The notes beneath the pieces were generated by a model. The model was given only the letters and a program-made list of their open reading frames with translations. It searched no databases and had not been told where the DNA came from. Of a DNA stretch of 64,000 nt, positions 1 through 64,000 are shown in pieces. The position numbers and the translations under genes are program-made. Each line of letters begins with the position of its first letter. Position 1 is the first letter of the stretch. Source of the DNA: Tubulanus polymorphus (lineage: Eukaryota; Animalia; Nemertea); contig NC_134035.1 of the NCBI RefSeq assembly GCF_964204645.1, positions 11,440,451 to 11,504,450 of the forward strand. The letters are read 5' to 3'.

Positions 1-986
1 TATTTTCTAGAAAACCTTATTACCAGTTATTAGGTCATTAGAGCGACCCCGAGAGACGTAAGCGTAAGCCATTACCGAATGGACATTTCATTACCTAGTT
101 CCATAAACATACACAATTCAAATAATTGGCTTGTAATTGATAATGAACATCTCGTGCCATCATATATATATATACATGTACATGTACATATACACTGCGC
201 TTTTTACATTGACCAGGAAACTGGCAATAGCGCGACAAAGAAGAGGTGATGGTAATATCTGTAAACTTCCGATAAATGTAGAAAATATTACATGGTCCCT
301 ACGGATCAGTCATTTCTATTTCTGGATAAAAGAAGTTTTCAAGAAAATTTCGAGGAAGCATCTCCATCACTTTTATATCCCAATTACGATAGATTCTTCC
401 TGAATCGGTACTGTTCATCTCAGAAAACCATTAATTCGGTGGTTTCGTAAGCAAATTTTTGTCCTATACACTACTTCAACCCGAGTTTCTAATCCGGAAA
501 CCACCTAATTGGCTAAAAATAAATCCTGGTCTCAACTGTACCGATTAAGGTAACAGTTACCGCACAACTACAAACATTTCTAATCGCTGATTTCTCGAAA
601 TTGAAAGAGTTTCATGCATTTTACTCAAATGAATCATCTTCTCTTTAAAAGGAGTTTCTAAAGAATCAAAAGTTGTAGGGACCGTGTATTACATAACCGA
701 TGACAAATATAAACTGGGAGCATTATTTTGAATAGCGACAATAAGGCGGGTGATCCAGGCAAACAGGTATATAACAGTATATGCTGTACACTGAAGCGAA
801 CCTGGTAGTACGACGTGTAGTAACGGGAAAATGCGATCGGCTAAAAATATCTTCGCTCATCGACGGCTATAGCTAAGTCAGGATATGTATTAAAGCACAT
901 TTGAACGAACTTCCAATCTTTCTCGATCGATGTTGAAGGCCGAGTCGTTGATTAGGAAAATATAGTGCTGAACCTGTTTCCTTTTA

Positions 987-1167
987 CAGCAGAACGCGCT
1001 CAATTCGGATCACGTTGGACCGATGGAATTAATCCGGTTTACGAGACGTCTCCGATTATACGCATAATTTTTTTCACATACACATTTAAGTATAGGTCGA
1101 CCATATATAATATCCCAATCGGATAAAAATCTGAATGAATCTTATCCGAATTAAGCGGGTTTAACTG
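987..1167. mobile_element. Tc1/mariner-like MITE
   Basis: TA|CAGCAGAACGCGCTCAATTCGGAT ... ATCCGAATTAAGCGGGTTTAACTG|TA: imperfect TIRs starting CAG, flanked by TA on both sides. Confidence 0.6.
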
Positions 1168-1434
1168 TAGTGGCGTTCGTCGGTCTAGCATCCGATCGAA
1201 ATAGAAGAAATCAACGGTTTCCTAAGCTCGGTACCGACATATATACCATTCGATAGCATCTAAATTGCATGATGAGATGTGCCCTACGTCAATTCCGGTC
1301 CTAGATACGGCTTGTGAGTGCTTTTTAATAAATATCCCGACGCCATAAAACTCTATCCACACAGATTTTGATTGGTAATGTTTGTCTTTTTATCTCCGTT
1401 GTCGGTCATGGTTTTTTCTCTCTCAACTCTTCAT

Positions 1435-4400
1435 CTAACCCTTCGTGTCGCGTATTGCACAGCACAACATCATCGAGAAGATCATTCCGAATATCTGTAA
1501 TCAGATCAACACATGCAAGTATATCAAATGTTCTTTCAACAAAAAAAAAATATAATTAATTTTTCACTCAAAGATAACAATGAAATGAAAATTATAAATG
1601 CCGCATTTACATTGATAAGTGAGGGAGCAGTCACAGAGCCCACAGGCCACTTTTGGACCAAGCCAAGTGGTGACTGTACCCAAATACTACAGGGGAGTCA
1701 CTTTTATTTGAATTGCTTTCCCCCCCGACTCTTCCCTAAGAATTCAACCAATTAACACAGTCAAATACCCAAAACAAAGTCGGAAACTGTTTGATTTTTC
1801 GTGCGATCTAGCATTCTCAACAAGTGTCCCTGACTTTTTACGGTAGCTTTTTTACATGATTACCGGACTTTTTTTGTTAAAAAATGGAAATTGGCTCTGA
1901 TAACCAGGTAAATGGCTTAAATGCTCCATCCATTCTTAACTCAAATACCAAGTTAGAAGAAGATCAATCAAAAGTTATCGCACACAAAGCTATAATCCTC
2001 CAGGGCTAATAACTAGGGGTCCAAGACACCAAGCCCCATTGTGAAATGTTTAAAAATCTTGGCAATTTCAATAAATTCAGAAAAAAGATCTTGAAAATAA
2101 ATATGTCTTACCATAACGATACCGATTCCGATACCAACAGCCGCAATAACAACGATCTTTTCATTGATAAACGTGAATGCACCATCTTTACAACCGCTGA
2201 ACTAAAACAAAGAAAATGTCACAGATCATGAATCATCATATCTCAGATCTAAAGCAATTACATGCGCAGTAGAAAATACAAAAGGGTTTTCTGCTAACTA
2301 GCCTCAAAGACTTAAAGTAACTTCAATTTCATTTTGTTTTGAATACAACAGCAGGTGATAACCAGTTTCAGCTATAGTTCCATGGATCAACCATAAGTTA
2401 AGAAGCAACCCACAAGAAACTGATCTTCATAAAACACAGGGTTGAGGGAATTTCCCCGACCTTTAACCACAAAATGCCCTGATTAAATCCTCAGTGGTGG
2501 CTTTTTCTTCTTTCAGAGGTCTCTCATGTCACTCGTTAGGCTACCGGCAAGAAAACGGTGCCGAAAACCATAATTCCCCGACTTTCACAGACGCGTATCC
2601 GTAAGAACCCTGAAAACTGTGAGTGAGGAAATAGCAGGAGATACATACCACTTTGGTGGAAATGCACGGCGGCGGCGGGGGAGTTATTCCATAGCTTACA
2701 ATCGAATCAACACCGCAACATTCAAACTATAAAAAAAAAAGAAGAGAAAAAGGCTATTTGATATCATTACCTTTATACGGGAATTGTATGGGAACATTAA
2801 ATCATTCTGCCTGATTTGATGGCTGTAATGCTCTGGTTTCAGTTGAATAAATTGACAAAATACTTCGATTATTCAAGATTATTTTCAAGGCGAGACTTTT
2901 CCATTCATCGCTAGGTGAACCCTTTCCAGCGTTGACTGAATGATACCCCGAAAGTACGCGAAAATAATTAAGCAATTCTTACTCTTTCATCGATCAAATG
3001 TAAGGTTTTAATTTTTTCGAATTTATTTACCTTTTCCTGGATTTCGTAAAGAACTGAGTTAGCCGCGGGGTCCTGATTTTTCTTGTACTTGTCGACGAGA
3101 CTCTGTAGGAAGAGGCCCCACTGATTTTTCAGCTGCACGAATAAGAAAATAGAATTAAGCCCATATATTCAACTTCCGGTAATACAAGTAAATTTTGGAG
3201 CTTGGAAATGGAAAAGAATTAATTCTCATAGGGGCCAGTTTTATAGACTGGTATCAACTTAAACCCGGAGGGCAACTAAATTCATTCTCAATTTATTTTC
3301 AATTGAGTTAGCCCCTGGGTTCTTAAAGATAATACCAGTCTATAAAACTGGGCCCAGGACTGGCGTCATTCGAACCCGCTGGTGAACTCAATCAGCAATC
3401 AACTGAGTTAGCTAACGGTAGCCTATAAAACTGGCTCCGGGCCCGTAGTCGGTATCTAACAAGGGCAACAAATCGGGTAATTTGGATAAAACAAAAGTAA
3501 TTTCCATCATCGCCGTGAGCGTTTTTTTATCCCTGTTTACCGCGAGTCCTTTTTCTAAAAGCCGTCCTTTTATGAAGTTATTACTGGTACGTACGAACGA
3601 ATCTCTTGAAATATAAGATACGCTTTGAGACGCCATTGGTAAAGGCATAACTAAAAACCAAATCTAAGAACACGGGTTTATCGCGCGTATACCTACCGAA
3701 TCCTTGTTGACAACGGCCCAGATTCCAGCTCCAAGTAAAACAGCGAAGATGATAAACAACAGTATGAAGAACTGCAAACACATAAAACAGATAAAACAAA
3801 CGAATAATGAATAGATAATAATTCCAAATTTCAAACACGACAACACAGGGTCCGATCTAAGGAATGAGAGCCACTTGCCGGGGGGGGGGGGGGGGGGGGG
3901 CAAGCATATCTGAAATTTTGCTTGCCCCCTTCCAAAAGCTACTTGCCCTACACAGGCAGTCCGATTGGTGGCACTATCATCCGTCGTATCGACTGGGAAA
4001 AAAGTTTTGTGACATAAAATTGCACTAGCCCAGGGGACAAGTTATAAATGATAACCTACTTGCCCTGATGAAAATATACTTGTCCCGGGCAATCGGACAA
4101 GTGCTTAGATCGCACCCTGCATCAACAGGCGTATTCGATTGGGCTGACTGCGTCAGTCCTCGCGCCATTAGTTGTCACTATCTCCGAGTCCCAATTTCCA
4201 ATTCAATTTTTACTAAGCGTAAGTCGTCGACACAATGACGTCCCTTAAACGACGAGGAGACGTCGGACTACTCACCGAGACTAACATACACTGACTCTCA
4301 CGAATCGCGCCGCAGCAGCCGAGGAAACCGAGGACCATGATGATACAACCGACAGCGATCAACACATACGCTCCCGTGAAGATCGCTGTCAGTCCGGCCT

Positions 4401-5814
4401 CTTCGGCGTATCGTTGCGCATTTTTGTCGACTCGCAGCCAGATTCCGACTCCGATTATAGCGCATCCGAGCAACTGAAATTAGAAATAAAGAAACCAGTT
4501 TAAATCTTCACTCGTTAAACCTTCGAATGCATCGACGTTTGTACTGTGGTATGAGGGGTCCCTCGGTCAACAAATTAAAGCTATTTGAATTTAAAAAAGG
4601 AAGTGGATATTTCGCCAATGGCCAAATTATTGCATGTGAATTGCAGCTGGTCGCGGAGGTGATACACTTCGCTTTGTTCAGTATTGAGAGAGTAGTTTAC
4701 GCGTGAATGCACTGTCTAATTAGGCGTGGGCCAAATTCGACTCTGGTCTGATCCCGTGAATTTGGCCCGAGCCAAATCGTTGCGCGATCGCGGCTTTAGC
4801 CAAAAGTCCGAGTAAGGTGAGGTTTACTGCAGATTGTTTTACTGTTATGTCGGTCAACTGCTCATACAGTCAACCCCTGATATACCATCCACATCGGTGC
4901 AGAACGATTTTGGGGGTATAGAGAGTATGGCAGTATATCGGGGGTGTTTTACTATGTATTTATATTGAGATGTACATTTAGAAAACCTGGCAGTAGGCGG
5001 CATATCGGTTGACTGTATTTTGTAAAGCTCGCTTTTTTGGCTGATGTGGACAAGATCTTGAATTTTCAGACTTGTCGATAACATATTCGCGCTTACCCGC
5101 ACCGGTGAAAGTGTACTGCAGATAGGACTTAAGCTAACAGTGCATTTGAATATACACAGAGGCTCAGCTGCTCCGCACAACGCTGCTTCATATTTCCTAT
5201 TTTACATATGTATTTCGGTTAACTAATATTCGCCATCGCATAAAAAAACTATTTGCCGATCGCATGAATAAAACTCAACACCGCCTCCATGACGAGACAC
5301 GACATTATATTTCATCATCAGATTCGATTCAATACCGGCGACAGAACCGAGACCTCCCTGATCCAAAACTTCAGGGCAGATATTACTGCGAGGCGATGAA
5401 AGAAACCAAATAAAATAACAGTTCAAAATATTATTAAATAATAATAGTAAATAATATTATTGATTATTGATATTAAAAAATAACCTGAAATCAATATCGA
5501 CAACTCTGCTATATTGATTTCCGGTTATTTTTGGAGAGTGGTCCATATTGGATATGGACTACTCAGCTTGATTTTCACGATCTTTGGAAGCATTAGTGAC
5601 ATAGGCCTACATCAGGAAGATCGGAGGCTAGAAAAACAACCGGTAAATACAATAATTGACGTCTTACGACCAGTAGTAAAAGCATTATATAACGTTTAGT
5701 ATGGTTATAATATGTGGTTACGTCGGTTCCTAAACTCATGTTCTTCCCCATCCCTCCCGCAGGATGCGAACCCCTAGACTATGGATGAGAAGTGCAAACG
5801 TTGCATAGTATAAA

Positions 5815-5847
<33 letters not shown>

Positions 5848-7723
5848 TACATGGTCTGTGGGGCGACAAAATCAATATAGAGTAATTACATTTTTACCAG
5901 CCGAAAGAAATCAAACACTCATTTCTCGATCAGGGTGATCGAGTTCTAACATTTCAACTCAGTATATAATAAGTAATAATCATATATACAGCAATGAGTG
6001 GTTATATCACAGTGTATCGTAAACCGCATGTTCACGTCTCGATTGAGAAATAACAACTGACTTTGTCCAAGGCAGATTTATACGGGGGGGGGGGGGGGGG
6101 GTGTCTACATTAGAAATTTGTTTCATGGATGTCTGCATGTTCACTTTTTCGGACTTAAGAAATAATGAATGTTGGATATTTCTAGCAAATTTATTTTACC
6201 GAATAATACGGAACCAGGAAAAGTCCTTTTGACCCATACGAAGTTGGGATGATCAGAAATCATAGAAATATCAAACAAATTCCCGAGGGGCCGCGGTGTA
6301 AATTTCAAAGCTGCAATACCTCACTGCATTACAGGATGGGTATTAGCACAACGCAGTGAGAATGAACTGAGGAAACACATAACAGATTTGGTATGTTTAG
6401 TTCCCCGCGTTATCACACGTAGAGAAGAAACCACTAGCAGTTAGAAAAGAAGTAGGACTGATAATGATTCATGGTATGAAAATGGTGATGATTTTGATGG
6501 TTTTTTTATTTGCTTGTCACCGATCGGTTAGTTATTTATTGTGCGTCGTCGTGTTTCTTGTTTAGCTACTCTTTAACACACAACGTAACAATCAAACAAC
6601 TGTTTCATGAAACCAGGGAAGTGTAATGGATGTCATTACACTTCCCTGATGAAACCAACGGATGAAACTTCCCTGATGAAACTAACTGTCAGAATGTAGT
6701 TTTGTGTCTTGCTGTATGCACTAAAAATCTTTTTCGGCATATAGGGAAGTATTTATCTCGGACATATTCATTTTATAGAAGTATAGTTGATTTAACATTA
6801 CTGATACTTAACTTCTAAAAATAGGGTAAATAAACGCATTACTCAGCACTAATCACGGCCTATCCTGAACTAGGGCGTTCTTTTTTTGGTCCGGAACAAC
6901 TGATTCACACACGGGTGCCGAATGGGCCCGACAAAAAACGTCCGACCAGACTCGAGCCAAATTTCAACACAGGACGAATGATTGCGTTTGAATTGGTTTC
7001 GGAAATGACCCACTTCGCTTTGTTTAAGCATTGTTTAGTATTGAGTCAGTGGTATTGACTTAGTAGTTAGTGGCACGGGCCAAATTTGGCTCAAGCCTTG
7101 CCAAATCGTCCATGTGTGATCGCTGTATCTCTAGACTTTTGCCACAAACTGACGGTCGAAAGAAATACGAAATTTAGAAATCTAAAGGGATCATGATACA
7201 TCACTTAACCAACAACAATTAGCCGTGAATAGTTACGACAATCATATTGATCAGGGCTATCTTATCATCGACACATATAGGCCTATAGACTAATAACTGG
7301 TGAAAATAACATTCGCGTTAATCATCGCCTAGCTCACTGACTGTAGGGGATATCCCATATCTTATCATTGCTGAATGATATGGATATCCAGCAGAGGAAT
7401 TTGACAGCGCTTTATGAACCGATCATCACGGGGAAATACAGCTCTCCTCAATTTGTCAATACACGCAATTTATTACTCAATCACAACTACTCAAACAGAG
7501 CGTCTCATTTATATATCTCTCTCTCCAGGGGTGGGGGTGGTGGCTGCCCTTTTTTTGTTATAAAATGAATCCGATAATTATAAGAAATTATATTATTTGT
7601 TCTAAGCAAAAATGATGATTCCTTGTAAACCACTAATTACCTTCTCACTGTATCCCCCTCCCCCACTTTACATTCTTCACATTTTTCCACACGTTGGAAA
7701 ATTTTCCCAGTTCAAGAGAAGCG

Positions 7724-7803
<80 letters not shown>

Positions 7804-9612
7804 AGACAAGCCCCGATAAATGTACAACAAAAACGTCTCCTGGCTTTAAAATGTGTGTATTATACGACCTTTCATTACATGCAGGTTGTAGGACAGAACT
7901 GGTAAAAATTAGGCTAGAGGCCTACAAATCAGGCTTGCGAGGCCCCCACGCCATTGCCCTTAATATGAATTTAATAGCGGCATGTCCACAAAAAAAAACT
8001 CCAACCAAAATCTAAACAAACGGTATCGCTTGAGAGAACTCGGAAGAGAAATTATATAGGTCAAAATATCCGACGAAATAATCACATCTGAAGAGGGAAC
8101 AATGAACAAACCGTTTATATCTAGGCCTAATAGTCATCATGAAGTGGGCCAGTTTTACAGTCTAGATTCATTAAGAGAGCCTTAAATGATGTAATTGACG
8201 ATAAATACATTTTTCCAGTATTTCCGTCGCATTCAGTACACAGAGACGATACCACGATGACGACGTATATATATATTTTTTTGATTCGCGCGTGATTAGT
8301 TAATGACTCATTAACTCTCAGTTCATTGTTAACGCTGATTGTGATAGAGAGACGTCTAATACCTGCTGTATCTGCGCGTCTAATTCACCACCGCGTAAAT
8401 AGTTGACACAAATTATTCTCTATTGAGAGGATCACGCAGGCAAATGGGTGTCGGCTGTGCGGTTATACAGCAAAAAATACACAATCATCACAGCAATAGC
8501 CTATTATATGTAGCATATATTGCAGAATATATCGTTTGAACACGCCTGCCCAACTTAAAAGAGTATCTGTGTTTGAATATAGGCCGATATGTTCGAGGAA
8601 AATTCAAACTTGAAAGTTTATTGACCCCTTTACTATAGATAACACCAGGTTCCCACTCGATACAGATATCTATTAAGATGAAACAACAAATCGGGATTTA
8701 AGTTTAGTCACTGCGGCTGCGCTATTAGGGGTGCTACTGCAACCTTGAAGCAGTTGTAGAGAGCGTAGCGTCTAAAATAAACATCTCTTACTATTTCTTG
8801 ATGCAGTACATTTGAACTGAAAGTGATGCATAAAGGTAGATCAACTGATTTAATGCACTGAGATAGAGAGACAGTGGTTTCATCGGATTTCAAGTTTTAA
8901 CTACTAATAACCGTAACCCTAGCTTAACCTAAAGCGGCTACATATCTTACTCAAGCTAGAGATCCTAATTCTCTAGGTCGATTCGATTGAGCCCATTCTA
9001 GTTGTAAACAGTCAACTACCTTTTGAACATCAAAGTCTTACAACTAGAATAAATTCTCATTGGCAAAAAATAACCACTTTCTTTCTATTTCTGTAGATTG
9101 TCGAGTAATTCAAGGAATAGATTAGGCACATTAAGTGCAGCAGCTTTATTGAAATTTGGGGTGGGCCACAAATTCACAAGCAAGTTTTTAAAATTGAGAC
9201 CCAGTTTAGTAATAACAGTGGCAAAAAGTAAGGCCCTTGGTTCTACAAACATTTACTCAATTGAATTATAATATTAAACAACAGGCCTATTGATGTATTG
9301 TTCAACCGGCAATAGTCGTTTAGACTGAGGAGTGTAGTGTACAGACAACACTTCAAAGGCTGCAGTCCTGTCGTAAGGTTAAACGAACAATCCCACAACG
9401 GGAAACCAAGATCCAAGCGACGTAAAGCCAAACAAACAAGGGAAGGCAAACAAACCAAGAAAAAAAAACGAAGACGAACTGGAAGTAAAAAGTGAAGAGG
9501 TCAGAGGATGAAGTATTGAAGAAGCACAGTGGATTCGATTACTCACCCAAAACAAGAAGTTAAATGCAAACATCAAATACTTGATGCACGTATAACAACT
9601 TCCCAGACCCAT
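1435..9612 (-). CDS. CD9-like tetraspanin A, 7 coding exons, 222 aa
   Basis: Exons 9612-9547, 4473-4276, 3771-3697, 3132-3031, 2726-2649, 2201-2112, 1494-1435; all GT-AG and phase 0. Protein MGLGSCYTCIKYLMFAFNFLFW...GFLGCCGAIRESQCML...FECCG...PPC...SGCK...[28 protein letters not shown]. Four TM helices, EC2 CCG motif with 4 Cys, C-terminus closely resembling CD9. Confidence 0.93.
2437..2612. mobile_element. hAT-like MITE in tetraspanin A intron
   Basis: Ends CAGGGTT...AACCCTG with inverted subterminal TTCCCCGAC-type motifs; flanks AAAACA/AAAACT. Confidence 0.4.
3231..3355. mobile_element. PIF/Harbinger-like MITE (GGGCCCAGTT family)
   Basis: TIRs GGGGCCAGTTTTATAGACTGGTAT / ATACCAGTCTATAAAACTGGGCCC. 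Related ends occur at about 36186-36295, 62231-62370 and 62894-63024. Confidence 0.6.
3846..4119. mobile_element. hAT-like MITE
   Basis: TIR CAGGGTCCGATCTAAG / CTTAGATCGCACCCTG; degenerate 8-bp TSD CGACAACA/CATCAACA; repeated internal ACTTGCCC-like motifs and a poly-G tract. Confidence 0.65.
6614..6648. mobile_element. Minimal 35-bp TIR element with 7-bp TSD (P/hAT-like remnant)
   Basis: ATGAAAC|CAGGGAAGTGTAATG-GATGT-CATTACACTTCCCTG|ATGAAAC. Confidence 0.6.
7730..7799. repeat. (TA)n microsatellite
   Basis: About 35 perfect AT units; a shorter tract lies at 5817-5846. Confidence 0.97.
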
Positions 9613-9724
9613 GATAACTGTTTAATCGTGTCAAATACTGTCAAACAGCGCTTAAATCCGCTACTAGTAAATCCTGTTGTCGGAAAAACCAACTTTTGAT
9701 ATTCAGAATTTCATCCGAATAGTC

Positions 9725-9742
9725 GCTAGCGCCCTCTGGCGA
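9725..9742 (-). promoter_or_regulatory. Candidate CTCF-binding site
   Basis: Minus strand TCGCCAGAGGGCGCTAGC matches the CTCF core CCAGRGGGCGCTA, in an otherwise AT-rich context between the two tetraspanin ATGs. Confidence 0.55.
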
Positions 9743-10774
9743 GTTGAGGGTGTTTCCAGGTGCTATGAGGATTCGAATCCCACTTATATTTAAATTCAAT
9801 TCAAATATTTTTATTGAACATAAAGTTATTTCTTATAACCGACGCACGAATTATGGATTGATGAAACGAAAAAGCCTATATCTCTGCTGTTTTTGATTAC
9901 ATGGGACCCGAATGCGGTGCCGAGGATTCTTCCACGAAACATCATTTGATTTTCTTTACATTTCCGTTTCTTCCGAGTTTCCGATCTACAATTGAAAAAC
10001 ATTTTGTTTTCTTCGTTTGCTCCATCTTTATTTTCAAAATTCATGACAATTTGCACTCTTTTATTATTTTCTTTTCATACTCAAATAATTTCAATGCTCA
10101 AATAATCAAAACAACAATTTCTATTGAAAAATCTGTGCTGCAAGTAATTAAAACTAGGGCCTTTGTGTGAATTATAAATAGCAAAAACAAGATCTATTGA
10201 ACTATTGCGCTAATTTGAGTGAAAATCATCATATCGTCACAATAGTTACTTGTGTCGCCAAACCTGGACAAGTGCAAAAAGTATAATTAACTATCCCTTT
10301 AAAAAAGAAATAATTTCCCATTTTCTAATTTAAAAAAAAAGATGGAATTTATCTCAGGTTGACCGAATTTGGAAAATTGGGCTGTGAAACAGCATTTGCA
10401 TGTTCGACTTTGTTAGGAGGCAGGTAATTGATATCGTAGTGTCGCGGCCACCAACAAATTCTGATCATATACATTGGCTAATTCCTGAAAACGAAAACAA
10501 ATGAGAATCGTGCAAAAAATCGGATATTTTTCCGATAGGTGTGTGTATCTAGGCCAATGCTTAGCCTAGTGTGCTGCTGCGGCGGTACTGTTACTGCGAT
10601 ATAGCGTCAGTTCCGTTCCATGCAGTTCTGTTTGAGAGTTCCTTACAAGCTGATCGAGACGGATTAATTCCCGACTCCTGAGGTGTTGTTGATCTCTAGA
10701 TACTCTCAGGGTGCCCTTATTCTTCGTAAGATAATTGAATCAGGTGATATACTAATAATCAAACCGTCGTCATT

Positions 10775-13700
10775 ATGGGGCTCGGAAGCTGTTTTACTTG
10801 CATCAAATATTTGATGATAGCATTTAATTTCATCTTTTGGGTAAGTGCCTTTTATCGTTATTTTTCCTTATTGTAAAACTTTGTCGTTGCATTAAAACAT
10901 CTCATTTCAATACTAAAGATACGGAATATTTCGTATCATCTTTAAAAAAATAGCTGTTCATCTTCATTTCTTTGACAATAACAATTCGAAAACTGTCGGA
11001 TTATTGTGGTCTGGTGACAGACCTAACTGCTCTAAAACCTAACTCGACGAATGCGTGCGTGTCGAAGATTCACGGCCATTCCTGGGAAGTGGTTGTTTCC
11101 ATCACACTGATCTACGACAGTCTACGATCCTAGTGTACCCTGGTGTGGTAACATTTTGGCGAACGAGAAGGGAGGAAAAATGTAAAATGTTAGTTCGGGA
11201 CGTACTTCATCATTGTGAAAAGTCTTTCTCTGCGGCTCTTCGCGGGAATGCGCGGAAAGTAATTTTGGCCCGCGTTCGAGAGAGTCTTCAAAATGGCATC
11301 AGCAGACGTCTGGCATTATATATAGGCTTCGCGAATGTTTGAGAGGGAAATATCTTTCCCAGCAGAATCGAGTATTCGAAGATGTTGAGGCCGCTACTTT
11401 ACTGCAACAAAAGTGAGGTTGAAAAAACATACACGTTGCCGACATCTTACAACAGTTGAATCTAGAGATATGCGATGCTCTAATTCATCGGATGATCATC
11501 TAAATTTACCCGCGCCTAGATAAACACCTCCCTCGTTTATATTTACCTCCATACTAGCTTTCCCTGCACATTCGTGCACGTTTGTTGGTACAACTCTAAA
11601 CCGACACGGTATAATGAGTTCAGATAATATTATCTATCTATCTTAAGTGATCTGCAGAAAGTTTGTACTGTGATCTCAAACCGGTCATTTCGCAGAAAAA
11701 TCCATTTAAAAATGATAGAATTTCTGAATGGTTTGAATATCAAGCCAAATTTCCACAGTTGCACACTTAGTGACTTATGTCCAAAATATTGTCTTAGATC
11801 CCAAGTCTAGCCTCTGGAAACCAGCCTGGGTAAGGATGGTTTTGTCTGGCCCCCATAAACGTTAAATACAGACAAATAGCTAGAAGGGTCAGGATGGTTG
11901 GCATTTTTTTTATAAGTCGATCAAAATGTTCTATCCATTTACGAAATAGAATCATAACAACGTCATAGTGCCCAAGTTTTAGTGAGTTTTTTTTGTGCAG
12001 TGCCTATCGCGCAGGAATCCCTAAATTACGACGGCCAGAAGAAACAACAATTAGTGAGCAATTTCCCTCGGGTAAAGATAACTACGAATTAATTGACGAG
12101 TGAACAAATAGAAAGATCGAAATATACGAATACATAGGTTATCTTATCGTTCGTATATACTTCAACAACAAAAATGCGATATTACCTATAACGATAATCA
12201 TTACACGGGCTATTTTAGCATCTGTTTATGTAAGCTAGCGTTTCATGTTATCTCGGGATAGAGAAAGGCATCTCCGACATTTCGTTGTGTGTTTTTTCAC
12301 GAGAGTGTTGTTCGACTGTGTACATATAAACTAATGTATAAATATATCAACTTGTAACAATGGCTAAACAGCTTACCACGAGTATTACAATAATACTTGA
12401 AAAAGCCAGCATTTTTGAGCGATTCACGTTATACATCGCCCAAGACATCGGTCAGTACGCACACCTCCAGCTCGGCTACGTCACATCATGGACTCTAAAT
12501 TGTTTTAGAATGTGAATGTCAAATTCGTTAATTTGAATTTAAAAGCGTGATTTTTTTAAACATATTACATTGAAATGCTTGTTTTACTTGATAAACGATA
12601 ATTCTTTGTTATACGATAACTTAATTATAGTTCATCCAAAACCTTGCAAAAAAATGATTTATCTCTATCTATTCAAATAGTTGTTGGGTATGGCCCTCCT
12701 GGGTGTTGGTATATGGCTGCTCGTCGATCCAGAATCGACAAAACTCATCCAGGAGGCTGGCATTGGAAATTTCTATATCGGTGCCTACGTCATGATCGTT
12801 GTTGGTATCATAGTGATGGTGCTAGGATTCCTCGGTTACTGTGGAGCTTGGAGAGAAAGCCAGTGCATGTTGACGACGGTAAATTTGTGAACTTGTTTCC
12901 CATTAATCGATCGGGTCGCTTTTGTAAACTGTAATAGCTGAAACAGGCGTGGAACCAAAGGGTGCATGGGGTGCTAGTACGCCCCCTTCCTTAGCAAAAG
13001 TCCCTTGGTATTGAACGTTCGGAATGCATGAATGATGGCTAATTTCAAGATTTTCCCAAAGATCCCCGTCACTGCTTCGCGCCTTCGGCACTGGCAGTTA
13101 CGGTAGGTTCAACGCAGAGCTGATTGTCCAGTAGAGTACCCCCTAGAATCGCCCCTGCCATAATGCTGTATCTAAATACGATACTATATTGCTCTGATTA
13201 AGAGGGAGGCAAGGCAATATCTCGAACAGTTCGGCAGCACGTTTTACCAACTACAAAAAAATGAAAATATCATGATATATCTCCATTAGATAAGCTTGAG
13301 TTCATTTGATGAAATATATTTCAGTTTTTCGTACTGTTGCTGTTGATTTTCATCACCCTGGTCGGATGCGGGATTTGGGCTGTCATTAAACAAGCAGCTG
13401 TAAGTTACTTGATTTAAGAACCCGCAACAAGATTCATTACGAATGCTGATTTTGGACCAGAAAACTGTGTTACTGAATTAGAAACATCGCAATCTGAGTC
13501 ATATATACCAGCCTAATAGAAGAAAGGATCTTCATTGTCAATAAATTCATTTTGACTTCGTTTGTAGGTGAAGAAATACTGGGGAATACATTTGCAAAGT
13601 CTCGTCGATAACTATAAAAACGACGACACACCTGAAAAGAATACGGATCTACTGAATATACAGAATCAGGTATGCGCGCTCCTCATTCGCAGCACCGGCG

Positions 13701-15288
13701 ACTGCTGTTCAGAAAACAATGCCTACATCTCTGCAGATGATGATAATTCATGAAGAAAAGGACAATGCCCTGAACCAACGATTCTAAGCATATATCGATA
13801 ATTGAATTGAATTGACCGACAACCAGTCCAGCCCAGTTACTGATGACGCAGAGCACATCCTCTCAAAAATAATAATTATTAGATTTTATCAAAAATAGAA
13901 TAAGAGTTATGAAATATATTTGAATACAAAATTAACGCCAAAATCCACAATTGTGATTTTTATTTTGTAACGCCAATATCGATGACGTAGTGCACATCGA
14001 CTAACACACCACTTAAATAACGTATAATAAGTATCAATGTAGATAAACATTATTGTAACGGTTATTACTGCGTCAAAAAGCATAAAAAAAGCACACTGTA
14101 TATAGCTTATTGTTTTGCCCGACAAAAAATACATCAAAATATGTTATATTTATACAACTAAATGGTTAGTGAAACTATGACCCGAAGTTCTATTTTCTGT
14201 ATCTTAGTTCAATTGCTGCGGGGTACATGGGCGAGTTGACTACCTTCCTGGTCTTGGACCGAAGCCGTGTACGCAATTAAGTACTCTCATTAAGCCGGTA
14301 TGTATAACATGGCGGATTAGTAGAAAATAATCCTGTACATTTTACCAGATAATCGGGTGGACGAGATGTCTCGAAGATCATGTCGAGAATGATAATGAAC
14401 AATTTAAAGTTTTGTGTATTTTAATGGTGTGTTTTATCGGGTTTGCTAAGAATTCGGATTAAATTTTAAAGTTCTCAAATTGTCGTGCAGGTTGTGGGAT
14501 GCGAGGAAGCAACGGCCAGCGTGTTGAAAGATAAATTGACAGTGGTAGCCGCAGTAGTCATCGGACTAGGAGTTGTCATGGTACGATTCAAATAACTCCT
14601 ATATAGAATGTGAATTGATTTGATGATAGAATACGAAAATATCGAAGAAGCAAAACATTATACCTCGGAAATTTCAACTGGGAATATTTTTCAACGCAGC
14701 CTTATCAATTTGTGATTTTAAAAATCACTAAATGATAAACTGTGGTCACGATCGCGAATATATTTACAAGAAATATTTCAAAAAGTTGGAACAGAAAAAA
14801 TATTCGAAGATATATAGCGCCGATATCTAGATTTGTAAATCATCTCTTTTACCGGGATGGGTTAAACAAAACGATACCTCGAAATACATAATATTTACGT
14901 AAGTTCATACACTGGACCCAAGTTCATAGGTTCATGTTCACGCTCAACGCAGACGATGCAGGAAAACACGGAAACAGGAGAGAGAACATGTTTCCGAGCG
15001 TTTGATTCCGTGTTTCTGTGTTTAAGCCCAACGCACTCGACGCGAGGAAAACACTCGCAGACATGTTTCCGTCTCCTGCTTCCGTGTTTCCTTGCGTCGC
15101 GTGCGTGAGATTCAAATCATAACTGGGCTCGGGGCATGATACGTATATCTACGTAATGGCAATTTATGGCCTGTAATTATGTCGTTGGAGTAAAGTAATT
15201 GTAACATTTTCTAAAATTTCATTTTCAGTTGATTGGTCTGATCTTCTCGATGTTGCTATGCTGCGCTATCAGGGACACTAGGGGTTAA
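10775..15288 (+). CDS. CD9-like tetraspanin B, 7 coding exons, 226 aa
   Basis: Exons 10775-10840, 12681-12878, 13325-13399, 13568-13669, 14208-14297, 14491-14580, 15229-15288; all GT-AG and phase 0. Protein MGLGSCFTCIKYLMIAFNFIFW...GFLGYCGAWRESQCML...FNCCG...KPC...VGCEE...LIFSMLLCCAIRDTRG*. Confidence 0.93.
13790..14080 (+). repeat. Dispersed repeat (unclassified, probably a non-autonomous transposon)
   Basis: ATTGAATTGAATTGACCGACAACCAGTC...GATGACG...CACATCCTCTCAAA...GTAACGGTT is shared with about 26424-26690 and partly with 20785-20880. Confidence 0.6.
14932..15113. mobile_element. Harbinger-like MITE fragments (AAGCCCAACGCACACGACGCAG family)
   Basis: Same motifs (AACATGTTT core, CAACGCA..CGACGC ends) as the TIR-bounded copy at 43582-43756 and the copy at about 59720-59890. 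Confidence 0.5.
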
Positions 15289-15574
15289 ACAAGCCGCGCT
15301 TGGAAAGCCGACCGGTGACATCACCATTATTCATTATATATACATGCATTATTATATTGTATTCGCTAACACTAACGATCAAATACAAATAAGTATATAC
15401 TGGGTTTCTGGAAAACGGCGCATCTTAACGACCGAACACATGGGAATCATAATGAAAATGCATCAAATCTTGGCTCGATCTGATTAACTAGGCGAAGGTC
15501 AAACGCAAATATACACAGCATATTTTATAGGCCAGAGTTGGTTAATTTTTTAATGTATCTATTCATTATGTATC

Positions 15575-15798
<224 letters not shown>

Positions 15799-17364
15799 GT
15801 ATTCTATTTTCTGATGAAAAAAAAAACTCATCTATTTTAATCATCGTATAGTTAGTTCGCTTCTAGAGGCTACTAGTTATCCTGTGAATATGAATCTATA
15901 AACGATGTATAAACGATCGCAAAAAGACGTATTCATAATCGGGCGAGCCTCGAGTCCTGGTCCCAATATCATTTACACCACCGCCCGCGCGGCAGCTTTG
16001 TTTTCTAAATAGTGATGATAGACACCGCACATTGTGGTGGCTGACTCGAACCAAAATACATGAATGAAAATGAGGGATAATCTAATTGGCGTGATGGCTC
16101 AACGTTTTATTTTTCAAATCTCAAAATAGGGAATTTCCCCTCTTTTCTGTATAATTGATTGTATAATTTTGATTTGATTTGACTTGAGTTTTGTATCTCT
16201 AACAAACCATACCCACACACACACCTGCCGGGAAGAAACAGGTGGGCGGATATCGAAGTACCGATATTGTCGGATGATCGGTCGAATTTACATAACTGTG
16301 TAAAAGATAAATCCACAAGTACGTACTAATGGATTTATCTTTTACATAATTTGAAATTCGCACTCAAACGTTTTTAACGCCAACACTGAGATTTGAATTG
16401 AACAATCATTCATGATCCGTTTGAAAAGATATATCGTATTGATTCATCTGGACAGATGACAGGCCGCCCTGGTTGAAAATCATTTGAAAATTGATAGCAT
16501 TCTGAATGTAACGTCAACCTTGCTCAGTATATAAATACGTATAAATGTTTTACAGATCCGATTGTCAGTATGGTACCTTATAATGATAAGGGAAGCCTTT
16601 TGAGGTTGACGGGCGTTTAAACATATCGCGTGGGCGCTTTTATGTACTATAGAATGTATCGTATATAAGTTGAAGTTGAAGTTGCAGTTCTAGGCTTTTC
16701 GTAATAAATATGTTTGTAATAAAATTTCGCCAAAGATAAGGAATTTTAGTGCCATAAATACCAGTCGAGTTGTCTTGTTATTGTTATATAGATTTTGGAA
16801 AAGGGATCCAGCCTACTGCTTATGCCACTCGAGTGGTACATTTTTACGAATCTCAGGTCCTAAGTATTTCATACATATAACCGCAATTCGTTACATATCT
16901 TATTTGTAGAACTATGGCAACGTTCACGAGAGAACTCTTCTATATTCTAGGTACTATTTTTGGGCCCTAAACACCTTGAAGCTTCTAACCTAATTGTGAT
17001 CGTGTGCCTTAATATCAGAAAGCGGATAATTCTCCTGATTTACAAGGTTTTCCGGGGAAGGACCCTCAGAACGCCCCTCAGGTGGTTCTCAGCTTCGGTG
17101 CGTTTCGAGGATTATGAACAAAATCTAAATCTATAAGCGTTAGACTGGATCCGACCCTCAAATTCAAAGTTTAAATAGCGGTTTCGATGCACATTTGATA
17201 TTCCGCCTTGAAATTGCTAAGAATTCCTCTTTTATGAAGGAGTTGTTCAAATGACGATTGGAATAACGTTTCGGGTGACCAACCGATATCACGTGATTTA
17301 CCAAACGTAACCGTCACACTGCTCAGCGCACCGCTTGTCGTTAACGGCTTTCCGACGTGAAAAT

Positions 17365-18884
17365 ATGGTATGTATCTTTTTGAAGTTTCCAAAAACCACT
17401 TTGAAATGACTGGCATTTCGTTGTGCTACAGAAAGTCTAAACCCAAATGCACAAAATACTGGGGCCTAAGAGTGGTATTAATAGAGAGAGGTTGATGATA
17501 AATATACTAATTATCCGAATGGCTCAAACACTCAAACCTTGTAATAGTAGAGCCTTGTTAATACGAATTTTGTGGGCAAAGTAAAATTGTCGTATTACAT
17601 GTTTCGTATTAACCAAAGCTTGATTGATATAACTATATCAGCTGGGACGATGCTGGAAATCATCGGAATTCACGATTTTGGTTTTAACAACAATCGTATT
17701 AACGAGGTTCAACCGTATGAAACGTACAATGCGTACAAGATACGTTAGGCGTTGTTTGGTAGAATAAGAAGGATATTTCGAGGTTCGATAAGTGGGTTCG
17801 CACAAATACATAATCAAATACATCGAATATATACATAATATTTAGAGTATTGGACAATTAACCGAGGGCGAAATTGCCGAATTCAAAGAAGCGTTCTCGC
17901 TATTCGACAGAGATGGCGGAGGTACGATCACTATCAAACAACTAGCTACCATTCTACGATCGATGGATGAAAATCCTACTGACGCCGAATTGGACGATTT
18001 GAAGAAAGAAATGGCAGCCGTCCGTGCTTCCGGTGGTAAATTCAAAAGATCAAAGTGTTAACTCGAAGGGAAGGCCGACTCCTAAATAGTCCGCTAGGCA
18101 CGTGTTTTGTTCAGCGCCATCACCGGTCGCGATAAACAATATATTTTATAGACGGGTTCCCGGTCTCTTATCTAAATTAGCGTTTTTCATGATTTGTCTA
18201 AGTCTTAAGACTTTACACCAAATCTTGGAAAACGCTGTCCCCAATGCTCGCGGTGGATGTATCACCGAGAGGCTATTGTTTATCTCTAACAGCGAGGATT
18301 CTGTTAATTTCGACGATTGTCAAATATTTGGTGACATCACGTGAGTCCGTGAGTCCGGCGGCCTTCTCTTCAGTTTACTTTTCTATGAAACGATGACACG
18401 GAATCGATTTGAAAATAAATAACCGTACAGATTATCCGGCCAACCAATATTGAAGTGATTTCAGCTATGAGAAAAATCATTCAAACGTATTTTTCTATTC
18501 TTGTTTACAGATAGCAAGACCGTCGATTTCAATGAGGCCTTAACGTTGGTCGCCCGGAGGCTGAAAGGACCCGAAACAGACGAGGATATACTGCAAGCCT
18601 TCCGCGTTTTCGACAAGGAAGGGAACGGATACATAAGCCCGGATGAATTGAAAGCCTTGCTCGCCAAGTACGCCAACAGTGCGCTGAGTGAAAAAGAATT
18701 GCAGGAAATCATCAAAGATGCAGATGTCACCGGAAATGGACAAATTGATTATATACGTACGTAATTATAATCAACTTTCGAAAACGTTTGCACAATATTT
18801 AGTTCCTATACGGAATTTTTAATTGTAAGCATGCTCTTCTTTTTTGAATTCGTAGAATATGTAGAAAAATTGATGTCAATCTAA
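17365..18884 (+). CDS. Divergent calmodulin-like EF-hand protein, about 155 aa
   Basis: Exons: ATG-only 17365-17367 (AAT ATG|gtatgt, inferred), 17846-18035, 18511-18756, 18856-18884. Protein [34 protein letters not shown]...[17 protein letters not shown]...[22 protein letters not shown]. Intron positions (after ATG, within EF2, in the last codon of the EF4 loop) match those typical of calmodulin genes. Confidence 0.88.
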
Positions 18885-19260
18885 TTAGTGTTGGATGAAA
18901 TGGTACCTGAAGTGAAGGAGACGAATACATATGAAGTTGAAATTTATCGAAACAAGAATCGTGTTTTGATTTACTTGGTTCATTTCGATTAGATTGCATC
19001 GTCTGTTTGAACGACCGAAAACCACAAACGCAGTTTCGTCACGTTTGAATCTATTTAGGAAATTGTAAATTGCAACTTTTTTTGTGAAAACCCAGAGAAA
19101 AACAGAGGAATGAAGAAAAATTAATACATCGTCCGGTTATATTTTCATTTTTATTTATTACTCCATATTTTTGCACAATTGAATCGTATCAGAAATATAG
19201 CGGTCGTTTTCATTCAACTTATTGAAACGGTGATTGTGCTCTGATAATTCCGAATAGGTT

Positions 19261-22200
19261 TTAACAAAAATGGCGGCAGTTGTAACAAGGATTGGTCTGT
19301 ACGTCAGAGATCTTCTGCGGCATCGGAACTCCTTTAGTTTCCGGTAGAGGTAACACTAACAACGCCGCTAAAAATCCGACACCGCCAAATATCAATCCCG
19401 GTATCTTCGCGTCATCAGACTGAAAAATGAAGAAAAAAAAACGTCGTGTACACGTATCGCCCAAACCGCACCCGACTCCGAAATCGATGCAAAATAATTC
19501 AGCATCTTTTCATATTTTACCAGCAACGTTGCTAAAACCCATTTCGACATTGGACTAGCAGTTCAAGGAGACAGTGCCCGACAGTCTGGCTATTCAAAAC
19601 ATAAACACCCCCTTATAAATAAATGCAGATGCTTGAAAAATGTCATGAACTATAACTTAGCAATTTGATTTTTACAAAACAAATAGAAATATCATGTCAT
19701 TTAACGCCCCTGGTGAACATGAAGAGAAACCGATGACCTTGAAACTCAATACAATCATCGGACGGAATAGTTTTCTAGGGCTAAGTCCTAGGGTAATTTC
19801 AAAAGATATAATGGGGCAGAAATGGGGTGATAAAATGAAATCATTACCGCATAAAGAGTGAGTGGGGCAACCATCGAACCAATGCGTGCGCACGTCGAAG
19901 CTATTCCAAAAGCCCTGTTCCTGTAATGAAGAAATGGAGAGCTGGAGAGACCTTAAAATCGAAATGAATTCGCTATAACTTGTCTAACTTATTGCTGTTC
20001 TATATTTACCTGAAATTTGTCGGGAATATTTCAGTGGTGTGAATGAATATTGAATTAAAGGCAGCCGTGCTAAAAAACTTTCCTAAAGTGTTCAATGTCG
20101 TCAAAAGCGGCACAAGGTCAACACTTCCTGAAATAGAACGATTGTTTATTAATCTTGATACTCAGGTCTACAATTCAGGGTCCATTTCCACTGTTCTCGA
20201 CTCTACTGTTCAAGCATTAACCGATTTAGACTTAACTAACTAGTGGGAATGATGAAGAAAAAATCCGCCTACCATATTTTTCGGGGATAAGGTTTGCCGC
20301 TACCAGCAAGACGCCGGTTAGACTGTACGCTAGTATCATTGTTGGTCGCCTCCCAAAACTGAAAAAAACATCGACATTTTGACAAATAACCTTCTACGTA
20401 GCGAAACAATATTGTGAGTTTATTTCATTCTCGAATGAAAATTGAGAACGAACATACCGGATGAGCATGAAATGGGTGACGAGATTACTGGGCAACTCGA
20501 CGACTGCGCCTAGTATGAAATTAACGAACCGATTTCCGACCATCACAGACGTGCCTAAAATCATACCGTAATACTGAAAACTATTACAGCACCTGCAAAT
20601 AAAGAACCGTACTCTGCTTTATACACGTCATTGATAGAATGCTGCTATCGTTAACAGTTATTTCAAACATCAGTAAATAATTGCCTCGTTAGAAAATACA
20701 TATATTGCTCAATATTGTCGACAATAAATAATATAATATAACTATATACTATTAAGGATCAATTAAGTTATTTCGGATTTGAGTATATATCGATTGACCG
20801 TCAACCAGTCTAGCCCCAATGTAGTGATGACGTAAGTTTATTGCTTTAATTACAAAATTCATTAATTGTGATTGTCATTTTCGAAATCGCTGATCAAGTA
20901 CGGTTTAATCCCCATTTATATTGTCAAGTGAACATCGTGTTCCTTTTGAAAGAATGGCTATTGAGTTGAAGTAATAATTAGAAACGCGAGAACAGGAATA
21001 ATTGTCACAAGTTAAAGGCTCCAGCTAAACTATATTATCTTTCACTACTATCTTCACCTCGGACTCAACGTCTCTTCTGAACATAATATGATAACAACTT
21101 ACCAGATGAATGACATGATTACTAAGTAGGCACTCAATGATCTATGTTTCATAATTTCTAAAAAGCTGATATCTTGAGATTTAGCTTTCTTTTTGCAGGA
21201 AAGCATCCGTTTTAATATAGCCACGTTTCTGGTACATGAAAACACTAGATTTTTTCTCGTTCGATCATGTCTGTGTTCTGAAATTATATTTAGATAGAAA
21301 CGCTAAAAATAGCCTTTTAAGATAATCTATAATTTCAATAGAAAAAACAGCGTACTATCGTCAAGAACTTTATCCTCTTTTGAGAGTAGCGTAATAACGC
21401 TATTTCGTGGACAAGGAATTTTATTTTGTTTTGACGCTTTTTCAAGGATTCGATTCGCTTCGTCGTGTCGCGAGTTGGCCACGAGCCAGGGGATCGATTC
21501 GTCGTAGACCCTGAAAAATACAAAACACAGAGTTGACCTAAACGTACCGAAAGAGTTATGATAAAACTTTGAAAAGTATATGGGAAACCCAGAAGGTCAA
21601 AACGGCGATACCATAGTAATACAATAGAATCTCCCCGCTTGAACCTTGCAATACCTTTAGATATTTAAGGAAAAAAACGGAAATACGAAAGTTGAGGGAT
21701 ATTTTCATTACAGCAAAACTCACGAAAAGATTCGTTTTTTTCATAATAGCATTTATGTTTCATTATAAGGGAATTTTGATTCGTCTACTTGTGAGTGTTT
21801 ATTTTCTTTTATTCTTCTAAACATTGTATACAAGATATTCATAGATTTGTCTAATGTAGATTGTCTATTTTTAAGGGCTTATTCATAATCATTAGTTCTA
21901 CTCCCAGCGCAACGAACCACGTACGTACCATATACCCAGAATGGCGGACGCCAATAAACAGGACGCAAGTATCTGGAAATGTTGCCAGTTCTTCACGAGA
22001 TATCCAGTAATTCCAGTGGCTGCCATTCCTAATGACCACGAGGTCATCAAAATCGAATTGGCAAACGAACGATGCTTCGTCGGGAAACATTCGAACACCA
22101 AAATAGAGGCACACAAATAGCTGCCCTGAAAGAGATAAAGATGGAATTTGTGGGGCAAAATGATGGTTCAACATAACCAAAACCTGAAAGGGGGTGAATA

Positions 22201-24108
22201 CACGGTTGCACTTTCATGGCTTGTACCATTCATAACCTATATTAAACCATCATCTTAATCTCAAGTAGTATTTTCGGCTTGAATATAGCAACAATTGAGC
22301 AACCAGTTGTGCAGTCAAGGCACATCATAGTTCTGTAACCAATCTAACAACCTAAACCCAGTCTTTGGTCGCAATTGTATAACTAAGCCAAATCGTGACT
22401 TCAGTTCAAAAAGGGCTAAAATCTGGACACTATAGTTTTCAGTTATAAAACTAGCTATAACACTAAGTCGTTATTAGGCTGATCAGTCATAATATGACTC
22501 TGCAACCGACTGCTGGTTTTCTTATCGCAGTAATTCTTACTATAGAGATAGAACCGGTGAAGAATCTCGTTATTATGAAGACAACTGGATTTACAACAAC
22601 TCCTCCGATCAGATGCGACATCGCGGCAACAACTCCTGTAAACAACGATTGAAAATATCTATAAAAGTGGCTATTCTTGCCTAAGCATTTTGTACCAAGT
22701 TTTGTACCTAGTTCTACAGTCGCTAGTTAGGTCCAAAACTCACGATTGTCTCTAACATTTAAAAAGTCTAACATTCATTTTCCGTCAAATTGATGACCCA
22801 AATTGGTCCAAAAAATCCGTTTGATCGGATTAATTTCAATATTTCTTAATATTTGACTTCATCAACTCAGAACTTTGACATTATCGTTATTGATAAACTA
22901 TTATAGAGTCTGAAAACCATGGCTCCAGATCATAATGAAAAAGTACCTGTGATAATCGATGTATATTTACGACCGAAGTAATCGGCAAACGGTGCGAAAC
23001 AAAAGCTACCAAACAACACGCCACTGTAGTATACCGTCTGCGCCATTGAATTCATGATCGCCTTGTCGCATACCCAGGAAAACTGTTCATAGAGAAACAA
23101 AACGGTGCCTTTTTTAATAGCTTGGTTTACGGGGTAGACCTATATTAGAATATCATTTCGGAGGAAACAAAAATTCAAAAAAAATTCCCTCAGTGAGATA
23201 AAATCATTTTTGATGGACGAGGGAACTGTCGATAGGGCAATATACATATGTCCAAACAAATGATTCTTGGAAAGTTCGAATTCTGCAAAAAAAGATCAAA
23301 AAAGAACCTCGCGTTTTTCAATTTTTTCATCATTCAAGCCAGGATTCTCATTCGGAGGAGTTGAAAAAAATTTATTTTGCTTATTTTTTCACTTGTTCCA
23401 CAGACAGGAATGAAAATTTCAAAAATATTCTTTTAATTTGACTTTCCTTCAAATTTGGGGAGGCGGTTCCCGTAAACCAAGCTATTGAAAAAGGCCTCAT
23501 GCGCTTGCTTGCTAATTCAACATTTCCAGTTTAAATCATACGTATACCTCTTCAATGAGTGTGTAATAACCATCGGAATCATAGGTGTAGCCGTTCTGAC
23601 ACGGAACAGTCGTATTCCTGTTCGTTTGTCCCGGATATTCGTACATATTGCATTTATCCATTGACGAAGCGCCGCTGTTCGCGTCGATCACAAACGGAAT
23701 CGTCTGATTCAACGTGGAGTTCTTGCCGTCAACCGAACAGTGATGTGGCGGAGTCCAGCCTATAGAAGTGTAATTCAAAACTTTACCGCTAAACCATGAG
23801 CTTTGACTTCAAAGACAAATCTGAATCGTCATAGAATGGCATAATTCTAACTCTAGAATATGACGTTTCTTCGCTATTTTGCAGTTGTGTCGATTTCTAA
23901 TATTTCCATCGAGTGAAATTATGGTTAATAGTATCACGAGCGTGTTGAAATGTAATACAATTTTCAGCACTTTACCTTGAAAAACTATTCCCAAACTTGA
24001 GAATGCCGTCACGAATCCTGTACTGAAACCGATAAAGAGCAGATGCGTCATTTGCCATCGTCCGTACTTTCCGAGAGATTCTAATACTTCGTCGATGTTA
24101 TCCATCAT
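19261..24108 (-). CDS. SLC22-family organic ion transporter, copy 1 (apparently intact)
   Basis: 12 coding exons from MMDNIDEVLESLGKYGRWQ to LPETKGVPMPQKISDV...HFC*. MFS/SLC22 motifs: ADYFGRK, FECFPTKHR, DESIPWL, FGRRP, EIFPTNFRN, CARIGS; Cys-rich glycosylated EC1 loop. Checked exon phases are compatible. Confidence 0.88.
23107..23495. mobile_element. MITE in SLC22 copy 1 intron 2
   Basis: TIR GCCTTTTTTAATAGCTTGGTTTACGGG / CCCGTAAACCAAGCTATTGAAAAAGGC; absent from the short paralogous intron of copy 2. Confidence 0.7.
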
Positions 24109-24824
24109 GGTTGGTTCTTCTGTTCCTGTAAACCGTTCTGTTCCCTTCTATTATCAATATATAAAATACGTAATCGATTAGATTTCTAATAATGTTCAAA
24201 TCTACGAAACAACTCACAATATTCGATATTTCTTTAATAAACACCAAGTTCTCAAGGTTCGTTCGTATTCAAATATATATGAATGATCTACTTCCCAAGT
24301 AATACGGACATACTAGAATCTAGGAAGCTGGAGCGGAGAAGGAACAAAAGTTCGATAATATATCGATGCGCATGAATTCCTGTTTCCACAAATTTCAACG
24401 TTTGAAAAGAATAAAACCCAGCGGTAAAAAACGAATTGAAAAATCTTACTTGCCTTCCGCGGGACCCGATACGCGTGAAAACGAAAATATCAAAATGTCA
24501 TCATAATTTGTCGACGATCATCAGTGTTCTTAGAAAGAAAAATTGCCGTCTGTTTCGTTTCTTGTCCCCTTAGTGCCTGCTGCATTTCTACATTCTGATT
24601 GTTCTATCCTATTCATGCGCGCTCCTTTTTTCCTCGTCTTTATCCCAGAAATACTTAAAAAACAATGATCGAAACATAAGCAATGAAAAACTAGTCTAAC
24701 AAAATGTTTGCTTATTGGTTTAATATTCCCTCATACGTATCGTTCAAACGCGTTAAAATCAATTATATTTCAATAAGATTTTTATTCTTGCAGCCGATCG
24801 AAATGATTACCCTCAAATAAAGAA

Positions 24825-25143
24825 TCGTCGACGGCAAAATTTAGGAATTCATATTATATAATGGTTTACAATCCAATTCAGATAATAGGCTTAAAACTAC
24901 TTACCTTACAAATTCAAATTCACCATAATTTGTCATGGCTCCATGTGTCACATTGCCGAGTTGTTTTTGATGGAGGGTTTATTTCGTCGACGGCAAAATT
25001 TAGGAATTCATATTATATAATGGTTTACAATCCAATTCAGATAATAGGCTTAAAACTACTTACCTTACAAATACAAATTCACCATAATTTGTCATGGCTC
25101 CATGTGTCACATTGCCGAGTTAATTTTGATGGAGGGTTTATTT
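24825..25143. repeat. Tandem direct duplication, 2 x 159 bp
   Basis: Unit TCGTCGACGGCAAAATTTAGG...GATGGAGGGTTTATT starts at 24825 and 24984; the units are nearly identical. Confidence 0.92.
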
Positions 25144-25633
25144 TCCGGCTGTTTTGTTGTTTTTCGTGTATAGGCTTTGCGTATATTCAATAAGCGATAT
25201 CGCTTTTCCCATTAATTTCCAACTGCTAAACCCATGAATACTCTAATACTCATTGCATGCGATCAGTGCCTGACAAAATGCCACACAAAAGTGATCAAAA
25301 TGTCATCAAGTTGGCACAAAATCTACAGTTCCCGGACATTTCAACTAGTTCTTTGTAGATGAAATATGAGAAAAGAAATTCGGCTTCAATACATTGAATA
25401 TAGGCCTACCAGACTTTACGAGGATAAGATTTGCCGGCCAGAATAGACACGCCAGTCAAATTGTAACTTTCGTAAAAACTCAAGAGAAAGAAAGGAGGAA
25501 TGAAGAAAAAATGAACACAAAGTCCGGTTTTATTTTCGGTTTTATTTATTTCTGTATATTTTGCAAAAAATCACGACATTCATTCAACTTATTGAAGCGT
25601 CGTCAGTGATTGCTGTGGAATTCCGAACAGGTT

Positions 25634-28600
25634 TTAACAAAAATGGCGGCAGTTATAACAAGGATTGGTCTGTACGTCAGAGATCTTCTGCGGCATCGGA
25701 ACTCCTTTAGTTTCCGGTAGGGGCAAGACTAACAACGCCGCTAAAAATCCGATACCGCCAAATATTAATCCCGGTATCTGAGTTACATCAGACTGAAAAA
25801 TAAAGAAAACAAACGTTTCACGACACCCTATACCGAAATTGATGCAAAATGTGTTTTGGAAGATTGTCTCGCAATTACTTAAAAACTAATAAAGATAATT
25901 GAAAACTGTAAAAGGTATATAAGACCACATACAAAATGAATTCATTACCGAATAAAGGATCAGTGGGGCAACAATCGAACCAATGCGTGCGCACGTCGAA
26001 GCCACACCCAAAGCCCTGTTCCTGTAATGAAGAAAGGGCATTGACGAGTTAAAGCTGGGCACTTTAACATCGATAAAATGCGCTATAACGCGTTGAGTAT
26101 TTGCTATTTTTAACCCTCCAATCCCTCTGAAAGTTGCAATGTACATTATACTTATTTACCTGAAATTAGTGGGGAATATTTCAATGGTGTGAATGGACAG
26201 TGCACAATAGGCAGCCGCGCTAAAAAACTTTCCTAAAGTGTTCAATGTCATCAAAAGCGGCACAAGGTCAACACTTCCTGAAACACAACGATTATTCATC
26301 AATATTGATTCTCAGTTTCAGGGCCCATTTTTACAGTTGTGACGTGAGATTCGGCTCTACTGTTAAAGCATTAACCGTTATAGAATTTACTAATGATGTT
26401 GAACCAAGAGAACGGATTTGAATATATTGATGATTGAATTGAATTGATCGGTGACCAGTCTTGCCCCGATGTATTGATGACGGTGTATCGATAATTCACA
26501 TCCTCTCAAATACGACGATTGAAATTTATTCGAAAAAAATAAGGATAGAGTGATAGAACTATGATTCAATTACGAAAAAACCGTCAAAATTAACAATTGG
26601 AATTGTCTTACGCCATTTTTGATGACGTATAGTGCAGAACCCCTTAAGATGCATACTATGTATATAACATCATTCTAACGGTTTTTTCCGACGTCTTAAA
26701 ATCGGCGCCTACCAAACTTTTCAGGAACAAGATTAGCCGCCACCAGCGAAACGCCGGTTAGACTGTACGCTATTATCATTGTTGGTCGCCTCCCAAAACT
26801 GAAAAAAAAAACATCGACATTTTGACAAATAACCTTCTACGTAGCGAAACAATATTGTGAGTTTATTTCATTCTCGAATGAAAATTGAGAACGAACATAC
26901 CGGATGAGCATGAAATGGGTGACGAGATAGCTGGGCAACTCGACGACTGCGCTGAGCATGAAATTAACGAACCGATTTCCGACCATCACAGACGTGCCTA
27001 AAATCATACCGTAGTATTGAAAACTATTACAGCACCTACAAATAAAGAACCGTACTCTGCTTTATACACCCGATTGATAGAATGCTGCTATCGTGAATGG
27101 TTATTTCAAACATCAGTAAAACACTTGTAACAATAATGTTTGTCTATTGGAAATGGACAACGTCCGAAGAAAATTCGCTCTCTGATGTGTTGAATGCTGT
27201 GCGCAGGTTTATACACTTTTAGGCGCAGACGTCAAATCCGGTGAATAAAAATGTTACTGTAAACCACGAAGAAAGAAATAACCACGATTAAGCATGTTTT
27301 CATGGCCCAACTATTAATCTTTCCAGTGGGCTTCATGTTCCTGTTGAAAGAATGGCAATTGTGCTATCATAAACACGGGAACATGGGCTATTGTCACAAG
27401 TCCTTAAAGGCAACAAATACATTATCCTTCACTACTCATTTTTATAAATGTTTCACCTCAGACTCTCCTGAACATATATTCACAACTTACCAAATTAATG
27501 ATAGAATTACTAAGTAGGCACTCAATGATCGATGTTTCATAATTTCTAAATAGCCGATATCTTGAGATTTAGCTTTCTTTTTGCAAGAAAACATCCGTTT
27601 TAATACAGCTATGTTTCTGGAAAGCATAAGATTTCTTTTCGTTCGATCATGTCTATGTTCTGAAATTATATTTAAACAGACACGCTTAAAACATTTAACT
27701 TAAATCTGATTAGAATTTCTAAGGTTACTCATCATTTCAATAGAAGAATAGCGTACCATCGTTGATTACTTTATCCTCTTTTGAGAGTAGCGTAATAACG
27801 CTATTTCGTGGGCAAGGAACTTTATTTCGTTTGGACGCTTTTTCAAGAATTCGATTCGCCTCGTCGTGTCGTGAGTTGGCCACGAGCCAGGGGATCGATT
27901 CGTCGTAGACCCTGAAAAATACAAAACACAGAGTTAACCTAAACGTACCGAAAGTGTTATGATAAAAACGTTGAAAAGTATACGAAGAATGGGAAACTCA
28001 GAAGGTCAAAACGGCGATACCATAGTAATACAACCGCTTGAACCTTGTCGATGGTTTAATGGCAGTAACAGTGCAATGCGCTAAGATTTTTAAGAATAAA
28101 AACAAAATAACGAAAGTAAACGGATAATTTTGTTACAGCAAAACTCAAGAAAAAAATTAAGGTATATTTTCATCAAAATAGCATTGACGTTTCATAATGA
28201 AGGAACTTAGATTTGTCTACTGTAGATTCTCTATTTCTAAGGGTTTATTCATATTCATTAGTTCTACTCCCAGCGCACCAACCACGCACGTACCATATAC
28301 CCAGAATGGCGGACGCCAATAAACAGGACGCTAATATTTGAAAATGCTGACATTCACGATTGAATTGGCGAAAGGTCGTTGCTTCGTCGGGAAACATTCG
28401 AACACCAAAACATAGCCACACAAAAAGCTGCCCTGAAGGAGATAAAGAGGAATTTGCGGGGTGAAAATGATAGTTAAACATGATCAAAATCTGAAAGATA
28501 GCCAGTAGCCGGTTGCTTTATATCATTCAAAACATTATTGAATCATCTAAGGTTCTACAACCATTTTAACAACTTAGGAGCTCAGTGTCAGGATGTGTGA

Positions 28601-30222
28601 TATTTTTTTCAATTAAGTTGCAACAACTAAGCAACTTTGCCCACAGACCAGTTGCGCAGTCAAGGTACATCATAGTTCTATAACCAATCTCGCAATCTAA
28701 GACCAGTCTTAATATTATGTCAATATTTGGTCCAACTTGCGTAACTGTATAACTAAGCCCATATGGTTTAGCTGCACATATGTCTTATGTTGTAAGATGA
28801 GCTAAAGAATAAGTTTAGCCTGATTTTTGGTCTTGAAATTAAAGCGTCTCTGCAACTGAACCTTGGTTTTCTCATCGCAATAATTCATACCATGGTGGCT
28901 GTACCGGTGAAGAATCTCGTTATTATGAAGACAACTGGATTTACAACAATTCCTCCGATCAGATGCGACATCGCGGCAACAACTCCTATAAACGACGATT
29001 GAAAGTATTTATAAAAGTGGCTATTCTTGGCAAAACAACCTATACCCCAGTTCTAAAGTCGCTAGTTAGGTCCGAAGCAACGATGAGTATTTATTAATGT
29101 CCAGTTTCTCAAAAATATCCAATATTTCGATGAATGCTGAATGCTTTATTTTACATATAATTTACAGCAAAATGTAGATCGTTCAATATCTTTGTTGATC
29201 CATTTTCTGCTAAATTCATGACACAAATCGGTTCCCGCATAAGTCAAATCGGATTTATTTCAATATATATTTTCTAATAATCGATTTCATCCACTCAGAA
29301 CTTTGTCATTATCCATCAAATACTAAACTATGCTAGAGTCTGAAAACCATGGCTCCACATCGTAATGAAAAAGTACCTGTGACAATCGATGTATATTTAC
29401 GACCGAAGTAATCGGCAAACGGCGAGAAACAAAAACTACCAAACAACACGCCACTGTAGTATACCGTCTGCGCCATTGAATTCATGATCGCCTTGTCGCA
29501 TACCCAGGAAAACTGTTCAAAGAGAAAAAAGGGAAAGTAACGGCCTCGCTTATCCGAAATTGCCAATTTAATCAAAAATACATCGTTTGATTTGAAACAT
29601 ACCTCCTCAATGATTGTGTAATAACCATCGGAATCGTAGGTGTAGCCGTTCTGACACGGAACAGTCGTATTTCTGTTCGTTTGTCCCGGATATTCGTACA
29701 TATTGCATTTATCCATCGACGAAGCGCCGCTGTTCGCGTCGATCACAAACGGAATCGTCTGATTCAACGTGAAGTTCTTACCGTCGACCGCACAGTGATG
29801 TGGTGGGGTCCAGCCTATGGAAGTGTAATTTAAAACTTTACCGCTAAACCGTGAGCTTTGGCAAGTCTGAATCGTTATAGAACAGCATAATTTTAACTCT
29901 ATAGCCTTTTTGCTGTGGTGGCGATTTCTAATCTTTCCATCGAGGGAAATTATGGTTATTAGTATCACGAGCGTATTGAAATGTAAGTTTAGGTAAATAT
30001 AAAACACTGATTCTAATCTAAGCTGTATTATTTCAAATATAATGTGCAGGCGACAGTTTCTGCGAGAGAATAACAATATCTTTAGCATTTACCTTGAAAC
30101 ACTATTCCCAAACTTGAGAATGCCGTCGCGAAACTGGTGCAGAAACCGACCAAGAGCAGATGCATCATTTGCCATCGTCCGTACTTTCCGAGAGATTCTA
30201 ATACTTCGTCGATGTTATCCAT
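25634..30222 (-). pseudogene. SLC22-family transporter, copy 2, frameshifted in exon 5
   Basis: Same exon structure as copy 1, but exon 5 (about 28294-28433) is 58 nt shorter, losing TM5. The spliced frame reads ...PFANSIVNVSIFKY*. The other exons I checked are open. Confidence 0.8.
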
Positions 30223-31248
30223 AATAATTTTTTCTTCCATTCTTGTCTTAATCGTAACCCCCGCAGGTCCTCGGTTTTCAAAACTTGTATTTGTATGAAC
30301 TCGGAATCGATTCGAATTCTAAACTTTCGATTGTCTACGCAAGTACAGTGTATTTCTGTTTCTATTCAATGTTTCCGTGCAATCCATTTCATAGTTTCAG
30401 CCCTCGTGAAATATTCCGAGTTGATCGAAGTATATATAGAATTAAGGTGCGACATTTTTTTTTGTTCTATGACCTAAGTTAGTGCATATAGGTAATGGTA
30501 ACATAATGGGTTATTAAGAAATAATACCCGACCCTATTTAGTTTGACGGCCATTATCATGTACATCATGCTATTCGAATATCTAAAGCGACACTTAGCCG
30601 TTTTGAGGACAGAAAAAAAATTCGTCGCAAAAATCTATTGAAACGAATATATTGAAAGTCCTGTTTCCCTGCATGAATTTTAAAAGGATGTTCTGTAGCA
30701 ATCCGGACTCGACGTTCGGCGCCATGTGGAAAACAGGATTGATATGTTCGTCATGGTCACGGCTATAGTCACGGTCATACTCGCATTCATGTTGGATGCG
30801 CTCTCACGAGCGTTGAAATCCACTAATCCACCCTCCATAGGATTTATGCAAAACCAAAAAACTGAACTATCTATTACGTATAAAGTTTGAGCATGAACGT
30901 ATTTTGGTTTGCTCTGCTCTCGTCTGTTTTTGTCTGGTTGTCACTGACCAGTTAATGAGGTCAGTCCACGTGACATATGTTTACAAACAAATTCGATGTT
31001 ATGGTGAATGGACACATTTCTCAGGTTCGTTCAGTAAAAAGCGTCACTTGCAAAAATGGCGGCGTCAGTCATACGTGTAGTTCAGTAAATGGACACTATT
31101 CGGGTAGATATTATCCAAAACGGCATCCAAAATGGAGCAGTTTTTATCTTATTTCAAATCCCCCTACCCGATCGATGAAGAAACTTTATCTCTACGCATT
31201 TTAAAACTTTATTTCCGACAGAATCAGTGATTTTGAAAGCAACAATGA

Positions 31249-35722
<4,474 letters not shown>

Positions 35723-37387
35723 AACCTTTTCTCATCTATAAATCATTGATAATCAATTTAGGTTGTTAATTAGGAAAGCATTGTCATAAGATTATGTCAA
35801 GGAGTTTCAAAAACCATACTCGCAGGTACAATGCGAGTGTGACAAGTTCTTACCAGATGAGTTTCCAATATAAAAAAAATTCCTCACAGGTCCTACGTGA
35901 AGCAAATGATGCCACGCACATAAGTTTATGTCGATGCAAATGACGCACATATATGAACACAGCATGACACAGGATACATATGTAATTCTATAATCAATGA
36001 ATGACTGATCAGACTGAAGATGATTATTTTTGTAGTTTCTACAGTTAAATACAGTCCTCAATGACGTCGGATGATGACGTCACTATCGTGATCATGACGG
36101 TAGGAGAAATCGAAAGGCATCATGTAAGTATTTATTCAGAGTGAAGTCTTTCAGTGATTTTAATTTGAATACAGTCACGCACTATGGATCCAGTTCCACA
36201 GTCATGATTTAGAGTTAACTCCGAGTTAAAATCAGTTTATTCTCAATGAGTTAACTATGAGTTGAATTTTAACTCACAACTGTGGAACTGCCTCCTGAAG
36301 AAAAGCATTTCTATCTTACCGAATTAATTTGGTAACGCCTCTGAATGAAACAGAATTTTCGCTATGTTTTAGAGACAAACTCACTCCACGAAGCGTTGCC
36401 CCAACGGTTCCGTTTATAAACAAAGCACTTTCAGATTACCACGAAAAGTTCAGGAAAGTTCTTCATCCAAAATTAAAACGTATAATTCATCACACGGACG
36501 ATCACTTTTATTCATCTATATCCTAAAGCATTACAATTACCAATGCAAATAAGAGGATTTATCATCTATGTTTAACCCAGTTCCATAGTTCTGTGTTAAT
36601 AGATGACTGTAGAGCTTAAACATTCAATATTCATTGAAATGAAGAAATTTTTAACTCTTTTGAGTAAAATTACGGACACTAATTAGGCTTTGTCTAGGCG
36701 GAACCCGTTAATCCGTGTTCCGCTCAGGCCTAACATGTACCCGATTAATAACGATAATTAGTCGGATGATTTTACTAATTCGTAAATAGTATGATAAATA
36801 AATGTATGACTGGGTTACTTACATTATAGTGGAATGGATGATGTATCACCGAGCTGCTTAGGATAATTACGACTACAACAACGTAATATGAATTCGTCTA
36901 CAACTATGAAAAAAATATCTCAGTTTCTAATTTTCACCGAACAATGAAATAAAACGAATGCATTTACGAGGTTTACCCCGTCCAATAGAAACATACAAAA
37001 CGCATTGAAATACGGTGTCAGTTGCCTTGCCTAGGTCGCGCGTATATTTTTTTCAGAAATCGCAGCACAAAGGATTAAATATCAATACATGCAAAAATTG
37101 GTGCAAATAATGGGCAATAGATAACCGCACGTGTTACTTTAAAAAAAACAACATTTAAACAATCTTTCCAAATGCGAAAATTATCTCCATTTACGTACTT
37201 ATAGGCAAATTGGTAAAATCCGTTGAATTTTGAATCGTAAATAGTGCATTCGAATATATGCGAACTATTTATTTGACGCACGAACTTTCGCTACTAATGT
37301 ATAGAAGCCTCATCGGGTGAATGAGTGACGAAGCTTCTATACATTAGTAGAGAAAGCTCGTGCGTCAAAATAGTTAACCTATATAGT

Positions 37388-37717
37388 CAGGGGCGGATAC
37401 AGGATTTTATAAAGGGGGTGGCTGTTGTAGGTTTAGTAATGTACGAGCGGGGGATGGGCCCAACGCATGCGATGCCCAACGCATGCGAATTTTCGCGAAT
37501 TTCCATTGTTTAAAGTTGACCCATGGGCCCATACGACTAGGCTACTGTCTGGGTTCCAGACCAGAGAATTTTGAAAAATAATTTGAACAGAGACGCGTTC
37601 AGGGCCATTCTCACGAATGAAGAAATTATGAATCAAGAAAATATAGGTGTTTAAAATTTTCTTTTTTTTTGGGGGGGGGGCTAGCCACCTCGTGCACCCC
37701 CCCTGTATCCGCCCCTG
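37388..37717. mobile_element. hAT-like MITE with 5-bp TSD
   Basis: ATAGT|CAGGGGCGGATACAGG ... CCTGTATCCGCCCCTG|ATAGT. Confidence 0.8.
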
Positions 37718-37829
37718 ATAGTACTACTCGTCTCGTTATTTATTCGCTATATACTCTATGAATACATTTAAATAAAGGCTAACGTGGTTGGGATGCAGGG
37801 AGGAATGGTGGTGTTGTCATTAACCGCCT

Positions 37830-40765
37830 TTAATCGCCGCTGTCTTGGCTCGAAATTCGGGATACCTTCGTCGATGAGCTACGAATGCTATCCGACCTGG
37901 CGGGCGTGCCGCAGAACGGGAAAATTACGCGAACCATGTCGCGGAAACGCTTTCCAGAGACGCAGTACAAAAAGAAGTTGATGGCAAAATTTATCTGATA
38001 GAAGAAGAAGCAAAACGCCCGAATCCATTTCAACGTGAACCTTGTTTCCATGAAGGCTACGTAGTCGATCAGGGCCTGGCCGTCGGTGGCGACTGGTTTC
38101 TTGTAGGTGGCATTGTAGAACAACTCAACCGACTGTGTGATACCGAGCGGTAGGATCAAAATAAGATACGTGGTCGACACGAGAAGAAGAACTTTCGTGA
38201 TCCTGGTCTGCGATTTGCCTGGTATTGTCTTCTTGGCGTTATTCGAGGAGGCAGCGGTCATCGCTTGTTGGGCGTTTGCACTTTTCTTCAGTGAAATCAA
38301 GATGATACTGTTAAGAATGATGATGATCACACACGGCGTCCACGTGTTGACGGCTACGTACAAATAAATGATTTCCGGTATTGACGAGCGACTCGTACGA
38401 CAGGCCTTGTACCCGAAGACGCTATCGCCCTCGAACCCTGTCACGAAGATCTTGTGGCAAGCGACGACGACTATGACTATTGTGACGATGACGATTATCT
38501 TCCTGGCTTTCGACACTGTACACAACGTTTGCACTTTGAGCGGTCTCAGGACGGCTATGGCGCGCTCGATGGTCATGCATACGATCATCCAAACGCTGAG
38601 AATGTTGAAAATCTCCACCCCGACCGAGTGTACTTTGCAAAGCGTCTCGGATTCTTGAAAAGCTTTGTTGATCGTGTCCGGGTTCTGTCCGCGAAGTACG
38701 CCGACCAAAAAGTTGAACAGCAGCGAGCAGGTGTCGTAAATGGCCAGGGCGGCTAGATAGTTGTTAGCGGACACCTTCCGCATAAGCGGATTCAGAAGGA
38801 CGATTAGTGCCAAGATGTTGCAGACGACACCGACCACGACGATCAGTACGGTGCCGTAGTGCAGTAGGAATTTGACGGCGTTGACGAAAGGTTTGAACGA
38901 TTTCCAGAATTTCAGTAATTGACACGGCCACTCTGCCCGTACGTCGGCAGTAATCGGAACGGAATTCAGTTCATCAACTATTTCGAAGGTTACGCTGCAA
39001 TTCGACCTGAAAATATAACCATGCGTCTTTTGCATTTTCGAATAACCTAAGCACTTTTTTCTTTGCAACCCCATTCAAAGAAGACTTTTGGGCAATCATT
39101 CAACATAGTGTAAAATGGATTAAAAATCGACTTTTTAGTTCAGCTGCATATCTAGCTGTGCTGGTCCTTTACGACCTATTTATACATAGGTATAAACATG
39201 CACATGTACTACTACCCGTTTTTGGTCGGGCCAAACAGGCTAGGGCCCATTTTGGCACCCGTGTTGAACAGTTGTTCCGGGTCAAATTTGGTCCGGGCCA
39301 AATTTGACCTTGGCAAAAAACGCTCGTGTTATTCGCGGCTATAATTTGGCATTTTGGAGCAAATTATTGAATTCTCTGTTTGTTAGAAATTCTGTTAATT
39401 CGACCGATCATCGGACTATATCTGATGTACTTCGATAAGAGGGATTATTTCCTATAGTGCAATATCAAGACGAGTCTAAGATTAGTTTAAGTACTTACCA
39501 GTCACGAGACATCGTTCGAGGTTGTTTTGACGGTTGGCTCCTCGTGGTCGCTTCCGACGCGTCCGTGAATCCATCATTAGTCGTATTCTGAAATGACAAT
39601 CAAGATATATGTTTACAAACATGGATTTCGATTTTAGACATAGATAAATAAACATGGCTTGCTCTGCGTGGTAATTTCCGTTTCTTCGCGGCGAAGAAAC
39701 GAAACAAATCAACCATTTATATAAACATTAGTGGATAAGCAGTTAATGTTTACCTTTACCAGTGGTAAGATTGAGTTGTACTGTTTGCCATGCTTTAGTT
39801 GGCATGGAACGTTTAATGCGCTGAATGTTTTTTTCTTTACTCGGCCCGAATCAGCCACCATAATATGAAATAAGATAAAATCCCACTATTTACAAATTAA
39901 AAGAATTTAAAAACAAGAATTTATTTATTAAATCTAAAATATTTAAAAGACACGACGTTTCGATCTCACCCTAGAGATCAACGTCACCTGACGATGATCT
40001 CTAGGGTGAGATCGAAACGTCGTGTCTTTTAAATATTTTAGATTTAATAAATAAATTCTTGTTTTTAAATTCTTTTAATCTGTAAATAGTGGGATTTTAT
40101 CTTATTATCCGTTCACCACGTTTGAGTGTGGTTATCGTTCTATAATATGAAATGTTTGTTATTTTCAGATTTCTAGTAACACATCTGTTTCACGCAAAGC
40201 TCCATTCATTCAAGTGTCATTAGACGTTTTTTGATACGGGGTCTTCATCTTGTAAAGAAGCGTGCTTCAAATCTCGGTGAAAACTAATTCGCCCGGAAGA
40301 AGTTTCTAATATAAAATTTATATTTTCTTCATGTTCCCTGGACGTTTGCCTGGCATTGAAATTGTTAACAAACTGTCCAATACAAATATCAAAATAATGA
40401 ATTCACACAATTTCAAATAACGGAAAAGAGAGTAGCAAGGAGACTGAGTTCTATATGAGCTATTTATCAAACATGCTTTGAAGATGGCTCATAAAATTGA
40501 ATCGAACGACACGTCACTTACTCTCTTAGTTTACCTCCAAAATTCCGTTTATTTTTCTTCAATTGAATAATCGACTAATAGACTCTTTTCTATGAAAACT
40601 GACTAATATGTTGTGTCTGAATAATGTATTATCAAAGATAAATCTTATGAATCTTACCGCATTTTCATCTGCGCTTTTCGTTGAAATAGTCGAGGTTTCG
40701 GCCATTATGCCCACGAAAGTAGCTAATAATAGCAACATAAACACGGCTAATCCTCTGGACTTCAT
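37830..40765 (-). CDS. Class A GPCR of the FMRFamide/myosuppressin/sex-peptide receptor and GPR139/142-like group, 457 aa, with signal peptide
   Basis: Exons 40765-40658 (MKSRGLAVFMLLLLATFVGIMA..., phase 0), 39587-39499 (phase 2) and 39006-37830 sum to 1374 nt in frame. Seven TM helices with GxxCN, LAxxD, ERA (DRY position) and NFAINFFLY (NPxxY position) plus SGKRFR. Confidence 0.88.
39872..40141 (+). mobile_element. Penelope-like retroelement foldback insertion (inverted pLTR plus tail)
   Basis: 118-bp inverted arms 39869-39986 and 39989-40106 with 2 mismatches, an unpaired 35-nt 3' tail, and a 12-bp TSD ATAATATGAAAT at 39860-39871 and 40142-40153. Confidence 0.75.
39988..40026 (+). ncRNA. 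Minimal type I hammerhead ribozyme motif
   Basis: CUGACGA-U-GAUCUC-UAGGGU-GAGAUC-GAAAC-GUCGU-GUC: core boxes CUGANGA and GAAA, a 6-bp stem II and candidate GUC cleavage triplets. Stem III is minimal and stem I is not evident. Confidence 0.6.
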
Positions 40766-41444
40766 TTCCGGTTGTGAGATGGATTAGATCTTAGAGATGC
40801 GCGTGCGTCTAGGAAGGTGGACGTCGCGAGAGTGCGGCTGTAATTGATGGACGGTTTGCTTTTATTCTCGGTTTCACCCAATTTCAGTTGGATTCACTCA
40901 ACCAAGTGATAACACGATGTTAAATGAAACGCCATTCATCTTTGGTACACGCGGTATTATTGGTATTATTGTTTTAATTAGGTGTGATATCGCCCATCGA
41001 TGGCGAATTCATCCTCGTATCTCTTGAATTATCACGCTCAATGTTCCGCTAATGAACGTATCAAAATAGGCTTCTGCTCGATATTGTCATCCGTGGACCG
41101 AGCAGCGACCGAGGGCCGGAATCATAGACGCAGAGATTTCAAAACTTCGATAAGCTCTGAAATCTAGAAGTTGTGAAATCTATCCCACACCCATTTGTCC
41201 CATCTTACGTTGAAATTCGCAGATTGAAAAAGTGATATTTGCTCGTTCAATACATTCAACCTCCGATAAACCGCCGATAAGTGATTTAGGATGTTGGCGG
41301 TGTAGAGTATAATGGCGGTAATGTCGTAGGTTCATTTTGGTTAATAGTCTCAAGGCAAAATACCGGATGGGGATGGTTTATCAGGGATTGGTATATCGGG
41401 GTTGGCTGAATTCATTCACATGGATACATCTTCCTATTGGTATA

Positions 41445-41640
41445 ATGACCACACTCAAACTTGGAGAACAGATAATAAGATTAAAACCCACTATATACAG
41501 ATTTAAAAAGATACCTGATAATGATCTCTACTGAGGGTTTGGAACGTTGGGTCTTTTCAATTCTTGATTAAACAAATTCTTGATTTTAAACTTTTAAGTC
41601 TATATATACTGGGTTTGTACCTTGTTTTCCTATTTCGCTG
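41445..41640. mobile_element. Older copy of the same Penelope-like family
   Basis: 41445-41510 is the reverse complement of 40071-40137 (arm end plus tail). It is followed by a degenerate hammerhead CCTGATAATGATCTCTACTGAGGGTTTGGAACGTTG at 41514-41549. Confidence 0.65.
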
Positions 41641-42271
41641 CACAGTGATGTCTAGGTAGTGAAACTGTAAACACGACTCCGGTATCCGTTAAAAGAGGTG
41701 ACGTCAGACCCCGAAAAGCTTGCGAGAATGGAAGCTCGCATAAACCAGGATCAGGTCATCCAACTGTGACGTCAAGAATACAACAATAAATTTTGAAAAC
41801 ACGATTTGCTACTTTTGGGAACAAACGATTTATTCAATATTTTTCTCGGATGTTTTTCACTTACAATGTAGCACCAATGAATTTTCAGTATGTACTATGT
41901 AACGATAATTAGCAAGAGGCTAGTTACAGTGTCGTATAGTCAAATCACGTAATAACGATTCAATGTAATTACCAGTAATCCAGCAGTAATTACACTACTA
42001 CTGATAGTCGCAGCACCGATGTCGCTACATTTACGGGATTTTACGATTACGTTTGATTACGCCTTTTTCGCGCTGTCGAACAGCGAGGTGATAAGAGATG
42101 CATAGCCACTGCGCTCTGAGAACATTGCGCGTCGGATCTACAGTTATCATGTTAACTTGTCCTTTTTTCAATCGAATATTTCACTGTCTAAAATATGTTT
42201 TGCTATGAGAGAAATACATTGGGCGTTTTTTTTGTAATGTGTTTAGTTGGACGCAACAGCGCCATGGGAAA

Positions 42272-42540
42272 CATCCTACCCGGCAGGGATTACAACCTGA
42301 TGGCATCAATAAACCCAGCCACACTACACCGGTTGCACAGGTGCATGGCAGCGCAGGTTTGCCGCACGAAAACTTTGCCAGATCAGATTGCCCATCGCTG
42401 AGGCAAATTTCCTGGATAAACTATAAATGGAGAAATCTGGGCGTAAATAAAACAGGATTTTCTGATTGGCTAATGATAACAAAATCTAAGCTGCGTGGCA
42501 GGGTTTCGTACTTTGGCGAGGTTTAAATCCCTACCGGATG
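42272..42540. mobile_element. MITE with tRNA-like TIRs, older copy
   Basis: CATCC...GGATG ends, 8-bp TSD ATGGGAAA/ATGGGTAA; internal sequence collinear with 55318-55656. Confidence 0.7.
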
Positions 42541-42744
42541 ATGGGTAATATTTCGATGGCCCTTATCAGCCACCATACAAACCTACTTACCATACTGCCA
42601 ACATGGCCACAAAATCATCATTATCTTATCTATGTTCTTATCAAACATATACTAATAATATCATAACAACGGACTGGTATTGATGTACTGACGATGGTCG
42701 CATTTCGGCTTCTAATGGTTAATGGCTTTAAGAAATCGACGACG

Positions 42745-45700
42745 TCACACGGCGCTCTCTTTCAAGAAGACGACAGTTTGTTCGTTTCCCTCGTGAAGCT
42801 GCAACGCGTCCCAACGTTCGATGTCATCGGTCACTAATTTATTCACAATGGCGGCGCAGTAACACGTGCTCAATACGTTGCTCGTCGATCTGAGCCGATC
42901 CCTGAAATATCAATGAGTAAGCGATAAGTGAAGCCCACACTCGAATCACACTAGTTTTCTATTTCCCTGATATTCTACAGATTATTTATCGATAGTTTTT
43001 TTACAGTGATGATAGTGGCGAGTGAACCAGATGCAAGTAATAATTTGCTGGATGCGAGAACCTGAATTATTTTTTCATGTTTTCATTATTGTCTCACGTC
43101 TTTTTTCATGGCTCGCCGATTGTTCAATATACCATACCCACCCGTTAGCGACACTGATTAATCCATGAACGATACTGAATGAATAGATATTACCATATTT
43201 AGTTTATTTATGAACTACCAAACGATACGGAAATAAGCGATGCCTTGGATGAGATTGTGTCATCGTTGGAATATCACTCACAAGCATTAGGAATCAATAT
43301 TACTGGTTTACCGTTTGGCGTTGCGATTAGCCGCTCAGGAAAATGATCTAAAGATTAGCCTTAGCGGTTTTAGCCGAGCAACGAAAACACTTTCACTTAC
43401 AAAATCCATTCCAATGCAAATAGCATGTTGATGCTATTAGTCGGCAAACCAGTCGAGGTAAGAATCATCAAAATACACACCATACTTGCACTAGGTACGC
43501 CGGGTAGGGCAAACATGGCCAGTGAAACCAACAACCTAGAAGAAAACAGGAAACGTGTATCGCTTGAATAATATAACACCGTAAAGACCGACGCACACGA
43601 CGCAGTGTAACAGAAACATGTTTGCGAGCGTTTCCCTATGTCGTGTGCGTTGACTAAGAAACATGGTTTCGGGGAGCAACGTTTCCAATATAAAATATGC
43701 TTGTTTCAGTATTTGGTCGTTTCTGTGTTTCCCTGCGTCGTCTGCGTTGGGCTTTAGAAATAAACGCGAATGAAATAAACGATATTTTTCTATCATCTGA
43801 TATCAATGATAAACAGTGATATTTCGATGTAAGAGGCACACACGGCCATCCTACCCAATTGTGAACGTGGTCGCCGGATTGAGGCTGATGCCGTTCATCT
43901 GCGCGATGAAAATCGTCGCCGCCGTCACGAATATCGCGCTTCCATTGCGATTAGTTCCGGCGCAGAACGGCACGACGAATCCGTAAACTCTTCGGTCGAC
44001 GCCGTGTTTTTCGCAGGTGCGTATCATTTCCGGCATAACCGCGTACCTGCGTAGAAAAAACAAAATACATGCATCAAAAAACATCTATTCATGGTCTCGA
44101 GGACCCAAGTAATAAATAATTTGATATTCCGACTCGAAAACTATAACCGCGATCCTGCGAGCGTTTTTGACCCATGTCAAATTTGGTCCGAAATTACTAC
44201 TCACAAGGGTGTCTTAATGGGCCTGTGACTGTTCGGCCCTGGCCAATTCGTTGACCATTATCGAATTATTGCAACTGTCTAATTAGGCACGGGCCAATTT
44301 AGACTCTGACCTGATCCGACTTTGCCAATTTGGCCCGGGCCAAATCGTCTCCGTGTGATCGGCTACGAGCCATTTTCTAAATTTTGATTTGATTTTGTTA
44401 GAGCAGTTGTAACGAATACAAGTTTAGCGATAGGATTACTATAATCTGTTTTGAAAATGGCCAAAAATACATAAATTTATGTATTTTGTAAAATTGCAAT
44501 TGAGTGGAAAAATATGACTGCTCTCATAGTTTCTTTTTTAATTGTGGGGTTTTTTATATTCAAACATAAAACAGTCGCTTTCCTTTGGATACCAAAATGG
44601 CTACACTATTCTTATTTCACCAGCGACAAAGACCGGTCTCCGACAACAGGTAAAACGGTTTCAAAATCTTCATACACATTTCGATATTAGAATATACGTA
44701 CGATGAAGTAGTGGCGAATATCGTGATCCACGACTTCAACGAGTTGATAAACATAACGACCGGATTGCTGCGAACTATTAACACGTACATCACTTGCAAG
44801 TAGACCAGCTGATGAAACACGAGCCCGACGACGATAGTCATCGCGAAATAACCGAGCAGTTCAAACGTCACTGATATGTCTGATTCGACTCTGAGCAACG
44901 CGTTGCATATGAGGCTAGCGATACCGATCGGCGAAAACCTAGAATTCAGAATATCAAATAGAATCTACTGATTAGGAGGTAGTTTCGCTACCAGCGAACG
45001 CTTTTTGATAATTGACACACTAATTGACCGATCACCTTTTTAAGGCATACTCGATTAATTAAGAAGCGTTTCTGGCAAATAAGTTGCGACACCTAAATTG
45101 GAAATCGTTGTTAAAGTAATTTCAAATGAATCCATGTTTGTTGGACCCCGTTTTTAAGTGTTTTTAAACTTTAAAGTACGATATCAAGATAGAGTCCAAA
45201 ATCGTTTTATAAAACATATAATATTGAAAGTACATCAGAATCAGCGAAAAGATTCGTCGCTATTTCAACATTTCAAATATAAAAATACCAGAGAAAATAG
45301 CTGAAGAGCTTCAGTATGACTTGCATAACGGCGGTCATCAGGTGAATAATCGGCTGACTGGGCGTTCTCATCGAACCACTGCAAGCGATCCCGAATACAG
45401 TCGAGAAAAACAGAACGCCCAACAAGTTGCTCCCGTCATAAAGCCGTACCTATTAAATGAAGAATATTTACGACTGGTTAAAGGACAACTGAATAGTTCG
45501 AATTTTTCCGAAATATTAAATCTTTGTAAAGCGATACACGTTGGCGTATTAGATTTCACAATTAACTAAAAACAGTCAAATTAGAGGGATTTTAAAGCGG
45601 AATCCGCGACGTGACGCGGATATCGAAAAGATAAGTGTCTCACCTTTCGTATTATTTTAGTGGCGAATTCGGTATCTGTTGAGTTGTATAAAGTTGAATT

Positions 45701-47446
45701 ACCGGTGATGAATAGAGTGGAATTGATAGTTGTTGTTGATGGTAAACTGGTATTTAATACTTTTAACACCGTTTGTTCGCTACGTATCATCGCGTCGACT
45801 GCATTGGCCGGAAAAATGTTCCTGCGGAGAGAGATGACAACCAGAGCGGTCTAAACGTCGTGATAGAAAACAAAATTCGAGACATATTTCAAAAGAGGCA
45901 GAGTAATCGTAATGAGAGAAATACAGTCGCTGATCAATCGTTTTGAAAAAAAAGTTGTGGATCATAATATCGTTTTGAATTTTTACCTTCGAATTTTTTG
46001 AAGGAAACACGATTTAATAAAAACAACAAGTCCGTGACGGCGTTGAGAAATTATATATGAGATTCATTTCAAACGATTGAAGAAGAAAATGGTCGATGTA
46101 AAAATCCTTTTAAAAATTGAATTACGTTGATGTGTAGAGAAATCTGATATACCATTCATACGTATCTTACCTGACTAAATCTGCAAGAACGTCCGATGTC
46201 GTCAGTTTCATCAAATTGACCTCGGTAGATCCGATTTCTCTTATGCCACCAGTGTCTCCTTTCAAGATAGATTTAATATTCTAATCAGCGTCAAAACTTG
46301 AATTCGTGGCCGATGCCGTGTGTAAATTCGACGTCAAGGCCACCGAATGCCAACGGCCACCGTCGCACGTTCGTTTCTACATCGAAGCGCCTTTCATGGG
46401 CCGAATAGTACCGGTTGCTTTCTGGCCTGCTGACGAACATGTAGCATATAAGCAGAAATACTTACCAGGCTTTATTGCGTAAACAATGGCGAAACCGATT
46501 AGGCAGCCGATAACGTTATTAACAAACACGTAGATGAACGTGTACAGTCCCATTTTACCATTCAGTCGTGGATCCAAACTCGAACAACCTGCAACAAGTT
46601 GGGGATCGAACTAGTTATTCTTGGGTCTTACGAGAGGAAACGCGATCGACCGTAGTCCAGCTTATGTCGGCTGCACTTGATTTCCGGCAACTACCGAAAT
46701 TATGATCGCCCACCAGTTGCTTCCCCAACTACGATCACTGGCAACTGAACCCAGTTACGTAGCGGGGGGGTTGGTTTAGGGGTTACGACGAACCTTTCAA
46801 AATCCGAAGCTGGTCTGCTTTTTGAAAAATTAATTTGCAAACGCGCCCTGAACCGACTGTAGATGGCCATTATTTTGAGGATGAATTTCAATAAAGCATC
46901 GGGATTCGTTCGATGAGATAAAAATCCTACCTGAAATGATGCTTGAAATAACCAACGGTACAATCATCATCGTGAGAAGGCGTAGAAAAATAATGCCTGG
47001 CATTTCTGAAAACATGAAAAAAAAAATATATATATATATGTATGTTTTCCATATTTTGGATAATTTTTATTTAGTTCTTTTTCACTTGAAAAAATGCTTT
47101 TTAAAACACTTTACAAGCATTAGTCAACAGAACTGGACTTTTTCAACTTGACGAGTTCGAATTATAATAATCTGATGGAATTGGGAATAGAAAAATTGGC
47201 TCATCGACTAAGTTTTCAAAACTTACCGATCCAGATCAGAACTTCCTCCGACAAGGCTAAGCCCATCAGACTAAACCCGATTATAAATCCGACTGCTACA
47301 CCGGCGATAGCCAGCAAAAGCAGCAGATTTTCCTTCAGCCATTCTTTACATTGAATTTTATCCATTTCGTTGAGGTAGATTGTCTCGTCTGGGTGTCTTG
47401 TGGTTAGGTAATCTTTTTCGTTACCATCGTTCATAGAGGCATTGTG
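42745..47446 (-). CDS. Divergent SLC1 (EAAT / dicarboxylate-amino acid symporter family) transporter
   Basis: Exons 47446(ATG 47434)-47227, 47005-46931, ~46588-46466, 46258-46171, 45821-45644, 45449-45289, 44938-44702, 44046-43855, 43535-43401, 42901-42745; all in frame. Motifs: KENLLLLL, PGIIFLRLLTMMIVPLVISS, DLVRNIFPAN, GSNLLG, SPIGI, IFIAQMNG, PGVPSA, WILDRLRST. Confidence 0.9.
43582..43756. mobile_element. Harbinger-like MITE in SLC1 intron
   Basis: TAAAGACCGACGCACACGACGCAG / CTGCGTCGTCTGCGTTGGGCTTTA inverted ends. Confidence 0.6.
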
Positions 47447-50400
47447 CTGTTGATATAAAGAAGACCCAGTCAAATGGGCGTTACGTTATATAAATAGCAC
47501 GACTAAAACGAAGACCGCAGACAATATAAGTATGTACGCCTAAAAATGCAATACACTACAAAATTCTGCAACGAGAGCAAACCAAACAGACAAACTAGGG
47601 GAGAAGGTGTAGATTACCAAATTTGGAATGACAAACCTAAACTAAATAATGTAGTCGAATGAAAAACTCTAATCCGTGAACACTGTAGATCGAATCGAGG
47701 TTCCACAATTCAAATTTTTATACGATGTAATTTATTCAAACGAAACCACAACGTTTCGACTGTTGACTGAAATTCTCGTGACATAATTATCATTCACAGT
47801 TGGATGTTTCACATTGTTGAAATAGTTCAGCTTTTTGGTTTTACAATAAAACTCGACCGCCGATCACACAACTATATCTGTACTTCGATTTCCGATTTCA
47901 AAATCGAGCCCCCCTGTTTCGTTCCCGGCAGGTGTGGCGGGTCTGTAAGGGACACTCAATCAAAAAATCAAACGAAATTTACCGTCCAAATAAAAAACAG
48001 GGACAAACCCTATTTTAAGATCAAAAGACCCTCTTAAGGGCAGATTAGCGCAGAAACGGGCGCAAGAACGAACCTTCGTTTCTTCACTCGTTTCTGCGCG
48101 GTAATTTATGTTTCGTCGCGTCGAAGAAACGGACGAAGATAAGAAGCAATATATCGTTTTGTGCATGGCGTATTAGACGGATTTTTTTTTCAGCTTAACT
48201 CAGCCCAAATCAGCCACCATGTATATCAGACGTGTCTTAAAGTCGCTAAATGTCGCTAACACGCGCAAATCAAATTCTTACATAGAACTATGAAAGTAAT
48301 TAATATTACTGATTATGACTGAAATATTACCGAAATATTTATAATACATTAAGCACGCAATCAACATTTTACGTAAAAGCACATTTCGCATTTTAATATT
48401 GTATGTAAGTACCGGTATGTGAAATTAATTAATTCAATCTGTTGCTGCTTCGGTGACAAATTATTAGTATTAATGTAATGATAAATAATATCTTGTGTTT
48501 TATTACAAAATTAAAAATTAACACGTGCAAATCTATGGATATCGCAGCACACGCACGCGCGGGTACAATATTACTGGCTGATCTGCCCACGTGATATCTC
48601 AATTCGGTCGTTAAAAATGGATAGAATAAGTCACAAAGATAGATTAAGTGTAGAGATCCCCTGTCATAAGGCCGAGAGTGACGAATCCTATCGCTTACCA
48701 AATACGATATGAGCTATATTCCGTTCAATTCGTCGGGTTGCAAAAGGTCACCCTGCAGATATCTCCTCGTACTTGGAACTTCTTTTGCAGCCTGCACCCG
48801 AAGTTCGTCCTATACAGAGTTGATCAATTTTTGCTCGTCGTCATTCACGTATTGCGTCATAAAAATGTGCACATATATCGTGTATATGGATTATATTATA
48901 TGGTGAATTACAAAAAGTAATGCGACAATTTTTTCTGCTCTTAAAATAATATTCTGTGCGTTAATTAGTTGTTAACACACTGTGCACACGATTGTTCTAA
49001 TTACTAGGATAATATCTACTTTGGAATTATGTACGGGGGGAGACCGGCATGGTATAATGGGCTATATTCAATTCACCGAAAAAAGTCCATATTATCTCAA
49101 ATAGCGTGGTAAACCGTCCACATAACGATTAATTTAGTTCTACATCGTTTAGGCTAAAAAATTCAATACCTTGTTTCTCATTTCTGCTGAGATTAAAAGT
49201 CAAGAACAAAAAGAGCTGATATTAACAGACACGGCAGTTATACGAATGAATTGATTGCAAATTCTATTGCAGTTTACAAAAGTGACCCAGCCGATTGGGA
49301 GAAACAATCTATAATCTCTTAACCTTACAATTCAGCAAGTTTGTCAAACCAGGCAAGTGTAATCCTGCTGGTCAAACCAACTGCAACCGTTTTTTGTCAA
49401 TAGGTCGCGTATCCACAACAACAATGAATAGCGCTGATGATAAAAATAGTTGACCTCGCGACCAAACACCTGTCATTCATTTAAAAAGAATCTCTACCTT
49501 TCATTCGATCGGATGAAAATAGCCCGACGCCATTGTGCACGTTGCAAATTGAGCACTTTTAGCTCATACTGATTTCTGATATGTCCAAAACAATCATTAT
49601 CGATCCGCAAGGAGAGACAAGAGTCTGGTTTTATTTCCACCAGTGAACGAAATAACGATGCACAAAGATCTAGTTATAGTATGTTAGATAGATTCATCGT
49701 TACTTATATGGATTATGAGCTTACCAAATAGTGTGTATGATAGTCACGGAGTTTGTCTGCGACTGTCTGGATATGGCTATAGTCTTGAATAATCCGTTTG
49801 ACCAACCCCGGGTATTAATTACTATGCACCAACTTGAACTTACACCTCACTAATTAAAGCCACCAGCCGACCATTCATGTTTTATCACAAGAATAAAGTG
49901 ATTTAGAAATAAAAAGTATTACGCATAACCTATAACGCATTATACTACGTGCCAAAGCACCATTTTTCTCCAACGAAGAAACAACGAAACTTTTGGTTGT
50001 AATCGTCCCTTTTCTATGGCCTGACTACCCGCATGTATAAGAAATATGAGTGAACGATAGCTATAGCGAGGTTCTGCTGAACCTGCGCATCATGTCATAA
50101 TATGACATCAGATTTTATGTAGTGTTTAGGCATAAATCGTGTGTAAATTCATTCACTTGCATTTTTGTCTATTCATTGTTTTTCTAAATACCCCGCCCGA
50201 GGGCATACGAGTGCAGTTCTTCCGGTGCTTTCCATCTAGTGCCGTTTATTTGATGAGCAGCCAAAATTATTTGGTAGTTATGAATTGCTAGCGGGATCAA
50301 CGTCGCCATGTTTTTGGCAGGACCGATAACTTAAGTCAAAAGCCAATCAATCCAGCCAGCTAGGACTTGCATTTTCTAAATTGGAAACTGCTCGTGGAAA

Positions 50401-51045
50401 CCAGCGTTTAGTAACTATGTTGATGAAATTGGGCCCGCGTTGTCTCGGTCATAATGACACTCGACTTATCCATTTTTAGGCTTTCAATTGATAATTGAAT
50501 ACATGTTTATCATTATACCCAATCCAAGATATTTTCAAATAGCATTAGAAAAAAAGACGAACAAACCGTCAAGAACTTTTAGATAACACAAACTGAAGTA
50601 AAGCTTATGATATACCCGATCATGAATATATTAATTACTTGAGTCGTAGAGAAGATGTATGAAATGATATATAATTAACATGACATAGGCTTCGTAAAGT
50701 GTCGCATGATAACAATATAAGCCTGCGCGCGTGACGTCGTGTACTCTTAGAAACGAGCAGAAAAGGACAACTAACATCATTCTCGAGACGCCGGAAATTA
50801 TTCAATGATGTTATTGAAAGGTGATAAAAGCCTCGATACGGCAATATATAACGGGTAAACAAATTTAGTAGAGTGGTCGAGAGCGTGCGCGCGGATCCAC
50901 TAAAGGACACAGTTGTCAACTTTTCAATTTCAACGTCTTTTCAAGGACGGTGTTTGGCGTGGATTTCGGGATGTTTACGAAGCTATAATTCTCAATTGTC
51001 GTTTTTCGAAGCCGATTTTGAGATGAGTTGAAATTATCGACTTAC

Positions 51046-51096
51046 CTGCCAAATCTCTTCGCAATCGTATTCCTTCGATTTGTTGTTTTTAAACAT
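51046..51096 (-). CDS. Candidate first coding exon of the SLC1 gene (MFKNNKSKEYDCEEIWQ)
   Basis: ATG...CAG|gtaagt perfect phase-0 donor; TATATAAA about 130 bp upstream (about 51225-51236); splices in frame to the acceptor at 47446 (HNASMNDG...). Confidence 0.45.
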
Positions 51097-52569
51097 CCTG
51101 CTGGTCGTGTTATAATTAAGCGAACGGTGTGATGATACCAGGAAGAAAGATCTCCGTTATTGAAGCGATTTTGATACGACCGACTTCCCCGCCAGAGCCG
51201 AGAAGTTTTTTGAAAGTCCTTGTGTTTATATATAAACTTACGTTCAGTGAAGTTTTCAACTGATGGCTAATTAGTTCCCTGAAGAAAACTGTTTTTCTTT
51301 TTTTTCACGAGAATTCTCAGACTGCGCTCGGCTAGCAGTTTCTCGAGATTTTTGCGTGCGTTTAACAAACAATCTTCAAAACTTTATCGCCTTGAACGTC
51401 AGTCCTAAAATTGATGCTATGATGACTGTTTGAAAGAAAGCGATGTGTGTTTTACATATCCTGCACAGTTTGACACAGATCGATATATATATTTCAAAAA
51501 ACTAAGTCAAAACTCTGCATGTTGTCGACCGGCTGCGCACTATACTCGACTGTCCTGTTGGTCGTCTCTCCTCATTCAGATACGGCACGCTGTATCCACG
51601 ATGTCAGCCAGCATCCCACATTCAGTTGACCTCAATCAAAGCGCGTCACAAATAAGGTCACCTCCCCACGAAATTAACAACAATCTGAGTGCGCTGTACA
51701 ATTTCACAACAAAAGACTCAATTATAGAGGAACGTTTACGATCGAGACTTTCCCATAACAGTTCACTCTGAAAGCTTTGGGATTGAGACACATGCGTTGG
51801 CTTTCCGGATATCAAGTCCAGTCGCCGGCCGGATTGCAGTTTCTGGGGGCCGATGTTGAACATTGTACGTGATTTATCGATGAATCATTACCGGTAATGA
51901 GAATGATAAATGGTAATCCAACCTACAAATCCATCTCGTACGGGACTTTTCCACAGGATTTCGGGCGTTATTATTCTTTGGATCGATGGGTTAAACCAGA
52001 AACCTATGATAACATGTTCATACATTTTCGTGACTTAAATTAAACCCACGAATAAGGCCAGATTCCCCCTTTCAAAATATTAACCGTGCGGCGCCAGATT
52101 AAATCACGCTTCAGACGGACAGATTAGTCTAGTAAGTGTACGAATGTGGGATAGATGGAAAAGCCGGTTCTCGTTGAAAATGTCACTTGTTTCACCAGCA
52201 CCACCGATGAAATCGTTTAATAATTTGTTTAGAATTTTGGCTACCACAGGCTGATATTAAAGTGCCCATGTAGTTGAAGATGTTCATAATTCCAGACCCA
52301 TATTTTGTTTTGAATCGACCTTAATATTTTGTCGGTGCTCGACGACACCGCACCGACCACCGATCCGCGGCGTGGGGTAAATATTGGGATTCGAATCTAT
52401 TCGAATCGTTCGAATACGCGGCACTTTCCCGCGCTTTAAAAGCCCGCGAAAAGCTGGATGTATCAATCCGCGTGCGATTCGCTGTGAAGTTCGCCGGAAG
52501 TCAAAACTTTTCCCGGTAGTCATGTGACACGTTGCGACACGCCCACAATATTTACATGACACATTTAAA

Positions 52570-55500
52570 ATGGCGGACATGGAGACGGTAACTTTAAACG
52601 AAGAGGAACTCGAAGAAATAACAACCGCTTTTGATTCGGTAAGTCGCGCCGATGAATGTTCGATAACTAGCAAACTGGAAAATCTGCGATGTAGCTTGTA
52701 TTTAAAATGCAGAGCTGGTCGTTGTCATAAAGCGGATAGGTTTGAATTTGCAGTTTCAACCGGTTAGGTCTTAGTCTGTTTATGGTCCGTTCAGTTCATG
52801 TTCAGTTCATGTCTACGAATAGTGGGGCCAGCAATAAACCAGCAATAAACCAGTGCATAAAAAGGTTTTTACGGCCTACTGTCTGTCACACGATGTATTC
52901 TATGTTATCGGCTGTGCTAGTTCTGTCACACGTACTGTACACTGACATTGATGACAGCTTGTGTGTCAGAAAAGTGGTCATGTCAATGAAAACATACACA
53001 ACACAGATCCCATTTGCTCTGACAATGTTTTGGTCCACATGAATTGCACAATTTATGCCATGAAAAATCTGAAAACAAGCTCGAAACATGAGAATGTTAG
53101 TAATAAATTATTTACGATGAGAATGTAGGTAGCAAACAGGCCTTAATTTTGAGCCCAATTTGACGGGGCCCACAGTTGTTAGGCTTAAATACCTGGACCT
53201 GACCACGCTCAACTGTGTCAAAAATAGGCTAGATAGAATGATCATATTAATTGAGAAAATCGATGCCATTAGTAAAATATCTTATTAGTTTAGGCCTTTA
53301 CTTTGATTCTTCAGTGTACAAAAGAAAAAAGTTATGAGGGCGCAAGGAAAAAATGAAAAACGGAAAAAAAATTTAATGATGAATCAATCATTGATTCACA
53401 CTGATTAGGGCAATAAAGATAAAGGATATCTAATAATTCAGTCAGGGAATTATGATCGGGTTGGAAAAATCAAAGAAATATCCAGGAATTCAGAATTCCA
53501 ACATTACATTAGGCTGAAGCCTAATAGCCTTTAATTTTTCAATTCTTTATCTTAATCACCTAGCGCTGGGTTGAATCCTTTTAAAATGGCCATTGATCGA
53601 ACAATTATCCTCAATTAAACTGTCAATTGTTACGGTTCGTGTGATTTCACTGTCACTGACAATTTGTCTGCGTACAATAGTCCTAGTTAATATAACTAGT
53701 TTAGGCGAAAAGTTCGTCATGTAAAGGCCTAGGCACTTTTTTCATATTTGAATGAAATGCATAATTCTGCCGCCGTGTATCAGATCAAAAGGGATCATTC
53801 ATTTATTACGTACGCATAGAATTTGAATTTTTCGACCCCCCCTCCCCCTCTGTACGCAAAATCGGCCATTTTTTCATATACATTAAGCATTACAGTATGC
53901 AATTGCACTGACCCCTCCCGCCTTCCTTGATGCGTACGTAATAAATGAATGACCCCTAAGTTAGAAACTTTATGTTAGTTGTGTAGAATAATGACTACTA
54001 TTGTCGAGTCCGGATATTATTCATGGTACATCCATCCATAATTGTGTGTGAAATGTGATGATCAATCCAGATTTCTCATTCTCAATCGGTTGAATTTAAT
54101 TGGTCCTAAGTGACTTCAATTCAAGTAATTTGGTTGTACTTAAAGCCTGTATATTTTAGGGTGAACTTATGAAAAAAAGCATTTTGTTGACAAAAATGCA
54201 TAAAATGTCTACGAACCATTTCTAGTACAAATCATCTATTGTTTTATTTGAATGTTTTTGCTCAATTTCTTGTCCCTGCTGTCCCTCTCGTGCAAATAAC
54301 TGTCTTAAATCAAGTTTGCCTAGATAGGATTTTGAGCCAGTGTTTCTCTCAGAGCATTGCTTTCATTCAATATCCCTGTTGTATAATTGTTATCTCGACG
54401 TCTTCGTTCCAGTCAGGATTTTAATCAACTAGAGAAAACCTATCATACATATAACTTTTGCTGAGAGAGCTTTTGAATTTGCTGCTCCTGAACTTTGGAA
54501 TGTTCTGCCTAGTCATAGGCCTATTAGATCTAGTGCTACAGTCGAAACTTTCAAATCAAACATGGAAACATATCTTTTTAAACGAACCTATTTGTCTTAT
54601 TTTTGTTTTAACGAATCGACAATTTTAGTAATCTCAATGCTTTGCATATCACCGGGGATTGTACTTTTAATTTTTTGATTTTTCTTATCTTATGCAAAGT
54701 GCAAAGATTACTGATGTAGATAATGCGCTATATCAAGAAAATGATAATTATTATTGTTATATTATCATTATTCAAACTCAACTTTTCTCTTCTATCCTTA
54801 TCCTCTCTCTGATATTGCTAGTTGATTATTTTAAGTATCATTCACCTGTCGGGAATGTATATTGTATTTATAGGTCTATATATGCGCTAAGAAGCGAGTA
54901 CTTCAATGAGTGGTCTGGCGTGTACTAGTTGTCATGGCTACGGCATCTTGCTTTCGCCCAATTCAATTACATTTCATCATTCCCTTGAAAAAGGAAGTCG
55001 GGCGGTAATGAAAAAAAATACAGATTAACAAATTAGAACACGCCAACCAATCAGGTCCTTACGGCGTGTTCCTACATTATACAATGTCAACCGTTGAGGT
55101 CGTTTTATAGTGTTACTTACTGCACTGTAAATGAGAAGTGTCACTGATGATTTTAACTGATGATTGGCTCTTAGGCCCAGAACACGTTTTTAGGTTGATT
55201 TTGTCATGGTGGTGGGGGGGACTTATTCGCTCTATATGGCTTGCAATTGTTGATGGATTTCCCTGAAAACATGGTGTGATGGTTGAGGCAGTGAGATGTC
55301 TCCATCTCTATCAAAAACATCCTCACTCTGCAGGGACTCGAACCTGATGGCATCACTACACTCAGCCACGGCACGAACCCCTGCATCAGTAGACCGGGTG
55401 CGCAGGTACATGCGCAGCTTTCCGAACGAAAACTGGCGGCACCAATCAGATTGCTCGTTGTATAATCGTTGAGGCAAATTTCAAGGAAGAACTATAAATG

Positions 55501-58500
55501 GGAAAACCCGGGCTAAAATAAAACGGGATTTCTGATTGGCTAAAAATCACATCATCTGAACTGCGCATGTATCTGCGCACACGGTCGATTATGGCAGGGT
55601 TTCGTGCCGTGGCAATCTCGATGCCGTCAGGTTCGAATCCCTGCCGGGGGAGGATGATCAAAAATAGAGGTTATAGGCCATCAAACATAGACCGAGAGTC
55701 TGTTGAGCCAAGGTGCCGTTTTTATGGGTGTTGCAACTATGAATTTGAATGGTCAAAGTTGACACACTGCATTAATGCAAAATTCACAGAGGCCTTAAAC
55801 AAGCACAAACTCGAGACGGCTCTGCTTTTAGGTCACTGTAATAATAACCTGAAAAGCGCAGCGCAGTCGAGTTCAAATTACCGAAATCATACGAACTAAT
55901 TATTACACAATAATGAATGCCGACCTAATGACCTCGATTGAGGATATATTAATAAATGTTGCTTACATAGATAATAAGTATTTAGGAATGGAATCATTTG
56001 GGACCTTTGATTTTTTATGGAGTTAGGTGATTATTCGATTTCGACGATAAAAACAAGCAAGCTACTGACATAAGATTTGTATTCGAGTAAAAGTGAAAGC
56101 ACTCGGGGGGGAGGGGGAGGGTGGGGATCTACTGTATTCTCATCAAACAAGTGTAAATGAAGTGATATACAGCACATTTTTGCCGCGAAGTGGATACATG
56201 AATTTATCAAAAAGGGTTCTGGAGAAAAGGGGTTCTTCCTACATAAAGTAGGGCATCAGAAATACACGGGTAAATATGCAGCTTAGAGCATGTCATTATT
56301 TGCCACAAATCAGGTTACATTCAACGCGTAATCTGATTGGTGCAGCAGATTCTCATTGGACATGTATCTGTGCAGTGGGTCTAGTGTAGCACCGTCGCTG
56401 AGTTAACCGATGCCATCCGGGTCAAATCCACGCTGAGGCTGGATGAAATCCCAAGTGAATGATGGACTCTTGACACCTGTTCCGTGGACTCTTGACACCT
56501 GTCCCTTGGCATACATGTTATATTTTACACCAGGTTTTCAATAAAGCGTTACTACTGTTATTATCATTATCGCAATTTCTTCGCAGATCGACGTCGATGC
56601 GAGTGGCTTCATCGAGATATCAGAATTGAAGGATGCATTCGAGAAACTGCATCTGAGAATCCCGTCGTACGAGATACGAGATTTGATACGCAACCATGAT
56701 TCAAACTCCGACGGCAAACTCAGCAAAAACGAGTTCATCAAGGTAATAAAGATTGTATTAAAAAAAGAGTAATCGGGGGTCATTGATCTAGTTCTAAAAC
56801 AGCGTTCATCGACAAGCTGGGATCTTCATTGTTTAGTATATAGCATTGTGGCTTGGCTTTTGAAGCATGACTTTTAAGTACCTCAAAAATATAGAAAACT
56901 CTTACGAACCTGTCCAAGGAAGTTTTTAAAGTACCTAATGCTGTTTACCGATATTAACCCTTTCAGTGCGTCTACACCGCAGTGCGGTGTATAAATCAGT
57001 GATTGATTTTGCTAGTACATCGCACTGCGGTGTATTGATGTAATTAGTAATTTGTAATTATCTTTATTGAAAAACGCCAGCAAGTGTCAAACATAGTGAA
57101 ATACTAGTAACTAACGATACACCGCGCTGCGGTGTAGACGCACTATAGTGGTATTCCCATTGTTCAACACACTAGGGTGGAATTTTTTAGAATTTTCAAA
57201 TTTTCTATAGCACTATAGGGTATTAATTAGTCAGCACTGAAAGGGTTAAGTAAGATGTTCACCCTTAATTTTTGCTGCAAGAATCCAGATGCTTCCTCGA
57301 CATTATGACATTTTCTCCTTTAAAAAACTATTTCAAAACTCCTTATATTATCCTGAATCTGAAACTGGTTGTTGCCAAGCTCTATCAAATAGATTTCCCA
57401 CTCGATGGAATTGCCCCCAGACCATATCCAGGAATGACTGATCTGTAGTCGGAACTCGGCAGTTGAAAATGGCAAACGTTTTTTGTTTTCATCTTTAAGT
57501 AGGGATTCACCGTAAATTATTTATTTGATTATTATTTCGTTCGATTTGATTTGAACAAACAAAAAGGGGTAAATCCTTACTTGAAGATAATGAAAAAAAC
57601 GTTTACATACAATTTTCTAAACGGTTTTGTATGCGGGGACACGCTCTGTGACGAGCTGAGTGAACTGTATTATCGACATTAAAATTAGAAAATCGGATAC
57701 GTTAGGCTTGGAACGTACCGTCGCTCGGTCGAGTGTCACGGCTATTGAAAAATAATTACTCATTCCGTCCTCGTATTGTTGGCTGTTGTGCGTAATATTC
57801 CGATATTTTCTGTATTAAAGTATAGCGCGTTGGTTCACGTAACGGCCCGATTTATTATGCGATTTCTAATTTTATGTGACGACCATTGGTCAGTCACTCG
57901 GTCTGTCAGTCGGTCGGTCAGTCACTTGGTCGGTGGTTGTTAGTATCATTTGTAGCTAATATTATTGACAAATTGATACATGCTGTTACGCGCCTACATG
58001 TGTGTGTGTGTTTATATGTATATATTGTGTGTGCCTTTGTATTTATTGCGGATCTGATAAAAAATTCATTATCCGTTGTGTATAATTACTATTGATTTAG
58101 ATTTAGAGAGAGAGAGGTATAGAGCGCAATGATATAGCCATGCCTGCGAGCGTCTAGTGTCCTTACCTATAACTAACGATACGATTGCAGCCTGTTTTTT
58201 AACCAATTTTTAGGCCTAAGTGAAATGGGAGGAGGGGTCAACTCGTTTAATACCCCCCTGACGAGGGGTTATACTTGTTTTGTGAAACTCGTCCGATTTT
58301 GACCCAGTTCCGCAGTCATTGAGTTGAAGTCTTAATTCATATTATTATACGTAACCAGTTACTCAAAATAGTGTAATTTCTAAGAAAAAACCTTTAGGGA
58401 AAGATTATTATCATTGCCGGGTATTTTGTGATGTAATAAATGATCAGCATGCTCGAGTTGGCCCGACCAAAACTGTCGAATTAGGCCCGTGAATAATTTT

Positions 58501-61500
58501 TTCATGGGTTGAACTAATTCAACTTGTTTTGAAAGTGACTAAGCCAAATTTACACTGGTCTGATCTCGGTCTACTGTTTAACCTGGGCTAAATTGTTTCA
58601 TCGATTGTACTTTAAATCAAAGACAAGTTAGATTTGGGGCTTATTCCACCCTCTCCCGGAGTCCAGGGGCATTCATTAGGAAGCTCAATCTAGCTCAAGT
58701 TGTTTTATGTTGTTGTATCGTAATTCTTCATCTCTTTTGTGAAATTATAAGTAAAGCAGACAGAAGCAGGGCGAAATTGAATGGCATCATTCTTCCCTAG
58801 GGCGATGCTAATAACTAGTAACTGATAATATCATATTTGATGAGTCATTGGTCTACCATGCAACGCATCAGAGTATTTTCACAAACTTTCTATTGCTCAA
58901 TCTCGTTAAATTTAATCTGATTTTAAATGACCCCTGACGACCAGACCGGCCACCCCACACATAACCAGCTCCTTGTCTAGTAAGATGAGGCACTAAGATC
59001 CGATCGTCTACGATTCACTCATGTCACTTCGCACAATCGAATCGCTAATTCGGGCAAAACTAGTTTGTCGGATCTTAGCTACACTCTGGTCACCTGAGAT
59101 CCGTGATTGTTTTGAACCAAATGCTTAAGTCATGTGATGTGTACATCGCTGTTCATTGGCTATGACCTTATGTACAGTCGTAAGTACACTTAGGTCGGTC
59201 GGATCTTATGCCACCGTAGTTACGCTGAATAAATCGATCATTCTTTTGGCCGGCCAAATCATCACGAGCTCCTCGTCTATTCCATGTGTTCTTTCTCGTT
59301 ACAGACGGCGGTCATGTTGCGCAAGGAGAAGAACTGTAACTTCACTAAGTTACTCAGTCGACAATCGGGTATCGAAACGATCGGAGGTCTTTCTGAGCAG
59401 ACGGCTGAAGGTGTCACGCACAGTCTCAGTAAGGCTGAGAAACACGCGTTCACTGATTGGATCAACAGGTAAGAACAGATACGGACTCCATACCCTCGGG
59501 GTTGGAAGGTTTGAATAAACTACTCGCCAACACGAAAAGTTCTGCAAAAAATGAGTCGTAATAAAGATATAGATCCTCTTACTGCTTGCTCCAATAAAGC
59601 ATCAAGAGAGGTGAGCTGGTATTTTGTTACGCCATGAACAAAGTTTGTCATTAAAACAGGAAAACCCAGAAACTTGTTTCATCTCGAATACCTTGTCCTC
59701 GACTATGTTTCTTGTTTTTCTCGTAAACACATACGACCCAGGGAATCACAGGTACATGGAATTAAACATTTTAGATGTGAAAGACATAGACCATGTTTAT
59801 ACTAAACGCACAAGACACTGGGAAACACTTGGGAACATGTTTCTGTCTTCTGTTTCTATGTTTCTCAGTATCGTGTGTGTTGGGCTTTTTTAGTTCATCA
59901 AATTCCCAACTGTTTGCGATAAATTCAGTGCTGTATGAAATCTTAACACAGTAAGGCCGAGTACAGTGTGTTATTCGTGCAATCGAGTTTTCTAATTTCC
60001 AGTCTGAATGGCTGCAGGATTTCCCGTGTTTCATATTTGCCTTCACGAATACGCTCGCTATGAATGAATCAATTTGCCGTGACTCGTACAATTATTGCCC
60101 TTTCTACTTCTTTTACAGAAAATTTGCCAGCGATCCAGACTGCAAACCATATTTACCCATTAAAAATTTGTTCGAAGACCTAAGTGATGGAATTGTATTA
60201 TGGTAAGAGCATGTTTTTGTTTGTGTCAGATCTGTAAAACCTTCAGAGTCATAGTGAGTTCCCGAAGTACTTACTTTTCGCAGAAATTACAAAAAGTGCT
60301 TACACAGTGCTTACTTTTGGTATCCTGGGCTGGATTTCATGCAAGCAAAATAGTCTCTGGGAACATTTTGAAATTCGTCAGTTGTAGCCATGGTTTCTCA
60401 TTGTTACTATGGTGGTTGTTAACCAGATTTAGGAGTTATCCCTAGGGATAACTTTGATACCAGTCTATGAAACCGGGCCCTGGATTATTATTTGGACGAT
60501 TTATTTTGTGGATTAGGACATGGGCCGACGTATATCGTATTTTGACGAACCGTTTCGCGCATTTTCAGTAAAATGATCAACTGTTCTTGCCCGGACACGA
60601 TAGACGAACGTGTGATGAATAAAGATAAACTGACTCTGTTCACGAAACACGAGAATCAAACTCTAGTATTACAATCGGCGCAGGGTATCGGCTGCAATAT
60701 CGTCAACATCGGTCCGCAAGATCTCATCGACGGTCGGCAACATCTCGTGCTCGGGTTGGTTTGGCAAATCATCAGGGTACGTAAACGAGTTCTGAATTTG
60801 TTATCCGGTAATTATTCTATATTCTGGAATGTAGTCAGAAAAAAATGTAACTGACATTTAATTTTTAGAAGTACATAATCTGACCGGTCCAGAATGCCTT
60901 AGATACAAGGAAAACGAGTTATTTTTCAAAAATTTCTTGCTTGCTACTTCGTTTGCAGATCATTGTTCAGTGATTTCTAGGAATGTAGTCAAATTCACCC
61001 ACTGGATCCGCCCCTGCTCGCGGTGTTTTATTTAATTAGCAGAATCAAGGTTTCTTTCACGATGAAGAGGAGGGAGACTGGCTTTTCTGCGAACACCCTT
61101 ATTTTCGTAAAGGCTAAGGCAGATGTAGGTGTGCCACTCTGTCAGTAGCGAGAGCGGTATACACATCTGTTGCGTCTGGGAGACGTGATCATCTCTGGCC
61201 AGCGCTTAGAATCATGTCGCAACAAGTGGCGAGGCCGACCTACGTCTGCTTTTGGAGTATTTGTGGCGAGAAAGATGAAACAATTTCTTCTGCTTTTTCG
61301 TAAATAGTTTGGTTTGTTGAACGACATCAATCTACACGATCACGCCGAACTTGCCGCGCTGCTACTCGACGGTGAAACGCTCGCCGACCTGCAAGCGTTG
61401 TCTCCCGAGGAATTACTGATGCGTTGGGTGAATTATCATCTCGAGAAATCGGGCGAACCGCGACGAATAAGAAATTTCAATACGGATATCATGGTACGTT

Positions 61501-61855
61501 GTTGCGTTGGTCGGCATTCCTCGTTCGTTGGAACCTCGTTAAAGCTAACTTCAGTTCTTTATAACCCGATCTTTATTATGTCCAGTCTGGAATTCCTATA
61601 ATTGTCCTATTTGGGACAAAAGTTTGTAACAAATGAATAGCTGTATTCAAGGTTGTGATAATCAGATTCCACTGAATATCATCGCATGAACTGTTTTAAC
61701 TATTTTGGCTTCATTTGATTCATTGACTCAGGGTTGGTCCGGAACCCTCTTTAAAATCCCTTTTCTTTACGTTTCAGGATTCGGAGATATATTTACACTT
61801 GTTAAGCCGGATCGCTCCCGCCGAGTCAAACGTTGTTACGTCGCAAGCGTTCCAA
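52570..61855 (+). CDS. PLS: Plastin/fimbrin, 5' part (EF hands, CH1, most of CH2); continues beyond the window
   Basis: Exons 52570-52638, 56587-56742, 59305-59468, 60119-60202, 60569-60776, 61308-61493, 61778-61855. Motifs [90 protein letters not shown]. Confidence 0.95.
53790..53957. mobile_element. Harbinger-like MITE
   Basis: TIR AGGGATCATTCATTTATTACGTACGCAT / ATGCGTACGTAATAAATGAATGACCCCT. Confidence 0.75.
54420..54772 (+). mobile_element. 3' end of an L2/CR1-group LINE
   Basis: Translates [19 protein letters not shown]...[13 protein letters not shown], the typical ORF2 C-terminus (RAFSxAAPxLWNxLP...FKxxLKTxLF). Ends GCGCTATAT followed by an (ATT)n-like tail. Confidence 0.75.
55318..55656. 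mobile_element. MITE with about 100-bp TIRs containing tRNA T-arm/B-box motif; 8-bp TSD
   Basis: ATCAAAAA|CATCCTC...GAGGATG|ATCAAAAA. Right arm has GGTTCGAATCCC; left arm (minus) has GGTTCGAGTCCC. Confidence 0.8.
56958..57245. mobile_element. piggyBac-type MITE
   Basis: TTAA|CCCTTTCAGTGC ... GCACTGAAAGGG|TTAA; three internal 19-bp palindromes of the TACACCGCA-N-TGCGGTGTA type. Confidence 0.88.
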
Positions 61856-62134
61856 GTAAGTAACCGTCGCGCGGAAAAATAATATTGGCTTCAATATCAT
61901 CTCTTTTTAACGTACGATCGAGTTATGATTCTTCTAGTTACTTACCGGTAGTTAAAGAACAATTGAGGATGAACTAATTTCAAGTGAAATATTTGCACAA
62001 ATCTATGAGAACTTTTCAAACTCATTCAAGCTGATCGTGAATTTTAGAAAAGACACAAAACGGGATGGAAAATAAACAATATCGTTGAATATTGTGATTT
62101 AACTATACTGTATTTATATCCGGATTGGATTACA

Positions 62135-62480
62135 CAGTGAAGGCTTAGATTTAAGTTCAGCCTTAGTCTCTCTTAATTCAAGACCCACCAATCTAACTAC
62201 TTAAGATCGGTCTTCGATTTTAAGAACACTCGGGCCGGTTCCTCAGTTGAGACTTAAGTCCAAAAATGGTCTTAGATTTTAAGACTGGTCTTAAGTTGTT
62301 AGATTGGTTATAGAACTAAAATGGTCTTAAATTGGTCTTAAGTCTAAGCCATGACTATCGAACTGGGCCACCTGAAGCCCACTTGTACTGTGAAGGCTTA
62401 GATTTAAGATCAGTCTTAGTCCATCTTGGTTCAAGCCTATCTTTACGAGTTAAGGCGAGTCTCATGATTTAAGAACACTT
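62135..62480. mobile_element. Nested or clustered MITE fragments (CTTAAG-rich)
   Basis: Two related copies of GTGAAGGCTTAGATTTAAG...TTTAAGAACACT flank a GGGCCGGTT...AACTGGGCC element (62231-62370). Related sequence lies at about 22304-22512 and 28648-28862. Confidence 0.55.
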
Positions 62481-62893
62481 TCGGATGCGAGTCAAGCTAA
62501 CTGGGCCCTGGTTTCTGGATCTATAGATCCAGGTTTATCTTGGGATCTAATGGATAATTGATGAAAACACGCAAAATGTCCCTTCAAGCAACACAGTATC
62601 ATTTACATTCTACAATTCAGTTTGATACTGATGGATATAGTGTTCACCCGTACACGGTTAGTTGCGCGACTGTGGAGTGCACTTGAAATATAGACAAATT
62701 TATCAGGCCGGCAGTGTCGACGTCGTGCATATTGTAGTACCATCGAGTTTCGTTTTCCTGGCCGAAACATTCGTCGCTGCTTTCTGTTGATATCGGAAAT
62801 ATACGCGTTGTTTAAAAACGTCGCTTGAAAAACAATAGATGCAGCGTTATACACACACACGCGCGTGCACGCAGTGTAGTGCGGCTGAATACT

Positions 62894-63024
62894 GGGTCCG
62901 GTTTCACGAAAAAGTTTAAGCCTAAAACGGTTTAGTTTGAATTGTTGTCTTCATTGAAAACATGAAGTAACCATTAGCAATTACACCAAAAATTTGAGTT
63001 TAACTTTTTTGTGAAACTGGGCCC
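62894..63024. mobile_element. Harbinger-like MITE with CTG TSD
   Basis: CTG|GGTCCGGTTTCACGAAAAAGTT ... AACTTTTTTGTGAAACTGGGCC|CTG. Confidence 0.65.
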
Positions 63025-63512
63025 TGATCATGATTAGTTTAAACCAAATTTACATAACGCTCCCCTAATACATCAAAGTAGTTATTCATTTGGACCTGTT
63101 CTACAATTCTGTATTTCATTTTGAGCCTGGTAGAGAGATATTTTACTCACAAATGATTAGTTTATTGAACTGGGTCAAAATTATCGAAAATGTCTTCATT
63201 CAAAATTTCAAATACTTAATTCATCGAACACCGGCCTGTAATTGAAAGATTGCTTTTCAATCCCGTACACGTCCTCAAAATAACACGAACCAAATTCTGG
63301 ATCATTTGCGAGTTGCGATTTCATTCTTGATTCGAATTATCGAGGAAAATCGAACTAGTAAAAATCTAGTCCGAACTTCACTGACTATGTGCTTACTGCA
63401 TCCAGGGTTCGACGAATTTAAGAGAATATTTTTTTCAACGATTCGCATCACTTTTTCGAGTCGATACTAATTTTATGCATGAATTCATTATTTACTTTTC
63501 TTTCCGTTCCAG

Positions 63513-63524
63513 GAGATAATGGAG
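63513..63524 (+). CDS. Candidate 12-nt microexon of plastin (EIME)
   Basis: tttacttttctttccgttccag|GAGATAATGGAG|gtaaag; phase 0-0, compatible with the preceding exon. Confidence 0.5.
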
Positions 63525-64000
63525 GTAAAGTTGTGTTTTATGCGTGTAGCGTTAGAATTTACGTATTAATTCTTTAACCTAGTTTTTTCTGCTTTCACCT
63601 GACGAGATGGTTTCTTTCTTACCCGTCCTTATTGTAACATAGATTAACGAAATCGGAACGTTTAGATATTTGAGGCATACGGTTCCATCGCAGATCTTCA
63701 ACAAGTGATGACTATTCATATATAAGATTATATCATATATTCAAGACCATATATATGCAAAGCTTAATTGGATATTAAAGATATTAATTTGCTGCTGATT
63801 CGGAAGATTTTTAAGCTATATTACTTAATTACGCAGTTTGAATTTTATACTGTCTAATCCACAGTTACTGGACAAATAGCTTAAAAGCTTTATCTGAGCA
63901 GTAACCTAACAGTTCAATCGGGTATTGGTCTCATAGATAAGCCGTTTGTTGAATTCTGAATTCAAAACTTTATTTCTTTTTTGTAACAAGGCTGGACATT

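What the first reader, a model, noticed from the sequence alone, without database searches (positions are those of the whole stretch)
42745..47446. SLC1/EAAT with NMDG changed to NRNG and its cation-coupling ligands removed: candidate Na+-independent or uncoupled glutamate/aspartate carrier
Seen: TM7 reads PFCAGTNRNGSAIFV (NRNG at 43941-43952) against canonical PVGATINMDGTALYE. TM8 reads LEWILDRLRSTSNVLST against VDWFLDRLRTTTNVLGD. TM3 reads YVFVNN against YYMTTT. HP1 reads ATTSSYAVMP against GTSSSSATLP. Established (GltPh/EAAT1 numbering): D312/D400 and the TM3 Y/T/T residues form Na3; D405/D487 forms Na1; M311/M399 lies beside Na2; Y405 and E406 are needed for K+ and H+ coupling; D394/D476, R397/R479 and N401/N483 bind the acidic substrate. 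All substrate ligands are kept here, while the acidic cation ligands are lost (D400 to N, D487 to T, E406 to V, Y405 to F) and Arg replaces Met. The TM2 anion-pathway Ser (ISS) and the following LD are retained, and all 10 exons are open, so this is not decay. Inference: the Arg may act as a built-in cation, as Arg/Lys does in the Na+-independent CaiT and ApcT. The protein could be a facilitative carrier, an exchanger or a substrate-gated anion channel or sensor.
Basis: partly seen in the sequence, partly recalled or inferred. Interest (0 to 1): 0.8.

Follow-up and report, generated by a model that had tools for sequence, protein, structure and literature searches.

The report
Divergent ribbon-worm SLC1 transporter gene
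A ribbon-worm gene encodes a glutamate-transporter relative that keeps its substrate-binding residues, has lost the usual sodium-binding ones and carries an arginine in their place; it belongs to a large invertebrate subfamily, with no functional study found, that probably works without normal sodium coupling.

Summary
A minus-strand gene (42745-47434) in Tubulanus polymorphus has 10 exons, all with GT..AG introns. It encodes an open 517-aa SLC1 protein whose TM7 motif reads NRNG.

Alignment to human EAAT2 shows that the Na3 Asp, the Na1 Asp and the K+/H+ Tyr/Glu pair are replaced by N, T and F/V. Arg sits at the Na2 Met position. The substrate ligands and the anion-selectivity Arg are kept.

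Most of these changes are not specific to this gene. They are traits of a large, mainly spiralian SLC1 subfamily (SH-aLRT 100). That subfamily typically reads NADG in TM7 and has His in place of the Na1 Asp. Arg or Lys at the Met position recurs in it: NRDG in gastropods, NKSG in bivalves, NKAG in a Tubulanus paralog and NRNG in Lineus.

The gene evolves fast but looks intact. It keeps 52 of 60 clade-invariant positions, and both exonic SNPs are synonymous. No RNA data were available, and RefSeq annotates only exons 6-10.

Na+-independent transport with Arg as a built-in cation is plausible. Precedents are LaINDY, CaiT, ApcT and the H+-coupled prokaryotic SLC1 homologues. It remains untested.

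The parts
47227..47434 (-). Exon 1: ATG at 47434, N-terminus and TM1
   Evidence: GTAAGT donor. The N-terminal half aligns with P0023 from its residue 15.
46931..47005 (-). Exon 2: TM2, including the Ser pair of the anion pathway
   Evidence: Pfam SDF profile positions 29-51; TM2 column.
46466..46588 (-). Exon 3: TM3. Codons 46532-46515 read Y-V-F-V-N-N; N118 and N119 sit at EAAT1 T130 and T131 (Na3 ligands)
   Evidence: A synonymous SNP (V115V) lies at 46527.
46171..46258 (-). Exon 4: start of the TM3-TM4 loop; the AAAG acceptor is the weakest splice site in the model
   Evidence: Loop length between KPG and ADLVR is 24 aa, the same as in P0001 (counted by eye on the translations).
45644..45821 (-). 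Exon 5: TM4 region and a loop rich in N-x-S/T sequons
   Evidence: No Pfam hit on its own; this region is variable across the family.
45289..45449 (-). Exon 6: TM5. Contains Met251, where the RefSeq model XP_074660956.1 starts
44702..44938 (-). Exon 7: TM6 and HP1a; HP1 begins at 44715
   Evidence: (SDF profile positions 180-254).
43855..44046 (-). Exon 8: HP1b and TM7. G379 at 43982-43980 (EAAT1 R388 position), NRNG at 43952-43941, F396/V397 at 43931-43926
   Evidence: (56.4 bits).
43401..43535 (-). Exon 9: HP2 (tip ALPGVPSASMV at 43510-43478) and the start of TM8
42745..42901 (-). Exon 10: TM8 and C-terminus, stop TGA at 42747-42745. D467 to T478 lie at 42900-42865; D, R, R and N are kept and T replaces the Na1 Asp
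   Evidence: A synonymous SNP (L499L) lies at 42802.

Best explanation
This is an intact, complete gene of Tubulanus polymorphus for a 517-aa SLC1-fold carrier.

Shown:
- It belongs to a large, mainly spiralian subfamily that is separate from the canonical EAAT/ASCT genes. The same genome also has four canonical NMDG genes.
- In this subfamily the TM8 Asp of the Na1 site is usually His. The K+/H+-coupling Glu is Ile or Val. The Met of NMDG is variable, and the second TM3 Thr is Asn.
- This gene is a fast-evolving nemertean member that goes further. It has Arg at the Met position, Asn instead of the Na3 Asp, Asn instead of the first TM3 Thr, and Thr instead of the Na1 Asp or His.
- The substrate ligands (S393, D467, R470, N474) and the anion-selectivity Arg (R468) are kept.

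Inferred:
- With both carboxylate cation ligands and the Tyr/Glu pair gone, the protein cannot run the canonical 3 Na+/H+/K+ cycle.
- It most likely carries an acidic amino acid or a related carboxylate without Na+ coupling, by exchange or facilitated diffusion.
- The Arg390 guanidinium would supply the positive charge that bound Na+ normally provides to organise the TM7 loop, position R470 and let HP2 close.

Roughly 0.9 for the identity part and 0.4 for the mechanism.
For: Gene and family:
- Open 10-exon model with canonical splice sites.
- Colinear Pfam SDF hits.
- EAAT2 alignment at E 5e-52 that fixes the residue mapping.
- The predicted C-terminal half has the SLC1 helix pattern, and every top PDB match is EAAT, ASCT or GltPh (TMq 0.6-0.69, probability 1.00).

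Subfamily:
- The clade is supported at SH-aLRT 100 and shares the TM3, HP1, TM7, HP2 and TM8 signatures.

Constraint:
- 52 of 60 clade-invariant columns are kept (clade range 49-60).
- The N-terminal half is as conserved as the C-terminal half.
- Both exonic SNPs between two individuals are synonymous, against 17 non-coding.
- RefSeq independently uses the same exon 6-10 junctions.

Mechanism, from the literature:
- D312A and N310A are non-functional and T92/S93 are Na3 ligands (PMC3302783).
- The Met sulfur coordinates Na2 and the TM8 Asp coordinates Na1 (PMC11297037).
- H+-coupled homologues differ at T92, M311 and D405, and an ancestral intermediate binds aspartate without Na+ (PMC12668577).
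- LaINDY R159/H392, CaiT R262 and ApcT K158 act as Na+ surrogates.
- Arg or Lys at the Met position occurs in 25 of 63 clade rows, with at least 4 changes on the tree. That argues it is a selected state.
Against: - No transcript evidence: the three public runs are all DNA.
- RefSeq models only 267 aa, starting at an internal Met.
- The terminal branch is very long: 1.93 against a median of 0.33 in the first tree.
- The nearest NRNG protein (Lineus) has lost the substrate ligands D476 and N483 and has a scrambled HP2. NRNG therefore does not guarantee a working amino-acid site.
- Arg at the Met position could instead contact the substrate, because M311 touches bound aspartate.
- Side-chain geometry could not be examined, and no member of the subfamily has been assayed as far as I could find.
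Confidence: 0.45

Rival explanations
1. Arg390 changes substrate selectivity and does not replace an ion. The protein would still be ion-coupled, to H+ or to a single Na+ held mainly by backbone carbonyls. The extra positive charge in the pocket would shift specificity towards more anionic substrates.
For: - In GltPh and its ancestors the Met side chain points into the pocket and makes van der Waals contact with aspartate (PMC12668577).
- Na2 is formed mostly by HP2 backbone carbonyls, which sequence cannot rule out.
- Asn can still offer an oxygen ligand at the TM3 and TM7 positions.
- From my own knowledge, not checked here: EAAC1 M367 mutants change substrate selectivity (Rosental and Kanner 2010).
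Against: - Both carboxylates of Na1 and Na3 are gone, and D312A is non-functional in the canonical background.
- No new acidic or His residue appears at the known protonation positions: E406 is Val, the clade's His is Thr, and the HP1 position is Tyr.
Confidence: 0.2
2. The protein no longer transports. It would act as a substrate-gated or constitutive anion channel, or as a sensor.
For: - The anion-selectivity Arg (EAAT1 R477) and the TM2 Ser are kept.
- The conserved Arg at the cytoplasmic end of TM7 (EAAT1 R388) is Gly here. R388D/E drives EAAT1 into a constitutively open channel with almost no transport (PMC5472439).
- Loss of that Arg is seen in 8 of 25 R/K-type clade members against 1 of 38 others.
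Against: - Gly is neutral, not acidic, so the EAAT1 result may not transfer.
- The association has no phylogenetic power: only 2-4 independent pairs.
- All four substrate ligands and both hairpins are conserved, as expected of a carrier.
Confidence: 0.15
3. It is a lineage-specific duplicate under relaxed constraint, on its way to becoming a pseudogene. It may be expressed only as a truncated product, or not at all.
For: - Long terminal branch.
- RefSeq predicts only the C-terminal 267 aa.
- No RNA runs were found.
- No close orthologue appears among 1.84 billion representatives; the next-best exon 8 match is 55% identical.
- The Lineus NRNG protein is degenerate at its binding site.
Against: - Ten open exons with canonical splice sites.
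- 52 of 60 clade-invariant residues are kept, mostly with conservative changes.
- The N-terminal half is as conserved as the C-terminal half.
- Two synonymous and no non-synonymous SNPs between individuals.
Confidence: 0.12

Closest known systems
Human EAAT1-3 (SLC1A3/2/1), e.g. EAAT2 structure 7xr4
   Same: - Same fold and domain order.
- The C-terminal half aligns almost without gaps (E 5e-52; Foldseek TMq 0.66, about 34% identity).
- The substrate ligands D476, R479, N483 and the Thr/Ser after the motif, the anion-selectivity R477 and the TM2 Ser are all kept.
   Different: - NMDG reads NRNG.
- The Na3 Asp, the Na1 Asp and TM3 T130/T131 are replaced by N, T and N/N.
- The K+/H+ pair Y405/E406 is F/V.
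- R388 is Gly.
- HP1 and HP2 carry the subfamily's own signatures.
ASCT1/ASCT2 (SLC1A4/5), obligate neutral amino-acid exchangers
   Same: - They lack the Tyr/Glu pair (AIFQ against AIFV here).
- ASCT1 is the best PDB sequence match for exon 8.
- They show that an SLC1 protein without K+ coupling works as an exchanger.
   Different: - ASCTs keep NMDG and all three Na+ sites.
- In the ASCT-type rows (AIFQ; P0150, P0152, P0177, P0198) the R479 position is Cys or Thr. This protein keeps the Arg and has lost the Na+ ligands.
Spiralian 'EAAT-like' subfamily (e.g. Tubulanus XP_074660429.1 = P0023 with NKAG, Tubulanus P0001 with NADG, gastropod NRDG proteins, Lineus XP_064634956.1 with NRNG)
   Same: - Same clade (SH-aLRT 100).
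- Shared TM3 x-N, HP1, PFC...G-S-A-[ILV]-[FY]-[IV], HP2 ALP.VPS and EW.LDR.R...N motifs.
- A basic residue at the Met position is shared with 25 of 63 members.
- P0023 and the Lineus protein share KSW before HP1, loss of the TM7 Asp and loss of the His.
   Different: - Only 30-41% identical to any of them.
- Combines R with D-to-N, TM3 N-N and Thr instead of His.
- Unlike the Lineus NRNG protein, it keeps every substrate ligand and a normal HP2.
H+-coupled and Na+-independent prokaryotic SLC1 homologues (GltP/GltT type, and the ancestral intermediate of PMC12668577)
   Same: Coupling-ion change within the same fold. It is marked by substitutions at the T92, M311 and D405 positions while the substrate site is unchanged.
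   Different: Those proteins have M311L and D405N and keep D312. This one has Arg, Thr and D312-to-N. It is an animal protein from a different branch of the family.
LaINDY (DASS family), CaiT and ApcT: transporters with a built-in cation
   Same: Functional analogy only. Basic side chains sit in former Na+ sites and make transport Na+-independent (R159/H392, R262, K158). LaINDY is also an elevator-type carboxylate exchanger.
   Different: These are unrelated families and folds (DASS, LeuT fold). No structure shows where Arg390 sits in this protein.

Membership tests
SLC1 / DAACS (Pfam SDF, PF00375) | Sequence match to the family profile along the whole protein | tested here: met
   Seven exons hit PF00375 colinearly across profile positions 29-364; exons 8 and 9 exceed the cut-off on their own. 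The EAAT2 alignment gives E 5e-52.
SLC1 / DAACS (Pfam SDF, PF00375) | Transport-domain architecture TM6-HP1-TM7-HP2-TM8 | tested here: met
   The AlphaFold model of the C-terminal half (pLDDT 70.5) has these helices in order. All top Foldseek PDB hits are EAAT, ASCT or GltPh.
SLC1 / DAACS (Pfam SDF, PF00375) | Conserved NMDG(T) motif in the unwound part of TM7 | tested here: not met
   The motif reads N-R-N-G-S. Only the Asn, the Gly and the hydroxyl residue are kept.
EAAT-type concentrative glutamate transporter (3 Na+/1 H+ in, 1 K+ out) | Carboxylate ligands of Na3 (TM7 Asp) and Na1 (TM8 Asp), plus the TM3 Thr-Thr | tested here: not met
   N391, T478 and N118/N119 occupy these positions.
EAAT-type concentrative glutamate transporter (3 Na+/1 H+ in, 1 K+ out) | Tyr-Glu pair in TM7b for K+ and H+ coupling | tested here: not met
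   F396 and V397. The roles of the pair rest on my own knowledge of GLT-1 Y403/E404 and EAAC1 E373. The E404 exchange-mode paper is cited.
EAAT-type concentrative glutamate transporter (3 Na+/1 H+ in, 1 K+ out) | Acidic amino-acid binding residues (TM8 D, R, N; TM7 T/S) | tested here: met
   D467, R470, N474 and S393. Roles are described.
EAAT-type concentrative glutamate transporter (3 Na+/1 H+ in, 1 K+ out) | Na+-dependent uptake with the canonical stoichiometry | not testable with these tools
   Needs expression and flux or current measurements.
ASCT-type exchanger | Intact Na+ sites, no K+-coupling Glu, and a neutral residue at the R479 position | tested here: not met
   The Glu is absent (met). 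The Na+ ligands are absent and the Arg is retained (both not met).
Spiralian 'EAAT-like' NADG/SH subfamily | Falls inside the clade on a tree | tested here: met
   SH-aLRT 100 for the clade in three trees. Position within the clade is unresolved.
Spiralian 'EAAT-like' NADG/SH subfamily | Signature motifs: TM3 T-N, HP1 TSTAVAIP, TM7 PFC...SA.[FY][IV], HP2 ALPSVPS, TM8 EW.LDR.R...N..SH..CA | tested here: inconclusive
   Most are present: PFC, SAIFV, ALPGVPS, EWILDRLR...N and CYCAA. TM3 is N-N, HP1 is TSSYAVMP and the His is Thr. 52 of 60 clade-invariant columns are kept.
Transporters with a built-in cation (works like LaINDY/CaiT/ApcT) | A basic side chain occupies a former Na+ site and transport is Na+-independent | not testable with these tools
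   Arg is at the sequence position of the Na2 Met. Structure prediction returns no coordinates, so the geometry could not be read.

The most novel reading that the evidence does not exclude
A whole animal SLC1 subfamily has swapped its Na+ sites for built-in cationic side chains: His at the Na1 Asp position and Arg or Lys at the Na2 Met position. The subfamily spans molluscs, annelids, nemerteans, rotifers and flatworms, with a hemichordate member. It would then work as Na+-independent carriers of acidic amino acids. These would be the first such animal SLC1 proteins and a natural counterpart of LaINDY in a second elevator family. This gene is the extreme case, with every acidic cation ligand gone and only the Arg left.
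Probability: 0.3. Interest if true: 0.8.

Novelty: new variant of a known kind. Interest (0 to 1): 0.55.

Why it matters
How SLC1 transporters couple substrate to ions, and how that coupling changes in evolution, is an active question. Recent work reconstructed the Na+-to-H+ switch in prokaryotes (PMC12668577). It also asked why ASCT2 is an exchanger (PMC11297037).

This gene and its subfamily offer a natural experiment in animals. The substrate site is conserved, while the Na1, Na2 and Na3 ligands are replaced in many combinations: NADG, NRDG, NKSG, NKAG, NRNG and SANG, with His, Thr, Ser or Gln at the Na1 position. If the Arg, Lys or His act as tethered cations, that would show a second route to Na+ independence in the family, parallel to LaINDY.

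It also matters for annotation. These proteins are labelled 'excitatory amino acid transporter(-like)' and could be mistaken for synaptic glutamate-uptake carriers in invertebrate neurobiology. The RefSeq model of this gene also appears to lack its first five exons.

Tried and rejected
1. Exon rows aligned to P0023 (A1). The aim was a search profile that avoided joining exons. MAFFT scattered the short rows, so I dropped it.
2. Transcript evidence. All three runs found are genomic DNA, with contigs across introns and no spliced joints.
3. Contigs encoding P0121. None are on record.
4. Microsynteny with the Lineus NRNG locus L031. Its neighbours (GAPDH, patatin/EF-hand, RA-domain gene) are absent from the window.
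5. Reciprocal best hit with the Lineus NRNG protein. It is inconclusive: 34% identity to ours against 33% to the intronless paralog.
6. Phylogeny of the R/K type.
   - The nemertean trio is supported at 97-98 in two trees but unresolved under the mixture model with more long branches.
   - AU tests reject neither a single R/K clade (p 0.45) nor an alternative placement (p 0.17).
   - Two earlier AU runs crashed.
7. My recollection that EAAT1 R388 sets anion selectivity was wrong. It is R477, which this protein keeps. R388D/E gives a constitutively open channel.
8. Association of R388 loss with R/K at the Met position. Raw counts are 8/25 against 1/38, but the independent-pairs test has no power.
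10. The structure model cannot show where Arg390 points, because no coordinates are returned.
11. The joined 517-aa model was never sent to a search or fold tool. It was used only inside scripts built from window.fa. Searches ran exon by exon by reference, or with database proteins.


Full report
**What is at the locus**

The minus strand between 47434 and 42745 carries a 10-exon gene. Every intron has GT..AG ends. The coding sequence is 1554 nt and translates to 517 aa without a stop. Seven of the exon translations hit Pfam SDF (PF00375) in colinear order; exon 8 alone scores 56 bits.

The organism is the nemertean Tubulanus polymorphus. The window is contig C11:11.44-11.50 Mb of a 268-Mb assembly.

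RefSeq has a model for this gene: XP_074660956.1, 'excitatory amino acid transporter 2-like', 267 aa. It equals residues 251-517 of my model exactly. An independent predictor therefore uses the same exon 6-10 junctions, but it starts at an internal Met and omits exons 1-5.

Those five exons are real coding sequence. TM1-3 are 42-50% identical to clade members, which is as high as the C-terminal half. The TM3-TM4 loop is the same length as in the paralog P0001, by my count on the translations.

I built the joined protein only inside scripts, from window.fa. It was never sent to a search or fold tool. Searches were made exon by exon by reference, or with database proteins.

**Residue mapping**

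P0121 aligns to human EAAT2 (7xr4, native numbering 269-517) with a single one-residue gap, at E 5e-52. EAAT1 numbering is EAAT2 numbering plus one in this region.

| Role | EAAT1 residue | This protein |
|---|---|---|
| TM7 motif | N398 M399 D400 G401 | N389 R390 N391 G392 |
| Substrate (TM7) | T402 | S393 |
| K+/H+ coupling | Y405 E406 | F396 V397 |
| Cytoplasmic end of TM7 | R388 | G379 |
| TM8 | D472 | E463 |
| Substrate (TM8) | D476 | D467 |
| Anion selectivity | R477 | R468 |
| Substrate (TM8) | R479 | R470 |
| Substrate (TM8) | N483 | N474 |
| Na1 | D487 | T478 |
| Na3 (TM3) | T130 T131 | N118 N119 |

The TM3 rows come from a MAFFT alignment with 117 homologues.

The functional meaning of these positions is documented:
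- Na3 is formed by T92, S93, N310, D312 and a TM3 carbonyl in GltPh. The EAAT1 equivalents are T130 and T131. N310A and D312A are non-functional (PMC3302783).
- In the ASCT2 structures, Na1 uses the TM8 Asp carboxylate plus TM7 carbonyls. Na2 uses HP2 carbonyls plus the Met sulfur. Na3 uses the motif's Asn and Asp plus two TM3 Thr (PMC11297037).
- Bound aspartate is held by T314, D394, R397 and N401, and M311 is in van der Waals contact with it (PMC12668577).

I corrected one point of my own. The anion-selectivity arginine is EAAT1 R477 (PMC4924932), and this protein keeps it. R388 is a different residue. R388D/E locks EAAT1 in an open-channel state with almost no transport (PMC5472439), and this protein has Gly at that position.

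**The pattern belongs to a subfamily**

The genome has about eight SLC1 loci.
- Four are canonical, with NMDG..TALYEA: two in tandem at C2:2.36 Mb, one on C6 and one on C1.
- One at C2:4.29 Mb reads NIAG in an otherwise canonical context.
- Three are divergent: this gene (NRNG), C11:3.36 Mb (NKAG, = P0023) and an intronless gene on C5 (NADG, = P0001).

A word search with the intronless paralog returned about 100 full-length animal relatives annotated 'excitatory amino acid transporter-like'. They come from molluscs, the annelid Owenia, the nemerteans Tubulanus and Lineus, and rotifers. The exhaustive exon 8 search added Echinococcus and the hemichordate Saccoglossus.

On trees these form one clade, apart from the canonical EAATs, with SH-aLRT 100. 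The clade shares the following:
- TM3 x-T-N
- HP1 TSTAVAIP
- TM7 PFCVTL-NADG-SA[LI][FY]I, so it has no Glu
- HP2 ALPSVPSSSIV
- TM8 EW.LDR.R...N..SH..CA, so His replaces the Na1 Asp

Within the clade the motif varies widely:
- NADG, NSDG, SANG, SCNG
- NRDG in many gastropods
- NKSG in bivalves
- MRGG, ERMG
- QADG in rotifers
- KKDG in Saccoglossus

Arg or Lys at the Met position occurs in 25 of 63 clade rows, with at least four changes on the tree. NRNG itself recurs in Lineus longissimus XP_064634956/8.

What is particular to this gene is the combination. It has Arg together with loss of the TM7 Asp, Asn-Asn in TM3, Thr instead of the clade's His, and Gly at the R388 position.

**Relationships inside the clade**

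The model is only 30-41% identical to any other protein. In the first tree its terminal branch is 1.93 against a median of 0.33.

It pairs with the Tubulanus NKAG paralog at SH-aLRT 97 in the first tree. In a lighter analysis it forms a trio with P0023 and the Lineus NRNG protein at 98. Under the mixture model with more long branches, the placement collapses to a polytomy.

By eye the trio shares several derived states:
- KSW before HP1, where the others have RPW or RAW
- a basic residue at the Met position
- loss of the TM7 Asp
- loss of the His

This gene and the Lineus protein also share LGYF, RVY and loss of the R388 Arg.

AU tests reject neither a single R/K clade that includes the mollusc group (ΔlnL 2.8, p 0.45) nor an alternative placement (p 0.17). 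Microsynteny and reciprocal-best-hit checks were uninformative.

The Lineus protein has lost D476 and N483 and has a scrambled HP2. This gene keeps all of them.

**Is the gene alive?**

For:
- Ten open exons with canonical splice sites.
- 52 of 60 clade-invariant columns are kept (clade range 49-60, median 58), mostly with conservative changes.
- Against a second individual, the two exonic differences are both synonymous (V115V, L499L), while 17 differences are non-coding.
- The C-terminal half is predicted as an SLC1 transport domain (pLDDT 70.5; helices in the order TM6, HP1a/b, TM7, HP2a/b, TM8). Every top PDB match is EAAT, ASCT or GltPh.

Against:
- No RNA runs were available; the three runs found are DNA.
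- RefSeq models only the second half of the gene.
- The branch is long.
- There is no close orthologue in 1.84 billion representatives; the next-best exon 8 match is 55% identical.

**How it most likely works**

Shown: the fold, the intact substrate ligands, and the absence of both cation-binding carboxylates and of the Tyr/Glu pair.

Inferred: the canonical 3 Na+/H+/K+ cycle is impossible. The most likely function is Na+-independent carriage of an acidic amino acid or related carboxylate, by exchange or facilitated diffusion.

In canonical members, Na+ binding at Na1 and Na3 flips the NMD loop inward, moves the TM8 Arg into place and lets HP2 close. A permanent positive charge on residue 390 could hold the loop in that state.

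Precedents:
- H+-coupled prokaryotic homologues differ at T92, M311 and D405.
- An ancestral intermediate binds aspartate with no Na+.
- LaINDY, also an elevator-type carboxylate exchanger, has R159 and H392 in its former Na+ sites. CaiT R262 and ApcT K158 do the same in the LeuT fold.
- Without the K+-coupling Glu, GLT-1 becomes an obligate exchanger (cited).

I put about 0.9 on the identity and 0.4 on this mechanism.

Rivals:
- The Arg is a substrate or selectivity determinant and some ion coupling remains (0.2).
- The protein is a channel or sensor, suggested by Gly at R388 together with retained R477 (0.15).
- Relaxed constraint or decay (0.12).

**Novelty and score**

Two literature searches found no paper describing this subfamily or a basic residue at the Met position, so I found no evidence that any member has been assayed. 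The proteins are known only as automatic annotations. The scan had already flagged the NKAG paralog in this genome (s1-492871), which I verified independently.

I class the finding as a new variant of a known kind. The lack of any expression or functional evidence for this particular fast-evolving copy holds the score at 0.55.

Noticed in passing
G000 C11:3364493-3368090 (loci L027, L028, L030); protein P0023 = XP_074660429.1: A second divergent SLC1 gene lies about 8 Mb away on the same contig. It reads NKAG in TM7 and ST in place of the Na1 Asp, and it keeps the substrate ligands. It is the nearest relative of the window's gene in two of three trees.
   Followed up: partly
L001 (G000 C5:19176014-19177360); ORF L001:1285-2970 minus = P0001: An intronless 561-aa NADG/SH paralog, while the other SLC1 genes of this genome have many exons. 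It has a 66%-identical counterpart in Lineus (P0002). It may be an old retrogene.
   Followed up: partly
L009, L018, L023 (G000 C2:4292025-4293718): An otherwise canonical-looking SLC1 gene (TALYEA, LTD in TM8) reads NIAG instead of NMDG. It has lost the Met and the Na3 Asp but keeps the Glu and the Na1 Asp.
   Followed up: no
window 45289-47434 (exons 1-6) against RefSeq XP_074660956.1: The RefSeq protein for this gene is only 267 aa and starts at Met251 in exon 6. Exons 1-5 are open, properly spliced and as conserved as the rest, so the public annotation is probably truncated.
   Followed up: yes
window 44170-44543 (intron 7) and 47723-47900 (upstream of exon 1): High-copy repeats. Summed contig depth runs to thousands in all three DNA runs, against about 30 elsewhere, with many loose ends at 44323, 44361, 47849 and 47892.
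   Followed up: no
window 37830-39074, minus strand: An intronless 414-aa ORF hits rhodopsin-family GPCR profiles (7tm_1 at 3e-18, Srw-type at 5e-18). It lies about 3.7 kb downstream of the SLC1 gene.
   Followed up: partly
Clade alignment; window 43980-43982 for this gene: Loss of the conserved Arg at the cytoplasmic end of TM7 (EAAT1 R388) is seen in 8 of 25 clade members with R/K at the Met position. It is seen in 1 of 38 without. There are too few independent pairs for a test.
   Followed up: partly
P0145 (Saccoglossus kowalevskii XP_006824951.1), P0247 (Echinococcus multilocularis CDS35737.1): The His-for-Asp subfamily is not strictly lophotrochozoan. A hemichordate protein (KKDG, SH) and a cestode protein fall in or next to the clade, both on very long branches.
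   Followed up: no
L031 (Lineus longissimus OU342999.1:6021350-6046069), gene at 10001-14720: The Lineus NRNG protein has D476 to S, N483 to D, HP2 LSPRTSNGTIL and HP1 ending in Ser. Its binding site looks degenerate although the gene is annotated with two isoforms.
   Followed up: partly
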